Source of the DNA: Chloroflexota bacterium
GTDB taxonomy: Bacteria > Chloroflexota > Limnocylindria > Limnocylindrales > CSP1-4
Assembly: GCA_041691435.1 (NCBI GenBank)
Contig: JBEPUS010000002.1
Location: 1-44,934 of the forward strand
Length of the DNA: 44,934 nucleotides
Reading direction: 5' to 3'
The notes beneath the pieces were generated by a model, which was not told the DNA's origin, did no database searches, and saw only the letters and a program-made list of their open reading frames with translations. The position numbers and the translations under genes were made by a program. Shown piece by piece: positions 1 through 44,934 of this stretch (its first letter is position 1; every line of letters begins with the position of its first letter).

Positions 1-1925
1 GCTACCGACAGTGTGTACGTCCCGGCCGCGAGGGTCGTATCGGCGACAAAGTGGCCGGGCTCCAGCTGGCGGGGATCAAGGCTCGAGGCCGCGCCGCCCG
101 CCGGCCCGAGGACCATGACGACTGTCTGGACCGGAAGCTCGTTGCCGGTCGCATCGAAGAAGGTGGCGTGGACCTCGTTGGGGCCGGCCGTGCCCGGATC
201 CAGGTAGACCTGGATCGTGCGGCCGGCGGACAGGTGCACGGTGTAGATCGTGGGCAAACCGGCGACCGCGTTCGTGTCGATCGTGGCGGGGGTCGTGCGC
301 GTCACGATTTCGAGGGGCACCTCCACCGAGGCGGCCCCTTGCACGCCCAGCGCCGTCGCCTGCCTGGCGCCGACGAGCGACTGGTGCGCGCCGCTCGCGC
401 CGCGGCCGCCCGGCGCGATCGACGGCAGGTCGAGGCGTGAGCTGCCCACGTCGGAGCGGCCCGGGAACGTGAAGCGCAGGGTCACGCCAGTGGCCGCGCC
501 GAGCGGGGCACCCGTGTCGTAGTCCGTGACGGTGGCCTTGAAGGTGTTGATCCCGGCGGTCCCCGGTGCCACATCCAGGCGCAGCTTCAGCGAGGTGCCG
601 AAGTCCGAGCCGGCCAGGATCACCGGGCTGGCAACCACCGGGGACACGGCAGCGCCGGCCGCGGCCTCGGAGGGCGGAGCCAGGTTGACGAGCGACGCCG
701 AGAGGAGCAGCACTGTGCTGCCGACCAGGAGCTCCGTCGACCCGATTCGGCGCAGGCCGGTCAGCGCTCGCCCGGCGGCCGGGACATGGCGGAACTGGTT
801 GACAGCCCCCAGCACGGCCAGCACGCCGAGCAGGGCGGTCTTGGCGGTGACCAGGTGCCCGAAGTCCGAGGAGAGCAGGTTGTCGATCGTGCCGACCTCG
901 GAGATCGCGCGGAGCAGCCCGGTGACCGCAACGGTCGCGATGCCGACGGTGGCCAGCCGCGAGAAGCGTCTCGCCAGCCGGGCGGATGTCTCGCCGGGCT
1001 CGCCCCGCAGGTTGACGAGCAGGCCCAGCAGGCCACCCAGCCAGAACCCGACCGCAACGACATGCAGGACCTGCACGGGGGCGTCGACGAATGGATCCGA
1101 CCCGGCCGCCGCATGGCCGAACGCGACGTCGGCCACCATGCCACCGGCAGCGCCCAGGCCGGCCACGGCGAGCGCGACCCGTTGCCGCCCGCGGCGGAGC
1201 TCGAGGAGCAGCACGGCGATCCCGGCGACGAGCAGTGGCAGGGTCCGGGCGATGATCGCCGGCCCGAACGACGTGTTGAAGGCCTGGTCCAGGTCGACCC
1301 CGGCGTCGCCGAGCTCGAAGCCCACGACGAGCGCGGTCCCGGCCGTGGCGGTGATCCAGGCGACCGGCATGACCCGGCGAACCGAGACCGGCGAGCCGTG
1401 CGCGACGAGCGCGCCGAAGACGGCCAGGCCCAGCAGCCCCACGAGTCCGAGGTAGAGCAGCCAGCGGCCGGCGATCGCCCCGGCGGGTGCGGACGACGTC
1501 ACGGTCGCAGACGAGGAGGCGGATTCGGCGGCCGGGGGAGCGACCCCGATCCCGAATGCGAACGAACCGGTCGCCAGGTGGCCATCGACAGCCGAGACCG
1601 TTCGCCAGGCAACGGTGTACACACCGTCCGGGAGGTTGGGCTTGAGCGGCACCGCCAGCTCCAGCGGATTGCCGGCGACGGCCGCCGTCGAAGCGGAGGT
1701 GACCGAGGCGCCCGTGGTGTCGAGCACCTTGATCGTGGACAGGTTGGCGTCGGGGCGCTCGCCAAAGATGATCGAGACCTGGCTGGGTGGGGTGGTCACG
1801 GTTGAGCCGGCACCCGGCTTGCTCGTCTGGGGCAGCGCGTGGGCCAGGGCGGCCGTGGGCAGGGCCAGCGCCGCAGCCAGCCCGAGGACTGCCGCCACGC
1901 GAAGGACCCTGGCCGGTGCGTTCAC
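1..1925 (-). CDS. Copper resistance CopC-CopD fusion protein (YcnJ-like); C-terminal end cut by the window edge
   Basis: Not in the ORF track because it has no stop inside the window. My minus-strand translation from GTG 1925 gives a signal peptide ending ALA|H. A CopC domain follows (..VYTVAWRTVSAVDGHLATGSFAFGIG, with D-x-H), then multiple hydrophobic helices typical of CopD, then a beta-rich C-terminal domain (..VHATFFDATGNELPV..). The frame is open to position 1. The + ORFs 526..1455 and 786..1805 are its antisense shadows. Confidence 0.85.
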   Translation of the reverse strand, partial: MNAPARVLRVAAVLGLAAALALPTAALAHALPQTSKPGAGSTVTTPPSQVSIIFGERPDANLSTIKVLDTTGASVTSASTAAVAGNPLELAVPLKPNLPDGVYTVAWRTVSAVDGHLATGSFAFGIGVAPPAAESASSSATVTSSAPAGAIAGRWLLYLGLVGLLGLAVFGALVAHGSPVSVRRVMPVAWITATAGTALVVGFELGDAGVDLDQAFNTSFGPAIIARTLPLLVAGIAVLLLELRRGRQRVALAVAGLGAAGGMVADVAFGHAAAGSDPFVDAPVQVLHVVAVGFWLGGLLGLLVNLRGEPGETSARLARRFSRLATVGIATVAVTGLLRAISEVGTIDNLLSSDFGHLVTAKTALLGVLAVLGAVNQFRHVPAAGRALTGLRRIGSTELLVGSTVLLLSASLVNLAPPSEAAAGAAVSPVVASPVILAGSDFGTSLKLRLDVAPGTAGINTFKATVTDYDTGAPLGAATGVTLRFTFPGRSDVGSSRLDLPSIAPGGRGASGAHQSLVGARQATALGVQGAASVEVPLEIVTRTTPATIDTNAVAGLPTIYTVHLSAGRTIQVYLDPGTAGPNEVHATFFDATGNELPVQTVVMVLGPAGGAASSLDPRQLEPGHFVADTTLAAGTYTLSV

Positions 1926-1931
1926 CTGGTC

Positions 1932-2678
1932 TCAGCCTGCCGGGCGCCGGCCGCGGGTCGCCACTGCGAGCGCGGCCAGGCCGATGATCACGCCGGCGGC
2001 GCCGATCACACCGCCGACGAGCAGGGCGTTGTTCGCGGCGCTCTTGGCGCTGGCGGCAGCGCCCCTGGCGGCATCGATCTCGGCCGAGACGGGCTCCGAG
2101 CTCGGCGCGCCGGCCCCAGCCGATGGGGGCGGGCTGCCGAGCGCGCTGATCCGGGCGTCGATCCGGTCGAGGCGGGTGATCAGGTCGGTCAGCGCCGGAA
2201 GCTGGTTCGGGAACTGGATGGGGGTCGCCGCGACGGCCGAGTTGAAGGTCGAGTCGCTCGATGCCGCCGTCTCGTCGACCGGCGTCCCGTCGATCGAGCC
2301 GGTCAGGTGGAACGTGTAGTCGCCGGGGGCCGTCGGGATGATCGGGGCCTCGTAGTCGCCGGCCACGCCCAGGCCGGTGTCAGGATCGAACGTGTTGAGC
2401 AGGTTGAGCGGGTCGGAGGTCTTGCCGCCCACGCTCACGGTCACCTTGAGGTCGCCGTCGTTCAGGTCCGTGACCGGCTTGCCGGCCGCGTCCTTGATCA
2501 CCACCTGGACGGCGTTCTGCTCGCCCACGTAGGTGGGCTCATGGAGCCAGCCCAGGGCGACGCTGTACGTGCCAAATGTCTTGACGACATGGGCATTCGC
2601 GATGCCCGTCACGAAGAGCAGGGCGATGGTCGACGCGGCGCAGGCGATGCCCACGCGCCGAGATCGAGCGAGGTGCAT
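1932..2678 (-). CDS. Secreted, C-terminally membrane-anchored protein, YcnI/DUF1775-like putative copper-binding protein
   Basis: Signal peptide with ANA|HVV cleavage motif, so the mature N-terminus is His. Beta-rich body, Ala/Ser/Pro linker and a C-terminal TM helix followed by RGRRP. RBS GGAGGA 5 nt upstream of the ATG. It lies 6 nt upstream of the CopCD start, as in the ycnI-ycnJ arrangement. Confidence 0.7.
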   Translation of the reverse strand: MHLARSRRVGIACAASTIALLFVTGIANAHVVKTFGTYSVALGWLHEPTYVGEQNAVQVVIKDAAGKPVTDLNDGDLKVTVSVGGKTSDPLNLLNTFDPDTGLGVAGDYEAPIIPTAPGDYTFHLTGSIDGTPVDETAASSDSTFNSAVAATPIQFPNQLPALTDLITRLDRIDARISALGSPPPSAGAGAPSSEPVSAEIDAARGAAASAKSAANNALLVGGVIGAAGVIIGLAALAVATRGRRPAG

Positions 2679-2770
2679 GGTGGTCCTCCAGGGTGGCCTG
2701 GTCGAGCTGACCGGCCGGGCGCTATCTCAGGTGGAGCAGGTCACGGGCGCGACGTCGGCGCCGGTGCGGC

Positions 2771-3427
2771 TCAGGCGAGAGCGCTGCGGGGTGGAGCCCG
2801 CCCGGAGATCTGGTTGCCGGTGGTGGATGCATGGCTGCGATCGAGCCACGGCAGGCCCTGGCGGATGACGGCCGTCGGTCGTTGCTGGAGACGGGCGCGC
2901 GCGGCTTCGATCCGGGCGACGAGCACGTCGCGCCGCCAGCGATACAGGCCGTCGACAAGCGCCGCCAGGAACGAGATGGCTGCGAAGACGGCGAGGACCG
3001 AGTGGTATTGGACCGAACCGAGGACGGCCAGGCCCGGCGCCGGCAGGCCGACCGAGAGGTGCTCAAGGTTCTCGACCACGACGAACAGGAGCAGGGCGAC
3101 CGGCAGGATCAGCAGCCACGCTCGAAACACGTGACCGGCCAGGTCCGCCGGCCGGCCCTCGCGCACCGAGATGTCGCCGGCATCGAGGCTGCGGGCCAGC
3201 GTCGACAGCCCGACCAGCCGGAACGCGCCGGCAGCGGCCAGGGCCACGGCCAGCGTGGCGACCACGATCACGGTCCCCGTCCACTGGTCGCCATGCCCGG
3301 TGCGGGCCAGGGCCAGCTCGAAGGATCCGCCGTCGGTCAGCAGGAAGACCGTGTCGTGGGCCAGGACGAAGGCGACCGCGACGAGGGCCGCCAGCCGGAA
3401 CCGATCGCGCCAGGATCCCAGGATCAT
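2771..3427 (-). CDS. Hypothetical integral membrane protein (about 4 TM helices, His at helix ends)
   Basis: 218-aa ORF with hydrophobic helices (AALVAVAFVLAH, VIVVATLAVALAAAGAF, WLLILPVALLLFVVV, VLAVFAAISFLAALV). Same strand as, and located between, the HK-RR operon and the copper genes. I recognise no family. Confidence 0.6.
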   Translation of the reverse strand: MILGSWRDRFRLAALVAVAFVLAHDTVFLLTDGGSFELALARTGHGDQWTGTVIVVATLAVALAAAGAFRLVGLSTLARSLDAGDISVREGRPADLAGHVFRAWLLILPVALLLFVVVENLEHLSVGLPAPGLAVLGSVQYHSVLAVFAAISFLAALVDGLYRWRRDVLVARIEAARARLQQRPTAVIRQGLPWLDRSHASTTGNQISGRAPPRSALA

Positions 3428-3488
3428 CGGCTCACTCTACGCGACCTCCTGGGGTTTCGCCCTCGATCGTTCATCGCCCGGGGCGGGG

Positions 3489-4580
3489 TCAGGCCGGCAG
3501 CGCGAACCAGAAGCGGGTGCTGCCGTCGCTCGACTCGGCACCAACCCGGCCGCCGGCCGCCTCGATCAGCTGCTGGACGATCGAGAGGCCAATGCCCGCC
3601 CCGCCGTGGACCCGATCGCGCGACTTGTCGACCCGGTAGAAGCGTTCAAAGACATGGGCAATCTCATCCGCGGGAATCCCGTCCCCGCTGTTGACGATGC
3701 TCACCAGGATGTCGGCGGGCCGGCGCTCGGCTTTGACGACGACCCGGCCGCCGGCCGGCGTGTAGCGGGTCGCGTTCTGGAGGAGGTTCCCCAGGACCTG
3801 GGCCAGCGCGTCGGGGTTGGCTCGGGCCGGCAGGCGGTCGGGCAGCTCGAGTTGCACGCTCAGGCCGGCTCGCTCGAGACCCGGCGAGGCAAGGTCCACG
3901 GCCACCCGGATGGCCGCGACGATGTCGACCTCGGCCAGTGCCTCGCGCTGGTGGCCGGCGTCACCCGCGGCGAGCGTATCGAGCGATGCGGCGAGGCGGA
4001 CCAGGCGCTCGGCCTCGTCCCAGAGCGAATCGAAGGTGGCCCGATCCGGCGCGATCACGCCGTCGCGCATCGCTTCGAGGTAGCCCTGCAGGTTGGTCAG
4101 TGGTGTCCGCAGCTCGTGGGCCGCATTGGCGATGAACTCGCGGCGCATTCGCTCCTGCTCCTCCAGGCTGGCGGCCATCTGGTTGAAGGAATCCGCGAGG
4201 CTGGCGATCTCTTCTGGTCCGCGCCGGGGCACGCGGACCGCGTAGTCGCCGGCGGCAACCGTGCGGGCCGCGGCGCCGATCTCGGCAAGGGGCCGGGCAA
4301 GGCGCCGGCCAAGCAGGACCGCCATGACGACGCCGGCGAGGATCGCCGCTCCGATCGCGGCCAGCAGGACCACCGTGATCGACTGGTCGAACATCGCGTG
4401 GGCCGCTTCCGGCGTTCCTCCATGCTTCGTCATCAGGTCGGCGAAGGCGGACGCGCCCACCACGAGCACCCCGAACGAGACGATTCCCACTCCAAGGGCC
4501 GTCGTCAGCACTGCCGCGATCGCGATCCGGGCGCCAACACTCCGCGACCAGGCGGCCAGGGAGACGCGCAGTCGGTTCAT
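3489..4580 (-). CDS. Sensor histidine kinase (2 TM, ~20-aa external loop, HAMP, HisKA, HATPase_c)
   Basis: H-box AAHELRTPLT, HAMP after TM2, and an N/G-box region (NLLQNATRYTP, GGAGIGLSIV). Its ATG overlaps the RR stop (ATGA at 4577-4580). Confidence 0.9.
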   Translation of the reverse strand: MNRLRVSLAAWSRSVGARIAIAAVLTTALGVGIVSFGVLVVGASAFADLMTKHGGTPEAAHAMFDQSITVVLLAAIGAAILAGVVMAVLLGRRLARPLAEIGAAARTVAAGDYAVRVPRRGPEEIASLADSFNQMAASLEEQERMRREFIANAAHELRTPLTNLQGYLEAMRDGVIAPDRATFDSLWDEAERLVRLAASLDTLAAGDAGHQREALAEVDIVAAIRVAVDLASPGLERAGLSVQLELPDRLPARANPDALAQVLGNLLQNATRYTPAGGRVVVKAERRPADILVSIVNSGDGIPADEIAHVFERFYRVDKSRDRVHGGAGIGLSIVQQLIEAAGGRVGAESSDGSTRFWFALPA

Positions 4581-5326
4581 CCCGCAGTGCCCGCCGGCGT
4601 CCGCTCGGTGGCCCGGTAGCCCACGCCGCGCACCGTCGCGATGAACCGCGGCTCCGCCGCCATGTCGTCGAGCTTGTCGCGCAACCGCCCGATGTGGACG
4701 TCGATCGTGCGCTCGAGGACGGCCTCGGCATCCAGGCCGTAGATCGCGTCGAGGAGCTGGTCGCGGGTCAGCACCCGGCCATCAGCATCGAGCAGGGCGA
4801 TGAGCAGTCGGAACTCAATGGCGGTGAGCGTGATCGGGTGAGCGGCCAGGGTGACGGAGTGCCGCTCGCGATCGACGCTGAGCTGACCGTGGGTGAGCCG
4901 CCCGGGCTCCGGGCTGCCGGCCGGGGCGGGCGACCCAGCCTGCCGGGAGCGGGCCAGCACCCGCCCGACCCGCACGACGAGCTCGGCCGGCGAGAAGGGC
5001 TTCGGCAGGTAGTCGTCGGCGCCCAGGCCCAGGCCGGCAATGCGATCGCCGGTCGTGCCCCGCGCGGAGAGGATGATGATCGGCGTATCGCCGCTCGCCC
5101 GGATGGCCCGGACCACGTCGAGCCCGTCGACCTCGGGCAGCATCAGATCCAGGACCACGAGGGCTGGGTGTTCGCGGGCGACGGCCTCGATTGCCGCCTG
5201 GCCGTCGCCGGCCTCGATGACCCAGTAGCCTTCGCGCTCGAGGTACGCCCGCACGAGCCGAACGATCTTCGCGTCGTCATCGACGACAAGAATCGGCCGG
5301 GTCGAATCGGGCGGCATGGCAGGCAT
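4577..5326 (-). CDS. OmpR/PhoB-family response regulator
   Basis: Receiver domain (ILVVDDD.., LDLMLPEVDG, PIIILSA) plus a winged-helix C-terminus (..FIATVRGVGYR). I prefer ATG 5326 (MPAMPPDSTRPILVVDDD) to the track start at 5422; ATG 5317 is also possible. Confidence 0.88.
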   Translation of the reverse strand: MPAMPPDSTRPILVVDDDAKIVRLVRAYLEREGYWVIEAGDGQAAIEAVAREHPALVVLDLMLPEVDGLDVVRAIRASGDTPIIILSARGTTGDRIAGLGLGADDYLPKPFSPAELVVRVGRVLARSRQAGSPAPAGSPEPGRLTHGQLSVDRERHSVTLAAHPITLTAIEFRLLIALLDADGRVLTRDQLLDAIYGLDAEAVLERTIDVHIGRLRDKLDDMAAEPRFIATVRGVGYRATERTPAGTAG

Positions 5327-5415
5327 CGTAGTCAGGCCGTCATGACGGCGTCGTGACAGTGGCCGGGGCCCAGCATCGGAGCGTGCCGCCGATCGATCCG
5401 ATGCCCGGATGTTTC

Positions 5416-5583
5416 CTGTCAAATTCCAGCCACCAGGACGGTATGGCCAGTCGCCGCCTTAAGTCCGCCACGAATTTGGGTCGCCTGCCGTTCTGGCTGC
5501 ACGGTGCAGGCAGGCGAGCGCTCGGGACGGGCCCAGATTGGCCCGCCATCGACCATACGGTCCTCGTGGCTGGAATCTGTCAG
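5416..5583. repeat. 168-bp imperfect palindrome (31-bp arms, 27/31; central hairpin 5482-5516)
   Basis: Arm 1 is ctgtcaaattccagccaccaggacggtatgg. The reverse complement of arm 2 is ctgacagattccagccacgaggaccgtatgg. Confidence 0.85.
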
Positions 5584-5692
5584 CAAGCCAACCCAGCGAG
5601 CAGGCCCCGAGCCGGGCAGCCCGGCCGTCGAGCCGGACGCGCATCGGGCTTCGACATGCGGTTGTCATGGAGCCGCGCTACGGTGGACAGCC

Positions 5693-7462
5693 ATGAGCAC
5701 CACGACGCCCCAAATCGCGAGCCGCCTGCGGGCCGCATGGCCACCCGCCCTGGCCGGGCTTGCGGCCGGTGCCACCGCTCTCGCCGTCGGCGAGGTGATC
5801 GCCGGCGTCGTCCGGGATGCGCCGTCGCTCGTCACGGCGGTGGGCTCGATGGTCATCGCCCTGCAGCCGTCGGGGGCGAAGGACTTGATGGTCCATCTCT
5901 TCGGCGCGAACGACAAGCTGGTCCTCAACCTGTCCGTCCTCGTGGTGGCCCTGGTCGTGGCCACGGCAACCGGGATCATCGCAGCCCGTCGCTTCCAGAC
6001 GGGAGCCTGGATCTTCGTCGGCTTTGGCGTTCTCGCGGGCTTCGCAGGCTACGAGGAGCCGCTCAGCTCGCGCGTCTTTGCAATCGTCGTCCCGATCGTC
6101 GCCGTCGGGGCCGGTCTTGCGGTCCTGAACGGCCTGCTGGCGCTCGTGCCGGGCTCGTCGGTCGCGGAGAGCCGTCGAGCGACTGGCAGCCGGGGGACGT
6201 CCGGGACCGATCCCGACGAACGACCCGTCTGGAAGCCGTCCGACGATCCCGCGGCGCGCCGGGCGGCCCTGGTCCAGAGCGCCGCGAGTCGCACCGCTCC
6301 CGCGCGTCGCCGGCCGCGCAAGGGGACGCGCCCGGCCGCAACTGCCCGCGAAGCGGCGACCTCGACCGGCGCCGAGTGGACCCGGCGCAGGTTCCTGATC
6401 GCCAGCGCGGGCACGCTCGGAACGGCCGTCGTGGCCGGGGCCGTAGGGCGCTCGCTGGTCAACGGGCAGCATCCGACCGGCGCCGTGAGCACATCGCGCC
6501 TGCCGGCGACCCTCAACCCGGTCCCGCCGCTCACGTCCCAGGAGTATTTCACGCTGACCGGACTGACCCCGATCGTCATGCCAAACAACCAGTTCTACAA
6601 GATCGACACGACGCTGCTCACCCCGCAGGTCGATGCCAACGCGTGGCAGCTCGACGTAAAGGGCATGGTCAACCATCCCCTGACGTTCACGTATGACGAC
6701 CTGCTGGCGATGCCGCTCTTCGAGCAGTACGTGACCCTGGCCTGCGTCAGCAACGACGTGCCCCAGGCCAACCAACCCGGCCTGAACCTCGTCGGCAACG
6801 CGCTGTGGACCGGCGTGAAGCTCAAGGACGTCCTGAACAATGCTGGGATCCAGGCTGGGGCGACCCAGATCGTCGGTCGTTCCGTCGATAACTTCACGGT
6901 CGGCTTCCCGACCGACTGGGCCATGGCCCCGGAGCGCGAGCCGATGATCGCCGTCGGCATGAACGGCGTCCCGCTGCCGGCCGACCATGGCTTCCCGGCC
7001 CGGCTCATCGTGCCCGGCCTCTACGGCTATGTCTCGGCGACGAAGTGGCTGGCGTCGATCGAGCTCACGACGCGGGATGCCGTGGACGGCTACTGGATCC
7101 CGCTCGGCTGGGCCAAGGACGGCCCGATCCTGACCCAGTCCCGGATCGACGTGCCCCAGGGCGGGGCCAGCCTGGCTGCCGGCCGGGTCAACCTCGCCGG
7201 TGTCGCCTGGGCACCCGATCGGGGAGTCCAGGGCGTCGAGGTCAGCATCGATGCCGGCGCATGGCAGCCTGCCCAGATCAGCCAGCCGATCTCGAAGGCG
7301 ACCTGGGTCCACTGGCTGCTGCCCTGGCAGGCCGCCAGCGGCCAGCATTCGATCGAGGTTCGGGCGACCGACGGGACGGGCGTGGTGCAGACGGCCGAGA
7401 TGAGCGACCCGGCACCCGATGGTGCTCGCGGCCATCACCGGATCACCGTGACGGTGGGCTGA
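5693..7462 (+). CDS. Polytopic molybdopterin-dependent oxidoreductase (sulfite-oxidase/YedY-like catalytic domain fused to an N-terminal membrane domain)
   Basis: From ATG 5693 (MSTTTPQIASRL): four hydrophobic helices, a charged linker, an internal TRRRFLIASAGTLGTAVVAG twin-arginine motif plus helix, then a Moco-domain sequence (QFYKIDT.., LACVSN.., GFPARLIVPGLYGYVSATKW) and an Ig-like dimerisation domain. The upstream part of the track ORF (5504-5692) looks non-coding. Confidence 0.85.
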   Translation: MSTTTPQIASRLRAAWPPALAGLAAGATALAVGEVIAGVVRDAPSLVTAVGSMVIALQPSGAKDLMVHLFGANDKLVLNLSVLVVALVVATATGIIAARRFQTGAWIFVGFGVLAGFAGYEEPLSSRVFAIVVPIVAVGAGLAVLNGLLALVPGSSVAESRRATGSRGTSGTDPDERPVWKPSDDPAARRAALVQSAASRTAPARRRPRKGTRPAATAREAATSTGAEWTRRRFLIASAGTLGTAVVAGAVGRSLVNGQHPTGAVSTSRLPATLNPVPPLTSQEYFTLTGLTPIVMPNNQFYKIDTTLLTPQVDANAWQLDVKGMVNHPLTFTYDDLLAMPLFEQYVTLACVSNDVPQANQPGLNLVGNALWTGVKLKDVLNNAGIQAGATQIVGRSVDNFTVGFPTDWAMAPEREPMIAVGMNGVPLPADHGFPARLIVPGLYGYVSATKWLASIELTTRDAVDGYWIPLGWAKDGPILTQSRIDVPQGGASLAAGRVNLAGVAWAPDRGVQGVEVSIDAGAWQPAQISQPISKATWVHWLLPWQAASGQHSIEVRATDGTGVVQTAEMSDPAPDGARGHHRITVTVG

Positions 7463-7841
7463 GCCACTCCCGGCGAACCTCGCCTGCGGTGGGCTCCGGC
7501 CGGACCACCGGCAGGTCCGTCCGCCGGCGCAGGTGGAACGAGACGCCGTACGCAGCGCCGGTCTCGAAATCCACCCGGGGCATGGCCGTGAGCCGCCATT
7601 CTTCGGTGCCCACGATGATCCAGCGGGCGAGCGGCCGATGCTCGGCAAGGACAGCGTCGAGCACGTCGAACGCCTCGGCCGGCAGGCTGATCATCGTCTC
7701 CCGCGCCGGCATGCCCACGCAGTGCTGGCCGAACATTGCGACGAACGCCGGGTTGCCGTAGACGACCAGGTGGCCGGATCCAAGGCACATGCCCGCCGGT
7801 CGCTCGCCGGCCGACCGCAGCGTGGCCGAGCTTTCGGTCAT
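7443..7841 (-). CDS. Hypothetical small protein (weak PAS-like motif VVYGNPAFVAMFG)
   Basis: 132-aa ORF whose ATG overlaps the stop of the upstream TetR gene (ATGA at 7838-7841). Its 3' end overlaps the convergent Moco gene by 20 nt. I recognise no family. Confidence 0.55.
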   Translation of the reverse strand: MTESSATLRSAGERPAGMCLGSGHLVVYGNPAFVAMFGQHCVGMPARETMISLPAEAFDVLDAVLAEHRPLARWIIVGTEEWRLTAMPRVDFETGAAYGVSFHLRRRTDLPVVRPEPTAGEVRREWLSPPSR

Positions 7842-8659
7842 CCCGCCTCCTCACCGACGAAGGCGTCGATCCCATCAAGCAGGCGGCTGAGGCCGAACTC
7901 GAATTGCTGCTCGAAGGTCAGGTCATCGGCGTCGACGATCACCCGGGCGAAATGGGGGTATTGCCCGCCCTCGATGACCGAGCGGATGTACGGCCCCAGC
8001 TGGGCCCGCCACTCCTCTTCTGAGACGCCGGTCCGGCGGTGCGCCTCCAGCTCGCCCAGCTCTTCGCTGATCGCGCCATGGACGAAGCCCAGGATGGAGC
8101 TGAGGATCGAGCCGGCTACCGTCGCGTCGGTGGTCAGCTGGGCCACGACGGCGCTCGCGAACTCGGCCGCCTTGAGGGTGTTCGGGCCGAGCGCCAGTCG
8201 GCTCGCGGACTGGCCGGCGAGCCAGGGATGGCGAAGGAACTGGGCCCTGCGGCCGCGTGCCACGAAGCGCAGGTCCGCTTGCCAATCGCCCGATGGTGCC
8301 TGCGGAATCGGGATGCCCGGCCCGGGCGACTCGCCATTGACGGCGTCGGCCATCAGCTCGAGCAGCTCGTCCTTGCTCTTGATGTAGCGGTAGAGAGACG
8401 TCGTGCCGGTCGCCAGCGCCGTGGCCAGGTGGCGCATCGAGAGGAGCGTGGGCCCTTCCAGGTCGGCCAGCGCAATTGACGCCTGGACGATCCGGTCCAC
8501 CTCGCGCTTCGCCCGGGGAGAAGCGTCCTTCAGCCGAAGCCAGACGAGGACGGGCGGCTCGGCCGGTCGCGAGTGCCGCCCGCCGGGGCCGTGGTGGACC
8601 GGGCGGGCTACCCGCGGACGGTGGTCGCGGAGCTGCGATCGCCGAAGGGCTCCGCTCAC
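7838..8659 (-). CDS. TetR/AcrR-family transcriptional regulator
   Basis: HTH segment LSMRHLATALATGTTSLYRYIKSKDELL plus a TetR-type C-terminal domain. Start placed at GTG 8659, preceded by GGAGGGGAGGTGGTGAA (SD about 7 nt upstream). The track start at 8824 would run through the divergent promoter and into the ABC gene. Confidence 0.8.
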   Translation of the reverse strand: MSGALRRSQLRDHRPRVARPVHHGPGGRHSRPAEPPVLVWLRLKDASPRAKREVDRIVQASIALADLEGPTLLSMRHLATALATGTTSLYRYIKSKDELLELMADAVNGESPGPGIPIPQAPSGDWQADLRFVARGRRAQFLRHPWLAGQSASRLALGPNTLKAAEFASAVVAQLTTDATVAGSILSSILGFVHGAISEELGELEAHRRTGVSEEEWRAQLGPYIRSVIEGGQYPHFARVIVDADDLTFEQQFEFGLSRLLDGIDAFVGEEAG

Positions 8660-8730
8660 TTCACCACCTCCCCTCCATACCGGGTCCACATTCGACCAGC
8701 ACGATGGCCGGGTCATCAGGCGAATACCTG

Positions 8731-8788
8731 TTGACGCTGAGTATAGCCCTCGGCTACAGTGTTCCCATAACGGCAACAGTGTTCCCAT
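8731..8788 (+). promoter_or_regulatory. Candidate promoter TTGACG-18-TACAGT of the ABC-2 operon, overlapped by a 13-bp direct repeat (probable TetR operator)
   Basis: ttgacg 8731-8736; tacagt 8755-8760; ACAGTGTTCCCAT at 8756-8768 and 8776-8788 (20-bp period). Confidence 0.5.
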
Positions 8789-8807
8789 TTTCGAGCTGGA
8801 GCCCCGC

Positions 8808-9761
8808 ATGGATCCCATCATCACCGTCGATTACCTGGTCAAGCGCTACCGGAAGTCGTCGCGCGCCGCCGTCGACGACATCAGCTTCCAGGTCGAGCCG
8901 GGGGAGCTGTTCGCCTTCCTCGGCCCGAATGGCGCCGGCAAGACCACGACCATCTCGATCCTCACCACCACGCTCGCCAAGACGAGCGGCACCGTCACGA
9001 TCGGGGGGCACGACCTTGACCGCGAGGCCAAGGCGGTCCGTCGCGAGATCGGGATCATCTTCCAGAACCCCAGCGTGGACACGCACCTGTCAGCCGAGGA
9101 GAACATCCGGCTGCACGTGGCCATCTACGGCCTGTACGGCTACCGGCCGATCTACCGGCTCATGCCCGCCGAATACCGGCGACGTGTGGAGCAGCTGGCC
9201 GCCGTCGTGGGCCTGGCCGACGACCTGTTCAAGCCGCTCAGCACCTATTCGGGCGGCATGAAGCGCAAGCTCGAGATCATCCGCAGCCTCATGCATCGGC
9301 CGGCCGTGCTGTTCCTCGACGAGCCAACGTCCGGCCTCGACCCGATCAGCCGGCGCTCGCTGTGGGACTACCTGGCGGAGGTCCGCCGGACGGACGCGAC
9401 GACGATCTTCCTGACCACGCATTACCTCGAGGAGGCCGAAGGGGCCGACCGGGTCTGCGTGATCGACCACGGCCGGATCGCCGTGATCGGGACGCCCGAC
9501 GAGCTGAAGGAACATCTCCTGGAGCGTGCCGTGGAGCTCGATGCCATCGATCGCCCGGCGCTGGCCGCCGACTTGCGGGCCCTCGGCCTGCAGCCGACCG
9601 AGATGCCCGACGGTGTCCTGCGGGTCGCCTTCGAGGGATCCACCGCCCAATCCCTGATCAGCCGGATCAGCACCCCGCTGTCGGTGCTCCGGGTCCGTGA
9701 ACCGAGCCTGGAAGAGGCCTATGTCGAGCTGCTCCGCCAGTCCGAGGAGGACGCCGCATGA
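8808..9761 (+). CDS. ABC transporter ATP-binding protein (DrrA/ABC-2 type)
   Basis: Starts [14 protein letters not shown]. Walker [10 protein letters not shown], signature YSGGMKRKL, Walker [17 protein letters not shown] 6 nt upstream of ATG 8808. Confidence 0.9.
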
Positions 9762-10624
9762 ACGCCGAGATCACCAGCAGCCGGGACGAATCCCTCGAGG
9801 GCCGGCGCGCGGGCGCCGTCTCGGGCGGCTTCCAGGCGACCCTCGCCCGCGAGGTCAATGCCACGTTTGCCATCGCCTGGCGGGAGGTCCTGCGGGCCAT
9901 CAAGAGCCCCGCGTCGCTGGCCTTCACGATCATCTTCCCGGTGTTGTTCATTGGCGTCCTGGGCGGCAGCATCAGCCAGAACCTGGGCAATGCCCTGCCG
10001 TTCGCGTACCTGCCATTCATGCTCATCGGGATGATGGCCAACTCGCTCTACCAGGGCACGATCGTCGGCGTAACCAACCTGGTGGAGGAGCGCGAGAACG
10101 ACTTCACGGCCGAGCTCTTCGTTGCCCCGATCTCGCGATACGCAGTCCTGCTTGGCAAGATGCTCGGCTCGGGCGTCGCTTCCCTCAGCTCAATCGTCGG
10201 GATCTTCGCGATGATCGTGATCATGCAGATCCCGATGAACGTGGGTGACCTGCTGCGGGTGCTTGCCCTGGCCCCGGTCCTGGCCCTGGCGGGCGGTGCC
10301 CTGGGGATCTTCTTCATCGGCTTCGTCCACGACCCGAAGGTCGCCGCGATCGGCGTGCCGCTGCTGATCTTTCCCCAGATGTTCGTGTCCGGTGCGCTGA
10401 TCCCGGTCGCCGCCTCGACCGGCCTGCTGGGCTTCCTGGCGAAGGTCATCCCGATGACCTACAGCATCGACCTGGCCCGCAACATCTTCTACTGGGGCAA
10501 GCCCGAGTACAGCGCCGCGGTCCTCAACAGCCCGATCCTCGACCTCACGGTGACCGTAGGCCTGTTCCTCGCCTTCACGATCGTGGGCACCTTCTTCTTC
10601 GTCCGCTCCGACCGAAACCGCTGA
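9758..10624 (+). CDS. ABC-2 type transporter permease
   Basis: 288-aa protein with 6 predicted TM helices. ATGA overlap with the ATPase gene. Confidence 0.85.
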   Translation: MNAEITSSRDESLEGRRAGAVSGGFQATLAREVNATFAIAWREVLRAIKSPASLAFTIIFPVLFIGVLGGSISQNLGNALPFAYLPFMLIGMMANSLYQGTIVGVTNLVEERENDFTAELFVAPISRYAVLLGKMLGSGVASLSSIVGIFAMIVIMQIPMNVGDLLRVLALAPVLALAGGALGIFFIGFVHDPKVAAIGVPLLIFPQMFVSGALIPVAASTGLLGFLAKVIPMTYSIDLARNIFYWGKPEYSAAVLNSPILDLTVTVGLFLAFTIVGTFFFVRSDRNR

Positions 10625-10654
10625 TGGGCCTGGTCGTGGGCGGCGGAGGTCCTG

Positions 10655-10683
10655 TTGCCAACTCGTCACGGCCCGGCTATATT
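10655..10683 (+). promoter_or_regulatory. Candidate promoter TTGCCA-17-TATATT for the MarR-ABC exporter operon
   Basis: ttgcca 10655-10660, tatatt 10678-10683. GTG 10690 follows after 6 nt (leaderless geometry). Confidence 0.45.
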
Positions 10684-10689
10684 TTCAAC

Positions 10690-11232
10690 GTGGCATTGAC
10701 TATCAGCGCCGAGCAAAGCGCATCTCCCGCCGCCCGTCGTCGGAAGCTGGCCGACGAGCTGATCGAAGAGCTCGTCCCCACCTCCCGCGAGAAGCTGAAC
10801 GCCTACCGGGCGTGGCATCGCGGCGCGCTGAGCCTCGTCCATCTCAACGTGCTCAGCGTGCTCCAGGCAGAAGGCCCGATCTCGATGGGTCGCCTGGCCG
10901 AGGCGCTCGACGTCTCGGTCGCCAGCGCGACCGGGATCGTCAGCCGGATGACCACCCGGGGCGTCGTGGACCGGCGCCATGACACGAGCGATCGGCGGGT
11001 CGTGCTGGTCCACCTGACCGAGACCGGGCTGAATGTCAACCAGTCGCTCGAGCAGCATCACCGCGAGCGTCTCAGCCGGTTGCTCGAGGAGCTCAGCGCC
11101 GAGGAGATGACCGGCTTCCTGCTCGGCCTGCGGGCCATGCATCGGGCACGTGCCCGGATGGCGGCCGCGGCCGAGTCGGCCGATGCCCAACCGCTCGCCG
11201 CGCCGGCCCGGGCAGGGGAGTCCGTCCGATGA
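10690..11232 (+). CDS. MarR-family transcriptional regulator
   Basis: Winged-helix core LSVLQAEGPISMGRLAEALDVSVASATGIVSRMTTRGVVDRRHDTSDRRVV. Start uncertain: GTG 10690 is favoured because it sits 6 nt after a TATATT -10 and third-position GC is low before about 10700. The track start is ATG 10624. Confidence 0.78.
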   Translation: MALTISAEQSASPAARRRKLADELIEELVPTSREKLNAYRAWHRGALSLVHLNVLSVLQAEGPISMGRLAEALDVSVASATGIVSRMTTRGVVDRRHDTSDRRVVLVHLTETGLNVNQSLEQHHRERLSRLLEELSAEEMTGFLLGLRAMHRARARMAAAAESADAQPLAAPARAGESVR

Positions 11233-12968
11233 TCAACCTGCTGCGAACCTACCTGCGGCCGTACCGTGGCTCGCTCATCCTGGTCGTGATCCTGCTCCTG
11301 ATCCAGGCGGTTGGGACGCTCTACCTGCCGGATCTAAATGCCGACATCATCAACAACGGAATCGTGGCCGGGAACAGCGACTACATCGTCACCACCGGCG
11401 CGCTGATGCTCGGGGTGACCCTGCTCCTGGGGATTGCCTCCATCCTGGCCGTGTATTGGGGGGCCAAGGCGTCGATGGGCTTCGGCCGCGACGTCCGCAC
11501 GGCGATCTTCCGCAAGGTCGAAAGCTTCGCCCAGGTCGAGGTCAACCAGTTCGGGCCGGCCTCCCTGATCACCCGCAACACGAACGACGTCCAGCAGGTC
11601 CAGACGGTGGTCTTCCTGGGCCTCACCGTCCTGATCTCGGCGCCGATCCTGGGCATCGGCGGGGTCATCATGGCGATCCGCGAGGACGTCCCGCTGTCAG
11701 GCCTGCTGATCGTGATCCTGCCGATCATGGCCCTGGTCATCGGCATCGTCATGTCGCGGGCGATTCCGCTCTTCCGGGCGATGCAGGTCAAGCTCGACCG
11801 GATCAACCAGGTCATGCGCGAGACGCTGTCCGGCGTGCGTGTCATCCGGGCCTTCGTCCGCACGGACGTCGAAGAGGCGCGCTTCGATGTCGCCAACAAG
11901 GACCTGTTCAGCACCGCGATCCGGGTCAACCGCCTGTTCGCGCTGATGATCCCGGTGATGACCGGCATCGTGAACCTGTCGATCGTCGCCGTGATGTGGT
12001 TCGGGGCCGCCCGGGTCAACAGCGGCGACATGCCGATCGGCAACCTGACCGCGTTCCTGCAGTACCTGATGCAGATCCTGTTCGCGGTCCTGTTCGCCGT
12101 GATCATGTTCGTCTTCGTGCCCCGCGCGGCCGTTTCCGCCGGCCGGATCCAGGAGGTCCTCCAGCAGGAGCTGTCGGTTCGCGACCCCGAGCACCCGCTC
12201 ACGCCCGCGCGCTCTGATCATCCCGGCCTGGTCGAGTTCCGGAATGTCGAATTCGGTTACCCCGGCGCCGAGCACCCGGTCCTCTTCGGGATCACGTTCG
12301 CGGCCCGGCCGGGCCAGACAACCGCGATCGTGGGCAGCACGGGCAGCGGCAAATCGACCCTGGTCAACCTGATCCCGCGTTTCTACGACGCCACCAAGGG
12401 CAGCGTCCTGATCGACGGCGTCGACGTCCGCCGGTTGCGCCAGGCCGACGTCTGGGACCGGCTCGGGGTGATCTCCCAGAAGGCATTCCTGTTCAGCGGC
12501 ACGGTCGCGAGCAACCTGCGCTACGGCGACGAGTCGGCGACCGACGAGGAGCTCTGGCATGCCCTCGCGACGGCCCAGGGCCGCGACTTCGTGGAGGCCA
12601 TGGAGGGCGGCCTCGAGGCGCCGATCACCCAGGGCGGCACGAACCTGTCGGGCGGCCAGCGCCAGCGTCTGGCGATTGCCCGGGCGCTCGTCAAGCGGGC
12701 CGAGATCTACATCTTCGACGACAGCTTCTCGGCGCTCGACTTCAGCACCGATGCCCGCCTCCGAGCGGCCCTGGGCAAGGACCTCGGCGACGCTACCGTG
12801 ATCATCGTCGCCCAGCGCGTCGGCACGATCATGAAGGCCGATCGGATCATCGTCCTCGATGCCGGCCGGATCGTCGGCAGCGGGACGCACGCCGAGCTCC
12901 TCGAAAGCAACGAGACCTACCGCGAGATCGTCTACTCCCAGCTCTCCGAAGCGGAGGCCGTGGCATGA
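11229..12968 (+). CDS. ABC exporter, fused permease/ATPase (heterodimer partner 1)
   Basis: 6-TM exporter domain followed by Walker A GSTGSGKST, signature LSGGQRQRL and Walker B IYIFDDSFSALD. ATGA overlap with the MarR gene. Confidence 0.9.
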   Translation: MINLLRTYLRPYRGSLILVVILLLIQAVGTLYLPDLNADIINNGIVAGNSDYIVTTGALMLGVTLLLGIASILAVYWGAKASMGFGRDVRTAIFRKVESFAQVEVNQFGPASLITRNTNDVQQVQTVVFLGLTVLISAPILGIGGVIMAIREDVPLSGLLIVILPIMALVIGIVMSRAIPLFRAMQVKLDRINQVMRETLSGVRVIRAFVRTDVEEARFDVANKDLFSTAIRVNRLFALMIPVMTGIVNLSIVAVMWFGAARVNSGDMPIGNLTAFLQYLMQILFAVLFAVIMFVFVPRAAVSAGRIQEVLQQELSVRDPEHPLTPARSDHPGLVEFRNVEFGYPGAEHPVLFGITFAARPGQTTAIVGSTGSGKSTLVNLIPRFYDATKGSVLIDGVDVRRLRQADVWDRLGVISQKAFLFSGTVASNLRYGDESATDEELWHALATAQGRDFVEAMEGGLEAPITQGGTNLSGGQRQRLAIARALVKRAEIYIFDDSFSALDFSTDARLRAALGKDLGDATVIIVAQRVGTIMKADRIIVLDAGRIVGSGTHAELLESNETYREIVYSQLSEAEAVA

Positions 12969-14971
12969 GCGGGCGACCAGGCGGCGGGGCCCCGAGCGGA
13001 CCACCTGCGGGCGGGCCTGGCGGAATGGGTCCGGGCGGCCGGCCGCCGATGCGCCGGGGCATGGGCCCGGGCGGAATGATGGGCGGGATGCCCGCCGAGA
13101 AGTCGAAGAACTTCAAGGTCGCCTTCGGCCGGCTGCTCGCCCGGCTGCGTCCCGAGGCACCCCTCATCGCCCTCGTCTTCGTGCTCGCGATCATCAGCGT
13201 CACGTTCGCGGTGGTCGGCCCGAAGATCCTGGGCAACGCCACCAACGTCATCTTCCAGGGCGCGATCAGCAAGCAGCTGCCGATTGGCGTGACCAAGGCC
13301 CAGGCTGTCGCCGGGCTCCGCGCCGCGGGCAAGAACCAGCTGGCCGACCTGCTCGAGAGCCTGACCCTGACGCCGGGCGTGGGCATCGACTTCGGCGCCC
13401 TGGGCGGGATCCTGCTGCTCCTGACCGGGGTCTACCTGCTGAGCTCAGCGTTCAGCTGGGTGCAGGCCTGGATCATGGCCGGCGTCACCCAGCGGACCGT
13501 CTATCGGCTGCGCCGGGACGTCGACGAGAAGCTCGGCCGGCTGCCGCTCAAGTACTTCGACGGCCACCCCCGGGGCGACATCCTGAGCCGGGTGACGAAC
13601 GACATTGACAATATTGGCCAGACCCTCCAGCAGAGCCTGACCCAGCTGATCACCGCGCTGCTGACGGTCGTCGGGGTGCTCATCATGATGCTCCTGATCA
13701 GCCCGCTGCTGGCGTTCATCTCGCTGCTGGCCGTACCGGTCTCGATCGTTGTGACGGTCCTGATCGCCGGCCGCTCGCAGAAGCAGTTTGCCCGCCAGTG
13801 GGCCTCGACCGGGACGCTCAACGGGCAGGTCGAGGAGATGCATACGGGCCACGCGATCGTCAAGGTCTTCGGTCGTCAGAAAGAGGCGATTGCTCGCTTC
13901 GACGCCGAGAACGCCAAGCTGTATGACGCCAGCTATCGGGCCCAGTTCATCTCGGGGATCATCCAGCCCTCGATGAACTTCATCGCCAACCTCAACTACG
14001 TGGCGATCGCCGTGATCGGCGGGCTGCGGGTCGCCGCGGGCCAGCTGTCGCTGGGCGACGTCGTGGCGTTCATCCAGTACTCACGGCAGTTCACGTTCCC
14101 GATCGTCCAGACCGCGAGCATCGCCAACGTCCTCCAGTCGGCGGCGGCCTCGGCCGAGCGCATCTTCGAGCTGCTCGACGAGCCCGAGGAGATCCCCGAT
14201 CCCATCGCCCCGGAGCTCATCGAGAACGCCGTCGGTGCCGTGACGTTCGAGGACGTCTCGTTCCGCTACGAGCCGGACAAGCCGCTCATCGACGACCTGA
14301 ACCTCGACGTCAAGGCCGGCCAGACAATCGCGATCGTCGGCCCGACGGGCGCCGGCAAGACCACCCTGGTCAACCTCCTGATGCGCTTCTACGAGATCGA
14401 CGGCGGGCGAATCACGGTCGAGGGGATCGACACCCGGGCGACCACTCGCGACAACCTTCGGGAGACCTTCGGGATGGTCCTCCAGGACACGTGGCTCTTC
14501 CACGGCACCATCAGCGAGAACATCGGCTACGGCAAGGAAGGCGCGACCGAGGCCGACATCGAGGCAGCTGCCGAGGCTGCCCACGTCGATCACTTCGTGC
14601 GCACCCTGCCCGCCGGCTACGAGACTGTGATCGATGACGACGCCACCAACGTGTCGGCCGGCGAGAAGCAGCTCCTGACCATCGCCCGGGCATTCCTGGC
14701 CGATCCGCCGATCCTCATCCTCGACGAGGCGACGAGCTCGGTCGACACGCGCACCGAGGTCCTGATCCAGCGGGCGATGAACCGGCTCATGAAGGGCCGG
14801 ACAACGTTCGTGATCGCCCACCGGCTCTCGACGATCCGCGACGCCGACACGATCCTGGTCATGGACCACGGCCACATCATCGAGCAGGGCACCCACGACG
14901 CGCTCCTCGCCGCCCGCGGCTTCTACTACGACCTGTACAACAGCCAGTTCGTCGAGGCGATCGCGAGCTAG
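12965..14971 (+). CDS. ABC exporter, fused permease/ATPase (heterodimer partner 2) with a Gly/Pro/Met-rich N-terminal extension
   Basis: Walker A GPTGAGKTT, signature VSAGEKQLL, Walker B ILILDEATSSVD. ATGA overlap with partner 1. Confidence 0.9.
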   Translation: MSGRPGGGAPSGPPAGGPGGMGPGGRPPMRRGMGPGGMMGGMPAEKSKNFKVAFGRLLARLRPEAPLIALVFVLAIISVTFAVVGPKILGNATNVIFQGAISKQLPIGVTKAQAVAGLRAAGKNQLADLLESLTLTPGVGIDFGALGGILLLLTGVYLLSSAFSWVQAWIMAGVTQRTVYRLRRDVDEKLGRLPLKYFDGHPRGDILSRVTNDIDNIGQTLQQSLTQLITALLTVVGVLIMMLLISPLLAFISLLAVPVSIVVTVLIAGRSQKQFARQWASTGTLNGQVEEMHTGHAIVKVFGRQKEAIARFDAENAKLYDASYRAQFISGIIQPSMNFIANLNYVAIAVIGGLRVAAGQLSLGDVVAFIQYSRQFTFPIVQTASIANVLQSAAASAERIFELLDEPEEIPDPIAPELIENAVGAVTFEDVSFRYEPDKPLIDDLNLDVKAGQTIAIVGPTGAGKTTLVNLLMRFYEIDGGRITVEGIDTRATTRDNLRETFGMVLQDTWLFHGTISENIGYGKEGATEADIEAAAEAAHVDHFVRTLPAGYETVIDDDATNVSAGEKQLLTIARAFLADPPILILDEATSSVDTRTEVLIQRAMNRLMKGRTTFVIAHRLSTIRDADTILVMDHGHIIEQGTHDALLAARGFYYDLYNSQFVEAIAS

Positions 14972-14975
14972 GAGT

Positions 14976-15043
14976 GGGAGCGCCAGCTCCCTGTGCGTAG
15001 CCCGCGAGGCCGCCGCCGAGGGGCTACTTGCCGGCCGGGCAAG
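14976..15043 (+). terminator. Three consecutive GC hairpins after the ABC exporter operon
   Basis: gggagc-gcca-gctccc (14976-14991), gtagccc-N17-gggctac (14997-15027), cttgcc-ggccg-ggcaag (15027-15043). No U-tract. Confidence 0.35.
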
Positions 15044-15054
15044 CACGTGTGTGC

Positions 15055-15240
15055 ACGTCATACCTCAAAACCCTCGTCGCAGCGTCCAATCGGCGGCCAC
15101 GCAGCGCCCTCGGACGACATGGATCATCGCCGTGTCGACGAGTTCATCCCGGACCACGCTCAGGCCGGGACGAATCTTGGGATGCGAGCCCTGGAGCAGG
15201 GGCTGGCATCCCTGGAATCCAACCGTTTGAGGTATGGCGT
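15055..15240. repeat. Long-range inverted repeat (15-nt arms, 14/15) enclosing 156 nt upstream of the ArsA-like gene
   Basis: acgtcatacctcaaa (15055-15069) against the reverse complement of tttgaggtatggcgt (15226-15240). The single mismatch would be a G-U pair in + strand RNA. Confidence 0.7.
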
Positions 15241-15244
15241 ACCC

Positions 15245-15291
15245 GAGCGGCCGCGGGCAGGCGCGCGCCGAGTGGCCGCGGGCAGGCGCGC
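15245..15291. repeat. 22-nt tandem direct repeat (2 copies, 25-nt period)
   Basis: gagCggccgcgggcaggcgcgc (15245-15266) and gagTggccgcgggcaggcgcgc (15270-15291), one mismatch, about 80 nt upstream of the ArsA-like start. Confidence 0.8.
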
Positions 15292-15372
15292 AGCAGCCCA
15301 GATCCATCGACCGGGTTCGGATCGGAGGGGTACGATCGCCGCCCCACTGGCCGCGGCCACGGAGCAGCCACG

Positions 15373-16572
15373 ATGACCCGGATCCTCCTGTACACCGGCA
15401 AGGGCGGCGTCGGCAAGACGAGCATCGCTGCCGCCAGCGCCCTGCTGAGCGCCGATCGGGGCAACCGGACGATCGTCCTCTCGACCGACATCGCCCACAG
15501 CCTGGGCGACGCGTTCGATCGCAAGCTCGGACCGGAGCCGGCCGAGATCGCCCCGAACCTGTGGGCCCAGGAACCCGACGTCTACTTCAACATCGGGCGG
15601 TACTGGAAGACGATCCAGACGTACATGACGGACCTGTTCAGCTGGCGCGGGCTTGATGCGGTCATGGCCGAGGAGATGACGGTCCTGCCGGGGATGGACG
15701 AGCTCGGCAACCTGCTGTGGATCGCCGACCACGTCGAGTCGGGCAAGTACGACCTGATCGTCGTCGACGCGGCGCCGACCGGCGAGACCCTGCGCCTGCT
15801 GTCGTTGCCCGAGGCCAGTCGCTGGTGGGTGGATCGGATCGCGCCGATCGGCCGGCGGGTGAGCCGGCTGGGGCGGCCGGTGATCGAGCGGATGATCGGC
15901 GTCCCGGTTCCCCGTGACGAGGTGTTCGCGGCCGTCGAGCGATTGCTGGCCCGGCTCGATCTCGTCCACCGATTGCTGGCCGATCCTGAGAAGTCCTCGG
16001 TCCGGCTCGTGCTCGCCCTCGAGCAGCTGGCGATCGTCGAGGCCCGCCGGTCGTTCACCTACTTCCACCTGTTCGGCTACCCCAGCGACCTCGTCATCTG
16101 CAACCGGGTGATGCCCGAGACCGTCGGCGGCTACTTCGCCGGCCTGCGCGACACGCAGCAGGCCTACCTGCCCAGGGTCCGGGACGATTTCGCCCCCGTC
16201 CCGGTCAGGACTGTGCCGTTCTTCGACCGGGAGGTCATCGGCGCCGACGGCCTGCGCGAGATCGGCCGGGCGCTCTTCGAGGACGAGGATCCCGCGGCGT
16301 TCTTCTATCGCGGCCGGCCGTACCGGATCCGGGCCGAAGGCGACCGGCACATCCTGGAAGTGGCCCTCCCGTTCACGAGCCGCGCCGAGGTCGGCCTGTC
16401 CCGGGATGGCGATGAGCTGGTCATCCAGGTCGGCGCGTGGCGGCGTACGCTGGTCCTGCCGCGCGCCCTCGTCGACTCGCCGACGACCGGCGCGAAGATG
16501 GATGACGGAATCCTCCAGATCGAATTCTCGACCCGGGCCAGGGCTGTCAAGAAGGAGACCAGACATGGCTGA
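15373..16572 (+). CDS. ArsA/Get3-family P-loop ATPase with C-terminal HSP20-like domain
   Basis: Starts MTRILLYTGKGGVGKTSIAAASA (deviant Walker A). VVDAAPTGETLRLL switch motif. The C-terminus HILEVALPFTSRAEVGLSRDGDELVIQVGAWRRTLVLP resembles an alpha-crystallin/ArsA_HSP20 fold. The track ORF start at 15028 is an unsupported in-frame extension. Confidence 0.85.
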   Translation: MTRILLYTGKGGVGKTSIAAASALLSADRGNRTIVLSTDIAHSLGDAFDRKLGPEPAEIAPNLWAQEPDVYFNIGRYWKTIQTYMTDLFSWRGLDAVMAEEMTVLPGMDELGNLLWIADHVESGKYDLIVVDAAPTGETLRLLSLPEASRWWVDRIAPIGRRVSRLGRPVIERMIGVPVPRDEVFAAVERLLARLDLVHRLLADPEKSSVRLVLALEQLAIVEARRSFTYFHLFGYPSDLVICNRVMPETVGGYFAGLRDTQQAYLPRVRDDFAPVPVRTVPFFDREVIGADGLREIGRALFEDEDPAAFFYRGRPYRIRAEGDRHILEVALPFTSRAEVGLSRDGDELVIQVGAWRRTLVLPRALVDSPTTGAKMDDGILQIEFSTRARAVKKETRHG

Positions 16573-16918
16573 TGCGCGCCGCGCCGCGGTGGGACCAGGA
16601 CGCTCGTCTACAGGCCGCAGGACGGGTGGCGTTCCATCCGCGGGCCTGCCCCGGATCGCGGCCGGCTCGGCTGATCGCGTGGCCGATCTCGAAGCCCGTC
16701 TGGCCCGGCTCGAGACCACAACAGGCCTGCGCGAGCGCGGCCGCGACCTGATGGGCAAGGTGGCGCCGCCCGAGGCCGGTCAGCATTTCCGGAATGCCGG
16801 CCGGGAGCACCTCCTCGGGATCCGCTCCATCGTCGACTTCTGGATCCGGCGGATCGAGCTCGCCGATGAGCGTGCCGATGCCCCGTCACCTAGCCGGGAG
16901 ACGATCCAGATCGACTGA
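16565..16918 (+). CDS. Hypothetical small protein coupled to the ArsA-like ATPase
   Basis: ATG 16565 lies 8 nt inside the end of the ATPase gene. 117 aa with a predicted coiled segment (ADLEARLARLETT) and a conserved-looking HFRNAGREHLLGIRSIVDFWIRRIE helix. I recognise no family. Confidence 0.5.
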   Translation: MADARRAAVGPGRSSTGRRTGGVPSAGLPRIAAGSADRVADLEARLARLETTTGLRERGRDLMGKVAPPEAGQHFRNAGREHLLGIRSIVDFWIRRIELADERADAPSPSRETIQID

Positions 16919-16942
16919 GCACGGAAACGGATGCGCGTGCTC
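16917..16942 (+). terminator. Hairpin overlapping the stop codon of the small ORF
   Basis: gagcacg-N12-cgtgctc; no U-tract. Confidence 0.3.
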
Positions 16943-16995
16943 GCGTGACTACTGGTTAGAGGCAATCCCCGGCTCGACGGTCCAGGGTCGGGGGG

Positions 16996-18651
16996 ATGGG
17001 TATCCTCACGTTCCGCGGCAACCGATTCCAGGCAGCGATCGCCGGCCTGGCAATCGCCGCGATCCTGCTGGTCGGGCTGACCTACGGGCTGACGGAAGCC
17101 GCCCGGCGGGCGCTGGTCGTGGACAACGACGCAGCTACCAGCCTGGGCACCCTCGCCACCCAGCTGTCGGACGCCACGCACGACCAGGAAGCGGCCGTCG
17201 ACGACTACCTGCTCGTCAAGGCACCTGAGGCGGCCGCCCGCCTCCAGCAGTCCATCGCCACTGAGGCGCAGGTTGCCGCCCAGATGATTGCGATCTCGGC
17301 CTCCCAGCCGGACGTCATGACCGCCGTCGCGAGGGTCCGCGACGCCAGCGCGGCGTGGCGCCTGGCGTTCGTCGAGCCGGCCGTGCGGGCGGTCGACGCG
17401 GGTGGGTCCGTCGCCGCAATCGTGGAAGACTCGACCGACGACACCATCGCGATCCGTGCCGGCCTGGTGGACCTTGATTCGACCCTGGTCCGAGGCGACC
17501 AGGCGCTGACCGATCGCGACGATGCCCTCGCCACCGCACGGACCGTCTCCACTGGTGCCGCCGTCGCCGGGACGCTCGTGGCGACGCTGCTCGGCCTTTG
17601 GCTCGTGCGCCGCTACGGTCGCGCCCTGGATCGCGACGCGTTGCGCGCCGGCGTCCTGAACCGGTTCACCGAGGTTACGTCGTTCGCGCTCGACCCGACC
17701 GCGGTCGCCGCCTCGAACCTCGAGGCGCTCGCGCTCCTCGTCCATCCCGACGCAGCCGTCGCCCACGTCCTGAATCGATCCAAGGACCGGGCGATCCCGG
17801 AGGCGACGCTGGGTGACGCGATCGCCGACATCCTGCCCCTCAACGCCCTTGGCAGCTGTGCCGGGATCGTCCGCGGCAGCATGTTCGTCACGCCCGATGC
17901 AGCCGCGCCACTCAGCGTGCACTGCCCGGTTTACCCGATGGCCAGCGGCACCGTCGCATGCGTGCCCCTCAACAGCATCGAGCGCGTCGGTGCCGTCCAC
18001 CTGTACTGGAAGCAACCGAACGCGTTGCCCCTCGAGATTCGAGCGACAGTCGTCAGGATCGCCGAGCATGCGGCCCTGTCGATCGCCAACCAGCGCCTGC
18101 TGCTCGCCCTGCAGGCCCAGGCCAGCACCGATGCCCGGACCAGCCTCGCCAACAGCCGGGCGTTCGATGTGGCCCTCGAGGAGGCACTCGCCGGCCGTAC
18201 GGCGGACGAGTCGATCGCTGTCCTGATGCTCGATCTCGATCACTTCAAGGACTTCAACGACCGCCACGGCCATCCCGGCGGCGACGAGGCGCTGCGGGCG
18301 TTTGCCGAGGTGCTCCGCTCGTGCATGCGCGACGGCGACATGGCGGCCCGCTACGGCGGCGAGGAGTTTGCCGTGCTCCTCAGGGGGGTGGGGTCGACCG
18401 GTGCGCTGGCGATTGCCCACCGGATCCTGACCCGGACCGAGGCGACGATCATCTCACTGGGACCTGGCATCACCGACCGGCTCACCGTGTCGATCGGCGT
18501 CGCGGTGGCGCCGGTCCAGGGGGTGGAGCGCCTGACGATCCTGCGGGTCGCGGACCAGGCGCTCTACGAGGCCAAGGACGGAGGACGGAACCGGGTGGCG
18601 TACATGGGCGAGAGCCAGGGCGTTGTCACGCCGGTGGTCATCTCGGCCTGA
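16996..18651 (+). CDS. Membrane-anchored sensor diguanylate cyclase (periplasmic helical sensor, GAF-like region, GGDEF)
   Basis: Two TM helices flank a helical domain of about 170 aa. The C-terminal GGDEF domain has an active site RYGGEEF and an I-site RDGD exactly 5 residues upstream. Confidence 0.85.
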   Translation: MGILTFRGNRFQAAIAGLAIAAILLVGLTYGLTEAARRALVVDNDAATSLGTLATQLSDATHDQEAAVDDYLLVKAPEAAARLQQSIATEAQVAAQMIAISASQPDVMTAVARVRDASAAWRLAFVEPAVRAVDAGGSVAAIVEDSTDDTIAIRAGLVDLDSTLVRGDQALTDRDDALATARTVSTGAAVAGTLVATLLGLWLVRRYGRALDRDALRAGVLNRFTEVTSFALDPTAVAASNLEALALLVHPDAAVAHVLNRSKDRAIPEATLGDAIADILPLNALGSCAGIVRGSMFVTPDAAAPLSVHCPVYPMASGTVACVPLNSIERVGAVHLYWKQPNALPLEIRATVVRIAEHAALSIANQRLLLALQAQASTDARTSLANSRAFDVALEEALAGRTADESIAVLMLDLDHFKDFNDRHGHPGGDEALRAFAEVLRSCMRDGDMAARYGGEEFAVLLRGVGSTGALAIAHRILTRTEATIISLGPGITDRLTVSIGVAVAPVQGVERLTILRVADQALYEAKDGGRNRVAYMGESQGVVTPVVISA

Positions 18652-18676
18652 TTCGGACGAGCCCCAGGGCTCGGCC

Positions 18677-19237
18677 TCAGGACCCGGATTTCGGGCGGAT
18701 CCGGACGATCAGCATCGAGCCGCCGCCCTCGCTCGTTGCCTCGGCGTCGTGGGGGATCGTTCCGTCCCAGCGGATGTAGTCGCCGGGCCCGGCCTCGACG
18801 ACGTGCTCTCCCTGGGTCATCAGGAAGGTGCCCGTCAGGACCAGGTGGTGCTCCTCGCCGGCGTGGGCGTGGGCCCCGACCCGGGCGCCCTTCGCCGTGC
18901 CGGTGACCTCGAGGATGGAGACGTCGCGCGAGCGCCGGCCGTCGACATGCTCCACGCGGCCAAGCGGCGTCTCGATGACCGGCCGCTCCGAGGCCCGGAT
19001 CACAACCGGCTCGGGCACATCGTCGATGAGAAACCACGCGGCCGGGACCTCGAGGGCGCTGGCGATGGAGGTCAGGCACTGGAGCGAGGGCGATGCCTTG
19101 TCGTTCTCGATCTGCGAGAGATAGCCAATGTTGAGGCCGCTGCGCTCGGCGACGCCGGCCAGGGTCAGGCCCCGCTCCGTTCGCCACTTCTTGATCTGGA
19201 CACCGACCGCGGGCCTGCGCCGCTCCTCGGGACTCAT
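18677..19237 (-). CDS. XRE-family transcriptional regulator with C-terminal cupin domain
   Basis: HTH IKKWRTERGLTLAGVAERSGLNIGYLSQIENDKASPSL plus a cupin (HAHAGEEHHLVLTG). Start placed at ATG 19237, preceded by GGAGAGACAAC. Confidence 0.85.
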   Translation of the reverse strand: MSPEERRRPAVGVQIKKWRTERGLTLAGVAERSGLNIGYLSQIENDKASPSLQCLTSIASALEVPAAWFLIDDVPEPVVIRASERPVIETPLGRVEHVDGRRSRDVSILEVTGTAKGARVGAHAHAGEEHHLVLTGTFLMTQGEHVVEAGPGDYIRWDGTIPHDAEATSEGGGSMLIVRIRPKSGS

Positions 19238-19259
19238 GTTGTCTCTCCGCAATATCCGT

Positions 19260-19288
19260 TTGACATGGGCTACACGCCGTCGTATGGT
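19260..19288 (+). promoter_or_regulatory. Near-consensus sigma70-type promoter TTGACA-17-TATGGT for the F420-family reductase gene
   Basis: ttgaca 19260-19265, 17-nt spacer, tatggt 19283-19288. A 5' UTR hairpin cttgac-N12-gtcaag (19309-19332) and GGAGG (19338-19342) follow. Confidence 0.5.
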
Positions 19289-19348
19289 TGTGCCAACAAC
19301 AAATCTTGCTTGACAGAGGCAAACTCGTCAAGCCACGGAGGTCTCCCC

Positions 19349-19999
19349 ATGAAGATCGCGATCATCGGCGCCGGCAACGTTGGCACCGCCCTCGCCACCT
19401 CGTTCAAGCGCGCCGGACACGACGTCGTCATCGCGTCCCGTGACCCGGAGGACGCCGGCAGCGTCGCGACCGCGACCGGTGCGCGCGTCGCTCCATCCAA
19501 TTCGGCCGCGGCGACCGAAGCCGAGCTCGTGGTCCTGGCCGTCCCGTTCTCGAGCGCCGCTGAGATCGCCCGCGAGATCGCCCCGGCGGTCGCCGGCAAG
19601 CCCGTCGTCGACGCCTCGAACCGGATGTCGTTCGGTTCCGCCGGCCCTGAGATCGACACGAGCAGCTCGAACGCCGAGGATCTCGCCGTGCTCCTGCCTG
19701 GCGCCCACGTCATCAAGGCCTTCAACACGCTGCTTGCGAGCAAGCAGGTCGAGCCGCCCACCGACGGCATCGGGCTCGACGGATTCGTGGCCGGTGACGA
19801 TTCGACCGCCAAGGCACTCGTCCTGGAGCTCGTCGCCTCGATGGGCCTCCATCCGATCGACGTTGGTCCGCTGAGCCGGGCCCGCCAGCTCGAGGGCTTG
19901 GCCTTCCTGAACATCACCCTGAACGTGGCCAACGGCGGGTCATGGCAGTCCGCGTGGAAGCTCATCAACGCTCCGGACGCCCAGCCCAAGGCTGCCTGA
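19349..19999 (+). CDS. NADP oxidoreductase, coenzyme F420-dependent family (NpdG/P5CR-like Rossmann protein)
   Basis: Starts MKIAIIGAGNVGTALATSFKRAGHDVVIASRDPED. GGAGG 6 nt upstream. The track ORF start at 18623 is an unsupported extension. Confidence 0.8.
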   Translation: MKIAIIGAGNVGTALATSFKRAGHDVVIASRDPEDAGSVATATGARVAPSNSAAATEAELVVLAVPFSSAAEIAREIAPAVAGKPVVDASNRMSFGSAGPEIDTSSSNAEDLAVLLPGAHVIKAFNTLLASKQVEPPTDGIGLDGFVAGDDSTAKALVLELVASMGLHPIDVGPLSRARQLEGLAFLNITLNVANGGSWQSAWKLINAPDAQPKAA

Positions 20000-20032
20000 C
20001 CTGGTTGAATCGCGCCGCTCGCGGCGCTCCGG

Positions 20033-20064
20033 ACGGCGGTCGGGCTCTCCCGGCCGCCGTTTTC
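20033..20064 (+). terminator. Intrinsic terminator
   Basis: 12-bp stem acggcggtcggg / cccggccgccgt (one G-U), loop ctct, followed by ttt(c). Preceded by a second hairpin, gcgccg-ctcg-cggcgc. Confidence 0.6.
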
Positions 20065-20083
20065 ATGTCCTCGCCGCGACGGA

Positions 20084-20383
20084 TCAGGCGTCCGGCGCCT
20101 TGAGCAACAGGTCGCGGTAGGCGGGATGCCTGCGGATGTAGCCGGCGATGAACGGGCATCTGGGGATGACTCGTAGCCCCCGCCCGCGGGCGTCCTCGAG
20201 GACATGCACCGCGAGTCTCGTTCCGAACCCCCGGCCCGCAAACGCCGGGTCGACCTCGGTGTGCTCGAAGGTGATCTGCCCGGGCTCGAGGCGATAGGTC
20301 ACGAAGCCGGCCAGCCGGCCGGCGTCGGCCAGCTCGTAGCGGGAGGCCTCGGGCCGATCCTCGATCGTGATCGATTCGGCCAT
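20084..20383 (-). CDS. GNAT-family N-acetyltransferase, YjdJ-like (single small domain)
   Basis: 99 aa: ..ITFEHTEVDPAFAGRGFGTRLAVHVLEDARGRGLRVIPRCPFIAGYIRRHPAYRDLL, which matches the YjdJ pattern. Its ATG shares one nucleotide with the upstream stop (TGATG). Confidence 0.75.
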   Translation of the reverse strand: MAESITIEDRPEASRYELADAGRLAGFVTYRLEPGQITFEHTEVDPAFAGRGFGTRLAVHVLEDARGRGLRVIPRCPFIAGYIRRHPAYRDLLLKAPDA

Positions 20384-20730
20384 CAGCGGAGCAGGTCCTG
20401 CCAGTTGCTTGGCACCCGGCCGGCCGGGCCGGGGACGGGCTGGTCCAGGGGATGCCCGTCCGGTGGTGCCAGCTCGGGGCCGTGCGCGTAGACCGCCCGG
20501 GCATAGTCCCAGAACCAGTCCTCGCCGGGCTCGAAGCTGCGCGCGATCGGGTGCTGGGAATCGCTTGCGTGGTGACTTGCGTGCTGCGACGGGGATGAGT
20601 CGCAGCAGCCAACGTGGCCGCACTTGGCGCACCGGCGCAGGTGCAACCACCATCCACCGGATGCCAGGCACTCCACGCAGCCTGTCCCGCTTGGCGTGAT
20701 CGACGGGTCGATCTGGATTTCGGCGGCCAT
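20383..20730 (-). CDS. UBP-type zinc-finger domain protein
   Basis: 115 aa: GCVECLASGGWWLHLRRCAKCGHVGCCDSSPSQHASHHASDSQHP, a typical zf-UBP Cys/His pattern. The track ORF start at 21201 is an unsupported extension. Confidence 0.75.
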   Translation of the reverse strand: MAAEIQIDPSITPSGTGCVECLASGGWWLHLRRCAKCGHVGCCDSSPSQHASHHASDSQHPIARSFEPGEDWFWDYARAVYAHGPELAPPDGHPLDQPVPGPAGRVPSNWQDLLR

Positions 20731-20764
20731 CGTTCGATTCCCCTGCCTCGCGCGATCGTCTGGG

Positions 20765-20797
20765 CGACCGTCGTGGATATGATGCCCACGACGGTCG
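20765..20797. promoter_or_regulatory. Perfect 12-bp inverted repeat (9-nt loop) in the zf-UBP / DksA-like divergent region
   Basis: cgaccgtcgtgg-atatgatgc-ccacgacggtcg. It ends 9 nt before the GGAGG of the DksA-like gene. Confidence 0.7.
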
Positions 20798-20817
20798 AAG
20801 CACGCTGGAGGTACTGG

Positions 20818-21165
20818 ATGGATGAACGTCGAGCCCGTGAGCTGGTTGCCGCCGAGCGGGCCCGGATCGAGGGCGCCCTGGCCGACTTGACCGGGGCCAT
20901 CAACGCCACGGGATCGCTCGAACGGCAGCAGGCCGGCGAGCGCAACGAGGTGGGCACCGACCTGCAGATGGACGGCGTCGACATGGCCCTGGTCGCCGAC
21001 CTGCGCGAGCAGCTCGCGGCGGTCGGTCGGGCCGAGGAGCGCATCGCTGCGGGCACGTACGGTCGCTCGATCGAGGGCGGTGCCCTGATTCCCGCGGCGC
21101 GCCTCGAGGCGGCACCCCTCGCCGAGCGAACGGTGGAGGAGCAGGCGCGCTTCGAGCAAGGCTAG
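20818..21165 (+). CDS. DksA/TraR-family protein with all four zinc-finger cysteines replaced
   Basis: Start at ATG 20818, 6 nt after GGAGG. Coiled-coil N-terminus. The C-terminus GTYGRSIEGGALIPAARLEAAPLAERTVEEQ aligns to GxYGxCxxCGxxIxxxRLxAxPxxxxCxxCQ with C->S, G, T, E. Confidence 0.65.
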   Translation: MDERRARELVAAERARIEGALADLTGAINATGSLERQQAGERNEVGTDLQMDGVDMALVADLREQLAAVGRAEERIAAGTYGRSIEGGALIPAARLEAAPLAERTVEEQARFEQG

Positions 21166-21273
21166 CAGGAGCCGCGCACTCGGGCGTCGGCGGCCGGGCA
21201 CCGGTCGCTATCATGGCGACGCCGGCCGGAGGAGGCAGCTGTGCCAGACTCGGCGCACGGTGGAGGAACGTCG

Positions 21274-21678
21274 ATGAATGGCTTTCGCGAGTTCCTGCTC
21301 AAGACGAATGCCATGGCCTTGGCCATTGGCGTGATCATCGGCATTGCCCTGGGCAATGTCGTCAATTCGCTGGTCAACGACCTGATCATGCCGCCGGTTG
21401 GGGTGATCCTGGGCGGCGTCGATTTCAGCAGGCTCGTCATCAAGCTCAAGGACGCGACGACGGACGCGGCGGGCAAGCCGGTCCCGGAAGTCGACATTCG
21501 CTGGGGCATGTTCATCAACGTGGTGATCGCGTTCGCGGTCATCGCCTTCGTCGTGTACATGATCAGCAAGGCCCTCATCAAGGAAGAGGTCGCCGGGCCG
21601 TCGAAGACGTGCCCGGCCTGCAAGGAAGCCAACGCGGTGGACGCGACCCGCTGCCGCGCCTGCACCAGCACCATCTGA
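21274..21678 (+). CDS. mscL: Large-conductance mechanosensitive channel MscL with C-terminal CxxC..CxxC zinc-ribbon-like tail
   Basis: Starts MNGFREFLLKTNAMALAIGVIIGIALGNVVNSLVNDLIMPPVG (canonical MscL TM1). GGAGGA 6 nt upstream of ATG 21274. The tail is TCPACKEANAVDATRCRAC. Confidence 0.9.
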   Translation: MNGFREFLLKTNAMALAIGVIIGIALGNVVNSLVNDLIMPPVGVILGGVDFSRLVIKLKDATTDAAGKPVPEVDIRWGMFINVVIAFAVIAFVVYMISKALIKEEVAGPSKTCPACKEANAVDATRCRACTSTI

Positions 21679-21694
21679 AGGAGGGCTGCGAGGC

Positions 21695-21910
21695 ATGAAT
21701 CCCCTGGCGATCGAGCTCCTGATTCGGCACCGCCATGGCGACGGCAGCTGGAGTCCGATGGAGGAGAGCCCGGCCCATCACGATGCCGCGGCTCACGACG
21801 CCGAGCGGACCTGGGGGCGGGGCCGGATCTTCCGCTGCACGAGGTGCGCGGAGGAGATCCTGGTCGACGCTGAGCCGGGCCAGTCGTTGCCTGCCGAGGA
21901 CCGGCCCTGA
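21695..21910 (+). CDS. Hypothetical small His-rich protein
   Basis: 71-aa ORF 16 nt after mscL, with GGAGGG upstream. Contains one CxxC (FRCTRCAEE). I recognise no family. Confidence 0.45.
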   Translation: MNPLAIELLIRHRHGDGSWSPMEESPAHHDAAAHDAERTWGRGRIFRCTRCAEEILVDAEPGQSLPAEDRP

Positions 21911-21995
21911 GCGCTGGTCCTCCGGGACCTTCGGCCAGGCGAGACCCAACAACGGGGCGATAGGCCCGGCGCCGGGGGCACGCTAGCGTGGGCTC

Positions 21996-23444
21996 GTGCC
22001 TCCCAACGATGCGGCTGCGGTCGCGATTCGCTTCCTCGACGGGCTCGCCCTCCCGCCTGGCGCGGCCGAACCCGCGGAACCCGGCGCCGCGGGCGAGCCC
22101 ATCCCAACATCCCAGCTCCTGGCGGCCCTCTCCACCGCCCTGGACCTGACGGAAGGACAGCTCCCCGGACACTCGCTCCGAACGTGCTTCATTGCCAGCC
22201 GCCTGGCGCTCCGGCTGGGGCTGCCCGATCACGACCGGGCCAACCTCTTCTACGCCGCCCTGCTCAAGGATGCCGGCTGTTCGACCAACGCTGCGGCGAT
22301 CTCGCAGATCTTCGGTGGCGACGACATCGCCCTCAAGGCCAGCCAGTCCACGCTGGATCGATCGCTGACCGCCTATGCGGCCTTCACGATCCGGAACCTG
22401 CCCCTCACCGAACCATTGCCGGCCAGGCTGGGGCGACTCGTCCGAATCGCGCTGGCCGGCAGCCGCGAGCGACGGGCGGTGGAGCAGACCCGCTGCGAGC
22501 GGGGTGCCGCAATTGCGCGCAAGGCAGGCTTCGGCGAGGATGTCGGGAGAGCGATCGCCGACCTGCACGAACACTGGGACGGACACGGCCTGCCGTTCGG
22601 GCGGAGGCGCGACGAGATCCACCTCTTTGCCCGGCTGCTGGCGCCGTGCGCGGCGCTCGACGTGTTCAAGTCGGTCCGCGGACCCGATGCGGCCATCGAG
22701 ATGCTCCGGCGCCGGAGCGGCAGCTGGTACGAACCCGAGCTCATCGATGTCCTGCTTGCCGACGCACCGACCATCCTCGTGGAGCTGGCACAGCCGGACC
22801 TGGCCGGACGCACGTGGGAGCTGGAGCCCCGGAGCGAGGTGCGCGTCTCGGACGGCGCGGACGTTGACCGGATCGCCAGCGCCTTCGCCGATATCATCGA
22901 TGCCAAGAGCCCATTCACCGGTTCGCACTCGCGGGGCACGGCCGAGGTGGCTGAGGCGCTGGCGAGACGCCTGCGACTCGATCCGATCACGGTCGTCGAC
23001 GTCCGCCGCGGGGCCCTCCTGCACGACGTCGGCAAGCTGAGCGTGCCCAACTCGATCCTCGACAAGCCGGGCCGGCTGACCGACGCCGAGTTCACGATCA
23101 TCAAGCGGCACCCTGAGATGACCCATCGGATCCTGGCGCCGATCCCCACGTTCGCGCGGGTCGCCGAGCTGGCCGCCTCGCACCACGAGCGGCTCGACGG
23201 GACCGGCTACTTCCGGGGACTGTCGGCCGACGGCCTGGCGATCGGTGCGCGCATCGTGGCGGTGGCCGATGTCTACGAGGCGCTCACCGCCGACCGGCCT
23301 TATCGGCCGGGGATGGCGAGGGGCCAGGCCCTCCAACTCATCGGCACGATGTCGGGCGACCACCTTGCCGAGGAGGTCGTGGCCGTGTTGCCCGATGTCG
23401 TCGGCGACGTCCTCCGGGGCGCCCCACCGGCACGTCCCGCCTGA
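21996..23444 (+). CDS. Tandem HD-GYP domain protein (N-terminal degenerate copy, C-terminal canonical copy)
   Basis: C-terminal domain: LLHDVGKL .. HHERLDGTGYFRG. N-terminal domain: LLKDAGCS .. HEHWDGHGLPFG, in which the H of HD is replaced by K. GTG start with a weak RBS. Confidence 0.85.
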   Translation: MPPNDAAAVAIRFLDGLALPPGAAEPAEPGAAGEPIPTSQLLAALSTALDLTEGQLPGHSLRTCFIASRLALRLGLPDHDRANLFYAALLKDAGCSTNAAAISQIFGGDDIALKASQSTLDRSLTAYAAFTIRNLPLTEPLPARLGRLVRIALAGSRERRAVEQTRCERGAAIARKAGFGEDVGRAIADLHEHWDGHGLPFGRRRDEIHLFARLLAPCAALDVFKSVRGPDAAIEMLRRRSGSWYEPELIDVLLADAPTILVELAQPDLAGRTWELEPRSEVRVSDGADVDRIASAFADIIDAKSPFTGSHSRGTAEVAEALARRLRLDPITVVDVRRGALLHDVGKLSVPNSILDKPGRLTDAEFTIIKRHPEMTHRILAPIPTFARVAELAASHHERLDGTGYFRGLSADGLAIGARIVAVADVYEALTADRPYRPGMARGQALQLIGTMSGDHLAEEVVAVLPDVVGDVLRGAPPARPA

Positions 23445-23447
23445 GGA

Positions 23448-24260
23448 TCAGGGCGCTGTTCTGCGCCCGAGCAGGAACCAGGCCTGCGTCGAGCCTTTGC
23501 CCTTCAGCTCGATCGCCCCGCGAGGCTCCAGGTCGAACGTCCCGGCCAGCGCCGTCGCGACGACGTCCGAGACCTGGATCCGGCCCGCAGGTGCGGCCGT
23601 CTCCAGGCGGCTGGCGACGTTGACGGCGTCGCCCCACAGGTCGTACACGAACTTGCTTGTCCCGATCACGCCGGCCACCACCGGACCCGCGTGCAGGCCG
23701 ATCCGGACCTGCCAGGGCGGCCCGGCGGCTTCGACTGCAGCGCGCATCGCCAGGGCCAGGTCGGCCGCCGCGGCGAGGGGGTCCGGGCTGGTCCCGGGCA
23801 GGCCTGCCGCTGCCAGATAGGCGTCGCCGATCGTCTTGATCTTCTCGACGCCGAGCTCGACGCAGGTCGCGTCGAACGACGAGAACAGGTGGTTGAGGGC
23901 CGTGACGAGGGTGGCGACCGGCAGGCGCGCGCTGATCTCGGTGAAACCGACGAAGTCGCTGAAGACAACGGCCACGTCGTCGTAGCGATCGGCGATCAGA
24001 CCCTCACCGGCGTTGAGCCGGTCGATGATCGGCTGGGGCAGCACGTTGAGGAGGAGTCGTTCCGAGCGCGCCCGTTCGACCTCGAGCTCATCGCGCAACC
24101 GTTCGAGCAGGCGCGCGTTGGTGTCCCGGATCTGCTCGACCCCGCTGAGCGTCGCCTCCAGCTGGCGCACGCGGCGGGCCAGCCTGGCCGTCTCCTTGCG
24201 AACATCCTCCGGTGCGGGCTCTGGCGTGCGCTCTGCTGGCCCGCCCGGGTCCGCCGTCAC
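23448..24260 (-). CDS. Class III adenylate cyclase (coiled-coil N-terminus, no sensor domain)
   Basis: VVFSDFVGFTEIS, KIKTIGDAYLAAAGLP, KFVYDLWGDAVNVASRLE (a Lys/Asp pair typical of ATP specificity). Start placed at GTG 24260, overlapping the FIST stop (GTGA). The track start at 24443 overlaps FIST by 187 nt. Confidence 0.85.
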   Translation of the reverse strand: MTADPGGPAERTPEPAPEDVRKETARLARRVRQLEATLSGVEQIRDTNARLLERLRDELEVERARSERLLLNVLPQPIIDRLNAGEGLIADRYDDVAVVFSDFVGFTEISARLPVATLVTALNHLFSSFDATCVELGVEKIKTIGDAYLAAAGLPGTSPDPLAAAADLALAMRAAVEAAGPPWQVRIGLHAGPVVAGVIGTSKFVYDLWGDAVNVASRLETAAPAGRIQVSDVVATALAGTFDLEPRGAIELKGKGSTQAWFLLGRRTAP

Positions 24261-25417
24261 GTCCCGAGCAGGAGGGTGACGAAGGTCTCGTTGAGATAGC
24301 GGCTCGAGGGCGTGCCCCGGATGGGCCCCATCTCGCCGAAGCAGTACATGCCGGCCATGGGCAGCGCGTCGGTGTACTCCGCCCGGGCCATCTCCGCCTC
24401 GACGTGCGTCCGGGAACCGAGCAGGAACTTGCGGACCGCACACGAGAAGATCAGGCCCGCCTGGGGCGTGGATCCCGCCGGGTAGTCGGCCGATGCCCGG
24501 GCCAGGGCGTCGCGTGTCCCGGCGAGGATCTCCTCGACGTCGGCCGTGGTCAGCTGGACGGTCGCCCCCACCGGGATCGATCCGGCCAGCAGGACCGAGC
24601 CCGTCGCGGGATCCGAACCCTGGATCGCGCGCAGGTAGGAGGCGTTGCCGCCGGCCTCGATCACGGCCAATGGATTGCCATATGACGCCGCCCCGGTCAC
24701 GTCGAGATAGCGAGCCAGGAACTCGGTGGCCCGGCGCCCGTCGACCTCCTGGAGGGCGCCGTACGTCGAGCGGGTCACGGTGCCGCTCGCCCCGATCGTT
24801 CGCCAGCCGGTGCCCACCGCGACCGAGAACTTGAGCGGCCCGGAGAACAGGAGGACGGCGACGCCGTCGGTGGCGATCACGTCGTTGCGGAACTGGTAGG
24901 TGGGCGTGACCGTCACGAAATCGCTCCGGGCCGACGTCCCGCCCACGATGACCACACCCGCGGGCAGCGCCCGGGCCATCGCGTCGAGAGTGAGCTGGGC
25001 GTCGCCGACGAAGCCTTCGGCGAGGACGATCGCGACCTTCGGCTCGCGCGTGGTTCCAGCGAGGGCCTGGCCGGCGGCGGCCTGGCAGGCGGCGTCGACG
25101 TCCTTGCCCAATCCCGAGCCGACGCCGGCCGTCACGTCCACATCGTCGGAGGCGAACAGGGCCAGGGTCAGCGAGTCTTCCTGGTAGCCGCTCCCCGAGG
25201 AGATCTCGGCGGCCGACGTCGTGCCCATGATCGCGATCCCCGGAAAGGCGGCCTGGACGGCGCTCAGGCTCTCCGGGGCAAAGCTGTCAAAGCCGGAGAA
25301 CAGGATGCCGGCCTGCGGCCGCAGGCTTCCGAGGGAGGCCCGGCACTGCTCGATGGCGCTGGCGATCGCGTCCGCCGGATCGACATCGTCGCTGTTCCCG
25401 ACCGCCATGGTGAGCAT
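24257..25417 (-). CDS. Stand-alone FIST (FIST_N + FIST_C) sensor protein
   Basis: 386 aa from ATG 25417 (MLTMAVGNSDD), preceded by GGAGG. Sequence pattern typical of FIST proteins (..GILFSGFDSF.., ..AIMGTTSAAEI.., ..FSCAVRKFLLG.., MYCFGEMGP). Confidence 0.8.
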   Translation of the reverse strand: MLTMAVGNSDDVDPADAIASAIEQCRASLGSLRPQAGILFSGFDSFAPESLSAVQAAFPGIAIMGTTSAAEISSGSGYQEDSLTLALFASDDVDVTAGVGSGLGKDVDAACQAAAGQALAGTTREPKVAIVLAEGFVGDAQLTLDAMARALPAGVVIVGGTSARSDFVTVTPTYQFRNDVIATDGVAVLLFSGPLKFSVAVGTGWRTIGASGTVTRSTYGALQEVDGRRATEFLARYLDVTGAASYGNPLAVIEAGGNASYLRAIQGSDPATGSVLLAGSIPVGATVQLTTADVEEILAGTRDALARASADYPAGSTPQAGLIFSCAVRKFLLGSRTHVEAEMARAEYTDALPMAGMYCFGEMGPIRGTPSSRYLNETFVTLLLGT

Positions 25418-25469
25418 GGGCCAACCTCCGTCCTGCACTCTACAACCACCCGCGGGGGGCAGCCTGACC

Positions 25470-26474
25470 TCAGGCGTTGACGGGTTCGAGGCCGTGCTCA
25501 ACGCCGACGAGACGGCCGGCCCTGGCGAGATCCTGGTAGATCTCGACACTCGCCCGGACACCATCGGTGAACCGGGTGATCGGGAGCTGCCCGAGCGCTT
25601 CGATCCCGTCGTGGTCGATCTCCGAGGGGAACGGCAGGTCCAGCGGGTCGAACCGGATGACCTCCGATGCATCGGGGAGCACGGCCTCGATTGCCTTGAG
25701 GATCGCCGCTCCGTCGGCCAGCTCGCCGGGCAGGTTGAACACCGGGGATCCGGCGATGCCGCTCCGGCTGGCCGCGATCAGCGTTCGGGCCACGTCTTCC
25801 ACGTATTGGAACAGCGTCGCGCCGCGGAAGGGGACCGTGTACGGCTGGTGGAGGACGGCGGCCACGATTGCCTTCGTCGGCCCGCTCGTCATGCCCTGAT
25901 CGCGACCCACGCCGTAGACCGTCAGGGGCCGGACACCGACGCTGGCGATCCCGTTGTCGAGCCAGTACACCCGGGCGTTGCCCTCGTTCGCCAGCTTGTA
26001 GACGCCATAGTGGTTGAGCGGGTGGGCGGCGGCGTCCGAACGCAGCCGCCCGCTGGACGCGTCAACATCGTCAGCGCCGTACATACCGATCGAGCTCGTG
26101 TAGACAATCGGGGCCATCGCGATCCCGGCGTCTCGTCGACGCACGGCCTCGAAGACGTTGACCGTGCCCAGGACGTTGACCCGGGCACCGAGCGGGGGAT
26201 CCGCCCGGCAGAACGGGACCTGCAGCGCCGCGAGGTGGATCACGTTCGTGCTCTGGCTCCGCTCGAGGGCCGCGGTCAGCGCCTCGAGATCGGTGATGTC
26301 GCCCTGCTCGAAGCGGACCTGGGCGAGTTCCTCCGGGCTCATGATCAGGCGGAGTCGCCGGACGTCCGAGCCGAGGTCGAAGGCCGTGACCGTGGTCCCC
26401 TCGCGGACGAGCGTCCGGACGGTCCACGCACCGATGCAGCCCAGTGCCCCGGTCACAAAGAAGCGCTCGCTCAA
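25470..26474 (-). CDS. NAD-dependent epimerase/dehydratase family protein
   Basis: Starts (TTG)SERFFVTGALGCIGAWTVRTL, a Rossmann GxxGxxG. YGVYK catalytic motif. GGAGAG 6 nt upstream of TTG 26474. Confidence 0.85.
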   Translation of the reverse strand: MSERFFVTGALGCIGAWTVRTLVREGTTVTAFDLGSDVRRLRLIMSPEELAQVRFEQGDITDLEALTAALERSQSTNVIHLAALQVPFCRADPPLGARVNVLGTVNVFEAVRRRDAGIAMAPIVYTSSIGMYGADDVDASSGRLRSDAAAHPLNHYGVYKLANEGNARVYWLDNGIASVGVRPLTVYGVGRDQGMTSGPTKAIVAAVLHQPYTVPFRGATLFQYVEDVARTLIAASRSGIAGSPVFNLPGELADGAAILKAIEAVLPDASEVIRFDPLDLPFPSEIDHDGIEALGQLPITRFTDGVRASVEIYQDLARAGRLVGVEHGLEPVNA

Positions 26475-26509
26475 CCCTGTCTCTCCATCTCGGCCAGTAT
26501 GGGGTCTTA

Positions 26510-27538
26510 ATGGTGTACGAACCCTTCGAGCAGGTTCCTCTTGGCCAAACCGGGCTGAGCGTCACTCGGCTGGGCTTTGGCGGCGCCTCGATCGGGGGAT
26601 TGTTCGAAGCCGTAACGGACGATGCGGCGGTGGCCGTTGTTGAACACGCCTGGTCGATCGGGGTCCGGCTCTTCGACGTCGCCCCGCTCTACGGCTACGG
26701 AGCGGCGGAGCGTCGGATCGGCTCCGTGCTGGCGAGCCGGCCGCGCGATGCATTCGTCCTCTCCACCAAGGTCGGGCGGTTGGTTCGAGATGCCGGCGAG
26801 GTCGGTCCACGCGACGATGTCGACCGCCAGGCGATCGGCGACCGGGCAGATGCCTACTACGCCGGCACCGCCGATCAGCGGGTTGTCTTCGACTATTCGG
26901 GGGACGGTGTCCGGCGCTCAGTCGAGGCGAGCCTCGAGCGGCTGGGACTGGAACGAATCGACATCCTCTTCATTCACGACCCGGATGCGCACTGGCGCGA
27001 AGCGCTCGAGGGCGCCTACCCTGCGCTCGAGCGACTCCGGGCGGAGGGGACCGTCCGGGCGATTGGTGCGGGCATGAACCAGTCGCAGATGCTCGATCGA
27101 TTCGCGGTGGAGACGGACATGGACGTCTTCCTGCTCGCCGGCCGGTACACGCTGCTCGACCAGGGCGCCTTAGCCGGGCTGCTGCCGCGCTGCCTGGAGC
27201 GCGGGATCGCCGTCCTCGCAGCCGGCGTGATGAATAGCGGCCTGCTGGTGGATCCCGGACGCGGCGGCCCATTCAACTACCGGCCCGCGCCGGCCAGCAT
27301 CATCGAACGTGCCCAGCAAATCGCGGCGGTGTGCGAGCGTCATGGCGTATCGGTCCGAAAGGCCGCGATCCAGTTCCCGCTGGCTCATCCGGCCGTGACC
27401 GGGCTGATCGCCGGCGTCCGGACAGCGGCGCATCTCGACGAATACCCGGCCAGCATGCGCACGGAGATTCCGGCGGACCTGTGGGCGGAGCTGCGCGCCG
27501 AGGAGCTGATCGCGGCCGGCGCGCCGACACCGTCCTGA
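26510..27538 (+). CDS. Aldo/keto reductase (L-fucose / D-threo-aldose 1-dehydrogenase-like)
   Basis: Starts MVYEPFEQVPLGQTGLSVTRLGFGGASIGG.. then FDVAPLYGYGAAERRIG. Sits immediately upstream of the L-fuconate dehydratase gene. Confidence 0.8.
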   Translation: MVYEPFEQVPLGQTGLSVTRLGFGGASIGGLFEAVTDDAAVAVVEHAWSIGVRLFDVAPLYGYGAAERRIGSVLASRPRDAFVLSTKVGRLVRDAGEVGPRDDVDRQAIGDRADAYYAGTADQRVVFDYSGDGVRRSVEASLERLGLERIDILFIHDPDAHWREALEGAYPALERLRAEGTVRAIGAGMNQSQMLDRFAVETDMDVFLLAGRYTLLDQGALAGLLPRCLERGIAVLAAGVMNSGLLVDPGRGGPFNYRPAPASIIERAQQIAAVCERHGVSVRKAAIQFPLAHPAVTGLIAGVRTAAHLDEYPASMRTEIPADLWAELRAEELIAAGAPTPS

Positions 27539-27604
27539 CCGGCTCGAGCGGCCAAACTAGCCCCGGTCCAGGCATCTTCACCGACGCACCAGAAGGGTGA
27601 CCAC

Positions 27605-28915
27605 GTGACCACGATCACCGACATCGACGTCATCGACGTTCGCTTTCCCACATCGCGCAACCTCGACGGCTCGGATGCAATGAACCCCGATCCGGACTAC
27701 TCCGCCGCCTACGTGATCCTGCGGACGGATGCGGGCGACGGGCTCGAGGGCCACGGGTTGACGTTCACCACGGGCCGGGGCACCGAGGTCGTGGTGGCCG
27801 GCGTACATGCGATCGAGCCCCTCGTCCTGGGCCGCTCGGTCGAGGCGGTCGAGGCCGACCTCGGCGGCTTCTGGCGCGACCTTGTCGGCGACAGCCAGCT
27901 GCGCTGGATCGGGCCCGAGAAAGGCGTGATCCACCTGGCGACCGCTGCCGTCGTCAACGCGACCTGGGACCTGGTCGCCAAGCGCGCCGGCAAGCCCCTC
28001 TGGGAGCTGCTGGCCGGGATGTCCCCTGAGCAGATCGTGGCGCTCGTCGACTTCCGGTACCTGACGGACGCCCTCACGCCCGAGGCGGCGCTGGCGATCC
28101 TCCGGGCGGCTCTGCCCGGGCGCGCCGAGCGCCGAGCCGAGCTGCTCCGTGCCGGCTATCCGGCCTACACGACCTCGGTGGGCTGGCTGGGCTACGACGA
28201 TGCCAAGATCCGCCGGCTCTGCCGCGCCGCCCTGGCCGACGGCTGGACCCGCTTCAAGCTCAAGGTGGGGGCCGACGTCGACGACGACATCCGGCGCATG
28301 CGGATCGTGCGCGAGGAGATCGGCCCGGACCGGATGCTGGCCGTCGACGCTAACCAGCGTTGGGACGTCGGCGTGGCAATCGAATGGATGGCCCGTCTCG
28401 CCGAGTTCAACCCGTACTGGATCGAGGAGCCGACCAGCCCGGACGACATCCTCGGCCACGCGGCGATCGCCCGGGCGATCGCCCCGATCCGGGTCGCCAC
28501 GGGCGAGCACGTCCATAACCGGATCATGTTCAAGCAGCTCCTCCAGGCGCAGGCGATCTCCGTCTGCCAGGTCGACTCGTGCCGCCTCGGTGGGGTCAAC
28601 GAGGTCATCGCCGTCCTGCTCCTGGCCGCGAAGTTCGGGGTGCCGGTCTGTCCGCACGCCGGTGGCGTAGGACTGTGCGAGTACGTCCAACACCTTTCGC
28701 CGTTTGACTACATCGCGGTCAGCGGCCTGCTGGACGGCCGAATGATCGAATACGTCGACCACCTCCACGAGCATTTCAAGGACCCGGTGCACGTCGAACG
28801 CGGCGTCTACCGGTTGCCAAGCCTGCCGGGCTACAGCGCCGAGATGCACCCTGCCTCGCTCGCTGACCACACCTTCCCGACCGGCCGGGTCTGGCGCCAG
28901 GACGCCGGCCGCTGA
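27605..28915 (+). CDS. fucD: L-fuconate dehydratase (enolase superfamily, ENOSF1/FucD type)
   Basis: The N-terminus [54 protein letters not shown] .. [25 protein letters not shown] closely tracks the FucD/ENOSF1 sequence as I remember it. Confidence 0.85.
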
Positions 28916-28973
28916 CGGTCCGCAGGAGTTCCTCGCCGCAGCCGCGCAGTTGACGGATCCGCGCTGCGGCCCG

Positions 28974-29342
28974 ATGGTGGGTATCTCGTCGCAGGCGCCG
29001 GGCTCCTATTTTGTCGGTCCGAAGCGCGCGCCGGAACGGAACTTCCCCTTGGCTCGAACCCCTTTCTCGCCGCCTGAGGCGAACATCGTCGTGTGCAGCG
29101 ACGGCTACTTCGACGTCTATTCGACCGATGCCCGGACGAATGGCGACAAGCCCGCCTACCGCGGCCGGCTGGCCGAGCTCGGCCCAGGCATTCGCGGTGG
29201 GGACGATCGCCTGGCCGTCCGGCCGGGATCGGTTGCCCTCAATGAAGCGGTGATCGCCTGGTCAAGGGCCCACGGCGCGGCGGCCGTCCGCGGCGAGCTC
29301 GGCGGCGGCCGGGATGGCAACGAGGTCGAGCCGGCGGCCTAG
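28974..29342 (+). CDS. Hypothetical protein
   Basis: High third-position GC (about 80% by hand count) in this frame only. No family recognised. Start uncertain (TTG 28950 or ATG 28974). Its stop shares the palindrome CTAG with the convergent gene. Confidence 0.4.
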   Translation: MVGISSQAPGSYFVGPKRAPERNFPLARTPFSPPEANIVVCSDGYFDVYSTDARTNGDKPAYRGRLAELGPGIRGGDDRLAVRPGSVALNEAVIAWSRAHGAAAVRGELGGGRDGNEVEPAA

Positions 29343-29806
29343 CCGCCTGATTCGAGCAACCGGCCGTTCGCGAGGCGCAGGCGGAGGCTGATCCGGCGCT
29401 GCGTCTCGAAACGGTCCCGGATCAGTGTTTCGGCGACCTCGGGCTGATCGGCGTGATAGAGCCGGGCGCCCTCGGCTGCGTCCGCCTGGGCGGCCGGCTG
29501 GTCGTCGCCGATCTCCGCCCGACCCTCGATCGACACCCATTGGCCGCCGTCCTCGACGGCAATGCTGACCCGGGGGTCGCGGCGCGCGTTGCGCACCCAG
29601 GCCCGGCTCTCTGCGCCGTTGACCACGAGGGTTTCTTCGTCGAGGACGAACCAGACGACCGCCTGGAGCGGGCTCCCATCGGCCCGGATCGTGGCCATCG
29701 TGGCGAACCGGAGCTCAGAGGCCAGGAATCGGCGGACCTCCTCGCTCGATTCCGCGCCTGATCCGGGGTGGGTCGAGGAGGCCATTGGTCGATGGTCGCA
29801 GGCCAT
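29339..29806 (-). CDS. Pyridoxamine 5'-phosphate oxidase family / PPOX-class F420-dependent protein
   Basis: ..LRFATMATIRADGSPLQAVVWFVLDEETLVVNG.. RAWVRNARRDPRVSIAV.. is typical of the split-barrel family. Confidence 0.75.
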   Translation of the reverse strand: MACDHRPMASSTHPGSGAESSEEVRRFLASELRFATMATIRADGSPLQAVVWFVLDEETLVVNGAESRAWVRNARRDPRVSIAVEDGGQWVSIEGRAEIGDDQPAAQADAAEGARLYHADQPEVAETLIRDRFETQRRISLRLRLANGRLLESGG

Positions 29807-29835
29807 GGTCTACAGACTCCTCGAACCGCCGGGGA

Positions 29836-30603
29836 CTACAGCTCCGCGTTGACGATGAATCCGGCGTCGACGAGCAAGGTGGCCGAGGTGACGTAGCTGG
29901 CATCCTCGCTCAGCAGGAACGAGATTGCACCGGCCATCTCCTCGGGCTGCCCGGCGCGACCGAGAGCGATCCGCTCCTCGTAGTACTTCACCGCCGGCGG
30001 ATCGTCGAACATCGGGATCGACATGTTGGTGACGATCCAGCCGGGCTCCACGGCGTTGACCCGGATCCCGTGCTTGCCCACGACGGCGCCGAACGCCTTG
30101 GCCCACATGGAGATCCCGCCCTTCGTCGCGCAGTAGGCGGACTGGAACGGCGAGCCGACGTGGGCGGAGATCGAGCTGGTGCACACGATCGCCCCGCCGT
30201 GGCCCTCTTTGATCATCTGCTTGGCGCCCTCGGTCGTGACGATCCAGGTGCCCCGGAGGTTGGTCTCGGACAGGTTGTCCCAGTCCTCGATTGTCGTCTC
30301 GTCCCACTTCATGAACGGATTGATCCCGGCATTCGAGACCACGTAGTCGAGGCGGCCGCCGCGCCGGGCGACCTCCTGGACCATCTCGACGACCTGGGCC
30401 GGGTTGCGCATGTCGGCGATGACCGCGAAGCCCTCGCCGCCGGCCTCCTTGATCTTCTGAAGGGTGACCGTTGCGTCGCCATCGGGCTTCTGGTTCACCC
30501 CGACGATGGCGCCCTCGGCCGCCAGGCGCACGGCCGTGGCCTGGCCAATCCCATTCGTTGCGCCGGTGACCAGGGCAACCTTGCCAATGAACCGCTGTTC
30601 CAC
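29836..30603 (-). CDS. SDR-family oxidoreductase
   Basis: KVALVTGATNGIGQA, NAG, YCATK. Start placed at GTG 30603, 8 nt after AAGGAG. The track start is 30651. Confidence 0.85.
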   Translation of the reverse strand: MEQRFIGKVALVTGATNGIGQATAVRLAAEGAIVGVNQKPDGDATVTLQKIKEAGGEGFAVIADMRNPAQVVEMVQEVARRGGRLDYVVSNAGINPFMKWDETTIEDWDNLSETNLRGTWIVTTEGAKQMIKEGHGGAIVCTSSISAHVGSPFQSAYCATKGGISMWAKAFGAVVGKHGIRVNAVEPGWIVTNMSIPMFDDPPAVKYYEERIALGRAGQPEEMAGAISFLLSEDASYVTSATLLVDAGFIVNAEL

Positions 30604-30680
30604 GGCACTGACTCCTTTCATGTGGCCTACGCTGTCTGGAAGGCTCGGCACTCCTCCCTAAGCCGAGGAAGAAGCCCGGC

Positions 30681-31439
30681 TCAGTGCATGCCCCGCCCGC
30701 CGGCGACGATCAGCAGCTCGCCGGTGATGAACGCCGCGTCGGCCGAGGCCAGGAAGACGGCCGAAGCGGCGATGTCGTCGGGCGTGCCCCAGCGGGCGAG
30801 GGCCGTCTCGTCGAGGATCCGCTGCTGGGTGGCCGGGTCGATCTCCTCGACCATGTCCGTCCGGATCCAGCCGGGGCAGATCGCATTGACCGTGATGTAC
30901 GGGCCGAATGCCAGGGCCATCGCCTTGGTCAGGCCGTTCATGCCGGCCTTGGATACGACGTACTCGGTGAACTTCATCGCCGAAGGGTGGTAGAGGCCCG
31001 AGTTCGACGAGATGTTGACGATGGTGCCGCCCTGCTGCTTCATCATGATCGGGGCGACGGCTTTCGAGCACAGATAGGCGCCCTTCAGGTTGATGTCGAT
31101 GGTCCGGTCCCAGTCGTCCTCGGTCGTCTCCAGGACGCTCTTGTTGATCATCACCCCGGCGTCGTTCACGAGGATGTCGACCCGCCCGTAGTGGTCGAGC
31201 GTGGCCTGGACGAGGCGCTCGACGTCGGCCCGGTTGGAGACGTCGGCTGCCACAGCGAACGCGTCGCCGCCGGACTGCCTGATCTCCTCGACCACCTCGG
31301 CCGCGAGGTCGGCATTGGCGACGTAGTTGACGACAACCCGGGCGCCCTCTGCTGCGTAGCGCATGGCGATCGCCCGGCCGATTCCCCGGGACGCCCCGGT
31401 GACGATCGCGATCTTGCCGGCCAGGTGCTGCTCAGACAT
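30681..31439 (-). CDS. SDR-family oxidoreductase (FabG-like)
   Basis: Starts MSEQHLAGKIAIVTGASRGIGRA, with NDAG and YVVSK. AAGGAGAG upstream of ATG 31439. Confidence 0.85.
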   Translation of the reverse strand: MSEQHLAGKIAIVTGASRGIGRAIAMRYAAEGARVVVNYVANADLAAEVVEEIRQSGGDAFAVAADVSNRADVERLVQATLDHYGRVDILVNDAGVMINKSVLETTEDDWDRTIDINLKGAYLCSKAVAPIMMKQQGGTIVNISSNSGLYHPSAMKFTEYVVSKAGMNGLTKAMALAFGPYITVNAICPGWIRTDMVEEIDPATQQRILDETALARWGTPDDIAASAVFLASADAAFITGELLIVAGGRGMH

Positions 31440-31539
31440 CGAACTCTCTCCTTCGGAACCGTGGTGGGCGGGATGGCTCAGCTCGGCCGGCCGTATCAAC
31501 GAGGGTCCCAGGGAGATCGAAGATCAACGTGCGGACCAT
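31432..31539 (-). pseudogene. 5' stub of a HAD-superfamily hydrolase gene (35 codons)
   Basis: Reads GGGAGAG-N5-ATG, then MVRTLIFDLPGTLVDT (HAD motif I, DxDGTLVD, with the second Asp replaced by Pro), then unrelated sequence. Its stop TGA lies within codons 2-3 of the downstream SDR gene. Confidence 0.35.
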
Positions 31540-31628
31540 CTCAGCTCTCCCAGGTCCGGCCGATGCGCCCGAGCAGGTCGACCATAGGTCAGCCCTTGCT
31601 GGCCCTCGATCATCAGCCCGAAGCGCAC
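31524..31628 (-). pseudogene. 5' stub of a luciferase-like (LLM, F420-dependent type) oxidoreductase gene (34 codons)
   Basis: GTG 31628 lies 15 nt after the DUF4432 stop. It reads VRFGLMIEGQQGLTY, an N-terminus I associate with LLM-class F420-dependent oxidoreductases, then unrelated sequence. Its stop falls 13 nt after the HAD-stub ATG. Confidence 0.4.
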
Positions 31629-31643
31629 CGGCCGATTCCCGCC

Positions 31644-32753
31644 TCAGCCCGGGCCGGTGGGGATCCGGCCGACTCGCCCCGCGAAGGCGTCGATCGCGGG
31701 CGCACCGTCGAGCGCGCCAATCTCCAGGTCGTATGTGCGCACCTGGCCGCCCTCGAGAAAGAGCAGCTCCCCGCGCTTGCGTGCGTCCCAGCGCCCGGCG
31801 TCCCGGTTCGTGCCTGGCTCCATGGCCATCGCGTACGTGTCCTCGCCCATCATCTTCCAGACCGTGTGGTGGGGGAGCTGCTCGATCCGGAAGACCTGGT
31901 AGACGCCCAGGCCGAGCTCGCGGTTGACGACGGCGACCGGGACCGTGCCTGCGGGCTCGGCGATCAGCTCGTTCTCGAAGCAGGTCTCGGTGAAGCCCGC
32001 GAGCGGCTCGGTGAGGGTCGCGTAGCCCTCGGTCGTCACGGGGTAGTCGGTGGTCGTCGCGAGCGTCGGGATCAGCAGCTCGGAGCCGCCGGCCACGACC
32101 GGCCAACCGGCATTGCAGTGATACAGGAGCATGTGGCTCGTCCGATGATGGCCGACGTTCTCGACCTCGTCATGGATCGTGAACCGGCTCTCCCCGACCC
32201 TGGCCTCGATCCGCCGGCGCAGGACGAGGTGCTCGCCGAAGACGGCCGATTGGAGGACCTCGCCCTCGGCCCACAGGATGCATTCGTCGCCATCCCAGCG
32301 CTCGCCATAGCCGACGAGGCGGGCCGGCAGGCCGCCGACCCGACCGTGCAGCGAGAACGACTGGGTCTCGCGCAGGTGCGGCTGGTCGAAATCGAGGGCA
32401 CTGTCCTCGCCGCCCAGCAGGGTGTGGTCAAGGCCACAGGTGACCACCATCCCGCCACCCCAGTAGCGGAACCAGCCGAGCGGATCGTTCTCGTAGTACC
32501 ACGGCCCAACGGTTCCGGCATTGGCGATCCAGGCCAGCGGCCGGCCGCCCATCTCGCAGCGACCAACGTCGAACGTCCGGTCAACGACGACGTCGAAGCT
32601 GAACCCGGTCCCGGTCCGGAACTCGACCAGTCGGACGCCGCGGCCGGCCCCATCGCCGAGGGTGACCAGGCGTACGCCGGCCACTTGGTCGAGCCGGCCG
32701 ACCCGCCGGAGCAGCTCGGTCCTGGAGAACGTCTGGCCCCAGAGCGTGGTCAT
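31644..32753 (-). CDS. Aldose 1-epimerase-like protein (DUF4432 family)
   Basis: Starts MTTLWGQTFSRTELLRRVGRLDQVAGVRLVTLGDGAGRGVRLVEFRTGTGFSFDVVVDR.. and reads as a mutarotase-like fold. Start at ATG 32753. Confidence 0.78.
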   Translation of the reverse strand: MTTLWGQTFSRTELLRRVGRLDQVAGVRLVTLGDGAGRGVRLVEFRTGTGFSFDVVVDRTFDVGRCEMGGRPLAWIANAGTVGPWYYENDPLGWFRYWGGGMVVTCGLDHTLLGGEDSALDFDQPHLRETQSFSLHGRVGGLPARLVGYGERWDGDECILWAEGEVLQSAVFGEHLVLRRRIEARVGESRFTIHDEVENVGHHRTSHMLLYHCNAGWPVVAGGSELLIPTLATTTDYPVTTEGYATLTEPLAGFTETCFENELIAEPAGTVPVAVVNRELGLGVYQVFRIEQLPHHTVWKMMGEDTYAMAMEPGTNRDAGRWDARKRGELLFLEGGQVRTYDLEIGALDGAPAIDAFAGRVGRIPTGPG

Positions 32754-32779
32754 GGCGCTGCCTTTCGAACGGTGGGACA

Positions 32780-32847
32780 AGCTCACCCGGCGGCCTCCAC
32801 CGGGTGAGCTGGCAAGGTGCTGATGTCAGCCGGGTCGGCCCCGGCTG
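32780..32847 (-). terminator. Two strong hairpins between the permease gene and the DUF4432 gene
   Basis: cagccggg-tcggc-cccggctg (32827-32847), starting 3 nt after the permease stop, then agctcacccgg-N9-ccgggtgagct (32780-32810, an 11-bp perfect stem). No clear U-tract. Confidence 0.5.
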
Positions 32848-32850
32848 CAA

Positions 32851-34305
32851 CTACGCTTCGCCGATTGATTGGCCCGCCTTGAGGAGCCAGTCCTCGTTGC
32901 CCCGTGCGCGCAGGTAGAGGAGGAGGGCGATGCCGATGATCAGCCAGACCCCGTCGATGATCGGGGCGAAGACGTACGGCTGTGCCGGCAGCGTCGGGAA
33001 GAACGAGGCATAGACCGCGTAGATCAGGACCGCCGAGCCAATCAGCGGAAAGATCACGTGAAGCACGATGTTGAACTCAGCCTTGTGCTCGCCCCGGTAG
33101 AACATGAAGACGGCCAGGTTAGCCATCAAGTACACGACGGTCACGCCCAGGACCAGGATCAGGCCGTCCACGAAGAAGAACGACACGTCCGCGCCGAAGG
33201 CGAAGCCGGGGATCAGGCCGATCGCGAGCGACAGGGCCATCTGGAGCAGGATCGCGTTGACCGGGGTCTTGTAGGTGTCGTGGGTCTTGGCCAGCGCCTT
33301 CGGGAACGACCCGCTGCGGGCCATGCTGTACCACATCCGGGTGCTCACGTTGGCCGTCGACAGTCCATTGCCGATCACGCTGTTGAGGAACGCGATCAGG
33401 ATCAGGATCCAGCCCGCGCCCCACAGCCGACGAGCCAGGTCGAGAGCCGGCAGTTCCTTGTCGTTGATGATGTCCTGGACGTTGTTCGGCCCGAAGCCCG
33501 AGATCACGCCCCAGAAGACAATCACCAGGTAGACCCCGATGATCACGATCGAGAGGTAGACCGACAGCGGCACGTTGCGCTTCGGGTCGGTCGTTTCCTC
33601 GCCCAGCGGCGCCGCCGCCTCCCAGCCAGTCAGGCCCTGAACCGAGAAGACGACGGCCAGCGCGAACGACGAGAAGCCGAGCCACTTGCCGGGATCGAAG
33701 ACGGCCACCGTCACGCCGCCGGGTCCGGGGCTGATGAAGCCCGAGATCGCCAGCGCCAGCACGATCAGCATCTCCAGCCCGCCGGTGATGACCAGCGCCT
33801 TGGCCGACAGCTTCAGCCCGCGGAACTGCATGTAGGCGATCAATGGGGCAAAGATCACCACGCTGAGCGCCCACAGGAAGGGGATGTTGATGTTGTACTG
33901 CGAGTTCAACTCATTCTGGAGGATGAACCCGAAGAAGGCATATACGGGGCCCGACGCGATCGGCGAGTACAGGATGAACATCCACGACGTCAGGAAGCCG
34001 GCCCGCGGGCTGACCGCCCGGCTGATGTAGGTGTAGTAGCCGCCCGCTGAGGGCAGATGCTTCGAGAGCTGCACCAGCGTGCTGCCCAGGAGCAGCACGA
34101 TGATGAAGCCGGCGACATAGGCCAGCGGCGCCGTGATCCCGGCCAGCGAGATCACGAACTGGGTGAAGAACAGGGCGGCGATGGCCGGCGAGATATGGGT
34201 GATCGCCTGCATCGTCGCCCCGACGAGGCCGATCTGGTCGCGCTGAAGGTCGGTCTTCAGTGGTGCCGCCCCGGCGGCGGGTGCAGGTTGACTGTCTAGT
34301 GCCAC
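32851..34305 (-). CDS. APC-family amino acid/polyamine permease
   Basis: 484 aa with about 12 TM helices, including LPSAGGYYTYISRAV. GTG start 6 nt after GAGGAG. Confidence 0.9.
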   Translation of the reverse strand: MALDSQPAPAAGAAPLKTDLQRDQIGLVGATMQAITHISPAIAALFFTQFVISLAGITAPLAYVAGFIIVLLLGSTLVQLSKHLPSAGGYYTYISRAVSPRAGFLTSWMFILYSPIASGPVYAFFGFILQNELNSQYNINIPFLWALSVVIFAPLIAYMQFRGLKLSAKALVITGGLEMLIVLALAISGFISPGPGGVTVAVFDPGKWLGFSSFALAVVFSVQGLTGWEAAAPLGEETTDPKRNVPLSVYLSIVIIGVYLVIVFWGVISGFGPNNVQDIINDKELPALDLARRLWGAGWILILIAFLNSVIGNGLSTANVSTRMWYSMARSGSFPKALAKTHDTYKTPVNAILLQMALSLAIGLIPGFAFGADVSFFFVDGLILVLGVTVVYLMANLAVFMFYRGEHKAEFNIVLHVIFPLIGSAVLIYAVYASFFPTLPAQPYVFAPIIDGVWLIIGIALLLYLRARGNEDWLLKAGQSIGEA

Positions 34306-34373
34306 AAGTCACTCCTCGATGCGCTTGGTGGTCGGCTCAGCCCGCGTTGCAGCGTCGTCGGTGGCACCCTCCC

Positions 34374-35345
34374 CTAGAAGATGGCGATGGGATTCCAGGG
34401 CGAGCCGGTCCCGCCTGGCAGGCGCAGCGGCAGACCCACGACCATGAACTCGAAGCGGCGCTCCTCCGCGCAGGCCCGGGCGAGGTCCTCGAACTGCAGG
34501 CTGTCCGCAGTGAACATGCCCATGGCCACGATCTGCAGCGGATGGATCGGGTAGCTGATCCCATCGACGCAGCTGGGGACCGCCTCGCCGTCGCCATCGG
34601 GCAGGAAGCCAGCGATCCGCCGCTCATGCATCCATGGAATCGTGTCCACGTGGAGGCCCGCCTTGCCCTCGCCGGCGGGACCGTTGTCCCATGGCCCGAG
34701 CTCGAGGCGGCGCCGGTGATGGCCGGTGCGGTAGACGAAGAAGTCACCCTCGCCGATGCGGACACCCTGGGCCACCTCGCAGGCCTCGAGCTCGGCCCGG
34801 GTCACGGCCTCGCCGGGCTCCAGCCACTTGACGCCCCGGAAGCGGGGCAGGTCGAACAGGACGCCCCGGCCGACGACGCCCTGGGCGGCGACGCCCGCGA
34901 TGTCGAGGGTCGTCGCGCCCTGCGAGGTGAGGACCTCGAGGGCCGGCTTGCCGTTATAGGTCAGGCCGTTGTACGAGATGTGGCAGAGCGCGTCGCAATG
35001 CGAGTGGCAATCGCCGTGGAAGGCCATGCCCAGGAAGTCGAGCCCGAAGCGCAGACCGCCCGAGCCGATGTCGATGTCGTGGCCCTGCACGACGTAGTGG
35101 ATCGCCGGGCTGGGGTTGTCCGGCCCGGCAAGCGTGTTGATCGGGATGGACAACGAGACGCGCCGGCCGCTGCGGACGAGGCCGGCGGCCGCCCGGACGC
35201 GCTCGGGGGTCACGTAGTTGAGCGTCCCGAGCTGGTCGTCGGGACCCCATTTGCCCCAGTTCTTGACCGACTCGAAGAGCGCTTCGAACTCGACCACCGA
35301 CACCCGCGGCCCGCTGCTCTGGCTGGTCGCCGGGGCCGCGCTCAT
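34374..35345 (-). CDS. Putative cyclase family protein (kynurenine formamidase-like metal hydrolase)
   Basis: KWGPDDQLGTLNY and the metal motif FHGDCHSHCDALCH, a variant of HxGTHxDAPxH. Confidence 0.82.
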   Translation of the reverse strand: MSAAPATSQSSGPRVSVVEFEALFESVKNWGKWGPDDQLGTLNYVTPERVRAAAGLVRSGRRVSLSIPINTLAGPDNPSPAIHYVVQGHDIDIGSGGLRFGLDFLGMAFHGDCHSHCDALCHISYNGLTYNGKPALEVLTSQGATTLDIAGVAAQGVVGRGVLFDLPRFRGVKWLEPGEAVTRAELEACEVAQGVRIGEGDFFVYRTGHHRRRLELGPWDNGPAGEGKAGLHVDTIPWMHERRIAGFLPDGDGEAVPSCVDGISYPIHPLQIVAMGMFTADSLQFEDLARACAEERRFEFMVVGLPLRLPGGTGSPWNPIAIF

Positions 35346-35443
35346 CGGACGGCGCTCGGGACGAGCGGCTCGCCCAGGACATTCGGGACGATCCCCCGAC
35401 CGGCGCCGGTGACCACGACACCCTTGCTCTCGAAGCGCTTCAC
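35342..35443 (-). pseudogene. 5' stub of an SDR gene (33 codons) ending on the cyclase-family start codon
   Basis: Reads AGGAGAG-N6-GTG, then VKRFESKGVVVTGAGRGI (SDR Rossmann TGxxxGI), then unrelated sequence. Its stop TGA overlaps the downstream ATG (ATGA). Confidence 0.5.
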
Positions 35444-35471
35444 GTCGAACTCTCCTGCTTGAGCGTCCGGG

Positions 35472-36650
35472 TCAGTGAGTCAGCAGGCCGTGGTGTCCCG
35501 GCCCACGTGGGATCACCGGCCAGATGTCGACGACCAGCCCATCCTCCACGACGTGGTAGGCGTCGTACCAGTTGACGGTGGACGGCGAGTAGCCCGGCAC
35601 CAGCTCCACGATGTCGCCGAACTTGAGCGACGAGCCGCCTGTCGCGTCGAAGATCCCGTGCTCCTCGTCGAAGCGGAAGACGGGCATCGGATGCCCCTCG
35701 ATCGTGGCCAACTCGCCGGCACCGATCGACTTGTTGCCGGCATCGATGATCACCCGGTCGGGCCGCCGACTGATCACTGTTGCCTGGACGGTGAGCGAAT
35801 GCTCGAAGCCGCCAACCATTGCGCCGTGGAAGTTGTCCATCACGGCGTAGGTGCCGGCCTGGATCTCGGTAATGCCCGGGAAGGCCGCCGTCCAGTCCCA
35901 GGTGGCGGTCCCGCCGGCCGAGCGGATTGGACTGGGCAGCCCGTGGTGCTCGAACGAGTCGGCCACCTCGACGAGAAAGCCCATCGCCGCGCGCTGCTTG
36001 ACCAGGCGCTCATCGTGGTCCGGCGTGATGGAGCAATGCCCCTCGTAGCCAGTTACGCCCAGCAACTCGAGGCCAGGGCTGGCGGCGACCCGGCGGGCAA
36101 GCAGCAGGGCTTCTTCCAGGCTATCGGCACCACAGCGATCCATGCCGGTGTCGACCTCGATGAGGACGCCGAGGCGGCTGCCGGCGGCCTGGGCCGCGGC
36201 CGAGAGCTGCTCGACGCTGCTGGGATCGTCGACGGCGACGATGATCTCGGCGTCCCGGGCCAGCTCGGCCACGGCCTGGATCCTGGCCGGGCCGGCGATC
36301 GTGTTCACCACCAGGATGTGATTGAAGCCCGCCCTGACAAGGACGATCGCTTCCCAGACGGTGGCGACCGACAGGCCGATCGCCCCGGCGTCAACCTGGA
36401 GGCGAGCCAGGTCGGGGCTCTTGTGGACCTTGATGTGCGGTCGGATCTCGGCCGGCAGCTCCCGGATCCGGCTGGCCATCTTGCTGATGTTGCGCTTCGC
36501 GGCGGGCAGGTCCAGGACGAGGGCGGGCGTGATGAGCTCGGACCGCGGCCGGCCGATCGCCCCGCCGTATTCGCGGCGCACGCGCTCGTACCCCTCTGCG
36601 AGGATCGCCGCCCCGTCTGGCCTGCCCAGGGTCTGGACGATGTCGCTCAT
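35472..36650 (-). CDS. DSD1-family PLP enzyme (D-threonine aldolase / D-serine or D-3-hydroxyaspartate dehydratase-like; alanine racemase N-terminal fold)
   Basis: Starts MSDIVQTLG.. and contains ITPALVLDL and IRPHIKVHKSP (PLP lysine motif RPHxKxHK). Start at ATG 36650, sharing one nt with the VOC stop (TGATG). The track ORF start at 37223 is an extension through the VOC gene. Confidence 0.85.
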   Translation of the reverse strand: MSDIVQTLGRPDGAAILAEGYERVRREYGGAIGRPRSELITPALVLDLPAAKRNISKMASRIRELPAEIRPHIKVHKSPDLARLQVDAGAIGLSVATVWEAIVLVRAGFNHILVVNTIAGPARIQAVAELARDAEIIVAVDDPSSVEQLSAAAQAAGSRLGVLIEVDTGMDRCGADSLEEALLLARRVAASPGLELLGVTGYEGHCSITPDHDERLVKQRAAMGFLVEVADSFEHHGLPSPIRSAGGTATWDWTAAFPGITEIQAGTYAVMDNFHGAMVGGFEHSLTVQATVISRRPDRVIIDAGNKSIGAGELATIEGHPMPVFRFDEEHGIFDATGGSSLKFGDIVELVPGYSPSTVNWYDAYHVVEDGLVVDIWPVIPRGPGHHGLLTH

Positions 36651-37153
36651 CAGTCCGGCGGATAGACGCGGCTGGGGGTCAGGTCGATCGCGTGGCCGCT
36701 GCCGGACTCGAGGATGAACTTGAGCATCGGCTCGGTGTCGAGGTAGTAGAACTCGATCGTCTCGCCGATCCGCCCACCCATCAGGACCTTGGCGCCGCGG
36801 GCCTCCCAGTCCTTCTTGAACTCGTCCGAATCGACCTGCGAATGCATCATGCAGGCGATGTGCTGGACGCCCTCGCCGTGCTCCTCGAGGAACTCCTTGT
36901 AGATGCTCGGGCCGTCGAGCGGCTGGACCAGCTCGAAGACCAGGCCCGGCTGGACCTCGCATTCCGCACCGAGCATGGAGAAGGCGACCTCCTCGCCGCG
37001 CAGGTGGGTGTGATGGAGCTTCGGCGGGACATGCTCGTAGACGTTCCACGGCCCCCAGCCAAGGGTCTCGTTGAACATCTTCATCGAGGCATCCAGGTCG
37101 CGCACGACCATCGCCACCTGCGAGATCCGGGTCGGGCCTGCGTGCTGCGTCAT
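36650..37153 (-). CDS. VOC (glyoxalase/bleomycin resistance/dioxygenase) family protein
   Basis: Starts MTQHAGPTRISQVAMVVRDLDASMKMFNETLGW and contains ..GVQHIAC... AGGAGGAG upstream of ATG 37153. Confidence 0.8.
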   Translation of the reverse strand: MTQHAGPTRISQVAMVVRDLDASMKMFNETLGWGPWNVYEHVPPKLHHTHLRGEEVAFSMLGAECEVQPGLVFELVQPLDGPSIYKEFLEEHGEGVQHIACMMHSQVDSDEFKKDWEARGAKVLMGGRIGETIEFYYLDTEPMLKFILESGSGHAIDLTPSRVYPPD

Positions 37154-37259
37154 CGCCGTCTCCTCCTGGGAAATGGGGCAGGTCGCTGCCGGTGTATGGG
37201 AAAGACTGTGCAACCCGTGTCAAGACCTTGCACGTCCGTCGAGCAGTCCGAGACCGGGC

Positions 37260-38072
37260 TCATGGCGTGGCCTCGACCCCGGCTTCACCGTCGAGGGGAG
37301 CGACGATCACCTGGATGCCCCGCTCGCGGAGTGCCCCGATCGTCTCCGGGTCGCTGCCGGCCGAGGTCACCACATGGGTCAGGACGTCGATCGGAGCAAC
37401 GCGGACGAGCGAGTCATGGCCAAACTTGGAGTGGTCGGCCAGCAGGATCACATCGGTCGCCGCGGCGATCATCGCCCGCTTGACTGCGACCTCGTCGAAG
37501 TTCGGGTAGGTCAGCCCGCCCTCGATGGAGACGCTATTGATCGCGAGGAAGGTCTGGTCCACCCGCAGCTCGCCGAGGGTGGCGACGGCCAGCTCGCCGA
37601 CGGCGCCGAACGTCGTCGGCCGGACGATTCCCCCGGTCAGCACGACCGTGATATCCCGGCTCTCCATCAGCTCGATGGCGTTCGTGACGGCATTGGTGAC
37701 CACGATCAGGTCACGCTTCGATTTGAGGGCGCGCACGAAATGGACGGCCGTGGAGCCGGAGTCCACGATGATCGTGCTGCCATCGCTGACCAGCTCGGCC
37801 GCGGCCTGGGCGATCGCGACTTTCTCGGCCTCGTGCTCGCGCAGCCGGAGCGAGAAGCTCGACTCGGCCCGGGTCGGGGCCATTGCGCCGCCGTGGGCGC
37901 GACTCAGGACCCCCAGGTCGGCGAGCTGGGCCAGGTCGCGCCGGATCGTCTCGTCGGTGACCCCGAAGAGATCCATCAACTCGCTGGCGCGCACGCTGCC
38001 ACGGTCACGGACGAGCTCGACGATCCGCCGCCGCCGCTCCGGAGCCACCAACCCGATCGGCCGCCTGGGCAT
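37260..38072 (-). CDS. DeoR-family transcriptional regulator
   Basis: RRRRIVELVRDRGSVRASELMDLFGVTDETIRRDLAQLADLGVLSRAHGGA plus a DeoR C-terminal sugar-phosphate sensor domain. Start at ATG 38072. Confidence 0.85.
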   Translation of the reverse strand: MPRRPIGLVAPERRRRIVELVRDRGSVRASELMDLFGVTDETIRRDLAQLADLGVLSRAHGGAMAPTRAESSFSLRLREHEAEKVAIAQAAAELVSDGSTIIVDSGSTAVHFVRALKSKRDLIVVTNAVTNAIELMESRDITVVLTGGIVRPTTFGAVGELAVATLGELRVDQTFLAINSVSIEGGLTYPNFDEVAVKRAMIAAATDVILLADHSKFGHDSLVRVAPIDVLTHVVTSAGSDPETIGALRERGIQVIVAPLDGEAGVEATP

Positions 38073-38102
38073 GCCCTCGCTCACGCTGTGCCCGAACTGA
38101 TG

Positions 38103-38215
38103 CCAACGAAACCCACGATCAACGCCAACTCCCATTGACGGCCCGTGGCGCGAGCCGACCTCCCGCTCGCCCCAGCATCATACGACCACCTGTCCAGCGC
38201 CGTGGGTTTGGTTGG
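38103..38215. promoter_or_regulatory. Long-range inverted repeat (15-nt arms, 14/15) in the DeoR / dhaK divergent region
   Basis: ccaacgaaacccacg (38103-38117) against the reverse complement of cgtgggtttggttgg (38201-38215). Centre-to-centre distance 98 bp. Confidence 0.6.
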
Positions 38216-38305
38216 AGTCCAGCGCTCCCGAACGTGCGTCTGACGGGGTAGACTTCCCCACGCCCAGTGTGGCGACCGGTGGTTCGTGTGGGCGGAGGTC
38301 ATCCG

Positions 38306-39304
38306 GTGCTCAAGAAGCTGATCAACGACCCCTTCGACGCCGTCGACGAGATGCTCGAGGGCTACGTGGACGCCCATGCCGGCATCGTCCGCCTGGCGGC
38401 GCCGCGGGTGATCGGCAGGGCCGTGCCGGCGGGTCCCAAGGTAGGCTTGGTGGTTGGTGGTGGGTCCGGCCACGAGCCAGCGTTCCTCGGCTACGTCGGC
38501 CCGGGCGTCGCCGATGCGGCGGCCATCGGCAACGTCTTCGCCGCCCCGGGTGCCGATATCTGCCTGGATGCCATCCGGGCGGCCTCGTCGGGCCGCGGCG
38601 TCCTGCTCGCCTACGGCAACTACGCGGGCGACGTACTCAACTTCGATCTGGCCAGTGAGCTGGCGGCGGCCGAGGGAATCACCTGTCGGACGATCCGCAT
38701 CACGGACGACGTGGCATCGGCGCCACCCGGGCACGGCGAGCTCCGGCGGGGGATCGCTGGGCTCTCGTTCGTGTTCAAGGTCGCCGGAGCGGCGGCCGAA
38801 CGGGGCGATGACCTTGACGAGGTGGTCCGCCTCGCCGAGCGGGCCAATGCGGCCTGCGCCAGCATCGGCGTGGCCCTCGCCGCCTGCGAAGTTCCGGGTG
38901 CGGGACGCCCGACCTTCGAGCTGGGTGCCGACGAGCTCGAAGTCGGCATGGGCATCCACGGCGAGCCCGGTCTCCAGCGGGGAAAGCTCGAGCCGGCCGA
39001 TGCCGTGGTGGAGCGCATGGTTGGCGCGATCCTGGTCGACCAGGAGGCGCGCCGGGTCGCACCCGGCGAGATCGCGTTGCTCGTGAACGGACTGGGTGCG
39101 ACCGCCTACCTCGACCTGTACATCGTCTATCGGGCCGCCCGTCGCCGGCTGGAAGCAGCCGGCTGGACGGTCAGCCGGAGCTTCGTCGGCGAGTACGTCA
39201 CCTCGCTGGAGATGGCCGGCGCGTCGATCACGATCATGTCCCTCGACGACGAGCTGCTGGCGCTGCTCGATGCCCCGGCTCGAACGGCACGACTGTCGAT
39301 ATGA
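38306..39304 (+). CDS. dhaK: Dihydroxyacetone-kinase-type kinase, substrate-binding subunit DhaK
   Basis: Starts (GTG)LKKLINDPFDAVDEMLEGY and contains GGGSGHEPAFLGYVG. GGAGG 7 nt upstream of GTG 38306. Confidence 0.85.
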   Translation: MLKKLINDPFDAVDEMLEGYVDAHAGIVRLAAPRVIGRAVPAGPKVGLVVGGGSGHEPAFLGYVGPGVADAAAIGNVFAAPGADICLDAIRAASSGRGVLLAYGNYAGDVLNFDLASELAAAEGITCRTIRITDDVASAPPGHGELRRGIAGLSFVFKVAGAAAERGDDLDEVVRLAERANAACASIGVALAACEVPGAGRPTFELGADELEVGMGIHGEPGLQRGKLEPADAVVERMVGAILVDQEARRVAPGEIALLVNGLGATAYLDLYIVYRAARRRLEAAGWTVSRSFVGEYVTSLEMAGASITIMSLDDELLALLDAPARTARLSI

Positions 39305-39939
39305 GCCGGACGTTGCGCGACGCGATCCTGGCGGCCTGCGCTGACCTCGAAGCCGCCCGCGAGGCACTTTGCCTGCTCGACGCCACCAGCGGCGACGGCG
39401 ACCACGGGGTGACCATGGCCATCGCCGCCCGCGGGGTCCGGGCCAAGCTGGCGCAGTTGCCTGCCGACGAGCCTGAGGGCGTCGTCCGGGCGGCAGCGCT
39501 GGGTATGGCCGGAGCGGGCGGCACGATCGGCGCGGTCTACGCCCGGGGCCTGCTGGCGGTCGCAGCCCGGCTCCACGAAGCCGAGTCCGAGATGCCGACG
39601 GTCGCCTTGCTGGCCTCTGCCGTCTATCGAGCGGCCATTGCGACGGGCGGACTCGGCGCCCAGCCCGGCGACAAGACGATCCTCGATGCGCTGCAGCCAC
39701 TGGCCGCGGCGCTGGCCGACGCAGCCGCCGCCAACCTGTCCATGCCCGAGACGCTGGCGCGGGCCGACGCAGCGGCCCGTCAGGGAGCCGATGCCACGGC
39801 CGACATGGTTGCCCGAGTGGGCCGATCGGCGCGCTTCGCGGAACGGAGCCGCGGCACGATCGATCCCGGCGCCGCGTCGCTGGCGATCATCGTCCATGCC
39901 CTGGTCACGAGTGCCCTGCGGCCGGCCGGGCCCGATTGA
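39301..39939 (+). CDS. dhaL: Dihydroxyacetone-kinase-type kinase, nucleotide-binding subunit DhaL (DAK2 domain)
   Basis: LDATSGDGDHGVTM motif. ATGA overlap with dhaK. Confidence 0.85.
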   Translation: MSRTLRDAILAACADLEAAREALCLLDATSGDGDHGVTMAIAARGVRAKLAQLPADEPEGVVRAAALGMAGAGGTIGAVYARGLLAVAARLHEAESEMPTVALLASAVYRAAIATGGLGAQPGDKTILDALQPLAAALADAAAANLSMPETLARADAAARQGADATADMVARVGRSARFAERSRGTIDPGAASLAIIVHALVTSALRPAGPD

Positions 39940-40706
39940 TGCGACCGCTCATCGGCACGAGCTGGAAGATGAACATGACCGCGACCGAGGCAGGCCGCTG
40001 GTTCGATGCCTTCGTGCCCCTCGCCCGGGGGCTGCTGGAGGTCGACCTGTTCGTCCTGCCCTCGTTCACATCGCTGGAGCTCGCCCGAGAGCGACTCGCG
40101 GGGACCCCGCTGGCCTGGGGTGCCCAGGACGTGAGTCCGTTCGACGATGGGCCGCACACCGGCGACGTCTCGGCGGCAATGCTCGTCGACCTGGGCTGCC
40201 GCTTCGTGGCGGTCGGGCACGCCGAGCGGCGTCGCGACCACGGCGAGACGCCGGCTGTGATCAATGCCAAGATCAGCGCGACCCTGGGCGCGGGCATGGA
40301 CGTGATCCTGTGCACCGGCGAGCTGCGCAGGGCACCCGACGAGGTGGCCGTCCAGGCAGTGATCGCCGATCTCGAGAGTTGCCTCGCGGGCATTGCCGGC
40401 TCAGAGCTGGCCCGGCTGGTCGTCGCCTATGAGCCGCTCTGGGCAATCGGGGCGGGCAATCGCCCGGCGGCGCCGGAGCATGTCGGCCAGATCCACCGGT
40501 CGATCGGCTCGTGGCTGGCGAACCGCACTGCGGGAGCCCGGCCCCGAATCCTGTACGGCGGCAGTGTTGACCAGGACAGCGCGCCGCGCCTGCTCGCCGA
40601 GCCGGGGGTCGATGGCCTGTTCGTCGGTCGCAACGGCCTTGACCCGGTGGCCTTCGCGGCGATCGCGGCCGCTGCCCCGGCGCCCTCGCCGGCGGCCCTC
40701 CGATGA
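39939..40706 (+). CDS. Triose-phosphate-isomerase-family isomerase (non-canonical motifs)
   Basis: Starts MRPLIGTSWKMN, with GHAERR, AYEPLWAIGAG and YGGSV. Start at ATG 39939 (TGATG with the dhaL stop), or possibly TTG 39936. Confidence 0.85.
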   Translation: MRPLIGTSWKMNMTATEAGRWFDAFVPLARGLLEVDLFVLPSFTSLELARERLAGTPLAWGAQDVSPFDDGPHTGDVSAAMLVDLGCRFVAVGHAERRRDHGETPAVINAKISATLGAGMDVILCTGELRRAPDEVAVQAVIADLESCLAGIAGSELARLVVAYEPLWAIGAGNRPAAPEHVGQIHRSIGSWLANRTAGARPRILYGGSVDQDSAPRLLAEPGVDGLFVGRNGLDPVAFAAIAAAAPAPSPAALR

Positions 40707-41191
40707 AGATCGCCGTCGGGGCCGATCACCTCGGCCGGCCGCTCAAGGATGCCGTCAAGGCCCACCTCAAATCGGCCGGCCACGAGGTCGTGGACTATGG
40801 CGTGAACGACGATTCGCCGGTCGATTATCCCGACGTGGCGATCGAGGTGGCCGAGGCGGTTGCCGCGGGCACCTTCAATCGGGCGATCCTGGTGTGCGGG
40901 ACGGGCATCGGCATGGCGATCACCGCGAACAAGATCCCCGGCGTCCGGGCGGCGTCGGTGGCGGATCCGTATTCGGCCGAGCGGGCACGAATGTCCAACG
41001 ACGCCCAGGTCCTGTGCCTGGGCTCGCGGGTCGTGCCGCCGGAGGTCGCCCGGATCATCGTCGACCACTGGCTGGCCGCGGAGTTCCAGGGTGGCGGTTC
41101 AACGCGCAAGGTGGACAAGATCAAGGCGCTCGACGCGCGCCTCGGCCGGGGCACGTCGCCCCGCTCATCGAACGCGGAGGGGCCCACGTGA
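40703..41191 (+). CDS. RpiB/LacA/LacB-family sugar-phosphate isomerase
   Basis: Starts MKIAVGADHLG, with LVCGTGIGMAITANKIPGVRAA. ATGA overlap with the upstream gene. Confidence 0.85.
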   Translation: MKIAVGADHLGRPLKDAVKAHLKSAGHEVVDYGVNDDSPVDYPDVAIEVAEAVAAGTFNRAILVCGTGIGMAITANKIPGVRAASVADPYSAERARMSNDAQVLCLGSRVVPPEVARIIVDHWLAAEFQGGGSTRKVDKIKALDARLGRGTSPRSSNAEGPT

Positions 41192-42171
41192 ACTACCGGC
41201 GGTTGGGCAAGACCGGCTACCAGGTGAGCGCCATCGGATTCGGGGCATGGCCGATCGGCAGCGACTATGGCCCGACCGAGGATGCCACGAGTCTCAAGGC
41301 GCTCCACGCTGCGGCAGATGCCGGCGTCACCTTCTTCGACACGGCCGACAACTACGGTGACGGCCGCAGTGAGCGAGTCATCGGGGAGTTCCTCAAGCAG
41401 CGCTCCGGCGAGCGCCTGTACGTCGCCACGAAGATCGGCCAGCGCGTGCCGCTGGACATGGCCAATTACACGGCTGCCGCGTTCCGCGGCTGGGTCGACG
41501 ATTGCCGCCAAAACCTGGGTGTCGAGCAGCTCGACCTCGTCCAGCTCCATTGCCTGCCGACTCCGATCTACTACCGCCCCGACCTCTTCGAGGCGATGGA
41601 CCGGCTCATCGAGGCTGGCGTCATCGCCCACTACGGGGTCAGTGTCGAGAAGGTCGAGGAGGGCCTCAAGGCGATCGAGTATCCCAACGTCGCCAGCGTG
41701 CAGCTCGTCTTCAACCTGCTCCGTCAGCGACCCACCGAGCTGTTCTTCGGCGAGGCGATCAAGCGCGACGTGGGGATCATCGCCCGGGTGCCCCTGGCCT
41801 CGGGCCTGCTCACCGGAAAGTTCAACGCGGGCTCAACCTTCGACGCCAGCGATCATCGCCAGTACAACCGCCACGGCGAGGAGTTCGACGTCGGCGAAAC
41901 CTTCGCGGGCGTCCCCTTCGAGACCGGCCTCGGGGTGATCGAGGAGCTCCGGCCGCTGGTGCCCGCGGGCGCGACGCTGGCCCAGCTGGCATTGCGCTGG
42001 ATCCTCATGCACGACGCGGTCAGCGCCGCGATCCCCGGGGCCAAGACGCCCGACCAGGCTCAGGCCAATGCGGCCGCGGCCGATCTCGCGCCGCTGTCCG
42101 CGACGACAATGCGGGCAATCGAGGAGATCTACGAGGGCCGCGTGAAGCCGCTCGTCCACCAGCGCTGGTAG
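41188..42171 (+). CDS. Aldo/keto reductase
   Basis: Starts (GTG)NYRRLGKTGYQVSAIGFGAWPIG and contains FFDTADNYGDGRSERVIG. GTGA overlap with the upstream gene. The track ORF start at 40393 is an extension. Confidence 0.85.
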   Translation: MNYRRLGKTGYQVSAIGFGAWPIGSDYGPTEDATSLKALHAAADAGVTFFDTADNYGDGRSERVIGEFLKQRSGERLYVATKIGQRVPLDMANYTAAAFRGWVDDCRQNLGVEQLDLVQLHCLPTPIYYRPDLFEAMDRLIEAGVIAHYGVSVEKVEEGLKAIEYPNVASVQLVFNLLRQRPTELFFGEAIKRDVGIIARVPLASGLLTGKFNAGSTFDASDHRQYNRHGEEFDVGETFAGVPFETGLGVIEELRPLVPAGATLAQLALRWILMHDAVSAAIPGAKTPDQAQANAAAADLAPLSATTMRAIEEIYEGRVKPLVHQRW

Positions 42172-42192
42172 GGCCGCCCCAGGCAGGCAGGA

Positions 42193-43155
42193 TCAGCCGA
42201 GAATCGCCTCGGCCGTGCCCTCGTCGGTGATCAGCACATCGACCGTGCCGCTGCGAATGGCGGCGCGTACGGCCAGCGCCTTGGCGGCGCCAGCTGCGAT
42301 CGCGATCACCTGCGGGATCGCGGCCAGGTCGGCCCATTCGATCGCGACCGTACGCCGGTCAAGGTGCTCGACGGGCCGGCCGTCGATGTCGAAGAAGCGC
42401 GAGTTCATGCTGCCCACGGCGCCCTGCGCCAGCAGCAGGCCGAGGTCGTCGCCCAGGATGTGGCTCGCCGCAAGCAGCGTCGCGTTGGGCGTCATGTCGC
42501 CGATCCCAACGAGCGCGATCTCGCTGCGCGCGGCCGTTGCCAGGGCCGCCTGGACTGATCGGTCGGCGAGCAGGGCGTCGCAGATCGCCGCGGAATCGAC
42601 GATCGACGGAGCGTGCAGGTAGGTGACCCGGCTGTCCGGATAGATCTCGGTGAGCCGCCGGGCGAGCTCGTGGCCCTGCGTGCCGGGCGCGGCATCGGCC
42701 AGGCCGCCCGCGAGCTGGGCCACCTGCAGCTCGCCGACGACGCCCGGATCGAGATTGCGGGCAACGGCCGCGATCGTCTGGCCCCAGCCGATGCCCACTC
42801 GGCTGCCGCGGCGGAGCTGGTCCGAGATGAACTCCGCCGCGGCCCGCGCGACGACCTCCATCTCGCTGCCGTCATCGTCGGGCAGGGCGGTGACAACGGC
42901 CCGGTCCAGCCCGAACTGGCTGGCCAGGCGCAGGCCGAGCTCGACGTTCGGCCGGACGGGCGTCACGATGTCGATCTTGACGATCCCCTCGTCGCGGGCC
43001 CGCTTGAGGTAGCGCGAGATCGTCGATGGATCAAGGCCCAGGTCGCGGGCGATCTCGATCTGGCTGCTGCCGTGGAGGTAGTGCCTCGTGGCGAGCTCGA
43101 TCAGCAGGTCGAGCGACTGCGCATCGACCGGGGTGCGCTCGAGTCTCGCTCGCAT
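42193..43155 (-). CDS. SorC/DeoR-type sugar-binding transcriptional regulator
   Basis: LLIELATRHYLHGSSQIEIARDLGLDPSTISRYLKRARDEGIVKIDI plus a sugar-phosphate-binding domain. Start at ATG 43155. Confidence 0.85.
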   Translation of the reverse strand: MRARLERTPVDAQSLDLLIELATRHYLHGSSQIEIARDLGLDPSTISRYLKRARDEGIVKIDIVTPVRPNVELGLRLASQFGLDRAVVTALPDDDGSEMEVVARAAAEFISDQLRRGSRVGIGWGQTIAAVARNLDPGVVGELQVAQLAGGLADAAPGTQGHELARRLTEIYPDSRVTYLHAPSIVDSAAICDALLADRSVQAALATAARSEIALVGIGDMTPNATLLAASHILGDDLGLLLAQGAVGSMNSRFFDIDGRPVEHLDRRTVAIEWADLAAIPQVIAIAAGAAKALAVRAAIRSGTVDVLITDEGTAEAILG

Positions 43156-43312
43156 GGGCCGACTCCAATCGCTGGGGGCTCGATCCGGGCCATCGTACAG
43201 GATCGATTCCGGCCATCCGGGCGGCCTTCCGTTGACGGCTGCGCATGTTCTTGTCGTATGCTGCACTTCCTTGAAACGCCGTGTGAAGCAGAGAAATGGG
43301 GGCGGAGCCCGG

Positions 43313-44023
43313 GTGAGCGTTGATGAGCTGCGCCGTCAGGCGTGGCAGGCCTACCAGGACATCGTCCGAGCGGGCCTGGTCAACCTGACGTTCGGGAACG
43401 CGAGCGTGGTCGATCGGGGCGCGGGCGTGCTGGCGATCAAGCCGAGCGGCATCCCAGCCAGCCTGCTCAAGATCGACGACATCGTGGTCGTGTCGCTCGA
43501 GACCGGCGCCGTGGTCGAGGGCCACGCTCGCCCGTCATCGGACCTGCCGACGCACCTGGTGCTGGCCCGGGCGTTCCCGGAAGCCGGCGCGATCATCCAT
43601 ACCCACTCGCCGGCGGCTACGGCCTGGGCCCAGGCCCACCGGCCGATCCCGTGCCTCGGAACGACTCACGCAGACCATTTCCGGGGCAGCGTCCCGGTCA
43701 CGCGGACCATGACGGCGGGCGAGATCGGCGGCGACTACGAGGCGGCAACTGGCCGGGTGATCGTGGAAACGTTCCAGCGATTGGCGATCGCGCCCGGCGA
43801 CGTGCCCGCGGTCCTGGTCAGCGACCACGGTCCGTTCACCTGGGGTCGCGATGGCGAATCCGCCGTGACGAACGCCATCGCCCTTGAGCTGGTGGCGGCA
43901 ATCGCACTGGACACGCTGGCCCTCACCGGAGACATCGGTCCGATCGCCGGCGAGCTGCTCGAGCGCCATCACCAGCGCAAGCACGGCCCGCGGGCGACCT
44001 ACGGCCAGGGGCCAGAGCACTGA
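43313..44023 (+). CDS. araD: L-ribulose-5-phosphate 4-epimerase (class II aldolase/adducin family)
   Basis: LVNLTFGNASVVDR..GVLAIKPSG..VVSLETGAVVEGHARPSSDLPTH..IIHTHSPAATAWAQA..GTTHADHF..HGPFTWG..KHGPRATYGQ tracks E. coli AraD closely. GTG start at 43313. Confidence 0.85.
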   Translation: MSVDELRRQAWQAYQDIVRAGLVNLTFGNASVVDRGAGVLAIKPSGIPASLLKIDDIVVVSLETGAVVEGHARPSSDLPTHLVLARAFPEAGAIIHTHSPAATAWAQAHRPIPCLGTTHADHFRGSVPVTRTMTAGEIGGDYEAATGRVIVETFQRLAIAPGDVPAVLVSDHGPFTWGRDGESAVTNAIALELVAAIALDTLALTGDIGPIAGELLERHHQRKHGPRATYGQGPEH

Positions 44024-44934
44024 CGCGGATCCTGGTCCTGGGCGACAGCTACTGCCCGAGCGAGCGCTTCCGGGCGGCCTTCGCGAGCCTCGCGGGCGAC
44101 AACAGCGTCGAGTACGCCGACCTCACGGACGACCCGTCCTGGCAACCGGCCAGTCCATCCGAGCAGCGGATCAAGGAGGTCCTCGGCTCGCCCGGCCAGG
44201 TGATCGCGCACCTGGACGGCCAGGAGGTCCTCGTGGTCCAGGGCGCACCCGTGACCGATGCGGTCCTCGATGCTGCGCCCATCCGGCTCGTGGCCGTGGC
44301 CCGGGGCGGCCCGGTCAACATCGACCTCCAGGCTGCGGCCGACCGGGGCATCCCGGTCGTCACCACGCCGGGCAAGAACGCGACTGCCGTCGCCGAGCTC
44401 ACGATCGCCTGCCTCGTGCTGCTCGCCCGGCGAGCGGTCGACGCGATCCGGTTCATCGACGCCGGTGGCGAGTTCGGCCTCGACAACTACGAGGGCGCCA
44501 ATTGGCTGGGCCACGATCTCGCCGGCCACACCCTGGGCCTCGTCGGCTTCGGCCAGGTTGGCCGGCGGGTGGCTTCGAGGGCCGCCGCCTTCGAGATGCG
44601 GGTGCTGGCGTATGACCCGTACATGCCCGCTGAGGTCGTCCGGTCCGGTGGAGCGGAGCCGGTCGGCCTCGACGAGCTGCTGGCTGAATCCGATCATCTC
44701 TCGCTACATGCCCGGCTTGGCGTGGATAATCGGGGCCTCTTCGACGCGCGGAGGTTTGGCCAGGTGAAGTCCGGTGCCACGTTCGTCAATACGGCCCGGG
44801 CCGAGCTGGTCGATGAGAGCGCGCTGCACGACGCCCTGGTCTCGGGGCGCGTCGGCCGCGCGGGCGGGGCCGGTTGCTCGGGGCGCGCGGGCCGGGCGGC
44901 GGCCCGCCCTGTGGGGCGGGCCACCGGGGTCGTG
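44020..44934 (+). CDS. D-isomer-specific 2-hydroxyacid dehydrogenase family protein; no canonical start codon, runs off the window, 3' part aberrant
   Basis: My own translation (not in the ORF track): (L)TRILVLGDSYCPSERF.. GHTLGLVGFGQVGRRVA (NAD GxGxxG) ..ATFVNTARAELVDESAL. After the in-frame stop at 43885 no ATG/GTG/TTG occurs before the conserved N-terminus. CTG 44020 overlaps the araD stop (CTGA). Confidence 0.65.
   Translation, partial: MTRILVLGDSYCPSERFRAAFASLAGDNSVEYADLTDDPSWQPASPSEQRIKEVLGSPGQVIAHLDGQEVLVVQGAPVTDAVLDAAPIRLVAVARGGPVNIDLQAAADRGIPVVTTPGKNATAVAELTIACLVLLARRAVDAIRFIDAGGEFGLDNYEGANWLGHDLAGHTLGLVGFGQVGRRVASRAAAFEMRVLAYDPYMPAEVVRSGGAEPVGLDELLAESDHLSLHARLGVDNRGLFDARRFGQVKSGATFVNTARAELVDESALHDALVSGRVGRAGGAGCSGRAGRAAARPVGRATGVV
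44901..44922. repeat. Perfect 9-bp GC hairpin inside the expected dehydrogenase coding sequence
   Basis: ggcccgccc-tgtg-gggcgggcc. Preceded by an 11-nt direct repeat ctcggggcgcg at 44841 and 44877. Confidence 0.6.

Follow-up and report, generated by a model that had tools for sequence, protein, structure and literature searches.

On balance, we favour the view that a short in-frame scar of a deleted SDR gene might serve as the leader ORF of an intact cyclase-family gene by termination-reinitiation, and that two neighbouring scars, of an LLM (luciferase-like monooxygenase) gene and a HAD gene, would be neutral debris. All three scars lie within the stretch of Chloroflexota DNA analysed here, which is 44,934 nucleotides long and is referred to as the window. 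Separate and fairly recent deletions have most likely shortened a catabolic operon, of a sugar or amino-acid type, in this Limnocylindria-like bacterium, the survivors presumably being what a deletion can leave behind without harming the expression signals of the neighbouring genes.

Results

Three short ORFs derived from deleted genes

Three short ORFs were found in the window sequence, all on the minus strand, at the following coordinates together with their parts and the adjoining genes.

35450-35459, minus strand: AGCAGGAGAG, which contains the SD of the SDR scar ORF, by direct reading (anti-SD duplex dG -7.7)
35443-35342, minus strand: SDR scar ORF, 33 codons from a GTG start, with an AGGAG SD 8 nt upstream
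35390-35443, minus strand: 5' part of the SDR scar, SDR codons 1-18 including GVVVTGAGRGI, by homology to L001
35342-35389, minus strand: 3' part of the SDR scar, the last 15 codons VPNVLGEPLVPSAVR and the native TGA, by match to the L001 SDR C-terminus
34374-35345, minus strand: intact cyclase-family gene, 323 aa (Pfam PF04199)
31644-32786, minus strand: DUF4432 gene (Pfam PF14486), with its stop 15 nt before the start codon of the LLM scar
31524-31628, minus strand: LLM scar ORF, 34 codons from GTG, bypassing the native stop
31584-31628, minus strand: 5' part of the LLM scar, first 15 codons V/MRFGLMIEGQQGLTY, by homology to L001
31541-31585, minus strand: 3' remnant of LLM in the native frame, MVDLLGR...*, with the native TGA at 31543-31541, by alignment by eye
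31432-31539, minus strand: HAD scar ORF, 35 codons from ATG, with a GGGAG SD, read from the window
31492-31539, minus strand: 5' part of the HAD scar, 16 codons MVRTLIFDLPGTLVDT, by comparison with the orthologous HAD gene
31440-31491, minus strand: leader of the SDR gene that follows, including the SD of that gene, GAAGGAGAGAG (31444-31454; anti-SD dG -9.3)
30681-31439, minus strand: intact SDR gene, 252 aa (Pfam), downstream of the LLM and HAD scars

Intact SDR (268 aa), LLM (318 aa) and HAD (~224 aa) genes occupy the same positions in Limnocylindria relatives, and we identified syntenic intact orthologues in L001, L002, L060 and L082 by tblastn, blastn and reading of the junctions. Their families were assigned by Pfam as SDR (adh_short), Bac_luciferase and HAD. 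These orthologues show that all three stubs derive from deletions, and the separate junctions bear out an earlier claim, made in a preliminary description of this DNA, of three independent stubs. The stub peptides alone gave zero Pfam matches because they are too short, and the syntenic orthologues were used instead. Each stub combines partial homology to a syntenic intact gene with the loss of parts essential for function, as expected of a gene remnant. By Pfam, the full catalytic domain is absent from every stub, none of which would be a functional SDR, HAD or LLM enzyme; all that remains is N-terminal motifs, namely TGAGRGI of SDR and, in HAD, DLPGT where DLDGT is expected. Microhomology at the three junctions amounts to a few bases at most.

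When genomes and metagenomes were scanned with the DUF4432 protein, no closer relative with the same scars was found above ~85% amino-acid identity, and the deletions are therefore not placeable on a fine tree.

The SDR scar and the cyclase gene

The SDR scar arose by an in-frame internal deletion that removed 235 of the 268 codons, including the catalytic region, and kept 18 N-terminal and 15 C-terminal codons. Its 5' part is identical to the N-terminus of the L001 SDR at 17 of 18 residues (16 of 18 if the L001 GTG is read as V), and its 3' part matches the C-terminus at 14 of 15 residues. The TGA of the scar overlaps the ATG of the cyclase gene (at 35345) as ATGA, an overlap of -4. Because the internal deletion is in frame, this ATGA is the ancestral junction, and L010 and L042, which have both an intact SDR gene and the cyclase gene, share the same SDR/cyclase overlap. 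Three frames were possible at the deletion junction, giving a coupled stop, a stub-cyclase fusion, or a 155-codon out-of-frame ORF running across the cyclase start.

Alone among the genes of the operon, the cyclase gene lacks an SD. Its anti-SD dG of -2.2 is weaker than the background median of -3.7, and all other genes and stubs of the operon have values of -7 to -11. Since it is the sole SD-less gene, the SDR scar is probably its coupling leader. Among the relatives, L011, L033 and L068 have neither the SDR gene nor a stub, and AGGAGG precedes their cyclase genes; in L006, a 31-codon ORF with an SD terminates in ATGA on the cyclase gene, which there has no SD. Across five relatives, the presence of a stub thus goes together with the absence of an SD before the cyclase gene. 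The SDR scar and the cyclase gene also have the geometry of termination-reinitiation, either an overlap of -4/-1 or a distance within ~10 nt. We infer from the sequence that the scar is translated and that the cyclase gene relies on coupling: the 33-codon ORF, with its own SD, would terminate on the ancestral ATGA, and the ribosomes finishing it could reinitiate on the SD-less cyclase gene. The scar most likely still works as the leader ORF of the cyclase gene.

Several points qualify this model, among them the neutral in-frame rate and the case of L145 described below. The cyclase gene was lost in the sister lineage (L001, L002, L060 and L081), and because it is dispensable there, selection on its expression here is an assumption. 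Moreover, the SDR scar differs from L001 by 13 synonymous and 2 non-synonymous codon changes; the scar is young, and for that reason its intact ORF is no demonstration yet of constraint.

Neutral remnants and deletions in related genomes

It is rather unlikely, in our estimate, that all three stubs are neutral debris and that the cyclase gene is translated independently, for instance in an SD-independent manner, or is itself being lost. Besides the loss of the cyclase gene in the sister clade, the age of the stubs fits such an explanation: compared with L001, both SDR parts and the LLM 5' part together have 18 synonymous versus 3 non-synonymous codon differences, and because these stubs are young, the persistence of the SDR and LLM stubs needs no selection. 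The in-frame outcome at the SDR junction, with a chance of 1/3 or more, could be neutral. The intact cyclase gene speaks against neutral debris, with its coding-type composition (GC3 0.93) and 78-82% identity to full-length homologues, as do its unique lack of an SD exactly on an ATGA overlap and the way in which stub presence tracks SD absence in the five relatives.

Other deletions in the relatives bear on both sides. An unfiltered all-versus-all indel screen gave 667 clusters, most of them rearrangements of gene clusters among distant lineages. We kept the events whose flanks aligned well and whose two breakpoints fell within a single ORF, checked them by eye, and set aside those in L038/L153 and L020 as ambiguous; 80 added loci around an enolase-family gene yielded a single usable event, the divergence between these genomes being too great. 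Upstream of overlapped genes, scars were in frame in 7 of 9 cases, an over-representation that argues against neutral debris, and independent in-frame scars before overlapped genes occur in L012, L014, L026 and a 40-codon L134 family. Partial deletions in the relatives were in frame in only 2 of 8 cases, approximately the neutral rate, which favours neutral debris. A neutral in-frame rate of 1/3 was rejected as too low, since repeated k-mers within these high-GC genes are in phase in 46-71% of cases (k = 3-8) and end-to-end pairs in 37-46%, and such phase-biased microhomology raises the rate to 0.4-0.5, making the in-frame SDR outcome a 1/3 to 1/2 event. This bias weakens the excess of 7 of 9 and undercuts what is no more than suggestive support from this screen for the general rule of the preliminary description. 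The peptide of the analogous 40-codon scars is unconserved, and 25 of 120 columns vary, over all codon positions. Retention of the start codon, expected from the preliminary description as a general feature, did not hold in the relatives, where roughly 7 of ~18 near-complete deletions had lost it. In L145, such a scar has been fully removed where an SD lands beside the downstream ATG, which counts against the leader-ORF model.

The LLM and HAD scars

The LLM scar keeps 29 of 318 codons, 15 N-terminal and 14 C-terminal, which are out of frame with each other. All 15 residues of the 5' part equal those of L001 except for the start codon, which is GTG here and ATG in the relatives; the 3' remnant was matched visually with the 3' ends of the LLM genes in L001, L002 and L060. 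An ATG microhomology joins the two parts with a frame shift of one base, and the resulting ORF stops 13 nt past the HAD-scar ATG with a 16-nt overlap, outside the typical coupling range. Its sole SD-like element, GAGG, is poorly spaced at 13 nt upstream, and the "next start" that it reaches belongs to another dead gene, the HAD stub.

The HAD scar retains 16 of ~224 codons, and Pro takes the place of the second Asp of motif I. It is a true 5' stub with no 3' part, fused to the leader of the SDR gene that follows by a junction at which ~3 kb was lost. The HAD scar ORF reads through this leader, and its TGA starts 5 nt beyond the A of the ATG of that SDR gene (ATGTCTGA), giving an overlap of 8 nt. 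In L001 and L060, the counterpart of this SDR gene heads a separate unit, and ~3.9 kb of extra sequence separates it from LLM.

The architecture first proposed for the three stubs is therefore only partly borne out. The three ORFs are real, but only the HAD scar is purely a 5' stub, as the SDR and LLM scars keep both ends. An RBS-like element with a start codon is present in the SDR and HAD scars, which have an SD, but is doubtful in the LLM scar. The SDR and HAD scars stop on or over the next start of an intact gene, but the LLM scar runs past that of a dead one. The grouping into two adjacent operons finds no support in a terminator, as none lies between them. All of the ATGA/GTGA overlaps given for other parts of the window were confirmed, and overlap coupling is common there.

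The most likely status of the LLM and HAD scars is neutral debris, and their stops lie close to the next starts because of which of the three frames each junction fell in. The fuller hypothesis of the preliminary description, that all three stubs were selected as a relay of leader ORFs (from the DUF4432 gene through the LLM stub and the HAD stub to the SDR gene, and from the SDR stub to the cyclase gene), appears improbable to us. Such a relay might bring ribosomes to the next start or keep a 205-nt gap translated against Rho-type polarity. With the stubs translated, there would be no untranslated gap >15 nt between 31644 and 31439. No terminator-like sites were predicted in the gaps, a search for RNA runs containing the region found none, and the arrangement of scars and genes on one transcript is putative. 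A promoter-like region upstream of the SDR gene in L001 and L060 is missing here, and the SDR gene at 30681-31439 would therefore now rely on read-through transcription. A TTC-to-TTG change in the HAD stub creates the TGA that ends the LLM frame, and the TCTGAG ending the HAD frame is seen in the window only, compared with the relatives. A generic estimate from 646 starts puts the probability of three stops near starts at ~0.003, which would also favour a relay.

Conditional on the flanking sequence, however, the chance that all three stops fall near the next start is ~0.07-0.11, and the proposed enrichment of stops at downstream starts is not clearly beyond chance. The LLM scar, out of frame, with a GTG start and a poorly spaced SD, would feed only a dead stub, and L081 has lost the same LLM gene along with its 5' end. 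The HAD stub ends on an SDR gene whose own SD is strong (dG -9.3). The cyclase and SDR stubs of L001, L002, L060 and L081 end 70-120 nt short of the permease start. Of the suggested delivery of ribosomes by stubs to the next start, what fits the sequence is the case of the SDR scar with the SD-less cyclase gene on its ATGA.

An origin of the stubs as artefacts of assembly or binning (chimeric joins or collapsed reads) can be dismissed as extremely improbable and was rejected on the exact match of independent contigs: the window is metagenome-derived and a short X2 contig begins exactly at the LLM junction (31585), but two Logan contigs of the source run X1, an independent assembly, cover 31398-34045 and 34204-35600 at ~10x depth and cross all three junctions with 0 differences, and the junctions are embedded in otherwise collinear, well-conserved sequence. 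A regulatory leader peptide, attenuator or structured RNA was likewise rejected, as the gaps contain neither a predicted terminator nor an Rfam family and the peptide of the analogous 40-codon scars is unconserved.

Discussion

Any selective filter acting on the scars is inferred, and the general rule that stubs are kept as coupling leaders is plausible but unproven; the evidence is suggestive and the rule is testable. We consider it possible, though doubtful, that in operons chained by overlaps selection filters deletions, and that in-frame mini-ORFs persist as adaptors for SD-less genes. Such an adaptor, made of the native start and the native last codons, might, as a tentative extension, serve until a later deletion supplies an SD, as in L145. 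On the same reading, such "natural Keio scars" might recur in high-GC bacteria as short ORFs of a recognisable kind. If scars are kept as coupling adaptors, some unannotated intergenic short ORFs would be explained, annotators would gain a rule separating functional mini-ORFs from debris, and translational coupling would constrain which genes operons can lose. If the scars are merely debris, the locus would represent ordinary turnover of accessory genes in a catabolic cluster. The SDR scar would offer a natural test of the minimal length of an upstream ORF that supports reinitiation.

Remnants of deleted genes are known from Buchnera, where decaying pseudogenes in intergenic spacers are left by deletional erosion (PMC3164680). 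Here too, the bulk of each gene has been deleted and the remnants lie between genes that were kept together with their expression signals. Unlike the reduced symbiont, the present organism is a free-living, high-GC soil or sediment bacterium, the lesions are clean, large deletions (one each for SDR and LLM, and ~3 kb for HAD) instead of many small ones, and every remnant has stayed an ORF that keeps its start codon.

Huber et al. 2019, 2023 (PMC6728339, PMC10666635) have described termination-reinitiation as a means of coupling at ATGA/TGATG overlaps; an overlap or a very short distance is required, and of the upstream gene the final 15 nt are enough (PMC10666635). Likewise, the SDR scar shares an ATGA with an SD-less downstream gene, the cyclase gene, and the 15 native 3' codons of the scar exceed the sufficient 15 nt. 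However, the upstream partner here is a 33-codon scar and not a gene, and the coupling is predicted. Short upstream ORFs may also "deliver" ribosomes to a coupled downstream gene, a proposal reviewed in PMC12548453, which cites Shell et al. 2015. The SDR scar is similarly short, its peptide is probably irrelevant and its sole role would be to bring the ribosome, but its origin can be traced to a deleted enzyme gene, an origin of ribosome-delivering short ORFs for which we found no discussion in the literature searched.

Another parallel is the 34-aa in-frame scar of the Keio collection, which was designed to preserve coupling and consists of the start codon, the scar and the last C-terminal codons, 34 residues in all; expression of downstream genes often drops when coupling is disturbed, and the 34 residues are often insufficient to restore downstream protein levels (PMC8547470). 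Of the three remnants, only the SDR scar has a Keio-type layout, which is to be understood as a functional analogy only; the LLM scar is out of frame and the HAD scar has no 3' part. The Keio scar was designed, whereas the SDR scar is natural and its in-frame state is possibly luck. Nevertheless, with 33 codons in frame, a native start, native 3' codons and the stop/start junction, the SDR scar is nearly identical to the Keio scar in architecture and size.

Gene context and deletion origin of the stubs

The window (69% G+C) has its nearest relatives among metagenome-assembled genomes of Limnocylindria (Chloroflexota). Its DUF4432 protein is 84-85% identical to those of three related loci (L001, L002, L060), and its enolase-family protein is 92% identical to that of the genome holding L060. 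The three short open reading frames (ORFs) lie in a catabolic region of minus-strand genes.

Features of the catabolic region (all assigned by Pfam except the three stubs)
37260-38135, minus, DeoR regulator
36650-37213, minus, glyoxalase-family gene
35472 to about 36668, minus, D-serine-dehydratase-like gene (DSD)
35443-35342, minus, SDR stub (33 codons)
34374-35345, minus, cyclase-family gene
32851-34305, minus, amino-acid permease
31644-32786, minus, DUF4432 gene
31628-31524, minus, luciferase-like monooxygenase (LLM) stub (34 codons)
31539-31432, minus, HAD stub (35 codons)
30681-31439, minus, SDR gene SDR_A
29836-30651, minus, second SDR gene SDR_B
29339-29806, minus, PNPOx-like gene

An operon for dihydroxyacetone kinase, triose-phosphate isomerase and RpiB runs in the opposite direction from 38267. 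No terminator-like site was seen between the minus-strand genes from DeoR to the PNPOx-like gene, so the two operons of the preliminary description may be a single one. The ATGA/GTGA overlaps that it reported elsewhere in the window were all found in the sequence. Two unlisted tight junctions are a TGATG (-1) overlap at 10624 (10621-10626) and TTGATG at 39936-39939 (range 39936-39941).

The three ORFs are present as described, and that observation holds with their anatomy corrected. Pfam found no match to the stubs alone, and it confirmed the SDR, LLM and HAD families on the orthologues. Where the window has stubs, L001, L002, L060 and L082 carry intact genes: an SDR of 268 aa follows DSD, and an LLM of 318 aa and then a HAD hydrolase of about 224 aa come directly after DUF4432. 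By this comparison, the stubs are relics of deletions. An assembly quirk is ruled out as the source of the deletions, because independent Logan contigs from the source run X1, a freshwater-sediment metagenome, cover all three junctions with zero differences at about 10x depth. In a second, unrelated run (X2), contig 10 (157 nt, depth about 3x) matches window 31585-31741 exactly and begins precisely at the LLM deletion junction; that sample may contain both the deleted and the intact allele, with the contig start marking where they branch.

The SDR scar and the cyclase start

The SDR stub has AGGAG 8 nt upstream of its start. Codon 18 (ATC) is fused directly to GTC CCG AAT at the 15th codon from the end, an in-frame deletion of 235 codons. 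The scar retains the native TGA stop together with its native overlap (ATGA) with the cyclase ATG. The identical junction in L010 and L042, where both genes are intact, shows the overlap to be ancestral. We computed anti-SD pairing energies for the upstream regions, with random 22-mers as background.

Anti-SD pairing energies (dG) of upstream regions
SDR_B: -10.8
DUF4432: -9.3
SDR_A: -9.3
permease: -8.8
PNPOx-like gene: -8.2
SDR stub: -7.7
LLM stub: -7.5
HAD stub: -7.3
random 22-mers, median: -3.7
cyclase: -2.2

By these values the cyclase is the sole SD-less gene among the starts scored, and its start sits exactly on the ATGA overlap. In L011, L033 and L068, which have neither the SDR gene nor a stub, AGGAGG precedes the cyclase in all three. 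In L006, a 31-codon SD-bearing ORF, which looks like N- and C-terminal relics of the SDR, shares its ATGA with a cyclase start that lacks an SD.

The window (34374-35443) kept the cyclase and lost the SDR, the sister clade (L001 670-1660, L002, L060) did the reverse, and L081 lost both. This reciprocal loss suggests that each enzyme is a dispensable accessory of the cluster.

The LLM and HAD scars

The LLM stub starts with GTG where relatives have ATG, and its sole SD-like element, GAGG, is poorly spaced, 13 nt upstream. Its first 15 and last 14 codons meet at a common ATG with a frame shift of one base. The ORF that begins at the GTG therefore misses the native TGA (31543-31541) and continues into the HAD stub, stopping 13 nt past the HAD-stub ATG at a TGA made by a TTG codon for which relatives have TTC. 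The HAD stub, with a GGGAG SD, joins the first 16 codons to the 52-nt leader of SDR_A, and its TGA begins 5 nt past the SDR_A ATG (ATGTCTGA); the TCTGAG that stops its frame was not seen in any other SDR_A orthologue compared. In L001 and L060, about 3.9 kb separates the LLM start from SDR_A; this stretch contains the remainder of LLM and HAD together with an aldo/keto reductase, an unassigned ORF and an opposite-strand SnoaL-like gene. Sequence context and SD energies gave no pointers to a function for these two scars. The LLM scar is out of frame and leads into a dead stub, and the gene at which the HAD scar stops has a strong SD.

Stop positions and chance

The positions of the three stops near starts might reflect chance. 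We made a conditional estimate in which junction positions and present flanking sequences were fixed and the frame alone was random. The SDR junction offers the ATGA stop, fusion to the cyclase or an out-of-frame ORF of 155 codons that spans the cyclase start; the LLM junction offers the native stop 4 nt before the HAD ATG, the observed stop at +13 or the HAD frame itself; and the HAD junction offers the observed stop at +5, fusion to SDR_A or a stop about 45 nt upstream. From these options, the joint probability is about 0.07-0.11. A generic estimate considered a ribosome that begins reading out of frame 60 nt before each of 646 SD-supported starts in related loci. Frame 1 led to termination between -6 and +13 in 33% of cases (ATGA/GTGA accounting for 22%) and frame 2 in 12%, peaking at +5; the mean of three frames, about 0.15 per stub, gives 0.003 for three when the ancestral overlap is ignored. 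Out-of-frame stops at these starts cluster at +1 (ATGA/GTGA, 22% of starts) and +5 (ATGNNTGA, 7%), and the +5 peak may be partly phylogenetic since orthologous genes were counted repeatedly.

Deletions in related loci

Gene loss is repeated in the same cluster across relatives, and several losses do not fit the proposed rule that a retained 5' end runs onto the next start. L081 has 33 N-terminal SDR codons fused to a cyclase remnant, with a stop about 115 nt before the permease start, and has lost LLM, 5' end included. In L001, L002 and L060, which lost the cyclase, ORFs of 7-19 codons begin on the ATGA of the SDR stop and leave 70-120 nt between their own stop and the permease start. Of the SDR in L009, just the 67 C-terminal codons remain.

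An all-against-all screen of 160 loci and the window, with near-complete deletions checked by eye, revealed further scars (N-terminal + C-terminal codons kept). In-frame scars of a 2-hydroxyacid dehydrogenase in L012 (13 + 4 codons) and L014/L093 (6 + 4 codons) are tied to the genes on either side by GTGA and ATGA overlaps, and L026 has an in-frame SDR scar of 4 + 13 codons. A 40-codon in-frame SDR scar common to L134, L135, L025, L121 and L122 ends as ATGA on the next gene. L075 (Sphingopyxis) keeps an in-frame relic of 4 codons, the L127 deletion is out of frame, and in L029/L030 a 3' remnant is fused in frame to the upstream gene. In L145 (about 2075-2095, vs L121 2818-2940), the 40-codon scar was precisely deleted between two GCGA repeats, leaving its GGAGGA SD 4 nt before the downstream ATG. 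Retention of the start codon is not general: it was lost in about 7 of roughly 18 near-complete deletions, and wherever the downstream start was checked in these (L016, L029/L030, L145) the gene there either carries an SD itself or joins the upstream gene directly.

Among near-complete deletions that spared the start and have another gene close downstream, 7/9 are in frame (binomial P 0.008 if the neutral rate is 1/3, and 0.045 for the strictest subset), in classes set after seeing the data and with some events kin to each other; partial deletions are in frame in 2/8. In the 600 analysed of 645 high-GC genes from the 160 loci, the share of repeated k-mer pairs that are in phase rose from 46% at k = 3 to 71% at k = 8; for end-to-end pairs it was 37-46%. 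The neutral in-frame rate is thus not 1/3 but higher, and microhomology-mediated deletions in high-GC genomes should be biased in-frame without selection. Against a null of about 0.45-0.5, the excess is only borderline (P roughly 0.05-0.09, hand calculation).

Other short structures were observed in these loci. L025 (about 10285-10320) carries a short tandem duplication of the stop/start overlap (GGGGCGCGATGACGGACC), which provides two in-frame MTDR starts for the gene downstream. A conserved 8-codon mini-ORF (ATGATCCTGCCCACGGTCCATGCCTGA) occupies the permease-DUF4432 gap of Streptosporangiaceae-type clusters (L142 about 2395-2435, also L131, L019, L101). It shares ATGA with the permease stop and ATGCCTGA with the DUF4432 start; it resembles a native relay ORF coupled on both sides and could be a deletion scar of older date. 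Split tblastn matches in otherwise intact genes of several long-read-derived genomes (MFD series: L060, L013, L053, L071, L074) are probably frameshift errors, which could pass for stubs in automated screens.

Age and conservation

Compared with L001, the SDR scar shows 13 synonymous and 2 non-synonymous codon differences, and the LLM 5' part 5 synonymous differences and the start codon. By these differences both deletions are recent relative to the split, and no selection is required for the ORFs to have persisted. Decay has gone further in the HAD stub, which carries one additional codon and has undergone three non-synonymous changes, one of them removing the second Asp of motif I. The 40-codon scar family changes faster than third codon positions of the adjacent cyclase (25/120 columns variable vs 12/200); its changes are scattered across all codon positions, and the peptide is thus not conserved. 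No indel or stop occurs in this scar across the five genomes and ATGA is kept, which is suggestive and not significant.

Discussion

The stubs are ordinary gene remnants. The preliminary description held them to be selected as leaders that deliver ribosomes to the next start, which is plausible for the SDR scar, facing an SD-less cyclase on ATGA, and unsupported for the LLM and HAD scars; as a general rule it stands as a hypothesis. From the cyclase start, the SD and stub pattern in relatives and the published experiments, we infer a role for the SDR scar as coupling leader of the cyclase, by standard termination-reinitiation in which a scar ORF would take the place of a gene. In our literature search, no paper presented deletion scars of natural origin as coupling adaptors. 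The proposed mechanism is already known in kind: termination-reinitiation works where two genes overlap or lie very close together, and it needs no more of the upstream gene than its last 15 nt (PMC10666635); short ORFs have been proposed as ribosome deliverers to a coupled gene (PMC12548453). The engineered analogue, which is standard practice, is the 34-residue in-frame scar of Keio knockouts, built to preserve coupling (PMC8547470).
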